The notes under the pieces were generated by a model. The model had not been told where the DNA came from. It did not search any database and saw only the letters and a program-made list of their open reading frames with translations. DNA of 64,000 bases from Prasinococcaceae sp. CCMP 1430 (taxonomy: Eukaryota > Plantae > Prasinodermophyta), in assembly GCA_013416795.1 (NCBI GenBank), contig RQSC01000630.1, positions 165,742-229,741 of the forward strand. Direction: 5' to 3'. Position 1 is the stretch's first letter, and each line of letters opens with the position of its first letter. Made by a program: the position numbers and the translations under genes. Positions 1-64,000 of the stretch are shown here, piece by piece.

Positions 1-586
1 CCTCACACAGCGCCACTGCCTCCGGGTCGCACGCGCGCGACAGGCCACCTGGCTCTGGCTCAGAAGGCGGGGATGCTGGCATGGCAGGCGTAGCAGCATC
101 CGACACATCGGCCATTGGTGTGTCAAGAGCGCACCCGGACGAGCCGGCTGCGCACGGTGGGGCGCCCGCGCTCCCGGCAGGCCGAGCGTCTGCTCCCGGA
201 CTTGTTTGGTTGGGTGCGCCGCCCTGGGCGGCCTGCCCTTCCGCAGCCCTGTTCGCAGCGGCGCGCGCGCAGCGCTCGCGGCGCTCACGCTCGGACACAT
301 CGGCCCGTGGGGTCGCGGCGCTGGGAGGCTCAGCGCGGCCGCTTCCCCCGCCGTCACCGCCCTGCGTCGCCCCCGCTGGCTCCAGCACTCTCACGAGGTC
401 GCCATTCGCTACACCCTCAAGGCTCAAAATCTCGTCCCTCCCATTCAACGACAGCCTGGGCGGCGGCTGCCCCGCGGGGAGGAGCGCAGCCACGCTCGTT
501 CGCAGGGCCTCTATGTCCCCGCTCGCATCCAGCTTGACGCTCTTCGCCCAGCCCGGCAGCCGCACGCGCACACGCCTCGCTGCCAT
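1..586 (-). CDS. Ubiquitin-like-domain protein, FBXO7/SKIP22-like; 5' part only, runs off the window start
   Basis: Manual translation from ATG at 586: MAARRVRVRLPGWAKSVKLDASGDIEALRTSVAALLPAGQPPPRLSLNGRDEILSLEGVANGDLVRVL..., open to base 1. It is absent from the ORF track because no stop lies in the window. The RLSLNGRDE...GDL pattern recalls the Ubl of plant SKIP22. Confidence 0.45.
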   Translation of the reverse strand, partial: MAARRVRVRLPGWAKSVKLDASGDIEALRTSVAALLPAGQPPPRLSLNGRDEILSLEGVANGDLVRVLEPAGATQGGDGGGSGRAEPPSAATPRADVSERERRERCARAAANRAAEGQAAQGGAPNQTSPGADARPAGSAGAPPCAAGSSGCALDTPMADVSDAATPAMPASPPSEPEPGGLSRACDPEAVALCE

Positions 587-1272
587 CGACCGCAGCACTG
601 GTCGACAAAAAAAAGAGCGCGCTCCCGCCCGCCCGCCTGCGTGCCCACTCCTTCCTCCCCACCCGCGCGCAGACCGAGGCGGAAGGGGGGAAAGGGGTGG
701 GTGGGGGGGCTTACCAGCCGCGAGAGCGGGAAGGCCGCGGAGTGCGCGGGGCGGACCCACCGGGTCGAGCGTCCCCGCCGTGCCCCGCCGCGCCCCCGCC
801 CGCCCTGTGGCGCGCGCGGGGGGCGCCCGACCGCCTCTGCGCTGCTCCGCCAAATCGCGCCAGCGTGCGCCCTCAAAAAAGCAAAGGGTGCTGTGTTGTC
901 CCAACGCAGGTCGAAATGCATTCGAAGCGCATCTGCGCTCGTTCGCGACACGTTCCCCCGTGGTGCGCGCGGTAAAACCATTTTTCCTTTTATGTTTAAG
1001 TCAACTTTTAACAAAAACGACAGAATTAAAGTATAAAGAATTCGTTTTTTTAGGTTTAATTACCCTTGGTACATTTTTAGGGATTTTTTTACAACCTGAT
1101 TTTGCAACGCGCACGGGCGCTCGCGGCCGCGGCGACACTCCGCAGCGCGCGCCGCTGCGCCGCTCTCCGCAGCGTGCGTCAACATTGAGTCGAGTCATCG
1201 ACACAGCGTGGTGTTGTTAAGCCGCACGCAACCATTCTATGTGTGCGGGCTTGTCTCGAGCGCGAATGCTCG

Positions 1273-3036
1273 CTATCCCCAGAGCTCGGCGACATACCGC
1301 CCGCTCGCTCGCATCTGCGAAAGCCACTCGCGCGCTGCGCTCTCGGCGAGCCCCCCGCGACGCTCGGCGACCGCACATAGCGCCTCCTGCACGCCCTGTC
1401 CCATCGCCGTGCCGCCGCACACGTACACGTACGTGTCACTGCAGCTGAGGTGCGCCCAGAGCTCCGCGTCATTGGACTCGACGAGGTCCTGCACATACGC
1501 GCCCTTCGGCAGGGCAGTCACCGGTGCACCCGGCGCCGGGCGTGAGACCGCGGTCAGCAGCGTCAGATCGAGTGCGGCCGCGCACTTGTCTTTCGAAGGA
1601 GTTCGCGCAGTGCACGAGAGCGAGTCCCCCCTATGGTCGCTGCAGGCCATCTCCCGCAGCTCGTCGCCGAAAGGGAGCTCCGCAGCTGTGCGGCAGCCTG
1701 CAAGCAAAAGCACCCTGCGCGCGCCTCTGACGCCACCCAGGCTGCTGCCTGCACCGCTCGCAGCGTGCGCAGTCGTCGCGCGTGCGAGCACCTCTCGAAG
1801 TAGCGCCCTGAACGGCGCCACACCCGTGCCGGCACCGATCAGAATGAGCGCTCCGCAACCGTCGGTGCCCGCAGGGGGTAACGCGAAGGCGGAGCGCCGT
1901 ACGGCCACATCGAGCATCGCCCCGTGAGCCGCAGTCGCTGCGTCAGCTCCTGCCGCCCGATCGAAATGGCCGTCAGTGAGCTCGGTCATGTGCTCAGTGG
2001 CGGAGCCTACCACCCTGAAAGCGACCTCGGCCACGTGGGGCGCCTCCTCCGCGGAGCTGCACGTGCTATACGCGCGCGGGGCTCGCTCTCCCAGCGCGCC
2101 AAATAGCGTTGCGAGGGGAAGCGCGCAGCCGGAACAGTGCTCGAGGGCCTCAGCGACATTCGTGAGGGGTACCTGGGCTTGAGTGTCAGGCGCTTGCGCG
2201 CGCGCGGCGCCGCGGTACTCCTGACGATAGCTGTCCCGAACGAGACGGCGCACGAGGTCCTCGCGCTGCGCCAACGCGGCAGCGCCGTCCTCCCATACGC
2301 CCTCGGTGAGCATCGCCTCGTAAAGCGCGCGTGGGGGCGGGGCACAGAGCTCAACGCGCCAACGGAGCTCCGTGAGCGTCGTCAGCGGCAGGCCGGACGG
2401 CGTGGTACCGACGCCATCGCGATCCATGTCAGCCGCGCCCACGCCGCCGAAGCTGCCGCTGCGACTGCCGCTGGCAACGCCGCCCTCGCAACTATGGTCG
2501 CCCGCGCCGCCAGACCTCACCGCGAGCCGCGCGGCTACGCGCTGAACGATGTCTTCGCTATTAGGGGTGCGCACGAGCAGCGTGTCGGCTGTCGAGTAGG
2601 CGAGCCCCGCGGCACCCAGGTCGAAGGCGACGCGACATATTCCAGGTGCAGGTCGTGCGCACCGGCGTGCGTGCACGCGCATGTAGGGGGTTTCAACGGG
2701 CTGCGTGTGTGGTACCGGGGCCGTGGCGTAGTGAGAGAGATTGGCGGCGCCAATGCTAGAAGTGCTGGCGCTGCCCGCATGCGCCGACTCCCACCTGCGC
2801 AGGTTCTCCCCGTACACGGTCCACACGCAGCGCGCGCACGCGCGCTGGCAGCACTCGCCGTCGCTGGGACGCTCCGGTCGCTCCGCCGGCTGCGGGCCGC
2901 AGCCTTCGTCGCTCTCCTCATCACCTCCTCCGCCAGCGGCCTCCTCCAGCTTTGCCTCGAGCTCCATGAACGCAGCCATGTTGACGTCCATCAGCATGTC
3001 GAACTCATCGGCGTTGTCTCCGCCCGTGAGGCACAT
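1273..3036 (-). CDS. Oxidored-like Cys-motif domain fused to a cytochrome P450 reductase-type FAD/NADPH-binding module
   Basis: PERPSDGECCQRACARCVWTVY near the N-terminus, then PRAYSTCSS, GAGTGVAPFR, AYVQDLV, YVYVCGGTAMG and C-terminal RYVAELWG. True 5' end unresolved. Confidence 0.8.
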   Translation of the reverse strand: MCLTGGDNADEFDMLMDVNMAAFMELEAKLEEAAGGGGDEESDEGCGPQPAERPERPSDGECCQRACARCVWTVYGENLRRWESAHAGSASTSSIGAANLSHYATAPVPHTQPVETPYMRVHARRCARPAPGICRVAFDLGAAGLAYSTADTLLVRTPNSEDIVQRVAARLAVRSGGAGDHSCEGGVASGSRSGSFGGVGAADMDRDGVGTTPSGLPLTTLTELRWRVELCAPPPRALYEAMLTEGVWEDGAAALAQREDLVRRLVRDSYRQEYRGAARAQAPDTQAQVPLTNVAEALEHCSGCALPLATLFGALGERAPRAYSTCSSAEEAPHVAEVAFRVVGSATEHMTELTDGHFDRAAGADAATAAHGAMLDVAVRRSAFALPPAGTDGCGALILIGAGTGVAPFRALLREVLARATTAHAASGAGSSLGGVRGARRVLLLAGCRTAAELPFGDELREMACSDHRGDSLSCTARTPSKDKCAAALDLTLLTAVSRPAPGAPVTALPKGAYVQDLVESNDAELWAHLSCSDTYVYVCGGTAMGQGVQEALCAVAERRGGLAESAAREWLSQMRASGRYVAELWG

Positions 3037-3633
3037 CGCGCAAGCGGCGCCCTGCGCGTGTTGCCCGCCGAAGGCAAAAGCGCACTCGGCCGCGAGCGCG
3101 GGCGCTCACCCCTACCCCCCGGAGCGCCTGCGCGCGCGCGCGGCGGCCCGCCCGCGCGCCCGCGCACTGGCCAGCGCGCGCAAAAGAGGGGTAGCGAGGG
3201 AGAGGGGGAGCACGCGCGCGCGGGAGTGAGAGGGGAAGGGGGGGAGAGGGGGAGGGCGCGCGTACGCGCGCCGGCCGCCATGTGGCGCTGATGTGTCCGC
3301 TTGCAGCCCTGGGTTGAGGTCATCGCACTGTGAGACCGGGATGAAGGACTCTTTGATAGCGAGCAGGACCTGCCACAACGCATTTGCGGTTAGATATAGG
3401 GTTAACTGCGTGCCCAGCGCGGCGGGCGCTGGCGCGGCGGCGGCGGCCGCCGCCGCTGTGCACGCCGAGGCTGCGGCCAGACGGCGTGGGTGGCGCAGCG
3501 GGGCGCGGGGCGGGGTGCGTGGGGGCGCACAGGCGGCGCCCGCGGTGGCTTGCGGTGGCAAGGACGCGAGGAAGGTGGAGAGGGAACGCGGGGGTGCCGC
3601 GCTCTGCCAGCAGGAGAGGGGAGGGGCGCCGCG

Positions 3634-5816
3634 ATGCCGCTCGGCCGAGCTCTGGGCCACCACGGCGGCACGCGCTCACGCTACGCGGGGGTCGTGTGCG
3701 GCCACTCGGAGGACGCGGCGGGCGCCCTAGCGGAGGCGCTGGTGGCACCAGAGAGCGGTGTGGCTTTTGATTTTGCCGTACTGCCGCTTGCGGCGTCTGG
3801 CGAGCGGCGCGTGGCGAGCGCCAGACGCACGCTGCCGGGTGCAGCGCTGCCGCCGCCCGTGTTCCCCTCGGATCTCGCACTGTCGTCGGCGCAGTGGACC
3901 TCGCAGGTGGTGGGCGCCGTGAGTGCGTGGGTCGACGCAGACTCGCGTGACCCTGCGCTCGCACGCGATTCAGCGGCTGCGCTCGATGCAGAGCTCGCAT
4001 GGGCGGCGCACCTGTCGTTGCAGGCGGCCGTTGTGCCGCGGCTCGGCGAGCGCGTCGCCGCGACTGCGCACAGTCTGCTGAGGGCGCTCGGGCGCGCGCA
4101 GGGTATGAGTGCGTGGGTGCGCGTTCCGCTGGTGGCTGACGAAGTCATCGCAGCATCGAGCGCCAACGCCGACGCGGGTGCCGCTCTGTTGGCCAAGCGC
4201 GCGTGCGACGTCAGTGGTGCGCCTGGCACGAGCTTACGGCTCGCACACGACCCGTTCGAGGCGTGGCATGAGCTGCGCGCGATGTGCGGCCACCACCCGC
4301 GGCTGTGCGTGGCGCTGGAGGTGGGGGCCGATTTGCCTGACGGCGGCGACGCCGCGCTCGAGCGATGGCTCGGCGAACCCGTGCGCGCTGCGCTGATATC
4401 CACCGATGCCTTCCTCACCAACAAACATGGCTACCCGACTCTCTCGAAGCGCCACCAGAAGCTCGTGTCCACACTGCTGCAGCACGACGTGCAAATCGTG
4501 CTGCACGGACCACGCAGGCACGAGCCACCGCCAGCGCCAGTGGTCGGCCAGCAGGAATCGCGAGCGCCGGCGCACCCGCTGGCTCCGTACTTGGAATACG
4601 TGTCGTTCCTGTACCGACGGCTGCCCGCACCGAGCGAATGTGAGGTTGCCGAGTCGTCCTACCGTGACTTCTTGCAATCCCCGCTGCAGCCGCTAATGGA
4701 CAATCTCGAGAGCGCCACCTATGAGACCTTCGAGCGCGACGCGACCAAATACGACGTCTACCAGCAGGCCGTCGAGACATACCTGCGCGAGAAGGTACCC
4801 GACGAGCAGGTAGAGACGGCGGATGCTGTGGTGCTCATGATGGTCGGGGCGGGGCGCGGGCCAATTCTGTCGCGCTGCTTGGCGGCGGCGGACGCCACCA
4901 ACAGACGCGTGAGAGTGTACGCCATCGAGAAGAATCCCAACGCGGTGGTCACCCTGCAGCGCAGGGCGGTCGCGGAGGGGTGGGGAGACAGGTGCGCGCA
5001 CACGCCGCGAACAGAGCGCTGCGATTGCGTGCGCTGCGATTGCGTGCGCTGCGCAGCGCGTGCGAGCGCAAGCGGCACCTGCGACGATGCTAACCAGGGC
5101 GCGTGCTTTTTGCGTGCAGGGTGACGCTAATCGCATCTGATATGCGCGACGCGGAGCCACCGGAGCTGGCGGATTGCCTCGTTAGCGAGCTGCTAGGCTC
5201 CTTCGGCGACAATGAGCTCTCGCCCGAGTGCCTCGACGGCGCCCAGAGATTTCTGAAGGAGGACGGCGTGTCCATCCCGCAGGAATACACGTCGTACATC
5301 GCGCCCATCAGTGCATCCAAGCTCCACGCCGCAGTTGGCGCCATGAAGGGCAGCAAGGACGACCGTGAGCACTATGAGACGCCCTACGTTGTCAAGTTGC
5401 ACTCCATCGGTGTGCTGGCTGACACGCAGGAGGCATTTACCTTCGCCCACCCCAACCGTCCCGAGGGCGGCGCCGCGGCCATCGACAACAGGCGCTACAA
5501 GCGATTCGTGTTCGAGGCTCGCGCGCAGGATACCCCAGCGTGCGTGCACGGCTTCGCTGGCTACTTCGACGCCAAGCTGTACGGGGATGTGCATCTCAGC
5601 ATCCATCCGCCGACCCACACGCCCGATATGAGCTCGTGGTTCGCCATCTACTTTCCGCTGCAGCACCCGGTGCACTGGCCCGCGGGCGCAGCGCTCGAGG
5701 CACACATGTGGCGAGACGGGGACGCGCGCAAGGTGTGGTACGAGTGGTGCGTTGGGGGGCCCACCACCACGCACATCCACAATACACAAGGCAGGTCGTA
5801 TTGGGTGGGCCTGTGA
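3634..5816 (+). CDS. PRMT5: Protein arginine N-methyltransferase 5; exons 3634-4991 and 5120-5816
   Basis: Plant-like start MPLG...SRYAG; [79 protein letters not shown] intron 4992-5119 restores the frame. Confidence 0.97.
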
Positions 5817-5963
5817 ATAAAAAAAAAAGGCTTCGAAACCTTCATGCGCTGCATGCGCACGTGGCGATGTGGCAGAAGCGCAGCGCTGGGCGCCCGCGGA
5901 GGCGCCGGCCGCTGTCCAGCCCGCTGCGGTACCGGCACGCCGCGGTCCAACACACGGCGGGAA

Positions 5964-5993
<30 letters not shown>
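5964..5993. repeat. Poly-G tract (30 nt)
   Basis: Read directly; intergenic. Confidence 0.9.
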
Positions 5994-5994
<1 letters not shown>

Positions 5995-6199
5995 ACGCGC
6001 AATTCCCCGTCAGGTTCTTAGGGTCAGAGGGCCGAGGCTGAGTTGCGTGGGGAGGGGGTAGAGGCGCGCGGCGCGCGGCGGGTGGCGGGTGACGAGCGGC
6101 GAGCTGCGAGTGGCGAGCTGGGAGCGGCAAGCTGCAAGCGGCTGGCGGCAAGCGGCGAGCGGTGGGCTGTGCACGGCGGCCGACGTGCTGCCTATCGCG

Positions 6200-7130
6200 A
6201 TGGAGGATATCACCGGCGGCGAGCGCGGGCCTGCCGCCGCTGAGCTGCGCAGGCGGTTCGCAGCGTCGTTCGAGTTGCGCACGAAGCGGCTCATGGAGGA
6301 CTGCGCCCGCAACGAGGAGGGAACTGAGTGCCGCCACTTCCGGAGCGTCGAGATGCCCGTGATCGGAAGTGCGTGCGCGTGCGTGCGCGCCCGGCCGCCC
6401 GCCCACCCGCCGCGCGTGGGTGTACAGGTCTCGCTAGCCGTTCTTCCTCTCACACGCTCGCGCGTTTGTATGCGCACGCATTCGCCCAATCACATCCTTG
6501 CCCACACGCACAGCGCACCTTGCCGCGACCGGCTTGCTCGCGCTCGGCACGGGAGCTATAGTCGCAAACACCGTGAGGCGAGGCGCGCCCAAGCTGCCAA
6601 GGATCGTCTCAGGCGGTCTCGGCCTGGCGGGCGCTTTGTCAACCTGGCCTTTCTTTAGCGACTTGTCGTACTTTCGCGATGCGATACGCGGTAAGCTCAT
6701 GGACGCGGAGCGGAGCGTGTTCATCGACTGCATCTGCAACCCTCTGCTGGAAATCGACGAGGAAGGGCCCACGGGGGGACCCGCCGGGGATTCCGGCGGC
6801 GAGCGAAGGCCCGCGGAGAGCTCCGCGGCCGAACACTTTGGGGGCGGCGAGGAGGATAGCTTTGCCAGCGGCGGTGGGCTGCAGGCACTTTTTGAGCGCG
6901 AGGGACGCTCGGCGCCCGCCGGGCTGCTTGAGCGCCTGAGGGAGTGCAAGAAGAGGCGCTCGCGCATGGAGGAGCGGGAGTGGATGGCTGCGACGGGCAG
7001 GGACGTAGACGGCCTCGGCGGCGTGAGCCAGATCAACGTGGGCACGTGGGACGATAGTTGGGAGGAGGGGGTCAGAGACGCCAGCAAGCCCGGCGACGAC
7101 GGCGGTGGCAGCGAAGGGCGCAGCATCTGA
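6200..7130 (+). CDS. Hypothetical protein with two hydrophobic segments; exons 6200-6368 and 6514-7130
   Basis: A phase-1 GT-AG intron joins ORFs 6089 and 6498 in frame. Hydrophobic stretches LAATGLLALGTGAIVA and IVSGGLGLAGALSTWPFF; acidic tail. Confidence 0.6.
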
Positions 7131-7301
7131 GCATCGTGGATCGTACGGCCAGGTAATAATTGCTGAGGCTCTCTATGCTGTCTGGAAAATTAACTAGCGG
7201 CACGACCGCCTCCGTGCCTCCGCCGTACGATAAGCAGCCCCTTTCACATGCCCCGACTCGCCCGCGCGCCTCGCGCAGGCAGCGGCGCCGCGCGCCCGCG
7301 C

Positions 7302-10300
7302 TCAGCCAGTGTTGCGCATGCTCGCCGCGATGGCCTTGATGGTGCGAAGAAGCGGCTCGGTCCACAGCTCCAGCTCCTCGGCGTTGTCCTCGGCCTCGGC
7401 CTTGCGCGTGCGGCTCAGCAAGATCACCTGCGAGGCGTTGAGCGGATCAAGGTACAGGTTGCGCTTGTCGAGCCTTTCCTTCAGCTGGGGCGTCTCGCCG
7501 AGCAGCTCATCCTTCTCCGTGACGCGCATCACCTGCTCGACGCTCGCGTCATACTCGTTCTTGATGAGGCCGTATACGCGATCGGCGACCTCCTTGTCTT
7601 CGCAGATCCGCGAGTACTCCTTGGCGATCTCCATGTTGGCCTTGACGAGCGCCTGCTGGACGTTTGCGAGGAAGTTGCGGAAGAACGGCCAACGGCGGTA
7701 CATGTCCCGCACCTCCTCGAGGCGCTCCTCAGAATCACCGATGTACGTGGACAGCGCCGAGCCAATGCCGTACCACGCCGGCAGAGTGACGCGGCACTGC
7801 GACCAGCCGAACACCCACGGGATGGCCCGCAGCGACTTCTTCGTGCGGTCGCCCGACTTGCGCTTGGCGGGCCTGCTACCCACATTGAGCGCACCAATCT
7901 CGTAGCAAATGGTTGTCGAGTAGTAGTAGTCGTAGAAGCCCTCCGTGTCGTCGGTGAGGCCCCTGTACGCCTTCTCGCCCCGTCCCGCCAGCTCGCCCAT
8001 CAGCGACATGAACTTCGCCTCGTCGGGAAGCCGCGGGCACGTTTTGTCGGTGTTGGCCTGCAGCAGCCCCGTCATGCCCACGCCCAGCTCGTACTTGGCT
8101 GTGTCGGCGTGGCCGTACTTGTAGGTGACCGTCTCGCCCTGCTCTGTGAACTTGATGGCGCCGTTGACCGTGCCGGCCGGCTGCGCCAGGATGGACTCGT
8201 GCGCGGGGCCCGCGCCGCGCCCCACGGTGCCGCCACGGCCGTGGAAGAGCTTCCAGCCCGCGCCGGCGCCCTCGCAGATGGTCTGGACGGAGCGCTGCGC
8301 CGAGTAGAGCGAGAAGGCGCTGCTCATGATGCCGCCGTCCTTGGCGCTGTCCGAGTAGCCGATCATGATGTCCTGCACGTTGCCGGCCGACGTGAGGTAC
8401 GAGCGGTACACGTCGGACTCAAGGAGCGAGGTCAGCGCCTCCGGCATGCCCTGCAGGTCCGGGATGGTCTCGAAGAGCGGGCTCACGCGAATTTTGGAGT
8501 GGGTCCACGAGCCGGCCGCCGCGTCATACTCCACGAGCCCCTTGCCAACCACCCAGCCGAGGGCGAGAACCTCCAGGACATTCGAGGCCGTGCGGGCCAT
8601 GGAGATGTTGTACTCGCCGAGGGCCTCCACGTCCACGATGTCAGTCACCGTGGCCACCGCCTGGAGAACCTCCACGCTCTGGACGGTGTCGGCCGTGCAC
8701 GTGTCCATCGCCGCGATGAGCTCGTCCTCCGTGGGCGGCGCGTCAGTGATGGCGGCCTCGAGGACCTTCACGCGCTCCGCCTCGTCGAGCTCAGCGTAGT
8801 TGGGGCAGCGCCCGAGGGTGCGCAGAATCTCGTCCACAGCCTCGATGTGGCGCGTGCTCTCCTGGCGGATGTCGAGCGCCTGCAGGCGAAAGCCGAAGGT
8901 CTCCACCAGGCGGATGAGGTCCTGCAGGGGGCCGGCGGCGGCCGAGGTGTCGCCGCCCTCGGTGAGGAGGTCCTGGATGAGCTTGAGGTCCGCGAGCAGC
9001 TCCGCCGGGGATTCGTACTGGTCCTCGCCAGGGCTCACACCTGGGATGGGGTCGATGTTGTACTCGATGTCGACGATGAGCTCCTTGGCGCGCGCGGCGC
9101 CCTCGTCCAGCGTCTCGTTAAGGTCGTACAGGTTCTGGTTGAGCATACGCAGGCGCTGCTCGAGCTTGTGCCTGATGACGCGCAGCTTCGCGCGGTAGGG
9201 CTCGCGGTAGCAGTAGGAGGGGTCCTCGAAGGCGGGAATCTTGTCCTTGACGGACTGATCGGCGTCGAGGGCCAGGCGCTCAAAGATGTCGCCCTCGGTC
9301 TTGGAAAACTTGTCCGAGTGCAGCAGGCGGTAGTGCAGATCCCTCACGCGCTTGATGTACTCGCCCACGGCCGTGCGTGAGGACAGCAGGCTCGCCATCA
9401 CGGTGGTCTCCGGGTACACGAACGGGTTGCCGTCGCGGTCGCCGCCGATCCAGCTGCCGAACTCCATGCAGGTCTCGATGCCACCGCTGGGGCAGTTCAG
9501 GCCGCTGAGCTTCTGGCCGAGCGAGCCCTCGCTCGCGGTGCCGTAGTGCTTCTCGATGGAGCGCTGCGCCGAGCGGTAGACCTCGGGGACGGCCTCGAAA
9601 AGGCTCAGGCGGAAGTAGTTGAGGCCCGCGTTGATCTCGTCAAGCACGGTGGGCTTGCGGTTGCGCATCTCATCGGTGAGCCACAGCGTCTCGACTTCCA
9701 CGGCCAGCTTGCTCATGAGCACGCGCTGCGGCAGCTCGCGCGCGAGCCACTGCTTGCACAGGTGGAACATGCGCGAGAGCAGCGTGAGGATCACGGCGCG
9801 GCGCGCCTCGGTGGGGTGCGCGGTGAACACCGGGAGGAACTTCGACTCCGCGATGAGGCCCTCCACGTCCCCGCGCGACATGCCGGCCTCCTTGAAGGTG
9901 CGCATGGTCTCGTCCCAGCTCCCCTTCCACGTGACGCCCTCGCCCTTGTCGTCGCCGATGAGCTCGGCGCGCCTGAGGAAGTGCTCGTGCGCCTCTTCGA
10001 CGACGTTGAGCAGCGCGGCGTACGATCCCAGCGCGCGCACCACCTGCGTGATCTCCTGGGCGCTGAGCCCGTTCAGCGTGCTCAGCAGCTCCTCCTCGAG
10101 GCTCGCCTTCTCGCTCTCGTCGGCGGTGCGCATGGTGGCGAACCCGTCGCGCAGCGAGTGGATGAGGGCCACCATCTCCTCGCCCTCGTGCTGCTTGATG
10201 ACGCTGTCGAGCATCCAGCAGGTCATGCCTTCGAGCTCGCGGAAGCGCTCCTCGTCGCTCAGCTCCTCGCTGAAGCCGCCGATGAGGGGCGGGTCGTCGG

Positions 10301-10313
10301 ACACCGCCGGCGA
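7302..10313 (-). CDS. PPC: Phosphoenolpyruvate carboxylase, bacterial-type (C-terminal RNTG), intronless; in frame with an upstream ChlM fragment
   Basis: VFTAHPTEARR, FGSWIGGDRDGNPFV, MIGYSDSAKDGG, FHGRGGTVGRG, SLRAIPWVFGWSQ, ...SMRNTG-stop; no plant N-terminal SIDAQ phosphorylation motif. Confidence 0.97.
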   Translation of the reverse strand, partial: SPAVSDDPPLIGGFSEELSDEERFRELEGMTCWMLDSVIKQHEGEEMVALIHSLRDGFATMRTADESEKASLEEELLSTLNGLSAQEITQVVRALGSYAALLNVVEEAHEHFLRRAELIGDDKGEGVTWKGSWDETMRTFKEAGMSRGDVEGLIAESKFLPVFTAHPTEARRAVILTLLSRMFHLCKQWLARELPQRVLMSKLAVEVETLWLTDEMRNRKPTVLDEINAGLNYFRLSLFEAVPEVYRSAQRSIEKHYGTASEGSLGQKLSGLNCPSGGIETCMEFGSWIGGDRDGNPFVYPETTVMASLLSSRTAVGEYIKRVRDLHYRLLHSDKFSKTEGDIFERLALDADQSVKDKIPAFEDPSYCYREPYRAKLRVIRHKLEQRLRMLNQNLYDLNETLDEGAARAKELIVDIEYNIDPIPGVSPGEDQYESPAELLADLKLIQDLLTEGGDTSAAAGPLQDLIRLVETFGFRLQALDIRQESTRHIEAVDEILRTLGRCPNYAELDEAERVKVLEAAITDAPPTEDELIAAMDTCTADTVQSVEVLQAVATVTDIVDVEALGEYNISMARTASNVLEVLALGWVVGKGLVEYDAAAGSWTHSKIRVSPLFETIPDLQGMPEALTSLLESDVYRSYLTSAGNVQDIMIGYSDSAKDGGIMSSAFSLYSAQRSVQTICEGAGAGWKLFHGRGGTVGRGAGPAHESILAQPAGTVNGAIKFTEQGETVTYKYGHADTAKYELGVGMTGLLQANTDKTCPRLPDEAKFMSLMGELAGRGEKAYRGLTDDTEGFYDYYYSTTICYEIGALNVGSRPAKRKSGDRTKKSLRAIPWVFGWSQCRVTLPAWYGIGSALSTYIGDSEERLEEVRDMYRRWPFFRNFLANVQQALVKANMEIAKEYSRICEDKEVADRVYGLIKNEYDASVEQVMRVTEKDELLGETPQLKERLDKRNLYLDPLNASQVILLSRTRKAEAEDNAEELELWTEPLLRTIKAIAASMRNTG

Positions 10314-10745
10314 CTTCTCGATGGCGGCCGCGGCGCGCTTCTCGGCCTCGCCGGTCATGGCGTCGGAGATGTCGGTGGCGTACACCTGCGCGCCGCGCAG
10401 CGCGAGCGGCGCGGTGAGCGAGCCCGTGCCGCAGCCGCAGTCGACGACGCTGATGCCGTCGGCGCCGCCCTCGGCGTCCACCCACGCGAGCACCTTCTCC
10501 ACCGTCTGCGCGTGGCCCTCGCGGATGTCCAGCTGCACCTTGTTCACCTCGTCCGTCTCGCCGTAGATCTTCTGCCAGCGCTCGAAGCCCGTGCCGTTGA
10601 AGTAGTCCTTGACGCTCTTCATCTCGTCGCCGCCCGCCGCGGCGGCCATCTCCGAGCGGCGCTTCTCCGGGTCGGACTCGGCGAGCAGCGCCGCCGCGCC
10701 CATGCCCGCGGCGACCACGCCCGCCGCGAGGCCGCCCGCCCACTC
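10314..10745 (-). CDS. CHLM: Mg-protoporphyrin IX methyltransferase, N-terminal half only (5' cut by n at 10746; 3' runs into PEPC)
   Basis: DPEKRR...KDYFNGTGFERWQKIYGETDEVNKVQLDIREGH, SAM motif VVDCGCGTG, ATDISDAM. The expected C-terminal half (LDVxIHYP motif onward) is absent. Confidence 0.93.
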
Positions 10746-10746
10746 N

Positions 10747-11044
10747 TGGCCAGCCACGCCATGATCGCGTCGAGCGAGAAGTAGGCGACGCCCAGCGCCA
10801 GCCAAAAGAACGGGAACGTGGAGGCGTCGAAGCCCGCCATCATGAAGGACGTGATCGCGAAGATGAACACGCCGGTCTGGCCGACGAGCGAGCGCACGAC
10901 GAACTTTGCGAACATGTAGGGGACCACGCTGTACAGTCCCTCCTCGTGCTCGTTGAGGTACACCACTCGATCATTGATGAGCACCGGCAGGTTGGCGAAG
11001 CTTAGCAGGGCGCCGGTCGTGATGCTGATGTACAGGAAGCTCAC
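10747..11044 (-). CDS. ABCG-type transporter membrane-domain exon (fragment)
   Basis: After a CAG acceptor at 11045-11047: VSFLYISITTGALLSFANLPVLINDRVVYLNEHEEGLYSVVPYMFAKF...FWLALGVAYFSLDAIMAWLA. The DRxVYxxExxxGLY pattern is ABCG-typical. Ends at an n; no NBD nearby. Confidence 0.8.
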
Positions 11045-12702
11045 CTGCAAGCGCGCGCATGGGGGGGTGGCGCCGCTGCGCAGCGCCGCGCCGGCCGCCG
11101 GCAGGCTGGGGCTGGGGATGGGCCCGCGAGAGGGGGGCGGCGAAGGGGGAGAGGGAGGCGCGCGCGCCAGGCCAGCGGCGGGAGCGAGCGCGCGCCGCCC
11201 CGCGCGGAATGAGGCGATGAGTGAGAGGGGTCGCACGTGCGCGGGCGATGACAGACAGGCAGCTTGCTGTCGGTGGTGCGCGGCAGGCGAGTGTGCACGC
11301 GCGGGCGGGCGGGCATACACTGTCGCAGTCACCATCACGTGCTGAGCGCAGGCAGGAGCATCTGCGCGCGGCATCATCATCGGTCGAGAGCGGTCTGGGC
11401 GGTGGGGCGGTGCGTGACGCACACTGGCGGACGAGGCGGAGTCCCAACCGAACCACCGGCCGGCGATGCGGCAGCGGGTGAGCAGGAGTGAGGGTCGCCG
11501 CACGCGGCGCGCGAGTGCGGAGCAGTACAGCATTGTTGGTAGTGCTGCAATGCCAGCCAGCACCGGTGGGGCCGGTTTGCGGGCGGTGACGAGCCCCCCA
11601 CGTGCGCCCGGGCGCCCCGCGGGCTGTGGGTGGGGGCTCGGTCGGTTTGTGCTGCGACGGCACCGCGCTGCAACCCTAACGCCCCACATACGGTTTGAAA
11701 GGAGGGTCCAATGCCCACTTCCGATAATGACTGGCGCGCGCGCGACCGCGCGCGCGCGCGCGCGCGCGTGGGAAAAGATCTGCGCCGGCTTCCCGCGCGC
11801 GTCGTCGTCCGTTCCCAGTTCAGTTCAGTTCGCCTGCGAGGGTTCGCGGCGAGCGGCGCCGGCGCGCCACAGCGCGCCACGGCGCGCGGAGGGTTGGGTG
11901 CTTGCCATGGCGCCCCGGGCCGCTCGGCGCGGCTCCCGCCGGCTCCGATCCACCTCCTGCGCGCGCGGCGGCGGGATCGGGGGCGCGGACGGGTCGCGCG
12001 CTGAGTGACCGCACCAGCCCGCACGCCCCCCTCCCTCACACACACACGCCTCCCCGTGCCTGCACCCTCACGTCCCGACGCACGCGCGCGCGAGCGCGCG
12101 CGTGCGCCGCCCGCCGAGCCAAACGCACAAATGCCTGCGTTTCAAACTCCTCCCCCCTTGTTCAGCTGCTGTGCGCCCGTCCGCACGCTGCGCCTCCGGC
12201 CGCGGATCCGCGGCACACTCCGCTCCCGCGACTGCCCGGCCGACGCTGCTGACCTGTGACCGATCGATCGATCGACCCGAGCCAGATCGACACGACGAAC
12301 GACGACGAAAGCCGGCCGGCCCGCGCCGCCGCCGCAGAGGCGCGGATCCGGATCCGCGCCTGGGTCGCCGGTTTTGACCGCCGCGCGACCGCCGGCGACG
12401 GCGGCGGGATTGTCATCCAAATAACGGGGGCCGCGCGGCGGGGCCCTTCCTTCCGCGGCCCCATCAATTCGCGCTCCCTTCTTCCTCGTGCGCTCTCGCG
12501 GGGCGGACGCCAGGGATTCCATTTCACATTGAGTTTTTGTTTTGGTTTTGGGGAATCCATAGATGCATCTTGATATACGATGTGGTACGCAGATGGTGCG
12601 GATTCGCTGCGAGCGCCGCGCGGGTGTTTGCCAGCGCGCGCGCGCTCCCCTTCCCCTTCCGCCAACAGCCCGCGCGCGCCGGTGCGCGCCCCCGCCGCGT
12701 AG

Positions 12703-13055
12703 ATTGACTACCAGGACATCTCGTACTACTCCGCGCCGAAGACGAAGGAGAAGAAAGCGTCCATGGACGAGGTGGACCCCGAGCTCGTGCGGACCTTCGA
12801 CAAGCTGGGCATCCCGCTCAACGAGCAGAAGCGACTTGCCAACGTCGCCGTGGACGTGGTGTTCGACAGCGTGTCCATCGCGACGACGTTCAAGGAGGAC
12901 CTCGCCAAGGCCGGCGTGATCTTCTGCAGCATCTCGGAGGCGGTGAAGGACTACCCCGAGCTGGTGAAGAAGTACCTGGGCACGGTCGTCCCGCCGAGGG
13001 ACAACTACTTCGCCGCGCTCAACAGCGCGGTGTTTACAGACGGCAGCTTCGTGTT

Positions 13056-13094
<39 letters not shown>

Positions 13095-13407
13095 GTACTT
13101 CCGCATCAACGAGATGGAAACCGGGCAGTTCGAGCGCACGCTCATCGTCGCCGAGGAGGGTTCGCACGTGTCCTACCTTGAGGGGTGCACCGCCCCCGCA
13201 TACGACGAGAACCAGTTGCACGCTGCCATCGTCGAGCTCGTGTGCGAGAAGGACGCGGAGATCAAGTACTCGACGGTGCAGAACTGGTACGCCGGCGACG
13301 CCGAGGGCAGGGGTGGCATCTACAATTTCGTGACCAAGCGGGGGCTGTGCGCTGGCGAAAACTCCAAGATCTCCTGGACGCAGGTGGAGACCGGGTCGGC
13401 CGTCACG

Positions 13408-13439
<32 letters not shown>

Positions 13440-13917
13440 CAACTCCGTGGGTGAGTTCTACTCGGTGGCGCTCACCAACAACATGCAGCAGGCCGACACG
13501 GGCACCAAGATGGTGCACATCGGGAAGAACACGCGCTCGCGCATCGTCTCGAAGGGCATCTCGGCGGGCAAGTCGCAGAACGCCTACCGCGGGCTCGTGC
13601 AGGTGCAGCCGACCGCGGTGGGCGCGCGCAACTACTCGCAGTGCGACAGCATGCTCATCGGCGACAACGCGGCGGCCAACACGTACCCGTACATCTCGGT
13701 GCGCGATCCGGCGAGCCGCGTTGAGCACGAGGCGTCCACCTCGAAGATCGGCGAGGAACAGCTCTTCTACTTCCAGCAGCGCGGGATCGACCTCGAGGAG
13801 GCGGTAGGCGTGATCATCAGCGGCTTCTGTCAGGACGTCTTCCGGGAGCTCCCGCTCGAGTTCGCCGCGGAGGTGTCGCAGCTCATGAGCCTCAAGCTCG
13901 AGAATGCCGTCGGCTGA
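12703..13917 (+). CDS. SUFB: Plastid Fe-S cluster assembly protein SufB (last exon; 5' exon(s) missing)
   Basis: After AG at 12701-12702: [13 protein letters not shown]...[74 protein letters not shown]. Confidence 0.97.
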
Positions 13918-14272
13918 AGCCCCTGCCCAGGTCGCTGCGCGCATGGCCGGCACGCGGCGATGGCCGGCCGAGATGTCGCGCGAAGGTGCGCTGAGTTTTG
14001 TAACATATACGAGGGGTTGGCTTTCCTTTTCTCGCGGAGTGCTCTGATGTCGGGCTCGACAGGCGGGCGGCGCGAGCGCGCAGGCCCGAGCGACGTCATC
14101 GAGGCGCTGGTTTGTCTAGTCTTTGTTTTTGTTACTGCGTCGCGCCGCAGATACTTATTGCTCGCCAGGCCCGCAGCTAGAGGAGCGCGCCGGGTGTGCC
14201 CTCAACACTACGTGAGCAAGAGGTCGCCTGGCAGTCACGGGAGCGACCGAGGCGTAGCGCTGCGTTGCGCAG

Positions 14273-14937
14273 TCAGAGGCCGAACTCCGCCTCCAGGTCG
14301 GCAAGGTCGGCGTCGGCGTCGTCCTCCCCCAGCGGTCCGTCGAGCGCGCCCGGGATATAGTTCAGCCTCACGTCGAAGACCACCGGCGCGCCCTCGGGAA
14401 TGGCCGGTCGGCCCGGCGCGGCTGGCAAGGACTTGCCGTAGCTCAGCTCGCCCTCGATGAACATGCGCCGAACGCCGCCCCTGCGTGCGCGTGCGCGTGC
14501 GCGCGCAGTTGCGTCAGCGATGGGGCCATCAGGCGGGCCCTCCGGGCGGGCGCTTTCGGCGGACGCACTCGCGCGCATACGCACATCTTCATGCCCATGA
14601 CGCCCTCGTCCAGGCCTAGGATGAGCAGCGGTTCCTCTGTGCCGACGCGAATATCGATGGGGCTGCCACGGTCGAGCGAGTCCTCGAAAATCTGCGCGCC
14701 CATGCCCTTGTCGATGGACCCCACCGTGTCGATGCTCACCTGGTCGCCCGGCACCGGCCCGTCGCCGCTGCCCTCGATGATGTCGATGTACTTGAGACCG
14801 CTCGGCGTCGTCACGGGCTGTACCTCCGCGATGGACTCCTCGCACGCGCTGTCGCAAAGGATCTTGTGCGTCCCCGCGTCCGCCAGCTTGATGGCCGCCG
14901 CGGGCCCCGCCGCGGCGCCCGCGAGCGCCGCCGAGCG
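14273..14937 (-). CDS. Thylakoid-lumen FKBP-type PPIase, FKBP17-1-like; exons 14937-14585 and 14480-14273, transit-peptide exon unresolved
   Basis: AGPAAA cleavage-like site, LCDSACEES, TTPSGLKY, IFEDSL, GLDEGVMGMK. Intron 14481-14584, then GGVRRMFI...LPAAPGRPAIP...VVFDVRLNYIPG. Confidence 0.85.
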
Positions 14938-15255
14938 CTGTCATCACCGCGAGCGCCCCCACCGCCCCGGCGAACACTCTCGCGCGCGAGGTCGACGCCC
15001 GTGCCACCTCCCACACCATATCCAAATGTCATTTTATCCACACGCCTTCGGGGCAGCCCACGTCAGCCAGAGAGAGACCTGCGGCCGGCACAGACCACCG
15101 CTGCAAGCTGGGATAAATACTACAACGCAACGCAGCGGCGCGTGCGGCGAGGCGCGAAAACAACAACCAGGCGCCCGCGGATCGAAAGACGGGCATCGGA
15201 CGCCCCTCTCTCTCTCTCTCCAGTGCTCTCTCGTCGCCTGGTCGATCGATCGTCC

Positions 15256-15534
<279 letters not shown>

Positions 15535-16199
15535 CGCAGGTACGCCGCGCGCGCGCCCTGCGCTCGGAGGCGGGGTCGGTGGGTAGGGCTTTCGGCGTCT
15601 CTCTTTTTTTTTTTTGGTGGCGTCGGGAGGAGGGGAGAGGAGGCGCGCGGAGTGGGACGATGGGCGCGCGCGCGAGGGCGCGCGGCCGCGCGCGCGCGCG
15701 CGCGCGACGCGGGATTCGGGGGATTGCGAGGCGCCCTTGCGCCCCATGCCGCGGCCTCAGCCCTCGGTGGGAGGCGGGTGGGTGGGGAGGCGCCTCTGCT
15801 CCTGCGCGCATGCCCTGCCTGGGTGGTGTGCGCGTGCGCTGGCGTGGCAAGAAATGCCTCGGCAAAAAAAAAAAGAAGGCGGCGAGTGCATGGGTGGACG
15901 CGACGGCTACGGGGTTGCCGAGCGGGCGTGAGCGCGGCCCCTCTTTGTGGTGTGGCTGCGTGTGCTCGCCGGACAGTCGCGCGTGACTGTGCGCATGGCC
16001 GGGCGCTCGGCGCAATGCCGAACGCCGCAGGGCCCGCACGTCGCCGTGCGCGCGAGGCTGGTCCGGTCTGTCTGGCGGCTGTGTGCGCGCCGCAAACCGC
16101 CGCAAACCGCAGTGTGCGCAACGGCCGGTAGTGGGCGCTCGCAGCCATCTCGCGGGGCGAGTGGTTGTGTGCGACCGCGTCCAACATTTGCCTGCGCAC

Positions 16200-16784
16200 A
16201 TGCGAGTGCGCCCGCATGCCGCCGCCGGTGGAGGCTCGTCGGTCGGGTGCTCAGCAGGGAGCGCTGGCGTGGCACTCCGCGACACTCTCATGCTCTTGCA
16301 CGAGCATGAGGCTTCGCTCGCGTTGAGATGCTTGCCGCTGACTTGTCCGTCTGCGCGCGCGCTCGCGCTGCTTGTTGTGCGATTTCCCATGCCCATAGGC
16401 TCGGCGCGTGTGAGCTGCTCGGTGGCCGTGACGAAGACCGCCGATGAGCGCCGCGCCCGCCGCGCGAAGGGTGTCCGCTCGAAGATGCATGGCACCGAGG
16501 AGCGCCCGCGCCTGTCGGTGTACCGCAGCAACACGCACATGTACGCTCAGATCATCAACGACGACGAGGGGAAGACTCTCTGCGCGTACAACACCCGCAT
16601 GAAGGACTTCGAGCTGGACAACACCTGGGACAAGGAGGCGGCGGAGCTGGTGGGTAAGAAGGTCGCGGAGAAGGCATTGGCTGCGGGCGTGGAGAAGGTG
16701 TGCTTCGACCGCTCGGGGTTCAAATACCATGGGCGCATTGCGAGCGTCGCCGACGGGGCGCGCGAGGGCGGCCTGAAGTTCTAA
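16200..16784 (+). CDS. RPL18: Plastid 50S ribosomal protein L18 (start/5' exon uncertain)
   Basis: [55 protein letters not shown]; N-terminal extension. Confidence 0.93.
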
Positions 16785-16959
16785 TTATGCCCCCCACTTC
16801 ACCCTGTGACATGTAAGATCTATTTGACTACCCTCTACCCTCGCGGCGGCTTGCGCCGCGGCACTAGTGGCATCAGCGGGCCAGCGGGGTGATTGACGCG
16901 CGGTGCGTTGTAGTCGTTTCTTAGAGCCACACTTCAATCGTCGCGCGAGCACCCCGTCC

Positions 16960-19900
16960 TCACGCGAACTGCTCTAGTTCGCCTCTGCCGTCCTCGTCCG
17001 CGAAGCGCACCTTGCGCGCATTGCCATTGCGACGAGCAGTCTCAGGGGGCACGACGGCCCCGGAAGCCGCCAATCGCTCTTGAATGGCCGCGGCGTCGAC
17101 CGCGCCGCCGCCAGCGGTGGTCGACTGCAGCCACGCACACAATTCGCGGTACGCGGCCAGCTTCGTGGCCACCTCAAGAGAGCGCGGCGAGGGCGACTGC
17201 GATCCCTCGCGAGCCTTCAGGCAGCTCTTGAGTCGCTTGGTGGGCGGCGCGACGCTGGTGCCCCCGTACATGAGCGACCCAGGACGCCGCCTCGCGACGG
17301 GTGATGAGCGCGGCGGGCTGAGCGGGAGCGCAGAGGGCGGCGGCGAGCCGATGTGGCCATCCCGTCCCTGCGGCGTAGTGTGTAGCGGCTTTGACTTCTG
17401 CGTGGACCGGCGCACGGCCCGTACCTTGCGCGCGGCGCTGAGCAGCTTGGCACCACGCCTGCGGCTGCCAACGAAGCTCGAACCGCTGGCACCGTCACCC
17501 TGCTGCGAGGCCGGAGTCGACGCCGGAGGAGAGTCATCCGACGACGCCGCACGCACCATTTCCATTTGGCTTTGCGGGCTCATCGCCGTCTTTCGATTAG
17601 CGCTTAGCGATGTGGCGCGGGCAGAGGCCGACTTGTCAGCGCCCTGGCCATCGGGGGCTTCATCCGCCGGCGACTCCTCTCCTGCGACCATATCGAACTC
17701 GGCTTTGAGAGTGCGGACCTCCGGAGAGGCTGCCGCGGCTGCCCCTTTGTGCGCGTAAGGCGGAGACACTCCGTGCCCCTCGGAGCTGCCAAGCTCTAGC
17801 GGGCTCGGCGGCACAACTGCTGGCACGCCGGTGGCCCCCGCACCGTCTCCCGGCCCTGGCGCCTCGAGCCCGTTGTCATCGTCGGCATCGAACGCTGCTC
17901 CGGCCTCTTTGGGTGGGGTGAGGGACGCGGCGGCGTCAGATGCCTCGGTCGCCGCGGTCGTGGCGACGTAGGCCGCGTTCACAGCAGCGTCGGCTGTCGC
18001 AGCAACCCTGGCGAGCTTGTCATCTGTCTCCCGTGCCCGACTCTCCAGCGCCTGCACTCGCGCAACCAGCGCGGCGTTCTCGGAGCGCTGCTTGGAGGCC
18101 TCAGCAACGGCCTCCTGAGTGAGAGCGCGCAACTGCTCGATCTGTGCCAGCATTTCCGCCGCGGACACGATTGTGCCCTGCGCAGCTGCCGCAGCCGCCT
18201 CGGGTGACGCACCCTGCGCGCCCACGCGCATGGTATCCATGCTAATAGCCGTGGGCGTCTGCGGCGAAAGCGCGGAACGATGCGCACCGCCACGAGGCCT
18301 GGCCTCGTCACTTGCCGACGCAGGCGGTCGAACCCACGCGCTCAGCTCGATCTGCTCCGCTCGGTCGCCTAGCGGCGTGAAGTCGTCTGAGACCATCACC
18401 TGCTTTGGCCAGCACACTTGCGGGTCCTCGTCGTGCTGTGGCCGGGTCCTCTGCTCGTGCTGAACCCTTTGCGCCGGCTCCTTCGCCAGACCGCGCGTGC
18501 ACACTTCGACCCACTCCATTGAGGGATTGACCGCCACAAGTTCCCCGCTCGTGAGGCGAATCCGTAGAACGCCTTTGTCCGAGCCCGCTTTGGTGCACAC
18601 CACTCCTGCGACCCACTTACGCGCAGAGTCGACATCGGTGGGACTCTCGCACCAGTAGCAGCGCACATCGACGCCGCCACGACGCGAGAGCTCCACCAGC
18701 GCCGACGCCGATGTCTCCCGTGCCCACCTAGGGGCCACATCGCCGTCTGATGCAGCTGTCTCAGAGACGTGCGTGCCCGCAGGCGCCTCGGCATCGGCGC
18801 TAAATCCTATCGAAATGCCACCATTGAAGTACGGCGCGCGCGCGGAGCAGAGGGCGTTGAGAGAAGTGCCCATCTGCTTTCGCATGGCTGCAACAGCGGA
18901 GGGAGGAAGCATTTTTTCTCCTTCCGGTGGGAGAGCAACCGCGACCTTGTTGAGATTGAGGATTTGCACGCCCTCGGCATTCTCGAAGCGAAGCACGCTC
19001 TCGCCGTTGGTCAGGTGTGCGAGCACTGTCGCGCTCGTAGCCATGCGATCGGCACTGAGCAGCGTCAACTTCTGCCCTGGTCTGCATATGAAAGTGCCCT
19101 TGCGCTTGGGCGCCCGAGTTGCTGATGAGGCTGGCGGCGAAGAGACGGCCGCCGTGGACACATCGCATGCAGGCTCGACCTCGATATCATCCTCGGGGGC
19201 CGGATCCACTACTGAGGTTCCTACCATAGGGGCCTCCTCTGCGTCCCTTTCCTCCGTCCGCGCCTCGCCTTGTGTGCTGGCCGCGATCTGCTCGGCCTCC
19301 ATTGCTAAGGGCTCCTCGGACTCCTCGCGCACCTGCTCCACGGCGACTGCAGATGCCTCATTGGCGGCGGCCTCCGCCTCTGTGGGGGCGTTGACTTCTT
19401 CGCCATCGCGCCCCTCGACCTCGACGGCTACTGCAGCTGCTGCCACAGAAGTGACCATGGCATGAGCGCCGGTGGCTGTCTCGACCTCTGCGAAAGTCGC
19501 CTTATCGCCGTTAGCCTCACCCTCGCCATCAGCCGCAGCCTCAGCATGGGCTCCCTCCTCAGCCTGGGGCTGGGCAATAGCGTGGGCGCTCGCCTCGGTC
19601 GCGGCCTGGGCGCACGTGCTTGGCCCAGCATCGTCCTCGCCCTTGACCGCGGCATCGCGAGCATCAAGCAAGGCAACGACTCCCTCGGAGCGACCGCCAC
19701 AAGCGACAGTCGCCTCAGCTGGAGCGTCGTGTTGTGCGGTCTCGTCGCCGGCAGCCTGGGCGGCCTCGCCGTCAGCTTCGCGCTTGGGAGATATTTCCGA
19801 ACCCTGCGCCTCGCCCTTGGTGATCTTCTTCAGGAATCTTGCTTCGCGCGTCCTCCTCATGCGCGCGCGGACGGCCTCCTTCTTGGCCTCTGGGTCCAAT

Positions 19901-20376
19901 TCGCTCTCAGGGATCTCGCCGCGCGCTTTGGCTGCTTCGGCCCTCAACCTTCGCATGCGCAGCCTGGCCATCTCCTTCCTCTCGGCCTTCGTGAGCTTCT
20001 TCTTCGGCGCCAGTGCCTTGCCGGTGGTTGTCCCATCCTGCGCCTTCTTCGGTTTCCTCTTGCCGCTGGCGCGAGGCTTGCGCTGCACTGCCGGGGGCGC
20101 GTCCTCCTCGGGCTTCTCCGCGGTCTGTCTGGCGGGCCGCGACATGCGGCGAGGCGCGTGGGCCGCGCTCTGCTCTTCGACGGCGGCAGCCCCCTCATTC
20201 GCCGGCTGCGGTGGCCTGCGAGCTGCCCTCCTCGCCCTGTACTCGGCAGCCCTCTTGGCCTTGGCGGCCCTTTCCTCGGCCCTTTTCCTCGTGCGCTCCG
20301 CGTTGTATTGGCGGTGGTACTCCTTGCGGTCGTCCGCCGTCTGCGGCGTGCCGGCGCCCGCTGCCTGCGGCTCCAT
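16960..20376 (-). CDS. Large low-complexity hypothetical protein (basic N-terminus, acidic linker, two small globular segments)
   Basis: Single long ORF; first convincing ATG at 20376 (MEPQAAG...). Lys/Arg-rich helical repeats, then Ala/Glu/Ser-rich regions. Confidence 0.75.
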   Translation of the reverse strand: MEPQAAGAGTPQTADDRKEYHRQYNAERTRKRAEERAAKAKRAAEYRARRAARRPPQPANEGAAAVEEQSAAHAPRRMSRPARQTAEKPEEDAPPAVQRKPRASGKRKPKKAQDGTTTGKALAPKKKLTKAERKEMARLRMRRLRAEAAKARGEIPESELDPEAKKEAVRARMRRTREARFLKKITKGEAQGSEISPKREADGEAAQAAGDETAQHDAPAEATVACGGRSEGVVALLDARDAAVKGEDDAGPSTCAQAATEASAHAIAQPQAEEGAHAEAAADGEGEANGDKATFAEVETATGAHAMVTSVAAAAVAVEVEGRDGEEVNAPTEAEAAANEASAVAVEQVREESEEPLAMEAEQIAASTQGEARTEERDAEEAPMVGTSVVDPAPEDDIEVEPACDVSTAAVSSPPASSATRAPKRKGTFICRPGQKLTLLSADRMATSATVLAHLTNGESVLRFENAEGVQILNLNKVAVALPPEGEKMLPPSAVAAMRKQMGTSLNALCSARAPYFNGGISIGFSADAEAPAGTHVSETAASDGDVAPRWARETSASALVELSRRGGVDVRCYWCESPTDVDSARKWVAGVVCTKAGSDKGVLRIRLTSGELVAVNPSMEWVEVCTRGLAKEPAQRVQHEQRTRPQHDEDPQVCWPKQVMVSDDFTPLGDRAEQIELSAWVRPPASASDEARPRGGAHRSALSPQTPTAISMDTMRVGAQGASPEAAAAAAQGTIVSAAEMLAQIEQLRALTQEAVAEASKQRSENAALVARVQALESRARETDDKLARVAATADAAVNAAYVATTAATEASDAAASLTPPKEAGAAFDADDDNGLEAPGPGDGAGATGVPAVVPPSPLELGSSEGHGVSPPYAHKGAAAAASPEVRTLKAEFDMVAGEESPADEAPDGQGADKSASARATSLSANRKTAMSPQSQMEMVRAASSDDSPPASTPASQQGDGASGSSFVGSRRRGAKLLSAARKVRAVRRSTQKSKPLHTTPQGRDGHIGSPPPSALPLSPPRSSPVARRRPGSLMYGGTSVAPPTKRLKSCLKAREGSQSPSPRSLEVATKLAAYRELCAWLQSTTAGGGAVDAAAIQERLAASGAVVPPETARRNGNARKVRFADEDGRGELEQFA

Positions 20377-21318
20377 CGGCTTTCGCGCGCCCGCTCGCGG
20401 GGCGCGCGCGCGCGAGGGGAGAGGGAGCGGGCGGGGGGGGGAGGTTGGCGGGCCGCGCGCGGGCACGCATCGCAAACTTCATTTACGGTTCTATTTAATC
20501 AGGGTTTGAATTGGGTTCGCCTCGCCCCGCCCCGCCATTCCCTTTGACACGCGGTCGTGCGGGGCGGGCGGGCGGGCTGTTTGGGTTGGGCGCGCTCCCG
20601 AGGGGGCTCCGATCACGCGCGGCGGGAACGCGCGCGCGGCCCGCCAAAAAACCGAAACGCGAGTTCCCGCCCGAAACACCGCCCGGCAGAACGCTGGTCG
20701 GTTGATGGCTTGGGGGGGCGGGGTCGATCGATCGAGGGGGTCGGGGCCGCGAAGGCCGATGATCCGGGGAATCGACGGGAGGAAACGGGGAAGCGAGGCG
20801 AAGGGAAGCGCAAACAGACCTGGTCAGGCGACGGCAAGGCCGGGGTGAGGACGGGTGGGCGGCCGCGCGCGGTGGTGGGTGTGTGCGTGCGCGGGCGGGT
20901 GGGTGGGTGGGTGGGTGGGGCATGCGGGGACACGCGGGGAGGCGCGCTACAGCCGGGGTCTGACTTGGCGCGGACGCGGACTGGGGTTCGGGAGCGCCGC
21001 CGGCGTGGAGGTGAGCGGGGCGCAGGCTGTGCGCGCCGCTGCGGCGCTCCCCCCCCCCCCGACCACCTGAAAGGACGGCGGCCAACGCAACGTCGCATCC
21101 CTCCGCCCAAACGCGCGCTTTGTGGACGCAATGGTGCATCTTCGCAAATGAGGGATTGCGATTAGCCATCAGCGCACCATCATATGGTGGTGGGATGCGC
21201 TCCGCCAATGGTAGCGTCGTGGCCCTGGAATTAGCAGATATGTAGTGGGCGCGGCCTCTGCTAGCTGCTGCTGAGGTACAAGGTCCCTTCGAGAGTGCTC
21301 GTGCACCCTTGCGTCCGT

Positions 21319-21360
21319 CGCTGTCGTTGTCGCTGTCGTTGTCGCTGTCGTTGTCGTTGC
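21319..21360. repeat. Short tandem repeat (CGCTGT/CGTTGT units)
   Basis: Read directly; lies downstream of the zinc-finger gene. Confidence 0.8.
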
Positions 21361-21422
21361 CTTTGTCCTGCTGTCGCTGCTTGCGCCGCCACCACGATCC
21401 GCCGCGCTGGACGGCCGGAGCG

Positions 21423-22905
21423 TTACCCCGCAGGCGTGACGGTCACGGCAGCACCGGCAGCGGATGGTCCGTCTGGCCCAAGAGCGCCTGCATCCGACGC
21501 ATCTGGGTTCGTCCGCGCATGCGACGTCTTCGTGCCGGAGCGGCTGCCAATGGCGGCGCCGGCTTTGCGCTTCTGTGCAACGGGCACGCCCGCCATCGCG
21601 TCTCCCTTGCTTGCAAGGCTGAGGCCGCGAGTGCGCGCGTGCTCGGCTGCGCCAGCGAACACCGCTGCGGTGACCGCAGCCACGTGCGAGGCTGCCGCCA
21701 GCTCGGCGCGCGTGACGCGGAATCGCTTTGGTTGGTGCTGCTCAGCCGCTGGGGCCTCCTCCGCAGCGGCGAGCCTATCCGTGCCCGCGCCGCTGCCGCT
21801 GGCACCTTCTGTGGCTGCGGCGGTCGCGTCCGTCGGGCCGCTCTGGTGAGCGCCGGGAGCGGCCCCGGTACCAGCCTCGGCAGCCTCGGCGTCGTTTGTG
21901 TCGTCCTCGACCAGGTCCAGCACATTTGGCAGCGAGAGGATGCGCATCGACTCGATCTTCTTGAGCCACTCCTGCAGATCGCTAAGCTCCGCAGCGATGC
22001 TGTGATCCATCTCACCGAAGAGCGCACCTGCCGCTGCGGCAGCGGCCGCCGCGGCGGCCGCCTCCGACGGGTCCCCGCGCGAACCCGCGGGCGCCGCCTC
22101 CCGGCGGGCGCGCACCTCGGCAGCCGCTGTCGCGATGACCTCGTGCTCCTCCTTAATGCCCTGACCCAGGCGCGCACGCGAACGCTGCAGGGCCCCAATT
22201 CGCCCTTTGGCATCCTCCGCGAGCAGCTCGAGCCACTTGACTGCGGGCTCCGAGAGAGCACTCTTGCGCGCCTGCAGGCGCTGCAGCGCCAGCTCGCGCA
22301 TCTGCGCTTGAGTGGCCGCGCCCAGTGCCCCATCGCCTCCGCCCAGCTTGGTGAGCGCGCCCAGCAGCTCGTCTTCCTCGGTCACTTCGGTGCCAACACC
22401 GGTACCGCTCGGTACTCCCGTCATCTCCATCTGAATGTCTACGTACGGGAACTGAGCGAACAGATCGGCCTCTTCCTTTCGCGGGTGGCCGCCGGTCGAC
22501 CTGCCACGCCAGTTAGGGTGGTGCGTGCGCTTGTGGGCACAGAGGGAAGACGCACTGCCGTAGCGCTTCTGACAGCCGTCGATGCCGCATACGTGGCGCT
22601 TCTGGTCGTCGGTCAAGCGGCGGCGCGGTCGACGCTGCAACGTTCGCGGCAGGCCAGGCGTTGGTCGCGCCAGCGCGCATCACAGCGGCGAGGCGATCAG
22701 TCAGAACTGCACTGTGTGGCCTAAACGACGTGCGTGCTTCCTAAAGGCGGCGAGCGAGAGGCTTTTTGGACACCACGGCATCCTCGAGCGCGCTCGCAAC
22801 CCTCACCTTCTTTGCCTCAGGGTAGAGCGCTTGGAGGAGTCTGCCCTTAGACGTGCCAGCATCGCCTGCATCTGCGCCAGGCGCGTCGCGCTTGAGGTCC
22901 GCCAT
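21423..22905 (-). CDS. Single C2H2 zinc-finger protein; exons 22905-22807 and 22634-21423
   Basis: A phase-0 GT-AG intron gives MADLKRD...EAKKRRPRRRLTDDQKRHVCGIDGCQKRYGSASSLCAHKRTHH; coiled-coil-like middle. Confidence 0.8.
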
Positions 22906-23229
22906 GCAAGGAAGTAGGCCAATGCACAAGGCCCCCAGTGCAACCACTCTTCACGTCCCACCCCTACTCCTCTCGTCCCGCCGCGAGAGCGCTGCTCGGC
23001 GGTCCACTTGCGCTCACCCACGCGCGTGCGCGAGCACGCGCCGCCCCTACCACGGCGTCACCTTGGGCCGCGAACGCGCCGCGCCGCGCGAGCCGGGGGA
23101 CTGCCCCAGCGCGCGCGCGCGATGGGGTCGGGAAAGAAAGGGAGGGAACGGTTGGTGAGGGAGCGGGGCAGGGGGATGGGTGGGTTGGGGGTCCTCGGGA
23201 GGATGTGTCGTGCGCGCGCGCGAGGGCGA

Positions 23230-23761
23230 ATCGTCGACATCGTGCGCACCACGCTCGGGCCGCGCGGCATGGACAAGCTCGTGGTCGACAAGAACAAGGG
23301 CCAGTCGACCATCTCGAACGACGGCGCGACTATCATGAAGCTGCTCGACATCGTGCACCCCGCGGCCAAGACCCTCGTGGACATCGCGCGCTCGCAGGAC
23401 TCGGAGGTGGGCGACGGCACCACCACCGTCGTGCTCCTCGCAGGCGAGATGCTGCGCGAGGCCAAGCAGTACGTCGAGGACGGCGTGCACCCGCAGCTCA
23501 TCATGCGCGCGTTCCGCACGGCGCACCGCCTGGCCACCGCGCGCCTCAAGGAGCTCGCCGTGTCGATCGCCGGCAAGGACCCCGCCGACCGCCGCGAGCT
23601 GCTCATCAAGTGCGCCAAGACGTCGATGAACTCGAAGCTCATCGGCGGTGAGAGGGACTTCTTCGGCCCCATGGTGGTCGATGCGGTGCTCGCCACCGAG
23701 GCCGCCGACCTGCGCGAGAACCTCATCGGCATCAAGAAGGTCACAGGCGGCACCATGCGCG
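23230..23761 (+). CDS. CCT7: T-complex protein 1 subunit eta (fragment; both ends missing)
   Basis: [74 protein letters not shown]; cut by n at 23762. Confidence 0.93.
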
Positions 23762-23885
23762 NGGGCGCGGCGCCGCGGGCGCGCGGCGCGCGACGCCGCC
23801 AGGGCCGCACAGGGAGGAAGGGGAGTTCCAAGGAAGGGAGCGGCGTCCGCGCCCGCCGGAGCAGCGGGGGGGAGCGTCGGTGGAG

Positions 23886-25086
23886 ATGGAGGTGGCGGCC
23901 GCTTTGTGGCTGTCTCGGACCGCGCACACGTCGTCGCTCCTGCTCGGAATCTCGCTGGGCGTCGCGTGCCTGGTGATGCTGACGTCGTTCCTCGCCGTGC
24001 TGCGGGGGCTTCGGACGGTCCTCGCCGAGAAAGGCGAGGGACACGCGCCCGCCGCCGCGCCCGCTACTGGGGCGCGTGCCGGCCCCGCGCCCGCGGCCGT
24101 GCAGTGCGCGCCCGCCGGGAAGACCGCCAAACCCAGCGGGGGTGCGCGCGGGCGCGATCCGCCGTCGGCCGCCCCTGCGCCACCCCCGGCAGGCAGTGCG
24201 GCGCTCGCGAACGCGTGCGAGCGCGGTCCCATCCCGGGCCCCAGTACGCCTGGGAGCGACGACGACGTCGGCGCCGACGCCGTGAGGAGGAAAAAACGCG
24301 CCTCGCGCCGGGATCGCAAGGCGGTTGCGAGAGCTGGCGAGCGCGTCACATCGCCGCCCAAGCCGGCGCTTGCCATGTCCAGCACCGCCCAGACCCCCGA
24401 CTCCGACGAGTTGCGCTCGCCAAGAAGTAGCGCCAAAAGTGCGCTTGCGAGGGTGACTCCAAGTCCCCCCGCGCCTGCCCAGCCCACAGCGCGTGCCCCC
24501 TCCCGCCCCGCCCCGTCCTCAACCACCCCACCTAGCCGCCCCGCGGCGCCCGAGCCAAAGGCAGGCACGTCGAGCGCGCCGACAAGTGCTACCGTTGGGT
24601 GTGCCCCCGCGCCCGCCGCCCCAGCCACCAAGATCTCACACAACTCAACAGTCGGCGCCACATCGCTTACGGTGAGACCCGTGTCGCCACCGAACGCCGC
24701 GATCACGTCAACCGCCCGGCCCGTCGGATGCTCGGAGAGCCCGATGCTCGCCAAGAAAGGAGACGCACCCGCCACCGCCAGGGCCGCCCAGCGCCCAGCA
24801 GCGCCCACCAAGGCCTCGTCGGCGATGTCGAGCGCCAAGAAACCTGAGAAGAGAACGCCGACGATGCCCGGCTCGTCCCGCGAATGGACAGATCGACCTG
24901 GGCACTCCGCCGCGGCGCTGGCGTCGACGTCCTCCAATGAAAGGGGGCTCCCGGCCGTCGGCTCGCCCTCGGCCGCGCGCGGGCCGCTCTCCACATCGGC
25001 TACGAATGCCCAGGAAAACAGAGCGACCCAAGCCGCGCAACAGCAGCCGCGCGAGCGCAGAAGGCGGAAGCAGCAGCAACAGCAGC

Positions 25087-25122
<36 letters not shown>

Positions 25123-25736
25123 CGCGATGGCAACAGCACCAGCAGCTACATCAGGCGCGGCGGCAGCAGCAGCAGCACCAACACTACCAGCAGCAGCAGC
25201 AGCAGCCACACCAACAACAGTGGCAGACGCAGGCTTCCCCGCGCCCGCGCCTGTGGGACGCGCCCGCCACGGCCGCCGCAGCTGCCTTCACTGAGGGCTC
25301 CTTTGACCATGGCACTCGCGGCGTGCGCGAGCACCTGCGCACGACGCACGGGCCCGCGAGCTCGTCAACTGGCAAGTCTATGATCTGGGACTCTCCGAGG
25401 AACGCCGCATCTCCGATGGGCGTGCCGTCCGCCGCCGCCGTTGCGACGCTCGGCGGAACCTTTTCGGGCGATGGCGGCACTGGCACGCAGAGCGGTGCCC
25501 ATGGTGCTGTCCCGAAACCCCTTAGTACTAGTGATGGCGCGCACGGGTCTTCGGGCCTGGCACGCTGGGCTGCCGCGCCCGCTTTCGTCCCGCCCCATCG
25601 CGGCGGCGCCCGCAGCGCCGCGTCCGGCGGCACGCGCGCAGAGCCGCGGCAGGTCTCTCTGTGGGGCTCGTCCGGCAGCTTCGGCAGCTTCGACCTCAAG
25701 AACGCCGAGGGTCTCCTGCCGAGCAACCTCCTCTGA
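23886..25736 (+). CDS. Hypothetical protein with an N-terminal TM helix and a disordered Pro/Ser/Ala-rich, polyQ tail
   Basis: Long ORF; LLLGISLGVACLVMLTSFLAVL hydrophobic helix; CAG-rich polyQ at about 25070-25220. Confidence 0.7.
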
Positions 25737-27800
25737 TCCGACAGGCTCGGCCAGCAGTCGCCGCTCCTTCGACAGGTTGCTGCCTCCGCCGGACGAGCTC
25801 GCGCGCGCTGCTGCCGCCGCCGGTCGACTCACATAGTAGTGTGTAACCGTTCACCCCCAACCGAACCGGCCCTCCTCCCCCGGCGGCGCTCGCTCGCCGC
25901 GCGGCGCGCGCTCCGCGGCGCGCTTCGCCGCGCCCGCGTCGGCGTCTTGATCTTTGATTGACGGGGGGAATCAGTAGTGTCACAGATTGGTTGGAGATCG
26001 TTCGGGATCGCGCCGACCGCGTCGCACTCTTCCCCGAGCTCGGGGCGCCGCGCGGATCTGGATCCAAAAGCGTCCTCCCATCTAAAAAAGAGATCTGACG
26101 CAGCCCGGCAGATACAGTCGTACTGATGGCACTAACTGTCTGCCCAACAGTCGGACAGATGTCATCATGTCATCACATCAGATGGTGCGGTACAGTACGA
26201 TCGATGCACGTCTTTGTGAGCTCGGCGTGGGCCTATGTCTGGTCTCAATCGACCAGCCGGGCGGGCGGGCGCCGCGCGGTCGTGTTTATCCGCTTTCGCG
26301 GCGCGCGCGCGCGCGCGCGCATGCGCTTTTGATGGCGGCCGCGGATATTTCCGGCCGGGGCGCGCGCGTGGCGGCGGCCGCAGGCGCGTTGCACCGCGAC
26401 ACAAAATTGGTTCTGTACATGGGGGCACGCGCGCGCGCGTCCTCGCCGCACGTCCCCACCACCGTCCGTCGTCGTCCCCGCGCGCGCGCGCGCGCGCACC
26501 GTGCGAATTGCGAAAACCGCCGCCAGACATTAGGGTAAAGCGCAGCGCGCCTTCTTCTCCGATGACAACAGTCCATATTCACAAACCCTCATTCGCGAGC
26601 TGGTTCAGGTTTCGCACGCCGAGATCGAGAAAGCGCCCGAGATGAAAAGCGCGGGCGCGGACGCGGCAGGCAGGGGCCACTTCGGAAAGGGCGGTGGGCG
26701 AGGGAGGGGCAGACGGCGCGCGCGCCGAGTAACGACCTCCTCCGCCTCGCAGCTCGATCGGGTGGGTGCGAGCTCGACGCGCGCAAGCGCGGTGTGGGCA
26801 CATTGTGACAGACACTGTACCGCGGACGGGCGACGAGGGCATGCTTGTGCGCGTGTGAGCAGCAAGTTGAAGCGGTCTGGATGCCGTCCGCAACTGGGAC
26901 AACGCGGGCGCCGCCACGGGTGCGCCCGCGTGGCACACCGGCCGCGGGTGGGAGCGCGCTTGTGTGCACGCTGGCTGGCGGGGCCCGGCCGGCCGGCGCC
27001 GCGGCTCGAGCCAGAGCCAGGGCCAGAGCCAGAGCCCGCGCTCGGCTGGCGACCGACGCGACGCGGAGATCGGATACTCCCGCTCGCGCCCCCCGCTCTC
27101 TCCAGCGCAGCTTCCGGTGCTGCGCTGTCTGCTGGCAAGTCGTCGCCCGGGTGGCTGGGCCAAGGCCAGGCGGGCAGGCGCGGCGGCGGCGGCCGTGCGT
27201 CGGCGCTAGAGGCTAAACCCGTACTCTGCCCGCGCGCTGCTGACGGCCTCGGAAGATCCGATCTCGGATCTCTCGGATGGATAGGATTAGGATGGGCGTC
27301 GGCGGGATCCCGCGCCGCGCGCGCGCCGACGCCGGCCGCGAAGCGACCCGACGCATTCGAACCGATGGTGGAATTGAGTCGCCCGTGGGTGTATTTTGAC
27401 TGCGAGGGTTTCGGGTCGCGCGCGGGGCTCGGGGCGCGCGCGGCGGGAGCCGGCCCGGCCCGACGGTCGACGCGGACAGGCGAGAGCTGCGCGCGAGGGC
27501 GCGCGTGGTGCTGCAGGCTCCGTCCGACGCGGTCGCCGACGGTGGAGGCGGCGGGGAGCGCGGGACTGGCGGGCTCGGTGGGGGCTGCCCAGGAGCGCGT
27601 GGCTTGCTCGGGTGCAGCGCGAGGGGGCTAGGTGAGGCGGGCGGGCTCGTGGCCGAAGACTGCGCATTGGAAGGCGGGCGCCGCGGCACACGCGTGGCGT
27701 GCCGGCGCACGGTGCGTGCAGCAGGTCGGGTCGGCGAGGGCGGTTTCGAGAGCGGAAGTGTGCGCCGTGCACGACAGCGGGCGCCTGCGCCCACGGGCGG

Positions 27801-28469
27801 ATGAGGGCAGCGATGGTATGTGCAATGATGGCACCCTGCGGCGCACGGGCCGCCCGCGCGCAATCCGCCGCCCAGGCCCGCGCCGGGGCCCGCCCCCCGC
27901 GCCGGGCGCGCGTCGTCGCGATGGCGACGCGCCGTTCTGCGCGCGAGCACGTCGTGCTGGTCTCCACGCTCGTGCCGAAGGAGGGACACGAGGCCGAGCT
28001 GCGTGAGCTCTGCGACGGCGTCGTGCACTGGGCCGCCAAGTCCGTCGGTGAGCCCCACAGCGGCGTCGAGGAATTTTACGCGCACAAGGACGAGTTCGAC
28101 GAGGGCGTGGTGCACTTCTGGCAGCGCTTCACCGGGCCCGACGCCATGGGTAAGCTGCACAACAACGTCGTGTACGCCTCTTTCCTAAAAAAGGCGTCCG
28201 ACGTACTGCGCGAACCCATGTCTATGGGCATGTATCGCTATCTCGATGGCAAGATCAGCTGTATGATGCACCCCTACGGTCCCAAGGGTGAAGGCGGCGT
28301 CGACGACGCCACGGGTCAGGCGGGCATGGCGGGCGGCGCCGGCTACCAGCAGCACGTCAAGGTGGACATCACGGCAGACGTCAACCGCGAGGAGGAGAGC
28401 GGCGGTCGCATCTGGACGGGCGTCGTCGGCAAGATGAAGGGCATCCTCGATGCCGTGCAGACCTCGTGA
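27801..28469 (+). CDS. ABM/dimeric alpha-beta-barrel domain protein with a putative plastid transit peptide
   Basis: Arg/Ala-rich leader ending ...RARVVAMA, then VLVSTLVPKEGHEAELRELC...HFWQRF...FLKKASDVLREP (LsrG/YgiN-like pattern). Start is one of the ATGs at 27801-27828. Confidence 0.7.
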   Translation: MRAAMVCAMMAPCGARAARAQSAAQARAGARPPRRARVVAMATRRSAREHVVLVSTLVPKEGHEAELRELCDGVVHWAAKSVGEPHSGVEEFYAHKDEFDEGVVHFWQRFTGPDAMGKLHNNVVYASFLKKASDVLREPMSMGMYRYLDGKISCMMHPYGPKGEGGVDDATGQAGMAGGAGYQQHVKVDITADVNREEESGGRIWTGVVGKMKGILDAVQTS

Positions 28470-28747
28470 GCGCACGCGGAGACGCTACCTTACCGCGTCG
28501 CCAGCGCCTCGGCGAGCGCACGCGGGGGTGGGCAGGCGCACGCCTCGCGCGCGGCCGTGTGGTGGCGCGCCTGGCCGAAAGGGCGAGCTTAAGACAACGT
28601 CCACTTCACAGGAGCGCCCTCTGCGATTCGCACGGACGGACAGCCATCTGCATGCGCGCGCGCGCAGCCCAGCGCGGTGCACAGCGCACTTGCGCATCGC
28701 TTTTGCACCGACAGCTGTGCCTCCCGCCGTCCATGTTGTCGATCTCC

Positions 28748-31315
28748 TCAGAGCTGCACGAATTCCCCGTAGCACTGCTGGCGCAGCTTGTAATATTCCT
28801 CGGACAGCGCGCCCTCGAACACCACGTGCTGCGGGTTTTGCTTTGCAACGCGTACGAGCGGGCCGCACTTGAGGGTGCCGGCGTCGAATTCGGTTGCCAC
28901 ACCCGACTTCTCAAGCGACTGCTTGAAGTCGCCCAGCCGCAACTCGCCCAGAAAGACTGCCGGGTGGTCACGCTCGCTCTCCATCGGCCCGAGAAGGAAA
29001 GGGGCCTGAGCCCTGGCCGCCTCGGCGGCAGCGTCGGCTGCGGCATTTGTGGCGGCAGCGGCCTCCTCCTCGGCCTCAGCGACGGCCGCGTCCGCCCCGT
29101 GCACGATGCCATCCACGCGCGCCACATCGCAACCGCCCACGCGCGTGAAGCGAGTGTCGCGCATGAGCGCGTCCGTGAGCTCAATGCGGTACATGGCCGT
29201 CTGGCTGGTGGTGTCCACGGTCTGCATGACGTGCGGAGCGTGCACGGTGTCCTTCTCCGCGGCGATTGAGAGGCAGTGAGCTGTGAGCGCTCTTGTCTCG
29301 GCAGGCGTTCCACGCACGACGATCACGTTGAAGGGCGCCACGTGGCTCAGAATTGTCTTGAGCGAGCGCAGATCGCTCAGTCCCTCGAATGCCACCTGGC
29401 GCACGCTGCATCGCGGGTCGAGCGACACCGTGCGCCGCTCGACCTTCGTCGGTTTGGCCGCCCTCGCCTGCGGTGCGTCTTGCTGAGCCCCGCCGCTGAA
29501 CGCACGCTCGAAGTCCATATCCGGCTCCTCTACCCCAACCCCGCTGCCAGACGGCCCCGCGTTCGCGTCCGCGCCCCCGGCGTTGTCGTCCATGACGACG
29601 TCCTCCCCGCCGGCCTGCGGAGCGGGCACCGCCATGTGCGTTTCCCTGTTCTCGTCCCAGTCTACTGGTTCTCCGTACTCGTCCGCATCGGCAAGCAGCG
29701 GCTCGTGGGAGAACATCGGCTCTCCACCCTCGGTGGGCGCGATGCCTTCGAACAGCACCCCACCCTGGCGGTATGTCTCGTGCGCGATTACACCACCGAA
29801 CATGGAGCCGTGTGCGCGCACTACCACCAGCGGCGCGTCCTCCCCAGCAGTTTCGCGGCGCTCTCTGGCCTCGAGCGCGGCCAAGCGAGTGAGGTTGCCC
29901 TCCCCCGTACGCACGAGCGTCACGGGCGGCGCGTCCTCCTGCGGTGCTGGCGCGGCGCCCTCCATTTCGGGCCTCGATTCATCCCCCTCCGGACCCTCCT
30001 CTGCCGCCGCGGCGGCTGCTTCCGCGCGGGCCTTCTCGTACTCCACGAGCTCGGCGCCCTCGAGCTCCTTGCGCTCGCTGAGCGACATGCGCAGCGCATG
30101 GCGTGAGGCGACGTGCGCGCGACGAGCGCGCTGCAGGACCTCCGCGCCGAAGGTTCCCTCTTCCGGGCGCGACGTGAAGAGCACGAGTGAGCGCGGGTCG
30201 GCGGACCACTCTGCAAAGAGCTGGCGCGCGTAGCCAGACTCGAGGCTCGCGGGGCTCGTGAGCACCACAGTGGGCACCGGCGGAAGCGCGCGCAGCTCGG
30301 CCAGCGAGTGGCACAGCCGCAGGTGCTGCGTGGCGAAGGGGTTGTGGCGGGAGCTGTCGAAGCGCCGCGTAATGTCGTCACTCATCCACTCGAGCTGCGA
30401 CTTAGCGAACTCCATCGTGTTGTATGCAACGCTGGTGAGTAGCACTAGACTGTAGTTGCCAAGCCGCTGGTCGCGCCACGCCGACTCGAACGTCATGATA
30501 AGCTCGAGCATGCGCCCAGCAGTGTCGCTGAGAACGAGCGCGTTGCCGTCCTTGCGCACGCACTGCAGCACCTGCTCGACGATGGCGCCGCTCGCGTTTC
30601 CGCCTCCCCCCCCCCCGCCGCCTGTACGCATCTTCCCGCCGTCCGGCGACGCCGCGCGCGCGCCCGTGATGAGCAACGTTGGCCGGCGCAGCTCGTCAAG
30701 CGTAGTGCCGTTGAGGTGCTTCTCCCTGCGATGGTTGTAGTCCACCGCGTAGATGATCTCCTCTGCGTCCTTGGCAATGCGCCACACGGTACCACCGAGC
30801 GTGTGTCCCGCGGCGTGCGGCACGATCGTCACGCCAGCCGCGCGACCGGTCAGGACCGCCTGCTGTGAGTATCGTAGCGTGCGCACGGCGCTGAACGCAA
30901 GATCGACGTCGTCCAGATCGAAGACGTCGAAGTCCTCAAAGGCCTGACGAGACAGGTAGTGATCGTACATGAACATTTGGCCCATCTTGTGGACGGGGAT
31001 GGTCGCGTACACTGGAGCGCTTAGGCCGAGCTTGCCAAACGCGTATGGGAGCGCGCCGAGGTGCGCCGTATCTGAGTGCGACAGCAGCACCGCATCGATG
31101 GGCCCCGCGTCCAGCGCGTCGCGCAGCGGGCCGAGCAGCGCGGGCGTGAACTTGTCATCCCAGCCGCAATCCAGTAGGATGCGGGCTCGATCAATCTCGA
31201 GCAGGTAGCAGGCAGGGTCGCACGAGTGCACGCCGCAGAGCGGTGTGAAGCGCACGCGCGTCGCCTGCGTGCCCGCGACGACCACAGCGGCGGGCTTCGC
31301 CTCGCTGCCCGCCAT
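28748..31315 (-). CDS. CPSF100: Cleavage and polyadenylation specificity factor subunit 2 (CPSF100), intronless
   Basis: FTPLCG...CYLLEID..ILLDCGW, HSDTAHLGALPY, AGHTLGGTVW, YAVDYNHRREKHLNG, SQLEWMSD, FEGLSDLRSLK, EGALSEEYYKLR. Confidence 0.97.
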   Translation of the reverse strand: MAGSEAKPAAVVVAGTQATRVRFTPLCGVHSCDPACYLLEIDRARILLDCGWDDKFTPALLGPLRDALDAGPIDAVLLSHSDTAHLGALPYAFGKLGLSAPVYATIPVHKMGQMFMYDHYLSRQAFEDFDVFDLDDVDLAFSAVRTLRYSQQAVLTGRAAGVTIVPHAAGHTLGGTVWRIAKDAEEIIYAVDYNHRREKHLNGTTLDELRRPTLLITGARAASPDGGKMRTGGGGGGGGNASGAIVEQVLQCVRKDGNALVLSDTAGRMLELIMTFESAWRDQRLGNYSLVLLTSVAYNTMEFAKSQLEWMSDDITRRFDSSRHNPFATQHLRLCHSLAELRALPPVPTVVLTSPASLESGYARQLFAEWSADPRSLVLFTSRPEEGTFGAEVLQRARRAHVASRHALRMSLSERKELEGAELVEYEKARAEAAAAAAEEGPEGDESRPEMEGAAPAPQEDAPPVTLVRTGEGNLTRLAALEARERRETAGEDAPLVVVRAHGSMFGGVIAHETYRQGGVLFEGIAPTEGGEPMFSHEPLLADADEYGEPVDWDENRETHMAVPAPQAGGEDVVMDDNAGGADANAGPSGSGVGVEEPDMDFERAFSGGAQQDAPQARAAKPTKVERRTVSLDPRCSVRQVAFEGLSDLRSLKTILSHVAPFNVIVVRGTPAETRALTAHCLSIAAEKDTVHAPHVMQTVDTTSQTAMYRIELTDALMRDTRFTRVGGCDVARVDGIVHGADAAVAEAEEEAAAATNAAADAAAEAARAQAPFLLGPMESERDHPAVFLGELRLGDFKQSLEKSGVATEFDAGTLKCGPLVRVAKQNPQHVVFEGALSEEYYKLRQQCYGEFVQL

Positions 31316-31688
31316 TGCGGCGGCGTGGGCGCCTGAGCGCGTGGCGGGAGCGGAGCGCGTGAGCGTTCCGGACGTCTCGAACGAAGCGAGGGCCCAGGCG
31401 AGCGGCCTCCGCGGCCGCCACCCGCGCGACCTGCGCGCGGTGTGGGGCCGCCGCCCCGCCCGCGCCTGTGCGCGCGCCCTAAGCCAAAACGCAAGGTTTC
31501 GGTTGATTGATACGTAGCTCGAGTGTGGGTATACAGTAAATAGGGTTTATTTTTGATGATCGACTGCACACGTAGGACTCCTACGTACTTCTTGTACAGT
31601 AGTACTACTTCGAAGTAGATCGCACCCAGGCACAGGTGCGCGAAGCTCTGGCGCCCGCTGCGTGCGTGGCCGCCAGCGAGCGCTCGCC

Positions 31689-32917
31689 TCAGAGCATCTG
31701 TGGCTTGAGCGCGTGCGACACCTCGTGGCCGAGCGCAAAGAAGCCGGCCAATGTGCATGCAAGCCCTAGATACACCAGTGGCGCTAGCGGCCTGCCCCTC
31801 GGCTCGAAGAAGAAGTAGAACCAGACATCGTACCTCAGGTTGATTGCCCACGCAGGGCACACATACGCGATGCCGAAGAGCACCACGAAGCTCCAGTGCT
31901 CTTTGCAGAAGGTCAACCTGTTGACGAGGACCTGTCGGACTCGCGTCCGACAGTGGGAATACGGGACGACGCACGTCAGCGCTTGCAGCGCGAGGTGTGG
32001 CGAGCACCGACCCACTCGCCACATCTGCACATGCACGCACCTCGATGAGCATTAAGACGGCGTTGAGAGCGTGCGCTGCTAACACGAAATGCGAAAAGAA
32101 GACCCCGAGCGCATGTTTTCTCCTCGCCGGGTCCTCGATGAGGCGCGTGGCGGGAACCAGTACGAACCACACGACAACGAAAACCAAGAAGGCACAGGAG
32201 AAGCTCTGTGCGTTGCCAGGAGCAGGTGCACGTGCGAGTGTCGGCACGCGGTGGTATCAGCGCACGGTACGCGCATCGCGAGGTTTCGCGCAGCTGGGTG
32301 CGGGGTGCGCATGCCTCGCAGGTTCACGACGGACCTGCTCGAAGACCACCCACAGAAACTTGTGCACAAGCTGAGGAACGACTGTGTCAAATGCGAATTC
32401 CCCGACCACAAGCCTCACAACTCCAAGCGACCCAGTCATCGAGAAGTAGAGGCCCTGTAGAGTCCAACACCACACCGTGAAGGTGAGGGCAATCATCGGA
32501 CCTCGCAACACGAAATCCGACCCATCAGCTCGCGTGAGTATGAAGTGTGAGTGTGTAGACGACACCTGCACGCCGCCGTGCGCGGCGAGCATGTGCGTGG
32601 CGCTGGGTCAGCGGACTGTTCTTCCACAATCCGCGCCAGCAGCACCGAGCGCGGATCCGAGCATTCAGCATTGTACGTACCTTCCACTTCACAGACCACA
32701 GGATGGACACCCCCGTGGCGAGCCGCGCCACAGCTAGTAGCGCGTCCATCGCCTGCCCCCCCTCGCCGCGCGCGAGCAGCGTCGATTCTGCGTTGGCGTG
32801 CACCTCCCACATGAGCTGGCCCGAGGCGCCCGCCGAACGAATGCGCTGGATCGCGACGTACGCAACCATTCCTAACATCGCAGCCGTCGGCGCGAAGCCA
32901 TCCGGCACGAGCGTCAT
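31689..32917 (-). CDS. Multi-exon polytopic membrane protein, rolling-stone/FAR-17a-AIG1-like; an extra 5' exon may start at 33427
   Basis: Exon pieces ALTFTVWCWTLQGLYF, FLVFVVVWFVLVP, HALNAVLMLIE, NRLTFCKEHWSFVVLFG, WFYFFF..APLVY, linked by GT-AG introns. Confidence 0.6.
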
Positions 32918-34534
32918 CCCCCTCGCTGCTGGCGCCGCCCGGGTCCGCCCCGTACGGCCCGCCCCGTACGGCCCGCCCCCGCTCCGCCCCCAAAACGCCC
33001 GATACTGCGGCGCCCACCCTGCACGGCTGCCGCGCCGCTCGGCGGCGCTGCGATCCTTCCCCCCTCCCCTCCCCCCCCCCCCTCTACACTCAGGCGCCCC
33101 CGCCCGCAGACGGTGTGGCGCGGCGGCGCGCCCGCCCGACCACGCATGATGCTGCAGCGTGCACGACAACGTGTTACGATTTTCTTTCATATGAACTTGC
33201 TCGTGCAGAGACGGTGTTTTGTGCTGTACGTGCCTGGCCATTTCTCTGCGGATGCGCATCGAAACGCACTGCGCGTCCGGGGGCTGCGCGGTGACAGGAT
33301 CCACCTCGCCTGGGTCGCGCCAGTTTATGGATGGGGCTTGCTCGCTGTGGCCGTACTTCCAAGTGGCTTTCATACGCACGCGGAGCTTCAAAAAGCTCGT
33401 CGTGGAGAGTGCGTAGTAATCTACCATCAGATGGTAGTGTCTGATGGTAGGTTGGGCAAACGACGGTGCACACGCTGCATGGCGTGGAACCGTGCATTTA
33501 TTTTTCGGTCGCGACGCGCCGGGCTTGGCAAGGCGAAGTGACGAGCAGAGTTCGCCAGCATTGCGTTGGATTTGGCCAGCGGAGCTCCCGCGACCACGCG
33601 CGCGCCGCCCGCTCGCGAGCGCGCGGTCACCGCGCAGCGCTCGCGAGCCTTATCATACAGGGGAACGGGAACATTCCGAATGCCGCTTTGCGATTCTGCG
33701 ACGTGCTGGCCGCTCGCACTCGTCGGTCGGATTCGGATTTTGTTGGGCGCGGTCCGCGAAACGCCCCATCGCACCGCACCCGGCGCGCAGCGGAAAAGGA
33801 AACGGGGAAACGGCCCCGAAAAAAAAAAACGGAAGACGCACCATCGCGCCGGGCGTGACGTGACGGACCGGACAGGCGAGGGCATTTTAGATTCGCGCGA
33901 ATTGTGTATGGTTTATTTTTGTAAAATAAAATACTTGAATAAAACTGCGGCCGGCGGGTGGGTCGGTCGGTTCCCCCAGCCGGCGAGAACGGTTCCCCCG
34001 GACCTGTCTTTCCGACCGGCCGACGGAGGCAAGCAAGCGGCCGCGGCGGCCCCCTGCCTGCAGGAGCGGCGGCGGGCCACGGCGCGGAGCAGCGTTCCCC
34101 GCCCAGCTGGACGCGTACGAATTCGGCGCGCGCCAGCGAGGCAGGAAGGGGCAACAGTCAGGGCTCGCCTGTGGTCCCACCGCCAGCCAGAGCGGGTGTG
34201 CGCACGCGCAGGCAAGTGGGCGCGCAGGGTGCGTGCGACAGGGTGGGCAGGGCGGTACGACGAGAGGAGGCGGGTGCGTCACAAAGGCTCGACCAAGCGC
34301 GACAGCCAGGTCGGAACAGTCAAAGGTTGGACCGGCGTTGCCGCGCGCGCCAGGGGGCGCGCGAAAGACTGCGTGCGTCCCGCAGCGGGACGCTCGCGGC
34401 GCACGCAGGCGCGCGCGCGCTCGCGCTCGCGCGCCTGCGCCAGCGCGCGGGGGCAGCAGCCCCTCTCGGGCCAGCGCCATCTTGGAGTGTAGAGCGCTGG
34501 CGCGGCAAGGGTCGCTGCACGCGCAGGCGCCGCG

Positions 34535-36151
34535 ATGGCATCTACCGCCGACTTCGTGTCCGAGCTCGTGCTCGCGAAGCAGGCTTGCCGCGGCGAATTC
34601 ACGCTCGAGCAGATCGCGCAGTCAAGGCGCGAGGACCTGCCGCCGCCCGCCAACAAGGGCACGCACCGCGCGGTAGCTGCGCTGCTGTCGCCGCGCAGCA
34701 TCGAAGCATGCCTGCGCGAGGGTGTCAACCCGGTTTCGCTGCTCAAGCGGGACGTGAGCTCGTTCGCCGGGCCGGGCGTGGGCCCCGCCGAGCAGAAGCT
34801 GCGAGCGGACATGTACGAGGAGCTGCGCACCGAGTCGCTGCGTGCGGTGACCGAGTCGCGTGCGGCTTTGCCGGCACCCGCGCGGTCGTCCGGACCGGGC
34901 TCGTCTACGCTTGGCGAGCCCTCGGGCCAGATGACGGCAGGGCCCCGGTCGTCGTCACCCGAGCAGCATGCGGAAATGTTCGAGAACGAGGAGCGCGCCC
35001 TGCAGGTCATGAAGCGCCGCCAGGCGCGCGAGATGGAGACCCTGCTCCGCGCGGAGGAGACGCGCGCGGAGATGGAGGAGATGCAGACGGCGAAAGTCAA
35101 GCGCGAGCAGCGGCGCGCCTTGGAGTTGAAGCGGCGCCAAGAGAGAAAGGAGGCCGAGTGGCGCGCCAGCCAGCAGAAACTCGCACTGCAGCGCAAGGCC
35201 AAGGAGGAGGCCGCCGAGCTTGCAGCGCGCGCGGAGGCCAACAAGCGCCACGAGGAGGAGGCAAAGTTGGTCGTCGCGCGCAAGGCGAAGGAACGCAAGG
35301 CGCAGCGCGCGCGCTTCCTGAAGGGCCAAGAGGAAGCCGCTCGTGCCGCGAAGTTCCGCGCGCAGACGGAGCGCTTCATCGAGATGCAGATCCAAGAGCT
35401 GGAGCAGAAGTCGAAGCAGATAGCTATCCGAGATGCGGAGCGACGCGCGGCGCTCGAGGAGCAGCGCAAGAAGCGCGTGAGAAAGCAGATGGCTGAGCGT
35501 CAGCGCGCGTTGCGCCGGCAGCAAAAAGCGCGTGAGGCAGCCCAATATGTGCTCGTGAAGCGCCGCGCAGTGTTCAGCGCGCAGCAGGACGCGCTCAAGA
35601 AGCGGTTGGACGACCTGGAGCGCAAGCGTGCCGCGGACGAGGTGCGGATGCGGCTGGAGGCGGAGCGCAACGCGGAGCGGCGGATGGCGGCCATTGCGGA
35701 GGCCAAACGCGAGGAGGAGAAGCGCATCGAGGCCATTGTCGCCAAGAAGAGTCGACAAGACGAGCGCCTCGCGGCAGCGTACGACAAGCGCAAGTTCGAG
35801 GCCGCCCAGAAAAACGCGCAGCGCGCCATCAAGCAGTCGCTGCGAACTTCGAAGGTGGAGGCGATGCAGCGCGCTTCCGAGTACAAGCGCGCCATGCTGC
35901 GCTCTCGCCTGCAGGAGCAAGAGCAGCGCGTTGACGACATGCTCGAGCAGCGCTTTGCCATGCAAAACAGGCGGCGCCTGCAGAACCAGCAGGCTGACAT
36001 GCAGAAGGCCAAGATGCGCGATCTGCTCGACCGCCTGCAGTCCACTAATATCACGTGGTCGGACCTCTCGCAGACCACCGGCGGGGACATGTCCATGGAG
36101 GCGCTCGAGAGGGCCGTCACCAAGAAGAAGGGCAGCGCAGGGACGCTGTAG
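34535..36151 (+). CDS. Long Glu/Arg/Lys-rich coiled-coil protein with an SPRSxEAC motif
   Basis: 538-aa ORF with an ATG; LLSPRSIEACLREGVNPVSLL followed by a long stretch of charged helix. Confidence 0.8.
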   Translation: MASTADFVSELVLAKQACRGEFTLEQIAQSRREDLPPPANKGTHRAVAALLSPRSIEACLREGVNPVSLLKRDVSSFAGPGVGPAEQKLRADMYEELRTESLRAVTESRAALPAPARSSGPGSSTLGEPSGQMTAGPRSSSPEQHAEMFENEERALQVMKRRQAREMETLLRAEETRAEMEEMQTAKVKREQRRALELKRRQERKEAEWRASQQKLALQRKAKEEAAELAARAEANKRHEEEAKLVVARKAKERKAQRARFLKGQEEAARAAKFRAQTERFIEMQIQELEQKSKQIAIRDAERRAALEEQRKKRVRKQMAERQRALRRQQKAREAAQYVLVKRRAVFSAQQDALKKRLDDLERKRAADEVRMRLEAERNAERRMAAIAEAKREEEKRIEAIVAKKSRQDERLAAAYDKRKFEAAQKNAQRAIKQSLRTSKVEAMQRASEYKRAMLRSRLQEQEQRVDDMLEQRFAMQNRRRLQNQQADMQKAKMRDLLDRLQSTNITWSDLSQTTGGDMSMEALERAVTKKKGSAGTL

Positions 36152-36415
36152 GACGCCATCTGGCGAAACCGCGCATGGGATGCAAGCTGGGGATATGACG
36201 GCACTGGCGAGGACGCTAGCTGGAGCGCGTCCGAGACACGCAACCACCGAGCGCCTCTGCGGATGCGGAGGAGAGCGGGGTGTGGGCCTGCGAGGCGTAT
36301 AGTACGTGTGCAAACAGCCCGCCACAGTTTGCTCCCTGCCGAGCCCGAGTACAAAGCCAGCTCTAGTGCACCATGTTTAGAGCGCAAAAAGCTACGTGCG
36401 TGCCCGCAGGCGCCG

Positions 36416-38242
36416 CTATCCACGCCCCACGAAGGCCGCTTTGGCCTCATCCAGCTCATTTGGCTCCCTCAAATTGATAAGGTCCTCGGCGCGGGCGAGC
36501 CTTTGAAGCCTGTGCAGCAGCATGTACACGAAGCAGTGCACGAACAGCGCGTAGAGCACGACCCAGAGGCGCAGGAGGGGGTTCTGCGAGAGCACGCGCC
36601 CGAAGGTGATTGCCCCCCTATCGAGCACGCGCGCGGCCGTCTGCACCTGCGGCCCGATGGCTGGCGCCCGTCCAATCTGTTCGTACACGCCGCCGCCGTG
36701 CGCATCGAGCGAGCTCACGGCGGAGCTCGCCTGCGACTCGGCCTGCGCGCGAATGCGCGCAACGCGCTCGGCCTCGTCACGAGCAGCGGCAATCTCGGCA
36801 GCCATGCGACGCTCCAGCGAGGACTTGTCGCTCTGGGCGCGCTCTAGGGCCGTCTGTTTGGCGTACAGCAGCTCAGTAAGCTCGGCGAAGCGGCGCTGCA
36901 TGCTCTCTGCGCCACCTCCCTCGCTTTGGAGCGAGGCAGGCGCCGGCGCGGACGCGGGCATCGCTTCTTTCTGCCGTCGCTCCAGCGCAAGGGCATCCCG
37001 CATGGCATCGACCTCCGCGCGAGCGGCCTCGAGCTCGAGCTTGGCATCTGCGAGCTGCTGCTGCTGGGCGTTGGCGGCGCCGTCGTTCTGCGCACGAACC
37101 GCAGCTTCGCGCGCGAGAGCCGCCTCTGCCGCCTCGCTCTGCTCAACGAGAGCTGTGTTCTCAGCCTCGAGGATTGCTGCCTTGCTCTCGGCATCAGTGG
37201 CGCGTTTTTGAGCGTCCACGGCGGTAATCGAAGCGCGCGTGGCCTCGGCACGCGTGGCCGACAATGCCGCGTCGAGCGAGCGTATGCGTCCCGCCGCCTC
37301 CTCGCGGGCAGCAGCCGCCTCCTTACGCTCTTCCGCGAGGGCGCGCTCGCGGGCGGCAAGGTCGGCCCGCAGCGACGTTAAAAGCCCCGCCGGCGCAGAA
37401 ACATCCAACGCATCCGGGCCCCCAGGCTGCTGCGGCCGCTCGTCGCCGGCGTCCGCGCCTCCTGGGACGGAGCCTGTGTCAGGCGCCTGCGCTCCTGCGG
37501 CCTTGGCCTCCGCCAGCCTCGTCTCAGCGGCAGCGGCAGCGCGCTCGGCATCGCCGAGGCGAGCGAGGAGTGTATCGCGCTCTTTGGCAAGCTTTCCCGC
37601 TTGCGACTTCGCCTGCGCGGCGAGCGCGGTGGCCTGGGCTTGCGCGCCTACGAGCTCTGTCTTGGCGGCCGCAGCTTCTTTCGACGCAGTGTTTCGCGCC
37701 AGTTGGTGCTCCGCGCACATACGCTCGAGTGCCTCCACCTCAGCCTGGGACTCGGACAGTTTGTCACCAAGCGAGTCGCACAGACGCTGTAGCCTCGCCT
37801 CCCGCGACGAGCCTTCCGAGGAAGCACCCCCATCGTGATAGTCGGCGGGTGCGTCTGCGGCATCGCGCCCGCCCGCTGCGGCGCGCGCCCCATCTGCATG
37901 TGTCGCCTCCGGCAGCCGTCTGGACTCGACGGGCCTCGCCTTTCGCCGCTGTGACGCTTTCGCGCCACTTGTTGCGGCGGATGCCGCAGCAATGGCCTCG
38001 GCCGCTGCCGCTGCTGCGTCGGAGGTTGACCCGGCACCGCCCGGGCCGGTGGCTTGCTCGCCAGCGCCGCCCCCCACCGCGCGCGTTGCGTCTGCTCTTG
38101 CCGCGGTGCCTGAGTTCTCACCAGCTGCGTCGTCCACGTGCGGCTGGGAGCCCACGACCACCGACACGTTGTGCGCCGCGCGGTCGGCCCTCTCAATGAG
38201 CGACTCGGCCTTGTGGAGCTGCGACTGCAACCACGATGCCAT
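36416..38242 (-). CDS. Golgin-84-like tail-anchored golgin
   Basis: N-terminal MASWLQSQLHKAESLIERAD, long coiled coil, C-terminal TM PLLRLWVVLYALFVHCFVYMLLHRLQ. Confidence 0.88.
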   Translation of the reverse strand: MASWLQSQLHKAESLIERADRAAHNVSVVVGSQPHVDDAAGENSGTAARADATRAVGGGAGEQATGPGGAGSTSDAAAAAAEAIAAASAATSGAKASQRRKARPVESRRLPEATHADGARAAAGGRDAADAPADYHDGGASSEGSSREARLQRLCDSLGDKLSESQAEVEALERMCAEHQLARNTASKEAAAAKTELVGAQAQATALAAQAKSQAGKLAKERDTLLARLGDAERAAAAAETRLAEAKAAGAQAPDTGSVPGGADAGDERPQQPGGPDALDVSAPAGLLTSLRADLAARERALAEERKEAAAAREEAAGRIRSLDAALSATRAEATRASITAVDAQKRATDAESKAAILEAENTALVEQSEAAEAALAREAAVRAQNDGAANAQQQQLADAKLELEAARAEVDAMRDALALERRQKEAMPASAPAPASLQSEGGGAESMQRRFAELTELLYAKQTALERAQSDKSSLERRMAAEIAAARDEAERVARIRAQAESQASSAVSSLDAHGGGVYEQIGRAPAIGPQVQTAARVLDRGAITFGRVLSQNPLLRLWVVLYALFVHCFVYMLLHRLQRLARAEDLINLREPNELDEAKAAFVGRG

Positions 38243-38654
38243 GGAGCGGCCCCACGGGCCCCACGAGCAGGCCACAGTCCCGCTCCTCCTCGGCCTGGGT
38301 GCCGCCGGCGCGCGGCGGCCACGGCCGCGGCCGCGGCAATGCGGCGCGGGGAAGGCCCCTCACGGCCCTTTCGATCCGCGCGCGTGGGGGATCGCGGCCC
38401 TGGTGCCACCCTCGCAACGTGCGGTGTGGCGCACGTCCCCACCACCCCCACCCGACCCCCCGTGCTGGCGTCGCTGACGCTGCTGCTCCTCTTTTTTCCT
38501 GTCCACCTTTTCGCGGCGATTTGAAGCAAGCTGATTTGCAGAGCACAATCCCACGGAAAGAAAGGAAAAGAAAAAGCGCGTGGCGGGGCCTTCAGAGCAG
38601 GTAAGGTACATACATCAAGAGTCTTAAAATTCCGTTGACGCACTCTGACGCGCC

Positions 38655-41600
38655 CTACGGCGAGCCACGAGGGCTGCGGGCGCTGATGACCGCTTCAAGC
38701 TCGGCGATGATCCTATCAATGGCCGCTGCGCCGACCTCGTCATTGTCAGACTTGGCGGCCACTGCGGCAGCGCGCCTGCACACCTCGAGCGCCGCACGTG
38801 CATCGGCCCATGCCGCCTCTCGCACCGCCGCGCTTGACTCTGTGCCGTCTTCAGCCGTCGTCTCTATTGCCACTGCAGAGTTCACTGCACCCACGGTGGC
38901 CTCGACGCTCCGCAGCAGCACAACGTTGACGGTCGACGCGTCGAGCTGGGGCGGCGGCGACGGTGCAGGTGACGAGGCCGCCGGTTGTCCAAACGCGCGT
39001 CGCTGCTGCTCTGGCAGAGGCGGCGACGCCTGCGTTTCCTGCGCCAGCGCCTCTGGCGACAACGATGGCGCAAGCTGTCGCAGCAACGCTAGTTCCTGCT
39101 TGGCCTGAAGCAGTTGCAGCTCGATGACCTTTTCCTGCTCCCTCGAAGGGCTGGAAGCGCTATCGACGCCCGCCGAGGGTTGCACGGCTGCGTCTTCCGC
39201 GGCATCCTCTGTTGGCGGCGCCCCACCAGCCGTTTGGGCGCTCGCAATGGGTGACCCCGCGCGCTTGAGCGCATCTCTTTCACGTGTCACTGCCGAGAGC
39301 TTCTGTTGCAACTCCTCCATTTCTTTCGCCAAACGCGCCCCCGTTTTGAGGCTCTCCTTCGCAGCGTCCAGATCGCGCAGAGCCGCCTCGGTGGTCGCGC
39401 GCGCTTCGGCCTCAGCCTTGGCAACGAGCGCCTCCGCGCGCTCCTCCGCAGCGCGCACCTCAGCCACAGCCTCGGCCTCGAACGAGGCCAGATCATCCTC
39501 GAGGCGCTCGAGCTCTGCCTGCTGCTCCACTGCGAGCCGGGTCGTGCCCGCTGCGGCGGCGAGTCCCTGCTTAGCCGAGAAGAGTCTCGCCTCAAGTTCG
39601 GTCACACGTGCCTCCGCTGCGAGCGCCCGTGAGCTCTCCGCGCGCCCATCGGCCCGCGCGCGCTCCGCTGCCTCCGCTGCCTCCTCGACGCGCCGCTCGG
39701 CGTCGCGCAGCGCTTCATCAAGCTGCTCTGCGCGCGCGACGGCCGCGTCGGCCCGCGCTTCTGCCTCTGCTGCACGCTCACCCGACGTCGCGACTGACGC
39801 AGCGCTGGCCGCTTCTACCTTGGCTGCCATGGCGGCGCTCTCCTCCGCGGTGGCCCGCACAGCAGCAAGCTCTCCGCTGACCTTGTCGATGCGGGCCTGC
39901 CATTGCGCGGCAGCGCGCTCCTTCCACTCCTCGAAGGCCACCGACGCGCTGTCCACCTCGCCCTTGAGCTGCTCCGCCTGCTCCTCGTAGTAGCTTGCAA
40001 GAGCGATAGCAGATTCCCTGGCGCGCTCGGAAGCAGCGGCATCCTTTTGGGCGTTGGAGGCCTCCGCGGCGGCAGCCTCTGCTGCGGCGGCAGCCGCGGC
40101 TGCACGCGTGACTGATGCCTGTGCCCGCTTGTCAGCGGCGCGCGCGGCCTTGGCCGCGGCCTTACACGCGCGCTCACTCTCAGCAGAAAGCGCCTGCGAC
40201 TTGAGAAGCTCGGCCTCGGTCGTCGCCAGGGCGGAGCAGGCCTCATCGCGTTGGGCCATCAAGGCCGCTGCCTTGGCATCGGCGGCATCGCGCTCCCTCT
40301 GCCCTGCAGCCTTTGCGGCACGCAGCGCTGCCGCCGCCGCGGAAATGGCCTCGTCGCGCTTGGCGACGTCCGCAAGCGCCTCGTCTCGACTCACCCGGGC
40401 CGTTGTCAGTAATGCCTTCGCGCGCCGTCGCAGCGTCTGATAGCGCCGCGTCACACGCGCCTCCCTTTCCTCGGTGTCTTCGAGCTTGTGCGCAAGGTCT
40501 CGCTGCTCCCGCGCCACTTGCTCCTGCACAGCGAGGGCGCGTTCCACCTCAGCGCGCGCGCGTTTCGCTGCAGCTTCGGACTCGAGCGCGCGCTGTTCGG
40601 CCGCCACGCGCGCGTGGAACTCTCTGCCACGGTCGAGCTCGGCGCGAGCAGCGCGCGACGCTGCCATCTCGGCCGCACGGGCGGAAGTCTGCTGCGCCTG
40701 CTGTGCCTCACGCATAGCCTCTTCGTTCGCCAGGCTACGGAGCTCCGCCTGCTGCGAGAGCTCAGTGACGTGTGAGAGCCTCCTAGTGAGCTCGCTGGCC
40801 TCGCCCACAGCTCTATCGCGCTCGGCGGCCGCAACCTTGGCGTCTCGAAGTGCGCGCGATGCCGTGTCCCGCAGACGTGGTAGTTCGACCGCACCCTGCA
40901 CGGCCACGGAGAGCTTAGCGCGCAGCGTCGCGACCTCGGCCTGCGCAATCTTCAGCTCCTTCCCCGCTGCACGCGCCTCCTCACGCGCACTCTCGAGGAG
41001 CGAGGAAGCGGAAGCAGCTGCACTGGCAGTAGCAGCGGCGGATCGCCGCTCGAGCTCCGCCACGCGCCCCTTGCTCGCCGCGGCGGCAGCCTGCGCGCGC
41101 TTGAGGGCGACCACGGCCGCGGAGTGCTGCTCGCGCCACCGCTTGGCCTCTTGCTCGGCCGACGCCGCGCGCTCGCCGGCGGCCTTGCCGGCGGCCTCGG
41201 CAGCCTTGCCGCGCTCACGCGCTGTCGCTGCGGCCGATTTCGCAGCGCGCGCCTCGCGCTCCGTCGCCGCCGCCCGTCCGCGCCAACGCTCCACGTCGGC
41301 GCTCACAACGCCAAGGCGCGCGGTGGCGCCCGCGAGCGCCGCCTCGAGCTGGGATTGCTCCATCTGCGACGAGTCGGCGCGAGGCTTCGAGCCACTTGAT
41401 GGCATCGGCGACGCGCCCGCGAGGACCATCGCAGTTGCGCTCGCGTGCTTCGCAGCCGCACTGCCGGCACTTGAGACTTCGATGCCGCGACGGCGGAGCA
41501 GCGCACGCGGTGCATCGTAGTAGAGGACGTCCACCACGCGACTGAGGCGATCCGAGACGGTCGTGAACGGGACCTCCTCGCGCGCGTCGCTGGCGCGGGC

Positions 41601-42683
41601 GGTGGCAGTAGCGTTGGGGGCATCCTCTTGCTCCCCGTCGCGCGCACGACCTCCTCTCGTGGCTTTGCCGCCGCTCGCAAGCAGTACCTGGCGCTCGAAC
41701 GCCGCCTTCGCCGCACGCCTCGAAAGGGCTGCTCCTGCCGCAACTGTCGTCGCAGCGACAACCGCTCCCGCGAGGCCGAGTGAGGGTCCCGATGCACTGG
41801 CGGTAGAGGTTGCCCGTGGAGATTGGGCGGGAGTGGGCAGCGCCGAGCCCTCGGCCGCCGCAGGCACCAGTGCAGCGTTCTGCGCACCCATCACCGCCAG
41901 AGAGTGCGTCGCTGCGGCTACCGAGGGCGGGCCAGCGGCAACATGGGCCGCGGTCCCTTCGGCCTGGGACTGGGTCTCGGCTTCCGCCTTGGCAGCATGG
42001 ACGGCACTCCCTTCGGTCTGGGCCTCGGCCTCCCCCTCGGCGGCCTGGGCGGCCGTCCTCTGGGGCTGGACCTGGACGTCCGCCTCGGTCCCTTGCGCCG
42101 CGGCCTTGGCCTCCTCCGCTTTTCGCGCGCGCTCCTCGCGCCTGGCTTCTCGCCTGAGCTTCCGCCGTTGCCTCCACCCCAACTTGACCGTGGTGCCCTC
42201 GCCACTGACTGTAGCAGCCGCGGCCGTGCTCGCGCCCACGTCTTCGGCAGCATCCGCGCGCGGGGCGGCGGCTGCGCTGGCGCTATTCCCGCGCTCGCTG
42301 CCTCCATCTGTGCCCGTGCGAGCGCCGGCGGCGCTCTCGAGCGAGACGGCGGAGCTGGCAGGCAGCAATTCACGGCCCGCATCGGAACCTGCCGCATCAA
42401 GCGCGCCGGGCTGCGCTGCCTGCACCGCCTCGGGAGCAGCGGGCGCCGGCTGAGCAACGGCGGCGGTCGCCGCATCGGCCGGCGCGGCAGCAGGCGACGC
42501 GGCAGCGCCGGCGCGCGCTCTGGCGCCCGCGGCAATGCGCCGCAGCGCGCGCACTTCGCAGCCCGCACCGCGCCGTTTTCCCGCCCACCCGCGGGGGCAA
42601 ACCAAATGCAAATGACGGCCACGCGCTGCGTCGCCCGCCCTCAAAATAATATCCCGCCGGGCGCGCACGAGACCTCCGAACAA
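38655..42683 (-). CDS. Large Ala/Glu/Arg-rich coiled-coil hypothetical protein (start uncertain)
   Basis: 1342-codon ORF that lacks an in-frame 5' ATG; hydrophobic segment LGLAGAVVAATTVAAGAAL; about 800 aa of coiled coil. Confidence 0.75.
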   Translation of the reverse strand: MFGGLVRARRDIILRAGDAARGRHLHLVCPRGWAGKRRGAGCEVRALRRIAAGARARAGAAASPAAAPADAATAAVAQPAPAAPEAVQAAQPGALDAAGSDAGRELLPASSAVSLESAAGARTGTDGGSERGNSASAAAAPRADAAEDVGASTAAAATVSGEGTTVKLGWRQRRKLRREARREERARKAEEAKAAAQGTEADVQVQPQRTAAQAAEGEAEAQTEGSAVHAAKAEAETQSQAEGTAAHVAAGPPSVAAATHSLAVMGAQNAALVPAAAEGSALPTPAQSPRATSTASASGPSLGLAGAVVAATTVAAGAALSRRAAKAAFERQVLLASGGKATRGGRARDGEQEDAPNATATARASDAREEVPFTTVSDRLSRVVDVLYYDAPRALLRRRGIEVSSAGSAAAKHASATAMVLAGASPMPSSGSKPRADSSQMEQSQLEAALAGATARLGVVSADVERWRGRAAATEREARAAKSAAATARERGKAAEAAGKAAGERAASAEQEAKRWREQHSAAVVALKRAQAAAAASKGRVAELERRSAAATASAAASASSLLESAREEARAAGKELKIAQAEVATLRAKLSVAVQGAVELPRLRDTASRALRDAKVAAAERDRAVGEASELTRRLSHVTELSQQAELRSLANEEAMREAQQAQQTSARAAEMAASRAARAELDRGREFHARVAAEQRALESEAAAKRARAEVERALAVQEQVAREQRDLAHKLEDTEEREARVTRRYQTLRRRAKALLTTARVSRDEALADVAKRDEAISAAAAALRAAKAAGQRERDAADAKAAALMAQRDEACSALATTEAELLKSQALSAESERACKAAAKAARAADKRAQASVTRAAAAAAAAEAAAAEASNAQKDAAASERARESAIALASYYEEQAEQLKGEVDSASVAFEEWKERAAAQWQARIDKVSGELAAVRATAEESAAMAAKVEAASAASVATSGERAAEAEARADAAVARAEQLDEALRDAERRVEEAAEAAERARADGRAESSRALAAEARVTELEARLFSAKQGLAAAAGTTRLAVEQQAELERLEDDLASFEAEAVAEVRAAEERAEALVAKAEAEARATTEAALRDLDAAKESLKTGARLAKEMEELQQKLSAVTRERDALKRAGSPIASAQTAGGAPPTEDAAEDAAVQPSAGVDSASSPSREQEKVIELQLLQAKQELALLRQLAPSLSPEALAQETQASPPLPEQQRRAFGQPAASSPAPSPPPQLDASTVNVVLLRSVEATVGAVNSAVAIETTAEDGTESSAAVREAAWADARAALEVCRRAAAVAAKSDNDEVGAAAIDRIIAELEAVISARSPRGSP

Positions 42684-42947
42684 CCATTAAAAAACGCAGA
42701 ATGATCGGAATGCACTGCACCATCCGTAAAAAAAATCTCTCGTGGACCCTGCATCTGATCTGCTGGACAGTACGCACCCCAATGACCCGACCCGACCCTA
42801 ATGAACGCTGCGTAGTCCGATGGTCGATCTGTTCCCCCGTTCCCGGACCGGCAGCGGTGCGCGGGCTGGCGCGAGGGGGCGGCGCCGGCCGCGCCGCGCG
42901 GCCACACGGCGCGCGCGCGCCGCGCGCGCTCGGAGCGGCGGGCTGCC

Positions 42948-43919
42948 ATGAATAGCATGCTCAACTTCGTGGCCGAGCTCATGGGCGGCACGCCGGCGCC
43001 AAAGCTCGGCCCCGGCGGCAAGCCGCTGCGCGCAGAGGGGATGCTCACAAAGGTGGGATAGTAGTCACCAGTGCATGCGCACCGGGCCCCCTACGTACCC
43101 CTGCCCTCCCAAGGTTCGCCGGCTGCTGACCCCCTTGGGCCCGCCCGCCCGCGCATGCGCATCGCACACACGGTACTTAGGATGAGGCCCTGGAGTTCTT
43201 CCGCCTCGTCGAATCCGGCATGGACACGTCCGAGTACCGGACGGCGATGCGGTCGCTTGCCGAGAGCGGCCGCGACCCGGTGGATGCCATCGAAAAGCTG
43301 CAGACGGACTCCTTCGTGTCGATGGGAATAGACCCCAAGCACGGCGCGGCGTGCCTAGGCAAGTTGATCAAGGTGTATTCGGACGACAAGGTCGGACGCG
43401 TGCGCCTGTGCGCGCGAGCACGCTCGCGCGCCGCATGCACGAGCGCGCAATCGGAACCCTGCTGACCCTCGTGCGCTCCGTTGCGAGCGCGTGTCCCCCT
43501 GCCAGGCGTTTTGCGAGGCGGTATACGAACACGCGGCCAAGGAGGAGGCCGCATGCCAGCGGTCGGAGGCGTCAGAGGCACAGGCGATGCAAATGCGCGC
43601 GCAACAGGAGGCTATGTCACAGGCGTGGAACTGCATGAGCGAGGCCGACAGAAGAGCTCAAATGGAGCAACGGGCCATGGTCCGCGAGGCTCTCAGCAAG
43701 CTGACCCCGGAGCAGCAGCAGGCGATGATGATGCAGCAGCAGCAGGCTATGATGCAGCTCATGCAGCGCATCCAGGGGCTGCCGCCCGCACAGCAGCAAG
43801 CAGAGGTGATGGCCCACCAACAGGCACAGACAGCGTCGCTGCTGGGATCGCAGTCCGCCGCGCTGGCACATGCCGCGCCGACTGCGCAGACCGCCGCTCC
43901 CATGCAGCAGACCATGTGA
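42948..43919 (+). CDS. Hypothetical helical protein with a Gln/Met-rich tail; exons 42948-43052, 43181-43390, 43506-43919
   Basis: Three phase-0 exons join in frame with GT-AG sites and CTGAC branch points. Confidence 0.7.
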
Positions 43920-44137
43920 GAGAATCGACACAGAAACCGCACACGCCACGCGCGCACCCTCGGCGCTCGCGGATGCCACCCACGCCCTCGCGCGTCGTTA
44001 CGCGGCCGTCACGCCGTGATCATTACAAGTGTGGCCGCGACTCGCGACGGCCCGCGACGGCCGCGCGCGCGTCTCAGCGCTCGCACGGTCGCTTCGTCCG
44101 GGCGCGAATCCGCTAGCGATCGTTGAGCCTGGGCGGC

Positions 44138-45655
44138 TCACGCCACGTTTGCGAAGATGTAGTTCGCGATGGCCTGCAGCGCGGTGGCGACAAGCACGAA
44201 CAGCTTGGCTGCGCCCTTGCTCACGAAGGCGGCCGCCAGCGCGATGAGCTCAAGGAAGTTCTTCGCTGACACGAGCTCACCCTTGTACGCACGCACCGCG
44301 TCCTTGCCGCGGTCCTTGCGCGCCTGTCGCTCGGCCTGCGCCTTCGCTTCGGCAGCGCTCATGCGCGCCTCGGCCTCCTCGCGCGCCTTGCGCTCCTCTG
44401 CCAGCTGCTGTTGGCGCGCCGCCGCAGCCTCCTGTGCGCGCGCCTTGGCGGCACTCTCCGCCTCCGCCTGCGCCGCCGCCTTGGCGGCGGCTTCGGCCTC
44501 CTCGGCCGCCGCCTTCGCGGCCGCCTCCTTCGCCGCGGCCTCCTTCGCCGCAGCCTCCTTCGCCGCCGCCTCCTTCGCCGCCGCCTCCTTCGCCGCCGCC
44601 TCCTTGGCTGCGGCCTCCTTTGCCGCAGCCTCGGCCTCGGCCTCCGCGTCCGTCACCCCAGCCTCCGCGCTGGCATCGTCGGCGGCGACGGTGCCGGAGG
44701 CCTCAGCGGCGGCCTGCTGCGCCTGCGCCTGCTCTGCCGCCGCCGTTGCGGCAGCGGCTGCAGCCGCGCGCGCCGCCGCGGCATCGGCCGCTGCCTTCTC
44801 GGCGGCGGCCGCCCGCTCCGCGGCCTCCTGCTCAGCCTTCTGCCTCGCCGCCGCCTGCTCCTGCTCAGCCTTGGCTTTCGCAGCGGCAGCCTCTTCCGCC
44901 TTGGCCTTGGCGGCCTCGGCAGCGGCGCGCTCCTCCGCGGCCTCCTTCGCCGCGGCGGCCTCCTTCGCCGCGGCGGCCTCCTTCGCCGCGGCGGCCTCCT
45001 TCGCTGCTGCGTCGGCCTCGTCGCGCATGCCAGCGACGGCGCTCGACGCACCGCTCGACGTGCTGGATGCGGAGGCGCGTGCACGGCGCGCCGCCTCCTG
45101 CGCCTCGGCCGCGCGGATGTTGGCCTCAGCGCGCTGACGCGCCTACGCTCGCACGCACAGAGCGCGCCGCTGTCAGCTCGATTCTCCGCATGGCTCGCGC
45201 GTCGCAGCGTTTTTTGCTCGGGTGCGCGCACGTACCAGGAGCTCGGAGTCCTCGATGCGCTGCTTGAGGGCGTCACCGTCGGATGTGATTGCGCCACCGC
45301 TCTTCTTCGCCGGGGCTGGCTTGGCCTCCTTGGCGGGAGGGGGAACCTTGGGCGGCGGCGCGGGGGCGTCGCCTGCGGCCTCGAGCGCCTTGAGGCGCTC
45401 CTTCTCCGCCTGGATCTGCGCCAGGCGCTTGGCGCGCTTCTCCTTCATCTTCTCAAGGTCAACGGCGGCCACGTCTGCGAGCGCGGGGTTGCTCAGGGCA
45501 TCGGCCGCTGCCAGCGCGGGCTGGGCGGCCATGAAGCCCGCGAGGAGCGCGGCGCCGGCCGCGTTCGCCGCGCCCTCGCCGCCGAGACCCCGCCGCCGCC
45601 GCGCGCTGGTCGCCACCCGCCGCGCGCGCGCCGCTCCCGGGCGATGCGCGAGCAT
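44138..45655 (-). CDS. Putative Tat-targeted thylakoid protein with EAAAK helical repeats; exons 45655-45236 and 45142-44138
   Basis: Leader ...SARRRRGLGG...AALLAGFMAAQPALAA; phase-0 intron; (EAAAAK)3 and (EAAAK)8; C-terminal hydrophobic helix. Confidence 0.75.
44513..44632 (-). repeat. Coding 15-bp tandem repeat x8 encoding (EAAAK)8
   Basis: Eight units counted in the DNA, with synonymous differences between units. Confidence 0.92.
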
Positions 45656-46859
45656 GCGTTTTGATAACCCTCTTATCCACTCGCGCGCGCCGGAATCACC
45701 CGCTGCGCCGCACGGCGCGCGGCGCGCCGGAATTGATGGCGCCCCCGGCGCTGCTAACCCCGGTCCGATCGCTGTACGTAGGGGTCAAGGAACCACCCTC
45801 CCAGAAATACCCGGGTTAGAACGCGAGCGAAATCCGTTTGCCACGGGCGCTTTGGCCGAGCGAGGGGCCGTGTGGCGCAGCGCGCCGCTGCCTGCCGCCG
45901 CGAGGGAGCGCGCGCTGAGCGTGGTGATGGGTGCGGGCAGGTCGCAGGTCGCAGGCCGTCCTGGCGCTGCTCTCCCGTCGTTCAAGTTGACACACTTCGC
46001 CTTAACGGACTGCTTCTAAGGTATACGCTTCGGCCGTGACCTCAGCGTCACCTCAGTCAGAGCCATCAGACGGTGGAGGCCTGCGATATGGCATACTGTA
46101 TGCGCTGTCGCGCTCTGGATCCGTTGGGGTCTCGCCCTCGAGATCATCACGCGCGCCTGGCGGCCCAGCCTGCCGTTGGGATTTTTTAGGGGGGAGGCGG
46201 AGGGTCCTGGCCCGCAGGTCAATGTGAAGGCTCCCGCGCGCTGCGCCGGGCGCCGCCGCGCAACACGTCACCTCGCACGCACGTGTGCGCCGCACGCGCT
46301 CTGACGGGGCATCTCGGCAGACGCCCGATTGTTGCGAATCCTCTCGCCCGAACGAGGCGCTATATTCTGAAATGCGGCACAGTGAACCAGGAATCCATGC
46401 GGTATTCTGAGTGGAACCCCGGTGCGCGCGTGTCAACGGCCACGCGCCCGCACACACGTTGTTGATGTTTGTTCCGCACGGAGCGCCCGCGGCGTGCCAT
46501 CACACGTCCCATCAACGTACACACCGATGCGCGCGCGCGATATCTTTTGATGAAGATTCTCCATGGCGCGGGCGCGAGGTCGGAACGCACGCGGCGTTTT
46601 TTTTTTTTTTGGCCGCGCGGCGCATTTCGATTTCGCGCGGCCCGCGCGCTCCTCGCCGGCCGGCCGGGCGCGTCGCCGCTGCGTTCCGATGGCATCTTCG
46701 GTTCGCATTTGTCGCGCGCTTCGGCTTTCGCTTCCGCTCCCGTTTTTTTTTGCGTCCCGCGGCGTCGGGGCGCGCGAAACGAGCGCCCACCGAAAACACG
46801 CGCGGCGCCCCTTGCGGCGAACAGTGCGCGCGCCGCCGCGCCCGTGGCGCGGCGCATGC

Positions 46860-47853
46860 NNNNNNNNNNNNNNNNNNNNNNNNNNNNNNNNNNNNNNNNN
46901 NNNNNNNNNNNNNNNNNNNNNNNNNNNNNNNNNNNNNNNNNNNNNNNNNNNNNNNNNNNNNNNNNNNNNNNNNNNNNNNNNNNNNNNNNNNNNNNNNNNN
47001 NNNNNNNNNNNNNNNNNNNNNNNNNNNNNNNNNNNNNNNNNNNNNNNNNNNNNNNNNNNNNNNNNNNNNNNNNNNNNNNNNNNNNNNNNNNNNNNNNNNN
47101 NNNNNNNNNNNNNNNNNNNNNNNNNNNNNNNNNNNNNNNNNNNNNNNNNNNNNNNNNNNNNNNNNNNNNNNNNNNNNNNNNNNNNNNNNNNNNNNNNNNN
47201 NNNNNNNNNNNNNNNNNNNNNNNNNNNNNNNNNNNNNNNNNNNNNNNNNNNNNNNNNNNNNNNNNNNNNNNNNNNNNNNNNNNNNNNNNNNNNNNNNNNN
47301 NNNNNNNNNNNNNNNNNNNNNNNNNNNNNNNNNNNNNNNNNNNNNNNNNNNNNNNNNNNNNNNNNNNNNNNNNNNNNNNNNNNNNNNNNNNNNNNNNNNN
47401 NNNNNNNNNNNNNNNNNNNNNNNNNNNNNNNNNNNNNNNNNNNNNNNNNNNNNNNNNNNNNNNNNNNNNNNNNNNNNNNNNNNNNNNNNNNNNNNNNNNN
47501 NNNNNNNNNNNNNNNNNNNNNNNNNNNNNNNNNNNNNNNNNNNNNNNNNNNNNNNNNNNNNNNNNNNNNNNNNNNNNNNNNNNNNNNNNNNNNNNNNNNN
47601 NNNNNNNNNNNNNNNNNNNNNNNNNNNNNNNNNNNNNNNNNNNNNNNNNNNNNNNNNNNNNNNNNNNNNNNNNNNNNNNNNNNNNNNNNNNNNNNNNNNN
47701 NNNNNNNNNNNNNNNNNNNNNNNNNNNNNNNNNNNNNNNNNNNNNNNNNNNNNNNNNNNNNNNNNNNNNNNNNNNNNNNNNNNNNNNNNNNNNNNNNNNN
47801 NNNNNNNNNNNNNNNNNNNNNNNNNNNNNNNNNNNNNNNNNNNNNNNNNNNNN
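46860..47853. other. Scaffold gap (994 N)
   Basis: Read directly. Confidence 0.99.
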
Positions 47854-48075
47854 GCGGATTTGCATTTGAACGCGGGCGCCGGCGGCGGCCGAACGGCCGC
47901 ACGGACGGCGAGGGAGGGGCGCGCTGCTGCCGCCCGCGCGTGCCGTGCTGACGCAGCTCGATCACGCCGCACACCACCGCCACCGCCACCTACGCGCGCG
48001 CGCCGTGCCAACCTCCCCGCGCGCATCCCTTTTGACCTGCGCATTCAAATGAATGCACCGCCGCGCGCCGAGTAG

Positions 48076-48708
48076 AAGGTCGCCGAGGAGTGGAAGAAGA
48101 TCACCGACAAGCAGAAGCAGAAGTACCAGAAGCTCGCCGACGACGACAAGGTTCGCTTCACCGAGGAGGAGGGTGAGTTCGCGCGCCGCCTGCGCACGCG
48201 CGGCGGCCGCGGCCCATGCAGTCGGCTGCGCGGGCGCGGTCGTCCGTCCCGTCCCCTGCCGGCGCGCTGACAGCTGCTGGCTCGCGCGCGCACAGGCGTG
48301 TGGAAGGCCGCGGGTGGCGTGAAGAAGTCCAAGAAGGTGCGTCGGCGGCAGTCGCGCACGCTTCTCCGCGCACGCGCGCGAATGCCCCGCGTGGTGTGCA
48401 CAGCGCGCTGACCCCCGGCGGCTGCCCCTGCTGCCGCAACGCTCGAGCAGAAGAAGAACAAGAAGGCCAAGGACCCCAACGCCCCCAAGCGCCCGCAGAC
48501 GGCCTTCTTCGCGTTCGCCGCGGCCAACCGCCCCAAGCTGCTCGAGGCAAACCCCGAGCTCAAGGGCAAGGTCACCCAGATCACCACCCTGCTGGGCGAG
48601 CGCTGGAGGAGCCTCACCGACGAGGAGAAGAAGCCCTTCGTCAAGGCGGCCATCCAGGACAAGGCGCGCTACGAGAAGCAGATGGCGACCTACGTCAAGC
48701 CCCAGTAG
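48076..48708 (+). CDS. HMG-box protein (two boxes; 5' part missing); exons 48076-48172, 48296-48336, 48451-48708
   Basis: EEWKKITDKQKQKYQKLADDDKVRF; KDPNAPKRPQTAFFAF...LGERWRSLTDEEKKPF...DKARYEKQM. Confidence 0.92.
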
Positions 48709-49315
48709 AGCGGTCGCTTCCCGAAAGGAGCAAGGCCCGCGGCGGCCTTCTCTCTAGTCCATACCGCACGCGTGCGCATGAGGGCGCCCTCGCGCCGCGC
48801 CCACCCGGCGCGCCGTGCGCGCCCCTCAGGCGTGGCTGCGCATCACGAGTTGAGTGCCTCGCCGGAAAGACCAGTAATGCACTCCTCGCGTTCGATATAC
48901 AATCGACATCCGAGCGCGAATGGTGAGCCACGCCCGCGCCATCGCCCACCCGCCGTACACGGTCTCGTGAGTCCAATTCGAGCCCCCGCGGTTGTAACGG
49001 CTCCCAGATCCGCCTTCCAAAATGCGCTTTCCGCGTTTTTTGAGTGCGCGATGACGTGCGTACCGAAAGCACGCCATCGAAAAAGCGAGCGGTTCCCCCC
49101 GAGTGCGCGCACGACAGCGCGAGTCGCGCCACTCCGCGCGCCGCCGCGCGCGCGCGCGCTGCGGACGGGAAAGGGGGGTTGGAGGTGGCTGAGGCGGGGA
49201 CGGTGGTCCTGCACCAGATCCGGGGCTACTGCGTCACGAAGGCGGCGGTGGCGCCGCGGCTGCGCCGCTGTCGGGGCGGGGCTGGGCGCGCGTGTCGGCG
49301 GCAGCGCCTTGGTCG

Positions 49316-51379
49316 ATGGACGTGCACTCGCGGCTTGCGACGCGCGCGGCGGCGTACAAGGTCCTTGGCGTGCGGGCGGGCGCTGCGCTCACGCCGAGGG
49401 CAGCGCGCGGCGCGTACCGCCGCGCGGCAGCGCGGTGCCACCCTGATGGCGCAGTGCCAAATGCCGTGGCTTTCGCGCGGCTTCAGGACGCGCTCGCTGA
49501 TGTTCTCGCTGACCTCGAGGGGGCCAGGGACCCCCGTCGGTGCGCGAGGGATAACGACGAAGCCAATGCTGGCGAGTACGCGCATTCCGAGGAGGCCAAC
49601 AGCGATGCCATGGGTGCGGATGCAGATATCACTGCAGGCACGACGCCGAGCTCGCCCACGGCACTCGCTGAGGCCGCGCGAAAGAAGGGCAACGCGGCGT
49701 ACGCGGCAGGCGACGCGGCGAGCGCCGTCGAGCTGTACGCCGAAGCATTGTCATGGAGCCCGCGCGACGCTTCGGCACACTCTAATCTATCGGCGGCAGC
49801 GCTTGCGGTGGGCGACGCGGCTGTGGCCGTGCGCGCTGCCGAAAGCGCCGCCGCGCTGCGGCCGACGTGGGCAAAGGCGCACTATCGCCTCGGTAAGGCA
49901 GCCGGAGCCGCAGGCGATAACGCCGCGAGTGCGGTGGCCTACCGCCGCGCGATAGAGATCGAACCGGCGCTCGCCGACGGTGAAGCCGGCGCGGCGCTCG
50001 CTCTCGCCGAAGCAGCAGCAGCGGGCGATGCGTGCCGTGCAGTGCTCATCGGTCATCGAGCGACCGTGTACGCGGCCGCGTTCGCGCCGGGCGGTCGGTT
50101 GCTGGCCACTGCCAGCCTCGACGGCACCGCGAGGTTGTGGGACGCGACGACAGGCCTGTGCATGCGCGCGCTCGCGGGTCACGAGGACAAGGTCACGCAC
50201 GTCGCATGGGCGCCGGCTGGTAGGCAACTGCTCGCGACGGCTTCGGTTGACAGGTCGGTACGCTTGTGGGATTGCGTCGACATTGGGGCAGGTGTAGCGT
50301 GCGTGGCCGTGCTCGCGGGACACGAGGGCAGGCCCACCTCGCTCTCATGGGGCGCGTCGCATGTAGCAGGGGGCGAAGACGCGCCCGCCCTGCACCTCGT
50401 GACGTCATCGACTGATGGAACGGCGCGCCTGTGGGTGGAAGATGCTCCCGCCGGGGCGGCGAGTGCAGCAAACATGGGCGAAAATGCCAAGGGCGCGGAG
50501 GAAGGAAAGCCTGCGTGGCGCTGCGCGCGCGTGTACCGCCCGGGAAGGGAGGGCATCCTGCCTTGCGCCGCATACGAACCGTGCGAGCGCCTGGTGGCTG
50601 CAGTCTCAGGCAAGGCGGTGGACATGTGGCACGTGAAGCTGCCGACGCGGCCGTCAGAGGAGGAGCTGAGCACACAGGCGGCTCGGGGGGAGTGCGCGCT
50701 GGCAGAAGCGACGGACAATAGGGAGTCAGCCCTCGTGGCGGATGGCAGCATCGAGTGGCGTGAGGATGGACTAGTGCACCACGCGGCGTGGTCGCCGCCA
50801 GCCCAGCTCAACGCGTACGCTGGAGGTACGGGTAGCGCACGGCGCGTGCTCGCGACGTGTCACTACAAGGGCGAATGGGGCAGCGGGCGCGTGCTCGTGT
50901 GGGACGCGGCCAAGCTGCGCGGCGGCGCCCCTGCGGCCCCGTGCCGCCGCTTGGAGAACCTCCGAGGCAAGGCCGAGTGCGTGCACTTTGCTGCGATGCC
51001 AAGCTGCGAAGATGGCGGGCAGGACTGCGTGCTCATGTCCGTCGCGTGCTCGGACGGTACGGTGCGCGTGTTCGACGTAAGCGAGGGCGTCAATGTGCTT
51101 GAGCTCGTCGATGAGCACTCGCTTGGGCCGAACAAGGCTGCCTCTGTTCTCTCGTGCGCTCTTTGTGTGCGCGGCAACAGGGTACTGCTGGCAACAGGGG
51201 GTATCGACGGGCGCGTCAAAGTCTTTGACGGCGAGGAGGGCACCCGCCTCGCGAGCCTACCCGCGGGCACGGGCCATGTCAAGGCGCTGGCATGGTCGCC
51301 GGCGGGAGACGCGCTCGTGAGCGCCGGCACGAGTGACGGCGGTGCCAGGCTCTGGGATGCCAGTAATTGGTGGGAATAG
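49316..51379 (+). CDS. J-domain + TPR + WD40-repeat protein
   Basis: YKVLGV...YRRAAARCHPD; KKGNAAY...SNLSAA...WAKAHYRLG; repeated GH...WAP...LATASxDxTxRLWD units. Confidence 0.88.
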   Translation: MDVHSRLATRAAAYKVLGVRAGAALTPRAARGAYRRAAARCHPDGAVPNAVAFARLQDALADVLADLEGARDPRRCARDNDEANAGEYAHSEEANSDAMGADADITAGTTPSSPTALAEAARKKGNAAYAAGDAASAVELYAEALSWSPRDASAHSNLSAAALAVGDAAVAVRAAESAAALRPTWAKAHYRLGKAAGAAGDNAASAVAYRRAIEIEPALADGEAGAALALAEAAAAGDACRAVLIGHRATVYAAAFAPGGRLLATASLDGTARLWDATTGLCMRALAGHEDKVTHVAWAPAGRQLLATASVDRSVRLWDCVDIGAGVACVAVLAGHEGRPTSLSWGASHVAGGEDAPALHLVTSSTDGTARLWVEDAPAGAASAANMGENAKGAEEGKPAWRCARVYRPGREGILPCAAYEPCERLVAAVSGKAVDMWHVKLPTRPSEEELSTQAARGECALAEATDNRESALVADGSIEWREDGLVHHAAWSPPAQLNAYAGGTGSARRVLATCHYKGEWGSGRVLVWDAAKLRGGAPAAPCRRLENLRGKAECVHFAAMPSCEDGGQDCVLMSVACSDGTVRVFDVSEGVNVLELVDEHSLGPNKAASVLSCALCVRGNRVLLATGGIDGRVKVFDGEEGTRLASLPAGTGHVKALAWSPAGDALVSAGTSDGGARLWDASNWWE

Positions 51380-51424
51380 TATTCAGTATACAGGTGCATT
51401 GCTAGTTGTACAGGGCAATTTCGG

Positions 51425-51906
51425 TCACGCGGCATAGTCATAGCAGCTCAGCCCCTCCGTGCACTCGATATTATCGTCAGCGCCCGCACCCATGAGGGCG
51501 TCGGCGAGCTCATGGTGCCCGCCCGCGAACGCCATGTGGAGTACGGTGTGACCTGACTTGTTTTGCGCATTGAGCAACGCGCCGGCGCCGGACGACAGCA
51601 ACATACTCACGATCTCGCGATTGCCATACCTCGCAGCGACCATCAGCAACGTGTTTCCGCTCTCGTTTGTTGCGAGCGGGCCGCCGCGCAACACTGGCAG
51701 GAGCTTGCGTAGGCGGTTGGGCTTGTTCCGCGCGGCGGCTTTGAATGCCTTCTTCAGCAAGGCGGCGGCGGCCGCGGCCGCATCGCCGCCCTCGTCGCCC
51801 ACCGCCGAGCGGTACGTGCTCGCGAGCGTCGAGTCCGAGCGCGCGCTCACCATTTCGTCGAGATCACTGATCGCACTCCTGAAGGAATCCTGCTCGTAAT
51901 ATCCCA

Positions 51907-51939
<33 letters not shown>

Positions 51940-53170
51940 TCTGCTGCTCAAGCTGCCTAAAGTAGAGCTGCATCGGAGGTACCCCGCGCCCACGTCCACC
52001 CGGCCCGAAATTCGCCTGTATTTGCGTCGAGTACGGAAGCGCCTGCCCGCTGCCTGCTGCGCCTCCCCCAGCACCCAAGCGCTGGGCTTCGCCCACAGCG
52101 AGAGGTGGCACCGGAGGCTTACCGCCGCGACAACCTTCCAGGCCGCCGAGTCCCCCGTTGTGGGGAGACGGCGCCTGGCTGTGGTGCTGCGCGTGGGGCG
52201 GAGGAGGCGCGGTCTGTTGTTGGGGCTGCGCATACGCGCGCGAGGGCTGCTGCTGCTGCTGCTGCTGCTGGCCCGGGGGTGTGAGCAAGTCGTCGAGGGC
52301 GACCTGATGCATCGGCGTGGGCGTCGCCTCATCCACCCATTTTTGCCGCTCGTGCCGCTTCCAGCGAGCCTGCGGCGTGGCGTCTTCCAGCGATTCCTGT
52401 GGGAGCCTCTCCGCTGCGGCCAGCTGCCCGGCGACGGCCTGGCGTTGCGCCGCAATGGCCTCGCGGCGCTTGCGGAGGGTGACCATTTCCGGATCGTCGT
52501 CATCGTCTGAGACCAGCGCGCTTGTCGCACGAGCGGCCTTCACTTCCATCGTCAATGCCTCTCGACGCTGCCGCAGCTGCTCAAGTTCGCGCTGCTGCTT
52601 TTGCGATTGCTGTTGGTGCTGCTTTGGAGGCAGCGACTGCGATGTGGAGACGCTGCCCGTCCGCGGACTTGGCGCGGGGATCGGCGCCGCTGCCTTCGCA
52701 CCGTGCAGCATTCGTAGGTGCGCACGTGCGCTGACCGCCGACGACGCCCCGTTATCCAGACGCGGGGTGAGATTCATCGTGCTCCCCACCAGCGCGGCCG
52801 CAGGCTCTGCTGCAAGCGGTGCGAGCGCGCCGTCGTCTTCACTGGCAACGGCGAGCGCTCTAGCCAGAGGGTTTGGACTGCCGCCTGCGCTGGATCCCCC
52901 CAGCGACTTCCTCGCCTTGGCCTGCCGCACGGCCTCCTCCATGCCGTCGCCGTCACTTTCCGACCCCGAGTCACCCCCATCGCCCTCCTCGTCCGACGAC
53001 AGCTGTGGGCAGTCCACGCCCGGCGCGCTTCCCCCCATCGCGGCGTAGCTCACGCGCGAGAGGTCGAGCGACGGCAGCGGCGGCAGCCCGGCGAGGCTGC
53101 TAATCCCGCCGCGCGCGCCGCCGCCGCCGCCGCCGCCGCCGGAGGCGGCCGCGTCGTAAAGCGGAAGCAC
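51425..53170 (-). CDS. Disordered polyQ protein with C-terminal ankyrin repeats (start uncertain)
   Basis: GNTLLMVAARYGNREIVSMLL, GHTVLHMAFAGGHHELADAL. The ORF opens at GTG; an acceptor-like TTTTGTAG lies near 53240. Confidence 0.82.
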
Positions 53171-53809
53171 GCCGCAGCGCGCGTGGCCGCCCGGGGGCTC
53201 CGCGAGCGCGCGCGCGCTGTGGCGGGTGCACCGGTCGCCTACAAAAAAAAACTTTTCGGCTCATTTTCGTTCGAAAAGAAAGTGCCCACTTTTTTGGTGG
53301 GGGCGCGCGCGAAACGTTGCGCCGCGAAATCGCGGGGGGCGCGCGCCGCGCCGGAAATTGAAGTCGCGATACGAGGTAAAACCGCAACAGGGACGGAAAA
53401 CGCGCCCGCGCATTTTGCATCCGTCCCCATACCCTGGCGCGGCGAGTGCGTTTGTGTTCGCCCAATCGGGAATTTAAGGTTGAAAGCAACTAGGGTCCAC
53501 ATACATGGTCAAAACGCACGCTTTTGCCATTGGTGGCGATTTCAAACGCGCGCGACCGTTCGCGCGCGCGCGCGCGCGTGCGCGTAGGCGCGCGGGCAGG
53601 CCGCTGTGGCGCCACACTGCAGGCGGCGCACGCAGCGACCCAGCCTCGCGCGCGCACAGGACGGAGAAAAGAGCGGCGAGCTCGGGGTATCCGACGCGTA
53701 CGCGTGCGCGCGCGCGCGCGCGCGCGAGGAGACGCTCGCTTTTTGGGCCGGCCGTCCTTCTCGCCACTTGTTCTGTGCGCAGACGCAACGCCCAGCGAGT
53801 GCCGGCGTG

Positions 53810-54718
53810 ATGTCGAGCGCCCCGGCGAGGGCCGCCGTGCCCGGGGCGGGTGTGGCGATCAAGAAGCGCAAGCAATCCAAGGCCGCCGCCGCGGCGGCTG
53901 CTGCCGCGGCAGAGGCTGCCGCCGCCGCTTCCGTCGCCGCGCAGGCGCAAGCGGCCGCTGCGTTGCCCGCGCGCCGCGCCGGTGACGGTGCAGTCGCTTT
54001 GGTGCAGCACGTGCCCTACAACGGCGTTGACATGGCGGGCTACCCGATGCCGGCGCCCGGGGCGGCGCCGTTTCACGACGATCTCCCTACGGACGCGAGT
54101 GAGGACCGCAGGCTCATGTCGCTGCTCGAGACGACATGTCGCGAGGAGCGAAACAATGTGTCGCTCGCATTTGCGGGCACGGCACCGGCGGCGGCGCCCG
54201 CTGTTGCTGAGGCACTCGACGAGTTCCTGCTGCAGGCGGAGGAGCTGCTCCTGCGGCGACGCGTGGCGGTGGGTCGCAACAGCGGCGGAGCACTGGAGGG
54301 GCGGCTCGAGGCGCACAAGGCGCAGCTGCGCGCGGCGCTCGCACAGTTCAAAGAGGAGGAGGCCGCGTGGACGAGGCTGGTCGAACAGCAGGAACACCTC
54401 GCAGCGGGGGCGGCGGAGCAGCAGCAGCAGGTGCGGGCGGCCGAGGTTGCGGCCGCGGGTGCCGTCGACGATGCGGCGGAGGGCATCCCCGAGAAGGGCA
54501 CGCTCCCGGCGGCTGTTGGCGACGCAGAGCGTGCGATTGCGGCACAGGCCGATGCGCTCACTCAGATGGTGAACCAGGCTGAGGCCGCCGCAGACAATGC
54601 GGACGAGCGTGCAAAGGAGCTCGCCGTGCAGATGAGCAAGAACGCATTCGCGCCATTCGTACACGTGGACTCCCCCAATGTGCTCATCCGCAACCTCGTG
54701 AAGCGCGCCACGAGCTGA
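53810..54718 (+). CDS. Hypothetical coiled-coil protein, candidate kinetochore Dsn1/Mis13
   Basis: KKRKQS basic motif; FHDDLPTDASEDRRLMSLL; FKEEEAAWTRL; C-terminal FVHVDSPNVLIR. The CDS is solid; the family call is inference. Confidence 0.6.
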   Translation: MSSAPARAAVPGAGVAIKKRKQSKAAAAAAAAAAEAAAAASVAAQAQAAAALPARRAGDGAVALVQHVPYNGVDMAGYPMPAPGAAPFHDDLPTDASEDRRLMSLLETTCREERNNVSLAFAGTAPAAAPAVAEALDEFLLQAEELLLRRRVAVGRNSGGALEGRLEAHKAQLRAALAQFKEEEAAWTRLVEQQEHLAAGAAEQQQQVRAAEVAAAGAVDDAAEGIPEKGTLPAAVGDAERAIAAQADALTQMVNQAEAAADNADERAKELAVQMSKNAFAPFVHVDSPNVLIRNLVKRATS

Positions 54719-54985
54719 GATGGAGGGCGCTGCGCGGTCGCTCTGTTCGGGGCCGGACGCGGGGATTAGACGCGCGTCAGGTGACCACCGCGCCGGCGCC
54801 GGCGGGGCTCATGACGGCGCGGCGGAGTGACGGTAACAGACACGAGGTGGGAGTGTGCTTCAAGAAGCGTGACGCGCGCGAGGCGGCTTTGGCGCGTAGC
54901 GCGGGCGCGCCAGAGCGGGCGAGGCCTCTATGCACAACTATGAATATACAACACTCGCCGCACTGTGCGCGCGCGGGCGGCAGTC

Positions 54986-56321
54986 TCACGGGAAGTAGAC
55001 ATCGAGCACAGGCCCGGTGCGCCTGCATATCGGGCACTTCCCGCGGAGCGTCGCCGCGCAGCGCTGGCACGCGCACAGGTGGCCACACTTTATGAAGACG
55101 GCGCCGAGAGGCTCCTCGAGACAGACCACGCAGCGCCCCGTGTTCGCAGCGGCGGCTCGCGCGCTTGACCCTTCCCCTTCCCCACCGCCGCTCTGGGCCT
55201 CGCCCTCCTCCGCGAGCATTCTGCCGCGCGCGTGACATGTTAGAGAACGGCAGCGCGTGGATACGTGCTTGCGGTCGCAATCGCGGCCGACGAAGGAAAT
55301 CGCGCGCGAAGCAATCTGGCCACCTGCACGGCGCGTGCGCACCTTCGCCACGCCTCCATCGCCCTCTTGCCACGCCGCCTTCGTCGCATCGTTCTCAGCG
55401 CCCGACCGGCCACCAGCGCTGCCCCCAAGCCCACGAAGAGTGCGCCCAGCGAGGTGAGCGCGAGCGCGCCCCGGCCCGCGCGCGCGACGAGCTCGTCAAC
55501 CTCCAGCTTGCTGACCACGAATGGGCATACTTGCGCGCTGCCGCCGCACCGCTGCTTGCGCAAGAGCGCGCTGCCCGCACACGCGCCGCGCGGGCGAGGC
55601 TTGCGGAGCACCAGGCGAGGCGCGCCATCGCCTGCTGCGTCGGGCAGCAGGCTTGCCTCGCCGATGACAGTGACTTGCGTTCCGACCTTGAGCACGCTCT
55701 CGCGCCGGCGCAACCCGAGCAGCTTGAGGCCACGTAGGCAGTCCAGCCCCGACCGCAGGAGCCCCTTGGCGGTGCCGTCGGCCGGCTCGAAAGCGTCGTG
55801 CACCAACTCAAGCGCGCTGCCCAGGCAGCTGGCCTCCTCTGCGCCCACCACCTGTGCGCGCACGCCCGAGCCGTCGTCGACGGCCCAGGGGCGAATGTCG
55901 AGCTGCCTGTGCACGAGCCTCGATTCAGGTGCCCAACCGTCGCCGCGGTGGCCGAGGAAGTGCTGTTCGACGGACCTCTCCACAAGCACACCCTCCGAAC
56001 CGCTACGCGTGAGCGGGAGCGCATCGCCAAGTGGTGCCACGACGCCGCGCAGCGCGACCAGTGCGCAAGGCTGTATGGGTGCAAACGACTCGCACCGTCC
56101 CTGCAGCAGCCACAGTTCTGCGCGTTCTTCGCCACCACCGCCCGCTGCAAGCGCCGCGGCGATGCGGGCGCCGCTCGCGGGCGTGGCGCCCGCCAGAGCG
56201 CGCGAGTCGCTAGCGTCTTCTTACACAGCCCCGCCAGAAAAGGATATAAACTACGCAGCGTGCCTGCGCCGCCGAGCCCCAACCCTAGCCAGTGCACAGC
56301 CGCGCCGTCGATCCCGGCCAT
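54986..56321 (-). CDS. SP1: SP1/MUL1-type E3 ubiquitin ligase (TM-GIDE-TM-RING), multi-exon
   Basis: GVLVERSVEQHFL, PWAVDDGSG, GLDCLRGLKLLG..RESVLKVG..VTVIGEA, second TM, then CVVCLEE..AVFIKCGHLCACQRC..CPICRR; probable last intron 55221-55342. Confidence 0.9.
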
Positions 56322-56598
56322 TGCCGCGGGCGCGGCGTCGCGCTCATGCGTGCCCGCCGCCGGCGCCCTCCAGAGAGCGCGCTGTGGCACCGCATGCGCC
56401 CAGCCAGCGGTACGGTATGTGCCTGGTACAGGTCTCGGAGTCAATCGTACACTGTACAGATTTACGGAAAAAAAGAATTGCTGTGAAATGGTGGCAGTGT
56501 GGAGCGCGACGTGTGTGTCGGTGTGCGCGGGGACGGGGGGAGAAGGAGAGGGAGGCATAGGCAGCCGAGCGAGCAACACATGCAATGGCAAGCTCCGT

Positions 56599-59148
56599 TC
56601 ACCGTGCCGATATCTTGCCGTCGTCCGCGCCCCACCAAGGGTCGCCAGACCTGGTGCGCCTGTGCACAATCGTACCACGAGGCGCAGAGGTCGAGCCGAT
56701 GCGCCCGGCGCGCCCAGCGCTGCGCTCAGAGCCGCCAGAGTTTGACGCACCGCTGGCCATGCGCATGCCTGAGTAGGACTGGACGCGAGCACTCAGCTGT
56801 CTGCGTGCCCTCGGATTGACGACCCTCGGTGACGGCTGCTCTTCGAGCGAGAGTCTTTGGCGATCTCCCTTCTGCCAATTGTGCCTAACCCGTGGCGGTG
56901 CCCGCACGCTCAGCGCGGCGATTGCGCCGACTCCGCGCAGGCCCAATGCCCCTTTGCGCTTGTCGTTGAGCAAGTCCAACGCTGTGCGACGCTGCGCGGC
57001 CGCACTCGATTCGTGTGCACCCGAAGATCCCTCCGCCGCTTGGCGCGGCGAATGGTCGCTGCTTGCGCTCTCGTTGCTCGACTCCACGTTGGCGCCAGAG
57101 CGCCGCGACGACGACTCGTGCATGCAGGGCGAGACCGGCGACGCGGGCGGGCTGTAGTCACCCGCCTCGCCGCCGCCCTCCGCCCCCACATCTGTCGCCG
57201 CCGCCTTCGGGGCACGGTCAGGCTTGCCCTCCTTCGCCGCGCCCTGGCCCTCCGCAGACGCGGCATCGAGCTTTGCGTAGGCATCCTTGAGAGTGTCGCT
57301 GGGGGGGATGTCCTGCTCCTCGAGCACCGCGCGCTGCGCAGTGATCACCGTGTCGCGCAGCTGCACCGCGTCGCTGAGCGCCTCGATTTTCTGGAGGCGC
57401 TCCTTGCAGTGCGCCTCGCTGAGAAGCAGGTGCTCCTCCCCCTCCATCGCCTTGTACTCGAGCGCGCGTATCCGAAACTCGGCATTGACTAGCGCCTTTT
57501 TGTCCTTGCTCTTGAAGCGCTCGGAGTACTGCGAACGCTGGCGCGCATCTTCCGCCTCGTGCTTGCCGAGGCGAGCCTCCAGGCTCCCCTTAAGCTCAGT
57601 GTTCTTGTGCATGTTCGCTTCGATCGCTTCGATCTCCGCGCGCGCCGCGCGCACCGCCCTGGGCTCCGGCGTCCCCGCGGGGTGCTTGCCCGCCACCCAC
57701 GCATCCACCGTCTTCTGCAACGACGCACTTTCGGTGGCGTTGCGCGCTTGCATGTCCTCGAGATCAATTAGGGAGCGGCGCAGCTCCATGCGCTTGTGGG
57801 CGTTGTGCTTGACGGACGCACAGCATCGCACAAGCATCTTGCGCTCCTCGCTGTCGTCGGCGTCCCCCATCGCGTCCGGGCCGGCGCTCATCGCGTCCGG
57901 GCCGGCGCTCGGGTGCCCCCCCACACCGCCCTCGGTCAGCCTGTTCCGAAGCGAGGCGACCTCTTGCCTGAGATTCGCGATGATGGCCGTGTACTGCTCG
58001 ATCGCCGCGCTCACCTTGTCCACGTTGCGCTCGATCTTCATCTGGATGTTCTTCGCGCGGCTGGCGTACTTGAGCGTGTTGATGGTCTCCTCGAGGGAGA
58101 TGATCGAGGGGCCGACGTTGGCAATCATCGTCGTCCTGCAGTTACCGCCCAGCGAGTCCTTGAGCAGCCGCGTGAGCTTGCTGTCGCGGTACGGAATGTG
58201 CTGATTCTTGTTGCTCTTGTCGCCCAGCGCGTTGATGCAATTGCCGAGCGCCAGCAGCGAGCGGTTGATCTTGGCGCCCTCCAGCATGCGCTGGCCGCGG
58301 TTGTTGGTCTTAGACGCGCGCTCCGACCCCGCCAGGTCTACCAAGCTGAGCTTTCCAATGCGCACCGTGTCCTCCACCCCAGGAGAGCGGTCGCGCTGCT
58401 CGATGCGCACCTGAAGCACGGCGTGCGAGCGGCTCGAGTACGCGTTGGCGCCTGTGGCCTCCTGCGTGCGGTTGCGGTTGCCTCGCCGCAGCAGGTCCAT
58501 GATTTCTTCCGCAGAGATCGCCTCGTACTCTGTGATGCCGGGCACGCAGATGCCCTGCAACGGATCCTCGCGCACGTCGAGGTCGTCGCCCGGTGTGAGC
58601 AGGTCGCGGATGACCTCGTTGTACACCTCGAGATAGGAGAAGACGACCGTGAACTCCATCCCCTCGTTGTGGGGGTCGTCCCCGTCCTCGATGCGATCGA
58701 AGAGCTCCGCGAGCGTCTGCACCATGACGCCCGGCTGCGTCGGCGTGCCAATCATCGTGTACGTCTTGCCGGCGCCGGTGGCGCCGTACGCAAACACGGT
58801 CGCATTGTAGCCGTCCAGCACGCCCGGGATCAAGTTCTGCACCGTGAGGGTGTACAGGGTCTCCTGCTTGTCCCTCCCATCCAGCGCGAGGTCGAAGACG
58901 AACTTGCGCTCTCTCGAGCGGTGCCCTCGCAAGGCGTCGTTCTTGTCGTTAACGCGGTCGGCGACGACGATGTAGCGCCTGTCGAGCACGGTCACCGCGT
59001 CCGTGGGCGACGCCTCGCGCTCCTTTTGCGTGCTCGGCCGCACGCGCACTGCGACCAGGATGCGCTGGTCGGTCTCCACGTGCCCGCGCCCCGACGACGA
59101 CGCCTCCCCAACGTCGCGGTCCATCTGCGCCGCCGACACCTTACCCAT
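56599..59148 (-). CDS. Kinesin-8 family motor (KIF18/KIF19-like)
   Basis: VAVRVRP, FAYGATGAGKTYTM, YLEVYNE, SSRSHAVLQ, DLAGSERASKTNNRG, INRSLLALGNCINAL, PYRDSKLTRLLKDSLGGNCRT; first ATG at 59148. Confidence 0.95.
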   Translation of the reverse strand: MGKVSAAQMDRDVGEASSSGRGHVETDQRILVAVRVRPSTQKEREASPTDAVTVLDRRYIVVADRVNDKNDALRGHRSRERKFVFDLALDGRDKQETLYTLTVQNLIPGVLDGYNATVFAYGATGAGKTYTMIGTPTQPGVMVQTLAELFDRIEDGDDPHNEGMEFTVVFSYLEVYNEVIRDLLTPGDDLDVREDPLQGICVPGITEYEAISAEEIMDLLRRGNRNRTQEATGANAYSSRSHAVLQVRIEQRDRSPGVEDTVRIGKLSLVDLAGSERASKTNNRGQRMLEGAKINRSLLALGNCINALGDKSNKNQHIPYRDSKLTRLLKDSLGGNCRTTMIANVGPSIISLEETINTLKYASRAKNIQMKIERNVDKVSAAIEQYTAIIANLRQEVASLRNRLTEGGVGGHPSAGPDAMSAGPDAMGDADDSEERKMLVRCCASVKHNAHKRMELRRSLIDLEDMQARNATESASLQKTVDAWVAGKHPAGTPEPRAVRAARAEIEAIEANMHKNTELKGSLEARLGKHEAEDARQRSQYSERFKSKDKKALVNAEFRIRALEYKAMEGEEHLLLSEAHCKERLQKIEALSDAVQLRDTVITAQRAVLEEQDIPPSDTLKDAYAKLDAASAEGQGAAKEGKPDRAPKAAATDVGAEGGGEAGDYSPPASPVSPCMHESSSRRSGANVESSNESASSDHSPRQAAEGSSGAHESSAAAQRRTALDLLNDKRKGALGLRGVGAIAALSVRAPPRVRHNWQKGDRQRLSLEEQPSPRVVNPRARRQLSARVQSYSGMRMASGASNSGGSERSAGRAGRIGSTSAPRGTIVHRRTRSGDPWWGADDGKISAR

Positions 59149-59261
59149 GAACCGCGCCCTCGCGCGCAGCGCGCCGCTCGCCGGGCGCCGCGAGCCTCCG
59201 CCGCCCCCGGCCACCCTCCCCTCCGTCAGAAGGGCCTGGCCAAAGAGCGCCGCGCGTCCGA

Positions 59262-60094
59262 TTGCGCACGCCCCTTTCGCCCCCTCATCCCTCCGCTAAC
59301 CCCCAATCGACGCCATATGCCCTCGCTTGCGCCGTGCGCGGTCGCCCTCAGGCCGCTCATGGCGGCGTCCGCGCGACTCAGAGGGTCGCCGAGGCGCGCG
59401 TCAAGGCCCACCAGGAGGCGGCCGAGCGCCTCGCCGCCGCAACCCAGCGCCGCACCGAAGTCGCTGTCGCAAAGGAGGCACGTCTGGCCGCCGCGGCCGC
59501 CCGTCGCGCTGCAGCGCGCCTTCGCGCGAGCAGTGCGCCCTCGACGACCGCTGGCGTATCCGCGAGGCGCGCTGAGGCCGCCGCGAGGCGCCGCACCGAG
59601 GCGCTCGCGCGCGTCAGAGAGAGGGCCGCCACGTCTTCGCGCCGTGCGGCTGCTGCCGCCGAGCGCATGGCTTCCGAGCGCGTCTTCCGCGCCGAGCGCT
59701 CAAAGACCCGCGTGGGGGCGGCCGCTCGCCGCCGCACGGCGGCCCTCGCCGCCGTGTGCGCCAAGGCGCGCGCCGCATCTCGCGGAGCGCTGTCCCAGGC
59801 GTCCGAGCGTCGTGCCAAGGCGGCCGCGGCGCTGGAGGCCGCTGCGGCCGCCGGCGAGAAGCGCCGCTCCGAGGCCGCTAAGCGCCGTGCCTCCCGGTTC
59901 GGTTCCATGAGCGCCGGAAAGGCCCTCAAGGAAGTCTCCGAGGAGCTCAAGGCGGGCGCTCCCACTCGCATCCGCACTGCCGACCTTGAGGCGGCCGCCA
60001 CGCGCCGCAGGCGCTTCATGGAGTCACGCGTGCAGGTCGCGCGCACCTACGCTGTGGAGCGCGTCGAGCGCGCGCACAAGCAACGCGCTGCTGC
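59262..60094 (+). CDS. Ala/Arg-rich helical ORF fragment, cut by n at 60095
   Basis: Open frame with a repetitive RxAAA helix pattern; no clear start codon. Confidence 0.4.
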
Positions 60095-60095
60095 N

Positions 60096-61272
60096 GGCGC
60101 GGGCGCGGCGGCGCAGGCGCGGGCGCGATGGCAGCGCGGGGGAAGTGGCAGATGGACTTCGGCTGCCGCGACTCCATGGGCGGCGTCGTCGACCCGCTCG
60201 GCTACGAGGCCAGGGCGTACGCCGAGGTGCGAACGGCGCTGCGCGACCGGCGGAGAGCGCGGAGCGGGCGGCGCGGCGGTCGCGAGCTGACGCGCGCGCC
60301 GGGCGCGCTCCTCCGCGCGAAATTCGCAGGACGAAAGCGGCAAGGGGCGCCTGCGCATCGATGAGGCCAAGCTCAGCGCAGCCAAGATGAAGGTGAGCGG
60401 TGCGGGGCAGGGCTCGCACGCACGCGGCGCCACGGTCCTTAGGGTTGGTGCACGCTAGGGGCGCGCGCGCCCGGCGACCCGGATCTGGCGCCAGGTGACG
60501 CGCGCGCCGCACGACCTCGGCCTGACGTGCGCTCGCACCCCGCCCTGCACCCTGCCTTTTCTGGTGGCCGAAGCGCGCTTGGGCGACGGCGACGAAGCCA
60601 GTGCAGAGCATTGGCATGATGGGCTTCATGCTGTGGATGAGTGGCGCGTCGCTCAACATCTTCTCGATGATGACGGTCGGCAGCGCCCTCTGGCAGCCCC
60701 TCTCGGCCGTGCTCAAGGCGGACGACGTCTTCTCGCCCTTCGCCGACGACCGCAACAACGTGCTGCTGCCCAAGCTTGTCTACTGCCTGATCAACTTTGG
60801 CGGGATGATGCTCGGCCTGTGGAAGCTCAACACGCTCGGCTTGCTGCCCACGCACGTGAGCGACTGGGAGTCGGGGCTGCCGCCGCCGCTCTCTGCTGAG
60901 ATGGCCACCGCGGGCGTGGCGCTGTAGATCGCTCCGGCGCGCGTGCCATGCCACCGGCGCTCGCCCCACTGTATCATAGTCCGTACACACGCCAGCGCAC
61001 CGCACTCCGCCCCGTGGCCGCTGGCGCCGCGGCGCGCGGCGCACAGATGCTCGCGCAGCACAGAAAGAGCTCTCCCGTGGGTACATTTACCCCCGTGCAC
61101 GATCACGGACTGCGGCCGCGACCTCCGAGCGCAGCTGGGCCGCAATCTCTTCGACATCCAGCGGCCATCGGAGATCGCCTGGTCAAAGCACGGGGATTTT
61201 TGCGGCGGATTTTTGCGACGGATTGTTGATCTCCGGAGGTGCGTGTTTTCGGGCGCCTTCCGTCGAATTGGC
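60096..61272 (+). repeat. 1177-bp segment, copy 1 (copy 2 at 62449-63625)
   Basis: Constant offset of 2353; no differences seen by eye. Confidence 0.93.
60128..60927 (+). CDS. EMC4: ER membrane protein complex subunit 4, copy 1; exons 60128-60226, 60330-60392, 60574-60927
   Basis: KWQMDF..DPLGY; RAWATATKPVQSIGMMGFMLWMSG...SALWQP...KLNTLGLLPTHVSDW. Confidence 0.93.
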
Positions 61273-61736
61273 GCCACCCGCCCTTCCCTCTCCCCCTCCC
61301 CCCGCTCTCTCCCCCAGGCGGCCGCCCGGGCCGGCCGGGCGGCGGTGTGGAGCGAGCGAGGCGTCGCTCGTCACGTGCCGCATCAAATCGGACGTCGCCG
61401 CGTGGTATCGCCGCGTTCGTGCGGGGGCGGGAAACGGCGCTTCGAAACGGCGCGCCCCCGCCGGCGCGCGCGAAAAACAAAAAAAAGCCGCCGAAGCCGC
61501 GAAAAAAAAGCGCGTTTCGAGGGCGCGTGCCCGCGCGGAAAACCGCAACCTTTCGGCGGGGATGAAGGGTGTGAAATGACGTCGCGAAGCGCGAATCATG
61601 GACCCTGTATGCAGAATTAACCCAATCCTTTTTTTTTGGGGGGGGGGCGCGGCGAGCGAGCCCGCTTTCGCGCGCGCGCGCGCGGGCCAAAAACGCGCGA
61701 GCGCTGCGCGGTGCGGGGGCGTGCCACAGTGCGCGC

Positions 61737-61868
61737 NNNNNNNNNNNNNNNNNNNNNNNNNNNNNNNNNNNNNNNNNNNNNNNNNNNNNNNNNNNNNNNN
61801 NNNNNNNNNNNNNNNNNNNNNNNNNNNNNNNNNNNNNNNNNNNNNNNNNNNNNNNNNNNNNNNNNNNN
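61737..61868. other. Scaffold gap (132 N)
   Basis: Read directly. Confidence 0.99.
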
Positions 61869-61899
61869 CGCCGCCGCGGGGCGCGCGCGCCCCTGGCAG

Positions 61900-62440
61900 A
61901 TGTCGGCGCGCCTCGACGCCGTCTTCCGCGCCGTGCAGGCTGATGGGGCGGGCGGCGGCGCTGCCGTGGGTGGCACGGGTGGCGGAGTTCCTGCGGCGCC
62001 GGGCGCGAACCGCCGCGCGCTCGTGGACGAGCGCTCGTGGGAGGAGCTCTCTGAGGACGAGCATGGCAACCTGCGCGGCACGGCGCGAAAGGGCGGCGCG
62101 GCGGGTGCGGGCGCGGCGTATCTCGCGGCGCAGCACACCCCTGAGGAGCTTGCGCGAGCTGCGAAGCGCGCACGGCGTGGCGTCATTCGTTACGTTGTCC
62201 TCGTGCTGGACTGCTCGAAGGCGGCGGCGGCAACCGATGTGAGGCCGAGCCGAGCAGGCGCGACGGCGGTGGCCGCGGCTGCGCTCGTGCGCGAGTTCTT
62301 CGACGCAAACCCGCTGTCGCACATGGCGGTGCTGGCGATGCACGACGGGGTGTGCGTGCGCCTGTCTGAGCTCAGCGCGAGCACGGACACCCACCTCGCC
62401 GCCATTCGCGCGGCACCCTCGCCGTCAGGCGACGCGAGCG
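61900..62440 (+). CDS. GTF2H2: TFIIH subunit p44/Ssl1, N-terminal vWA part only (fragment)
   Basis: ERSWEELSEDEHGNLR, RRGVIRYVVLVLDCS, DVRPSR, REFFDANPLSHM, SGDAS; sequence then switches into the EMC4 upstream region. Confidence 0.9.
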
Positions 62441-62448
62441 TAGCCGCG

Positions 62449-63625
62449 GGCGCGGGCGCGGCGGCGCAGGCGCGGGCGCGATGGCAGCGCGGGGGAAGTG
62501 GCAGATGGACTTCGGCTGCCGCGACTCCATGGGCGGCGTCGTCGACCCGCTCGGCTACGAGGCCAGGGCGTACGCCGAGGTGCGAACGGCGCTGCGCGAC
62601 CGGCGGAGAGCGCGGAGCGGGCGGCGCGGCGGTCGCGAGCTGACGCGCGCGCCGGGCGCGCTCCTCCGCGCGAAATTCGCAGGACGAAAGCGGCAAGGGG
62701 CGCCTGCGCATCGATGAGGCCAAGCTCAGCGCAGCCAAGATGAAGGTGAGCGGTGCGGGGCAGGGCTCGCACGCACGCGGCGCCACGGTCCTTAGGGTTG
62801 GTGCACGCTAGGGGCGCGCGCGCCCGGCGACCCGGATCTGGCGCCAGGTGACGCGCGCGCCGCACGACCTCGGCCTGACGTGCGCTCGCACCCCGCCCTG
62901 CACCCTGCCTTTTCTGGTGGCCGAAGCGCGCTTGGGCGACGGCGACGAAGCCAGTGCAGAGCATTGGCATGATGGGCTTCATGCTGTGGATGAGTGGCGC
63001 GTCGCTCAACATCTTCTCGATGATGACGGTCGGCAGCGCCCTCTGGCAGCCCCTCTCGGCCGTGCTCAAGGCGGACGACGTCTTCTCGCCCTTCGCCGAC
63101 GACCGCAACAACGTGCTGCTGCCCAAGCTTGTCTACTGCCTGATCAACTTTGGCGGGATGATGCTCGGCCTGTGGAAGCTCAACACGCTCGGCTTGCTGC
63201 CCACGCACGTGAGCGACTGGGAGTCGGGGCTGCCGCCGCCGCTCTCTGCTGAGATGGCCACCGCGGGCGTGGCGCTGTAGATCGCTCCGGCGCGCGTGCC
63301 ATGCCACCGGCGCTCGCCCCACTGTATCATAGTCCGTACACACGCCAGCGCACCGCACTCCGCCCCGTGGCCGCTGGCGCCGCGGCGCGCGGCGCACAGA
63401 TGCTCGCGCAGCACAGAAAGAGCTCTCCCGTGGGTACATTTACCCCCGTGCACGATCACGGACTGCGGCCGCGACCTCCGAGCGCAGCTGGGCCGCAATC
63501 TCTTCGACATCCAGCGGCCATCGGAGATCGCCTGGTCAAAGCACGGGGATTTTTGCGGCGGATTTTTGCGACGGATTGTTGATCTCCGGAGGTGCGTGTT
63601 TTCGGGCGCCTTCCGTCGAATTGGC
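62449..63625 (+). repeat. 1177-bp segment, copy 2
   Basis: Matches 60096-61272. Confidence 0.93.
62481..63280 (+). CDS. EMC4: ER membrane protein complex subunit 4, copy 2
   Basis: Same exon structure and translation as copy 1. Confidence 0.9.
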
Positions 63626-64000
63626 CCAACCCCGCGGCCGCGGCCCCCCCCCCCCCCCCCTCGCCGCGCCGCCCGTGCGCGGCGCGGCGCGCGCGTCAAA
63701 TTCCATATGACCTGCGCTCAGCGCCGAATCGAACCCTACCCTTTAAAACGTCGGGAGCGAACCCTATTCCCCTCGCCCGCCGTGTCGCGCATTTCGCGCG
63801 GCCGCTCGAAAAAAAAAACGCCGGGGCGCGCCGCGCCGGCGGGGCGGCAGGATACCTCTGGAAGCGTTTTCGCGCACATTTGAAGGGCGCGGTCCGCGAT
63901 TTCGCAGGTGTGTGGGCATGGGGACCGCGCGGGCGGGCGGGCATTTCGGCTGCCGCGGCGCCGTCGCGCGATCTCGCGCGTGGGGCACGCGCGCGCGCGG

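What the first reader, a model, noticed from the sequence alone, without database searches (positions are those of the whole stretch)
7302..10745. Seamless in-frame fusion of the ChlM N-terminal half to a full PEP carboxylase
Seen: one stop-free ORF with no n or gap at the junction. It reads ChlM (hydrophobic N-terminal stretch, YFNGTGFERW, DCGCGTG, TDIS) up to ...EAEKRAAAAIEK, then SPAVSDDPPLIGGF, then an apparently complete PEPC. The rest of ChlM is not found downstream, so this is not a nested gene inside an intron. Known: ChlM is a plastid membrane-associated chlorophyll-synthesis enzyme, and half of its Rossmann fold is unlikely to be active. Inference: if real, the ChlM N-terminus could give PEPC plastid or membrane targeting, or a SAM-sensing appendage, which is relevant to C4-like carbon concentration. 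A misjoin is at least as likely, because this scaffold contains another seamless in-frame chimera near 62440.
Basis: partly seen in the sequence, partly recalled or inferred. Interest (0 to 1): 0.7.

Follow-up and report, generated by a model that had tools for sequence, protein, structure and literature searches.

The report
ChlM-PEPC fusion is an assembly misjoin
The apparent fusion of half a chlorophyll-synthesis enzyme to a PEP carboxylase exists only in this assembly: independent DNA and RNA data show two separate, ordinary genes wrongly stitched together at a 22-base look-alike stretch beside a gap.

Summary
The ORF is in the window as described. It runs 7302-10805 on the minus strand and reads ChlM residues ~6-107, then a complete bacterial-type PEPC, with no stop. 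The rest of ChlM is nowhere in the 64 kb.

The junction is not supported by any independent data.
- Contigs from two DNA runs follow PEPC up to 10338 and then diverge. One 6.1-kb contig carries 1081 other bases there and rejoins the window at 11052.
- The ChlM piece (10317-10745) lies on separate DNA and RNA contigs. These continue with ...AAGKGVMPTF, the proper ChlM sequence.
- A culture RNA contig covers PEPC exactly from 7166 to 10294, at depth 873 against 117 for ChlM. The first AUG is at 10226.
- The two paths share only 22 bases (10317-10338).
- A single N at 10746 is followed by a 313-bp internal piece of an ABC-2 transporter gene (10747-11059). That piece also belongs elsewhere.

So window 10339-11051 holds two foreign fragments and an N in place of 1081 true bases, most likely a mis-filled gap. 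No ChlM-PEPC fusion turned up among 5.8 billion proteins, and the closest relatives have both genes standing alone.

What is really there is an ordinary intronless PEPC gene of 974 aa. The scan had not reported this before. Interest is low.

The parts
7302..10226 (-). True PEPC coding sequence: bacterial-type phosphoenolpyruvate carboxylase, 974 aa plus stop, starting MTCWMLDSV... and ending ...MRNTG. It has no intron in this genome.
   Evidence: Pfam PF00311 covers profile 11-919/919. It is 71% identical over 980 aa to relative P0124. ATG 10226 is the first AUG in the RNA-supported leader, and the Met is conserved in relative L001.
7166..10294 (-). Extent of the PEPC transcript contig in a culture RNA run. 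It is colinear with the genome, with a 5' leader of at least 68 nt and a 3' UTR of about 136 nt.
   Evidence: read laying X15 record 10 is 3129 nt, all of it laid on 7166..10294, with 0 other letters and depth 873.
10317..10338 (.). 22-nt GC-rich stretch (minus strand GCGCGCCGCGGCCGCCATCGAG) shared by the real ChlM gene and the real PEPC 5' flank. This is the point of the false join.
   Evidence: PEPC contigs fit up to 10338 and ChlM contigs fit from 10317, and each then runs on unlike the window. The 22-mer occurs once in the window. Both true paths were translated.
10339..10745 (-). Foreign fragment: the 5' part of the ChlM (Mg-protoporphyrin IX methyltransferase) gene, whose real locus is elsewhere in the genome.
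   Evidence: Separate contigs X1 rec4 (823 nt), X4 rec26 (850 nt), RNA X15 rec12 (806 nt, depth 117) and X16 rec21 cover 10317 onward and continue for hundreds of bases into the ChlM C-half. PDB 4qdj match.
10746..10746 (.). Single N: an unclosed seam between two unrelated fragments.
   Evidence: locates it. Contigs on either side have loose ends pointing away from each other at 10745 and 10747.
10747..11059 (-). Foreign fragment: a 313-bp internal piece of an ABC-2 type (ABCG-like) transporter membrane domain, whose real locus is elsewhere.
   Evidence: Pfam PF01061 profile 52-143/211 only. X1 rec6 (3395 nt), X4 rec28 (9171 nt) and RNA X15 rec14 (2624 nt) match just this piece and run on unlike the window on both sides.
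11052..11730 (-). True upstream flank of the PEPC locus. In independent DNA it is joined to 10338 through 1081 bases that the window lacks.
   Evidence: X4 record 23 (6104 nt) lays 11730..11052, then 1081 other letters, then 10338..7000 (tables 5 and 8).

Best explanation
The ChlM-PEPC open reading frame is an assembly artefact, most likely a mis-filled gap. The true locus is an ordinary, intronless, bacterial-type PEPC gene: ATG at 10226, stop at 7302-7304, mRNA 5' end near 10294. About 1.08 kb of very GC-rich sequence lies upstream of it, and this assembly failed to reconstruct that stretch. In its place the assembly carries two short pieces of genes from elsewhere in the genome. One is 429 bp of the ChlM 5' region, joined to the PEPC flank through a 22-nt stretch that both loci share. 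The other is 313 bp from the middle of an ABC-2 transporter gene, joined to the far flank through 8 shared bases. A single N sits where the two extensions failed to meet. Stop codons are rare at 68% GC and the shared 22-mer happens to lie in a compatible frame, so the ChlM piece reads straight into the PEPC leader and coding sequence. Shown: the breakpoints, the separate contigs, the alternative 1081-bp path, the separate transcripts, and the absence of the fusion in relatives. Inferred: the specific cause (a gap filler or local re-assembly following a short repeat), and that ATG 10226 is the real start codon.
For: (1), DNA. X1 rec1 and X4 rec23 fit 7000..10338 with 0 mismatches and then diverge. 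X4 rec23 bridges 10338 to 11052 with 1081 other letters, so 713 window bases are replaced. (2). The ChlM piece 10317..10745 sits on its own small contigs in both DNA runs and both RNA runs, and these run on for about 386-416 bases before 10317. Translated, the continuation gives ...EAEKRAAAAIE-AAGKGVMPTF, which matches relatives' ...EIERAGKGKLPTF. (3), RNA. The PEPC contig ends at 10294 at depth 873, and the ChlM contig has depth 117. There is zero RNA contig coverage of 10295-10316 in the culture run, and no record bridges that interval. (4). DNA depths of the PEPC, ChlM and ABC pieces in X1 are 421, 318 and 377, all single-copy-like. The contigs pass the 22-mer without branching, so junction k-mers are absent. 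(5). The single N at 10746 is flanked by an internal ABC-2 fragment that likewise belongs to other contigs. (6). No protein of 631-2007 aa combines ChlM with PEPcase. (7). The nearest relatives have a stand-alone 294-aa ChlM and a stand-alone PEPC with no ChlM in the 715 nt upstream. (8). There is no ATG in the leader 10294-10227, and the chance of an open frame there is about 0.46.
Against: All laid runs are Logan contigs, not raw reads. Contigs show presence rather than absence and can drop rare variants, and 57 further pieces were not listed. I could not read the 1081 replacing bases or fetch the true ChlM locus: two metagenome scans found nothing, and the exact PEPC product is not on record. 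The junction falls only about 30 codons before the PEPC start and in frame, which looks tidy for an accident. The method by which this assembly was built is unknown to me, so the gap-filling mechanism is inferred.
Confidence: 0.93

Rival explanations
1. A real, expressed fusion gene in which the ChlM N-terminal half supplies PEPC with a targeting, membrane-anchoring or SAM-sensing appendage.
For: The ORF is open and in frame in the window. The join lies just upstream of the PEPC domain start. RNA runs hold words from both halves.
Against: No DNA or RNA contig bridges the junction. RNA contigs for the two halves are separate, differ 7-fold in depth, and the ChlM one continues into its own C-terminal half. 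No such fusion exists in the protein database or in the closest relatives. Half a Rossmann fold is unlikely to fold on its own (established knowledge).
Confidence: 0.02
2. A real but private rearrangement: in the particular culture or isolate used for this assembly, fragments of ChlM and of an ABC transporter gene were inserted upstream of PEPC, for example by microhomology-mediated repair. This would create a non-functional run-on ORF that other isolates lack.
For: The joins show microhomology of 22 nt and 8 nt, as real template-switch events do. The source of the assembly is not known with certainty.
Against: Runs flagged as possible sources (X1 and others) lack the join, and all 14 DNA holders show the same 0.98 word share. 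An N sits between the two inserted pieces. The ChlM N-half depth is not doubled in X1, and its contig does not branch at 10317. The window shows other gap-associated oddities.
Confidence: 0.04
3. ChlM exon 1 is followed by a very long intron that holds PEPC as a nested gene.
For: Both pieces are on the same strand, and ChlM stops at a plausible exon-like boundary.
Against: No ChlM C-half lies anywhere downstream in the 64-kb window. The ChlM DNA contigs, not just the RNA contigs, continue directly from 10317 into the C-half coding sequence, so there is no intron at that point at all.
Confidence: 0.01

Closest known systems
Bacterial-type PEP carboxylase (BTPC) of green algae and plants, Pfam PF00311
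   Same: There is a full-length PEPcase match (profile 11-919/919). The C-terminal tetrapeptide is RNTG, which by established knowledge marks bacterial-type as opposed to plant-type (QNTG) PEPC. The best named relatives are streptophyte and streptophyte-algal PEPCs at about 38-40% identity in the N-terminal region.
   Different: Nothing unusual remains once the false ChlM extension is removed. At 974 aa it is shorter than the streptophyte BTPCs of 1150-1200 aa listed, and its length is close to that of bacterial enzymes.
Mg-protoporphyrin IX O-methyltransferase ChlM (PDB 4qdj; Pfam PF07109 C-terminal domain)
   Same: The window piece aligns to ChlM residues 6-107, including the YFNxTGFxRW stretch and SAM motif I DxGCGxG. 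It is 84% identical to the metagenomic full-length ChlM P0001.
   Different: Only the N-terminal half is in the window. The C-terminal half sits on other contigs of the same organism. The window fragment is a misplaced copy of part of the real gene, not a truncated paralogue.
Gap-filling or local re-assembly errors in draft genome assemblies (false joins at short repeats, leftover single-N seams)
   Same: Foreign pieces of 300-430 bp replace a hard, very GC-rich stretch. The joins are at 22-nt and 8-nt shared stretches. A single N lies between the two inward extensions. Other single Ns in the window abut a microsatellite (15534) and a 1.19-kb duplicate (60095).
   Different: The software and data behind this assembly are not known to me. 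The published PacBio assembly of the presumed species is described as 22 gap-free chromosomes (PMC7455551), whereas this genome has at least 184 pieces and contains Ns, so it seems to be another assembly.

Membership tests
Phosphoenolpyruvate carboxylase (PF00311) | Full-length match to the PEPcase family model above its gathering score | tested here: met
   848 bits against a cut-off of 22.4, profile 11-919/919
Phosphoenolpyruvate carboxylase (PF00311) | Bacterial-type subclass: C-terminal RNTG rather than QNTG, and no plant-type N-terminal SIDAQLR phospho-site (criteria from established knowledge) | tested here: met
   The translation ends ...SMRNTG, and no SIDAQ-like motif lies near the N-terminus (read directly)
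Phosphoenolpyruvate carboxylase (PF00311) | Catalytic residues and enzymatic activity | not tested
   The residue-level check was not done because it was not needed for the question
ChlM, Mg-protoporphyrin IX methyltransferase | N-terminal region plus SAM-binding motif I | tested here: met
   4qdj residues 6-107 aligned, E 8e-32
ChlM, Mg-protoporphyrin IX methyltransferase | C-terminal Mg-por_mtran_C domain (PF07109) in the same polypeptide | tested here: not met
   PF07109 does not match the window ORF, and there is no C-half in the 64 kb. It lies on separate contigs of the organism
Genuine natural gene fusion (Rosetta-stone protein) | Junction present in independent DNA data | tested here: not met
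   Two DNA runs diverge from the window at 10338 and 10317, and one bridges with 1081 other bases
Genuine natural gene fusion (Rosetta-stone protein) | A single transcript spanning both parts | tested here: not met
   The RNA contigs are separate, with depth 873 against 117, and none bridges. These are contigs only, not raw reads
Genuine natural gene fusion (Rosetta-stone protein) | Same architecture in related organisms | tested here: not met
   No ChlM+PEPcase protein was found among candidates of 631-2007 aa. Relatives have stand-alone genes

The most novel reading that the evidence does not exclude
The join is a real, isolate-specific microhomology-mediated rearrangement. It would place a ChlM N-terminal fragment in frame ahead of PEPC in the very culture that was assembled, and the independent runs examined would not capture it.
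Probability: 0.04. Interest if true: 0.35.

Novelty: not a real feature. Interest (0 to 1): 0.05.

Why it matters
The finding matters as a warning, not as biology. A gene model built on this stretch would report a spurious ChlM-PEPC protein. That could mislead inferences about plastid targeting of PEPC or C4-like carbon concentration in an early-diverging green picoalga. It would also hide the organism's real, complete ChlM and the real PEPC promoter region. The same signature may underlie other 'gapless in-frame chimeras' noted elsewhere in this genome: a single N, short foreign fragments, and joins at short GC-rich repeats. Those findings should be checked against independent reads before being believed.

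Tried and rejected
- I tried to fetch the true PEPC upstream sequence. An exact 36-nt pattern made of 19 window bases plus the loose end found nothing in metagenome contigs. The search for related loci with the first 250 aa of PEPC also found no relative there.
- The look-up of encoding contigs with the 974-aa PEPC product found no exact record.
- The organism's own ChlM and PEPC are not in the 5.8-billion-protein collection. The best hits are 84% and 68% identical, so the true loci could not be pulled as DNA.
- The nested-gene or long-intron idea is rejected. The ChlM DNA contigs run straight on from 10317, and there is no C-half in the window.
- I considered whether the PEPC coding region extends upstream of ATG 10226, because the in-frame upstream peptide ...FRELEG loosely resembles the LR..V motif of bacterial PEPC N-termini. 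Against this, the RNA contig ends at 10294 with no upstream AUG, and the Met is conserved in the relative. I therefore keep 10226 as the start, as an inference.
- The supplements of PMC7455551 held as text do not mention PEPC or ChlM.
- A literature search for such a fusion found nothing relevant.

Full report
**Observation.** The window holds a stop-free minus-strand ORF, 7302..10805, of 1167 aa.
- Pfam finds a complete PEPcase domain on aa 178-1147 of window:7302-10745:- (profile 11-919 of 919, E 1e-254). It finds only the first ~45 positions of several SAM-methyltransferase models on aa 100-141.
- Against solved structures, aa 39-141 align to residues 6-107 of the 238-residue Synechocystis ChlM (4qdj, E 8e-32).
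- tblastn with full-length ChlM relatives finds only their N-terminal halves in the whole 64-kb window.

Beyond that N the same strand carries only profile positions 52-143 of an ABC-2 transporter membrane domain. That is a second gene fragment cut off abruptly.

**Independent data.** A word search found the stretch 9900-10745 in 20 runs from 15 studies, with a word share of 0.98 in all 14 DNA holders and 0.59-0.88 in RNA runs. I laid contigs of two DNA runs (X1, X4), one probable culture RNA run (X15) and one metatranscriptome (X16) on 7000-11800. No record bridges the junction.
- The PEPC-bearing DNA contigs (X1 rec1, X4 rec23) fit 7000..10338 without a mismatch and then run on unlike the window.
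- X4 rec23, 6104 nt long, continues through 1081 other letters and rejoins the window at 11052..11730.
- The ChlM piece 10317..10745 lies on separate contigs in all four runs. These extend about 390-415 bases before 10317.
- Translated, that extension reads ...EAEKRAAAAIE-AAGKGVMPTF. This is the expected continuation of ChlM; compare ...EIERAGKGKLPTFEPLDL in the 84%-identical relative P0001.
- The window piece 10747..11059 likewise matches only the middle of much longer contigs (3.4 kb and 9.2 kb DNA, 2.6 kb RNA) that diverge on both sides.

The PEPC path and the ChlM path share just 22 bases, 10317-10338. That 22-mer occurs once in the window.

**Transcripts.** In the culture RNA run the PEPC contig is 3129 nt and lies exactly on 7166..10294 at depth 873. 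The ChlM contig has depth 117. The leader 10294-10227 has no ATG, so 10226 is the first AUG. The corresponding Met is conserved in the closest relative's gene: ours reads ...LEGMTCWMLD and L001 reads ...LERMLCWMLD. The real product is therefore most likely a 974-aa PEPC ending in RNTG. By established knowledge that ending marks the bacterial-type subclass.

**Relatives.** I searched the ChlM part while restricting candidates to 631-2007 aa. Three long ChlM-containing proteins came back. All carry the complete ChlM including PF07109, and none carries PEPcase. The nearest ChlM relatives are ordinary proteins of 260-317 aa. The nearest PEPC (P0124, 1006 aa, from a Tara Oceans contig) has no ChlM similarity in its 715-nt upstream region.

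**Explanation.** Window 10339-11051 is a patch: 429 bp of ChlM, an N, and 313 bp of an ABC transporter gene, standing in place of 1081 true bases. The joins sit at short shared stretches of 22 nt and 8 nt. This is what a gap filler or local re-assembler produces when it extends inward from both gap edges along wrong paths and fails to meet. The specific cause is inferred; the breakpoints are shown. The tidy in-frame reading needs no biology. At 68% GC the 37 codons between the junction and the ATG stay open with P about 0.46, and first-stage reading selects for the in-frame cases.

DNA depths in X1 (421, 318 and 377 for the three pieces) and the unbranched contigs argue against an extra real copy of the ChlM N-half.

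**Caveats.**
- Only contigs, not raw reads, could be laid. Contigs cannot prove absence of a rare variant.
- I could not retrieve the 1081 replacing bases.
- A private rearrangement in the assembled culture therefore keeps a few percent.

**Organism.** This fits the green-lineage ChlM hits. It also fits the 69.8% GC and 25.3 Mb reported in PMC7455551, against 68% GC here and 25.3 million letters of contigs in X1. The many 2024 runs match the JGI-sequenced mutation-accumulation lines of PMC11884799. That paper's assembly is described as 22 gapless chromosomes, so this window seems to come from a different, more fragmented assembly.

**Verdict.** This is not a real feature. The real content is an ordinary PEPC gene. 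The finding's value is as a flag for similar artefacts in this assembly.

Noticed in passing
window 60090-61279 and 62443-63632: A 1190-bp direct duplicate at 99.7% identity. Its first copy starts at the single N at 60095, and an N-run (61737-61868) lies between the copies. It is probably a redundant gap-flank duplication rather than biology.
   Followed up: partly
window 15260-15534: A perfect hexanucleotide microsatellite array of about 270 bp runs right up to the single N at 15534. So single Ns in this assembly mark unresolved seams, not ambiguous bases.
   Followed up: partly
L001:136-802 versus window 10205-10193: The closest relative's PEPC (Tara Oceans metagenome contig) has an intron of about 670-680 nt directly after ...MLCWMLDTIITQ. 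This genome has none there: its RNA contig is colinear with the DNA. The database model P0124 starts inside that intron, so its first ~30 residues are probably spurious.
   Followed up: partly
window 7000-7166: Convergent transcripts nearly touch. A plus-strand RNA contig ends at 7153 and the PEPC RNA contig ends at 7166, leaving a 12-base gap between them. This fits a compact genome.
   Followed up: no
window 11186-11800: There is no RNA contig coverage in the culture run upstream of the patch. The long 'ORF' 10619..11689 is low-complexity read-through except for the ABC-2 fragment.
   Followed up: no
other pieces of the same genome (earlier notes): Several other 'gapless in-frame chimeras' have been flagged in this genome (rps4-MAPKK, PAS-HisKA/NOT3, and a LIG1-copy mosaic). 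They deserve the same contig or read check, because this one proved to be an assembly patch.
   Followed up: no
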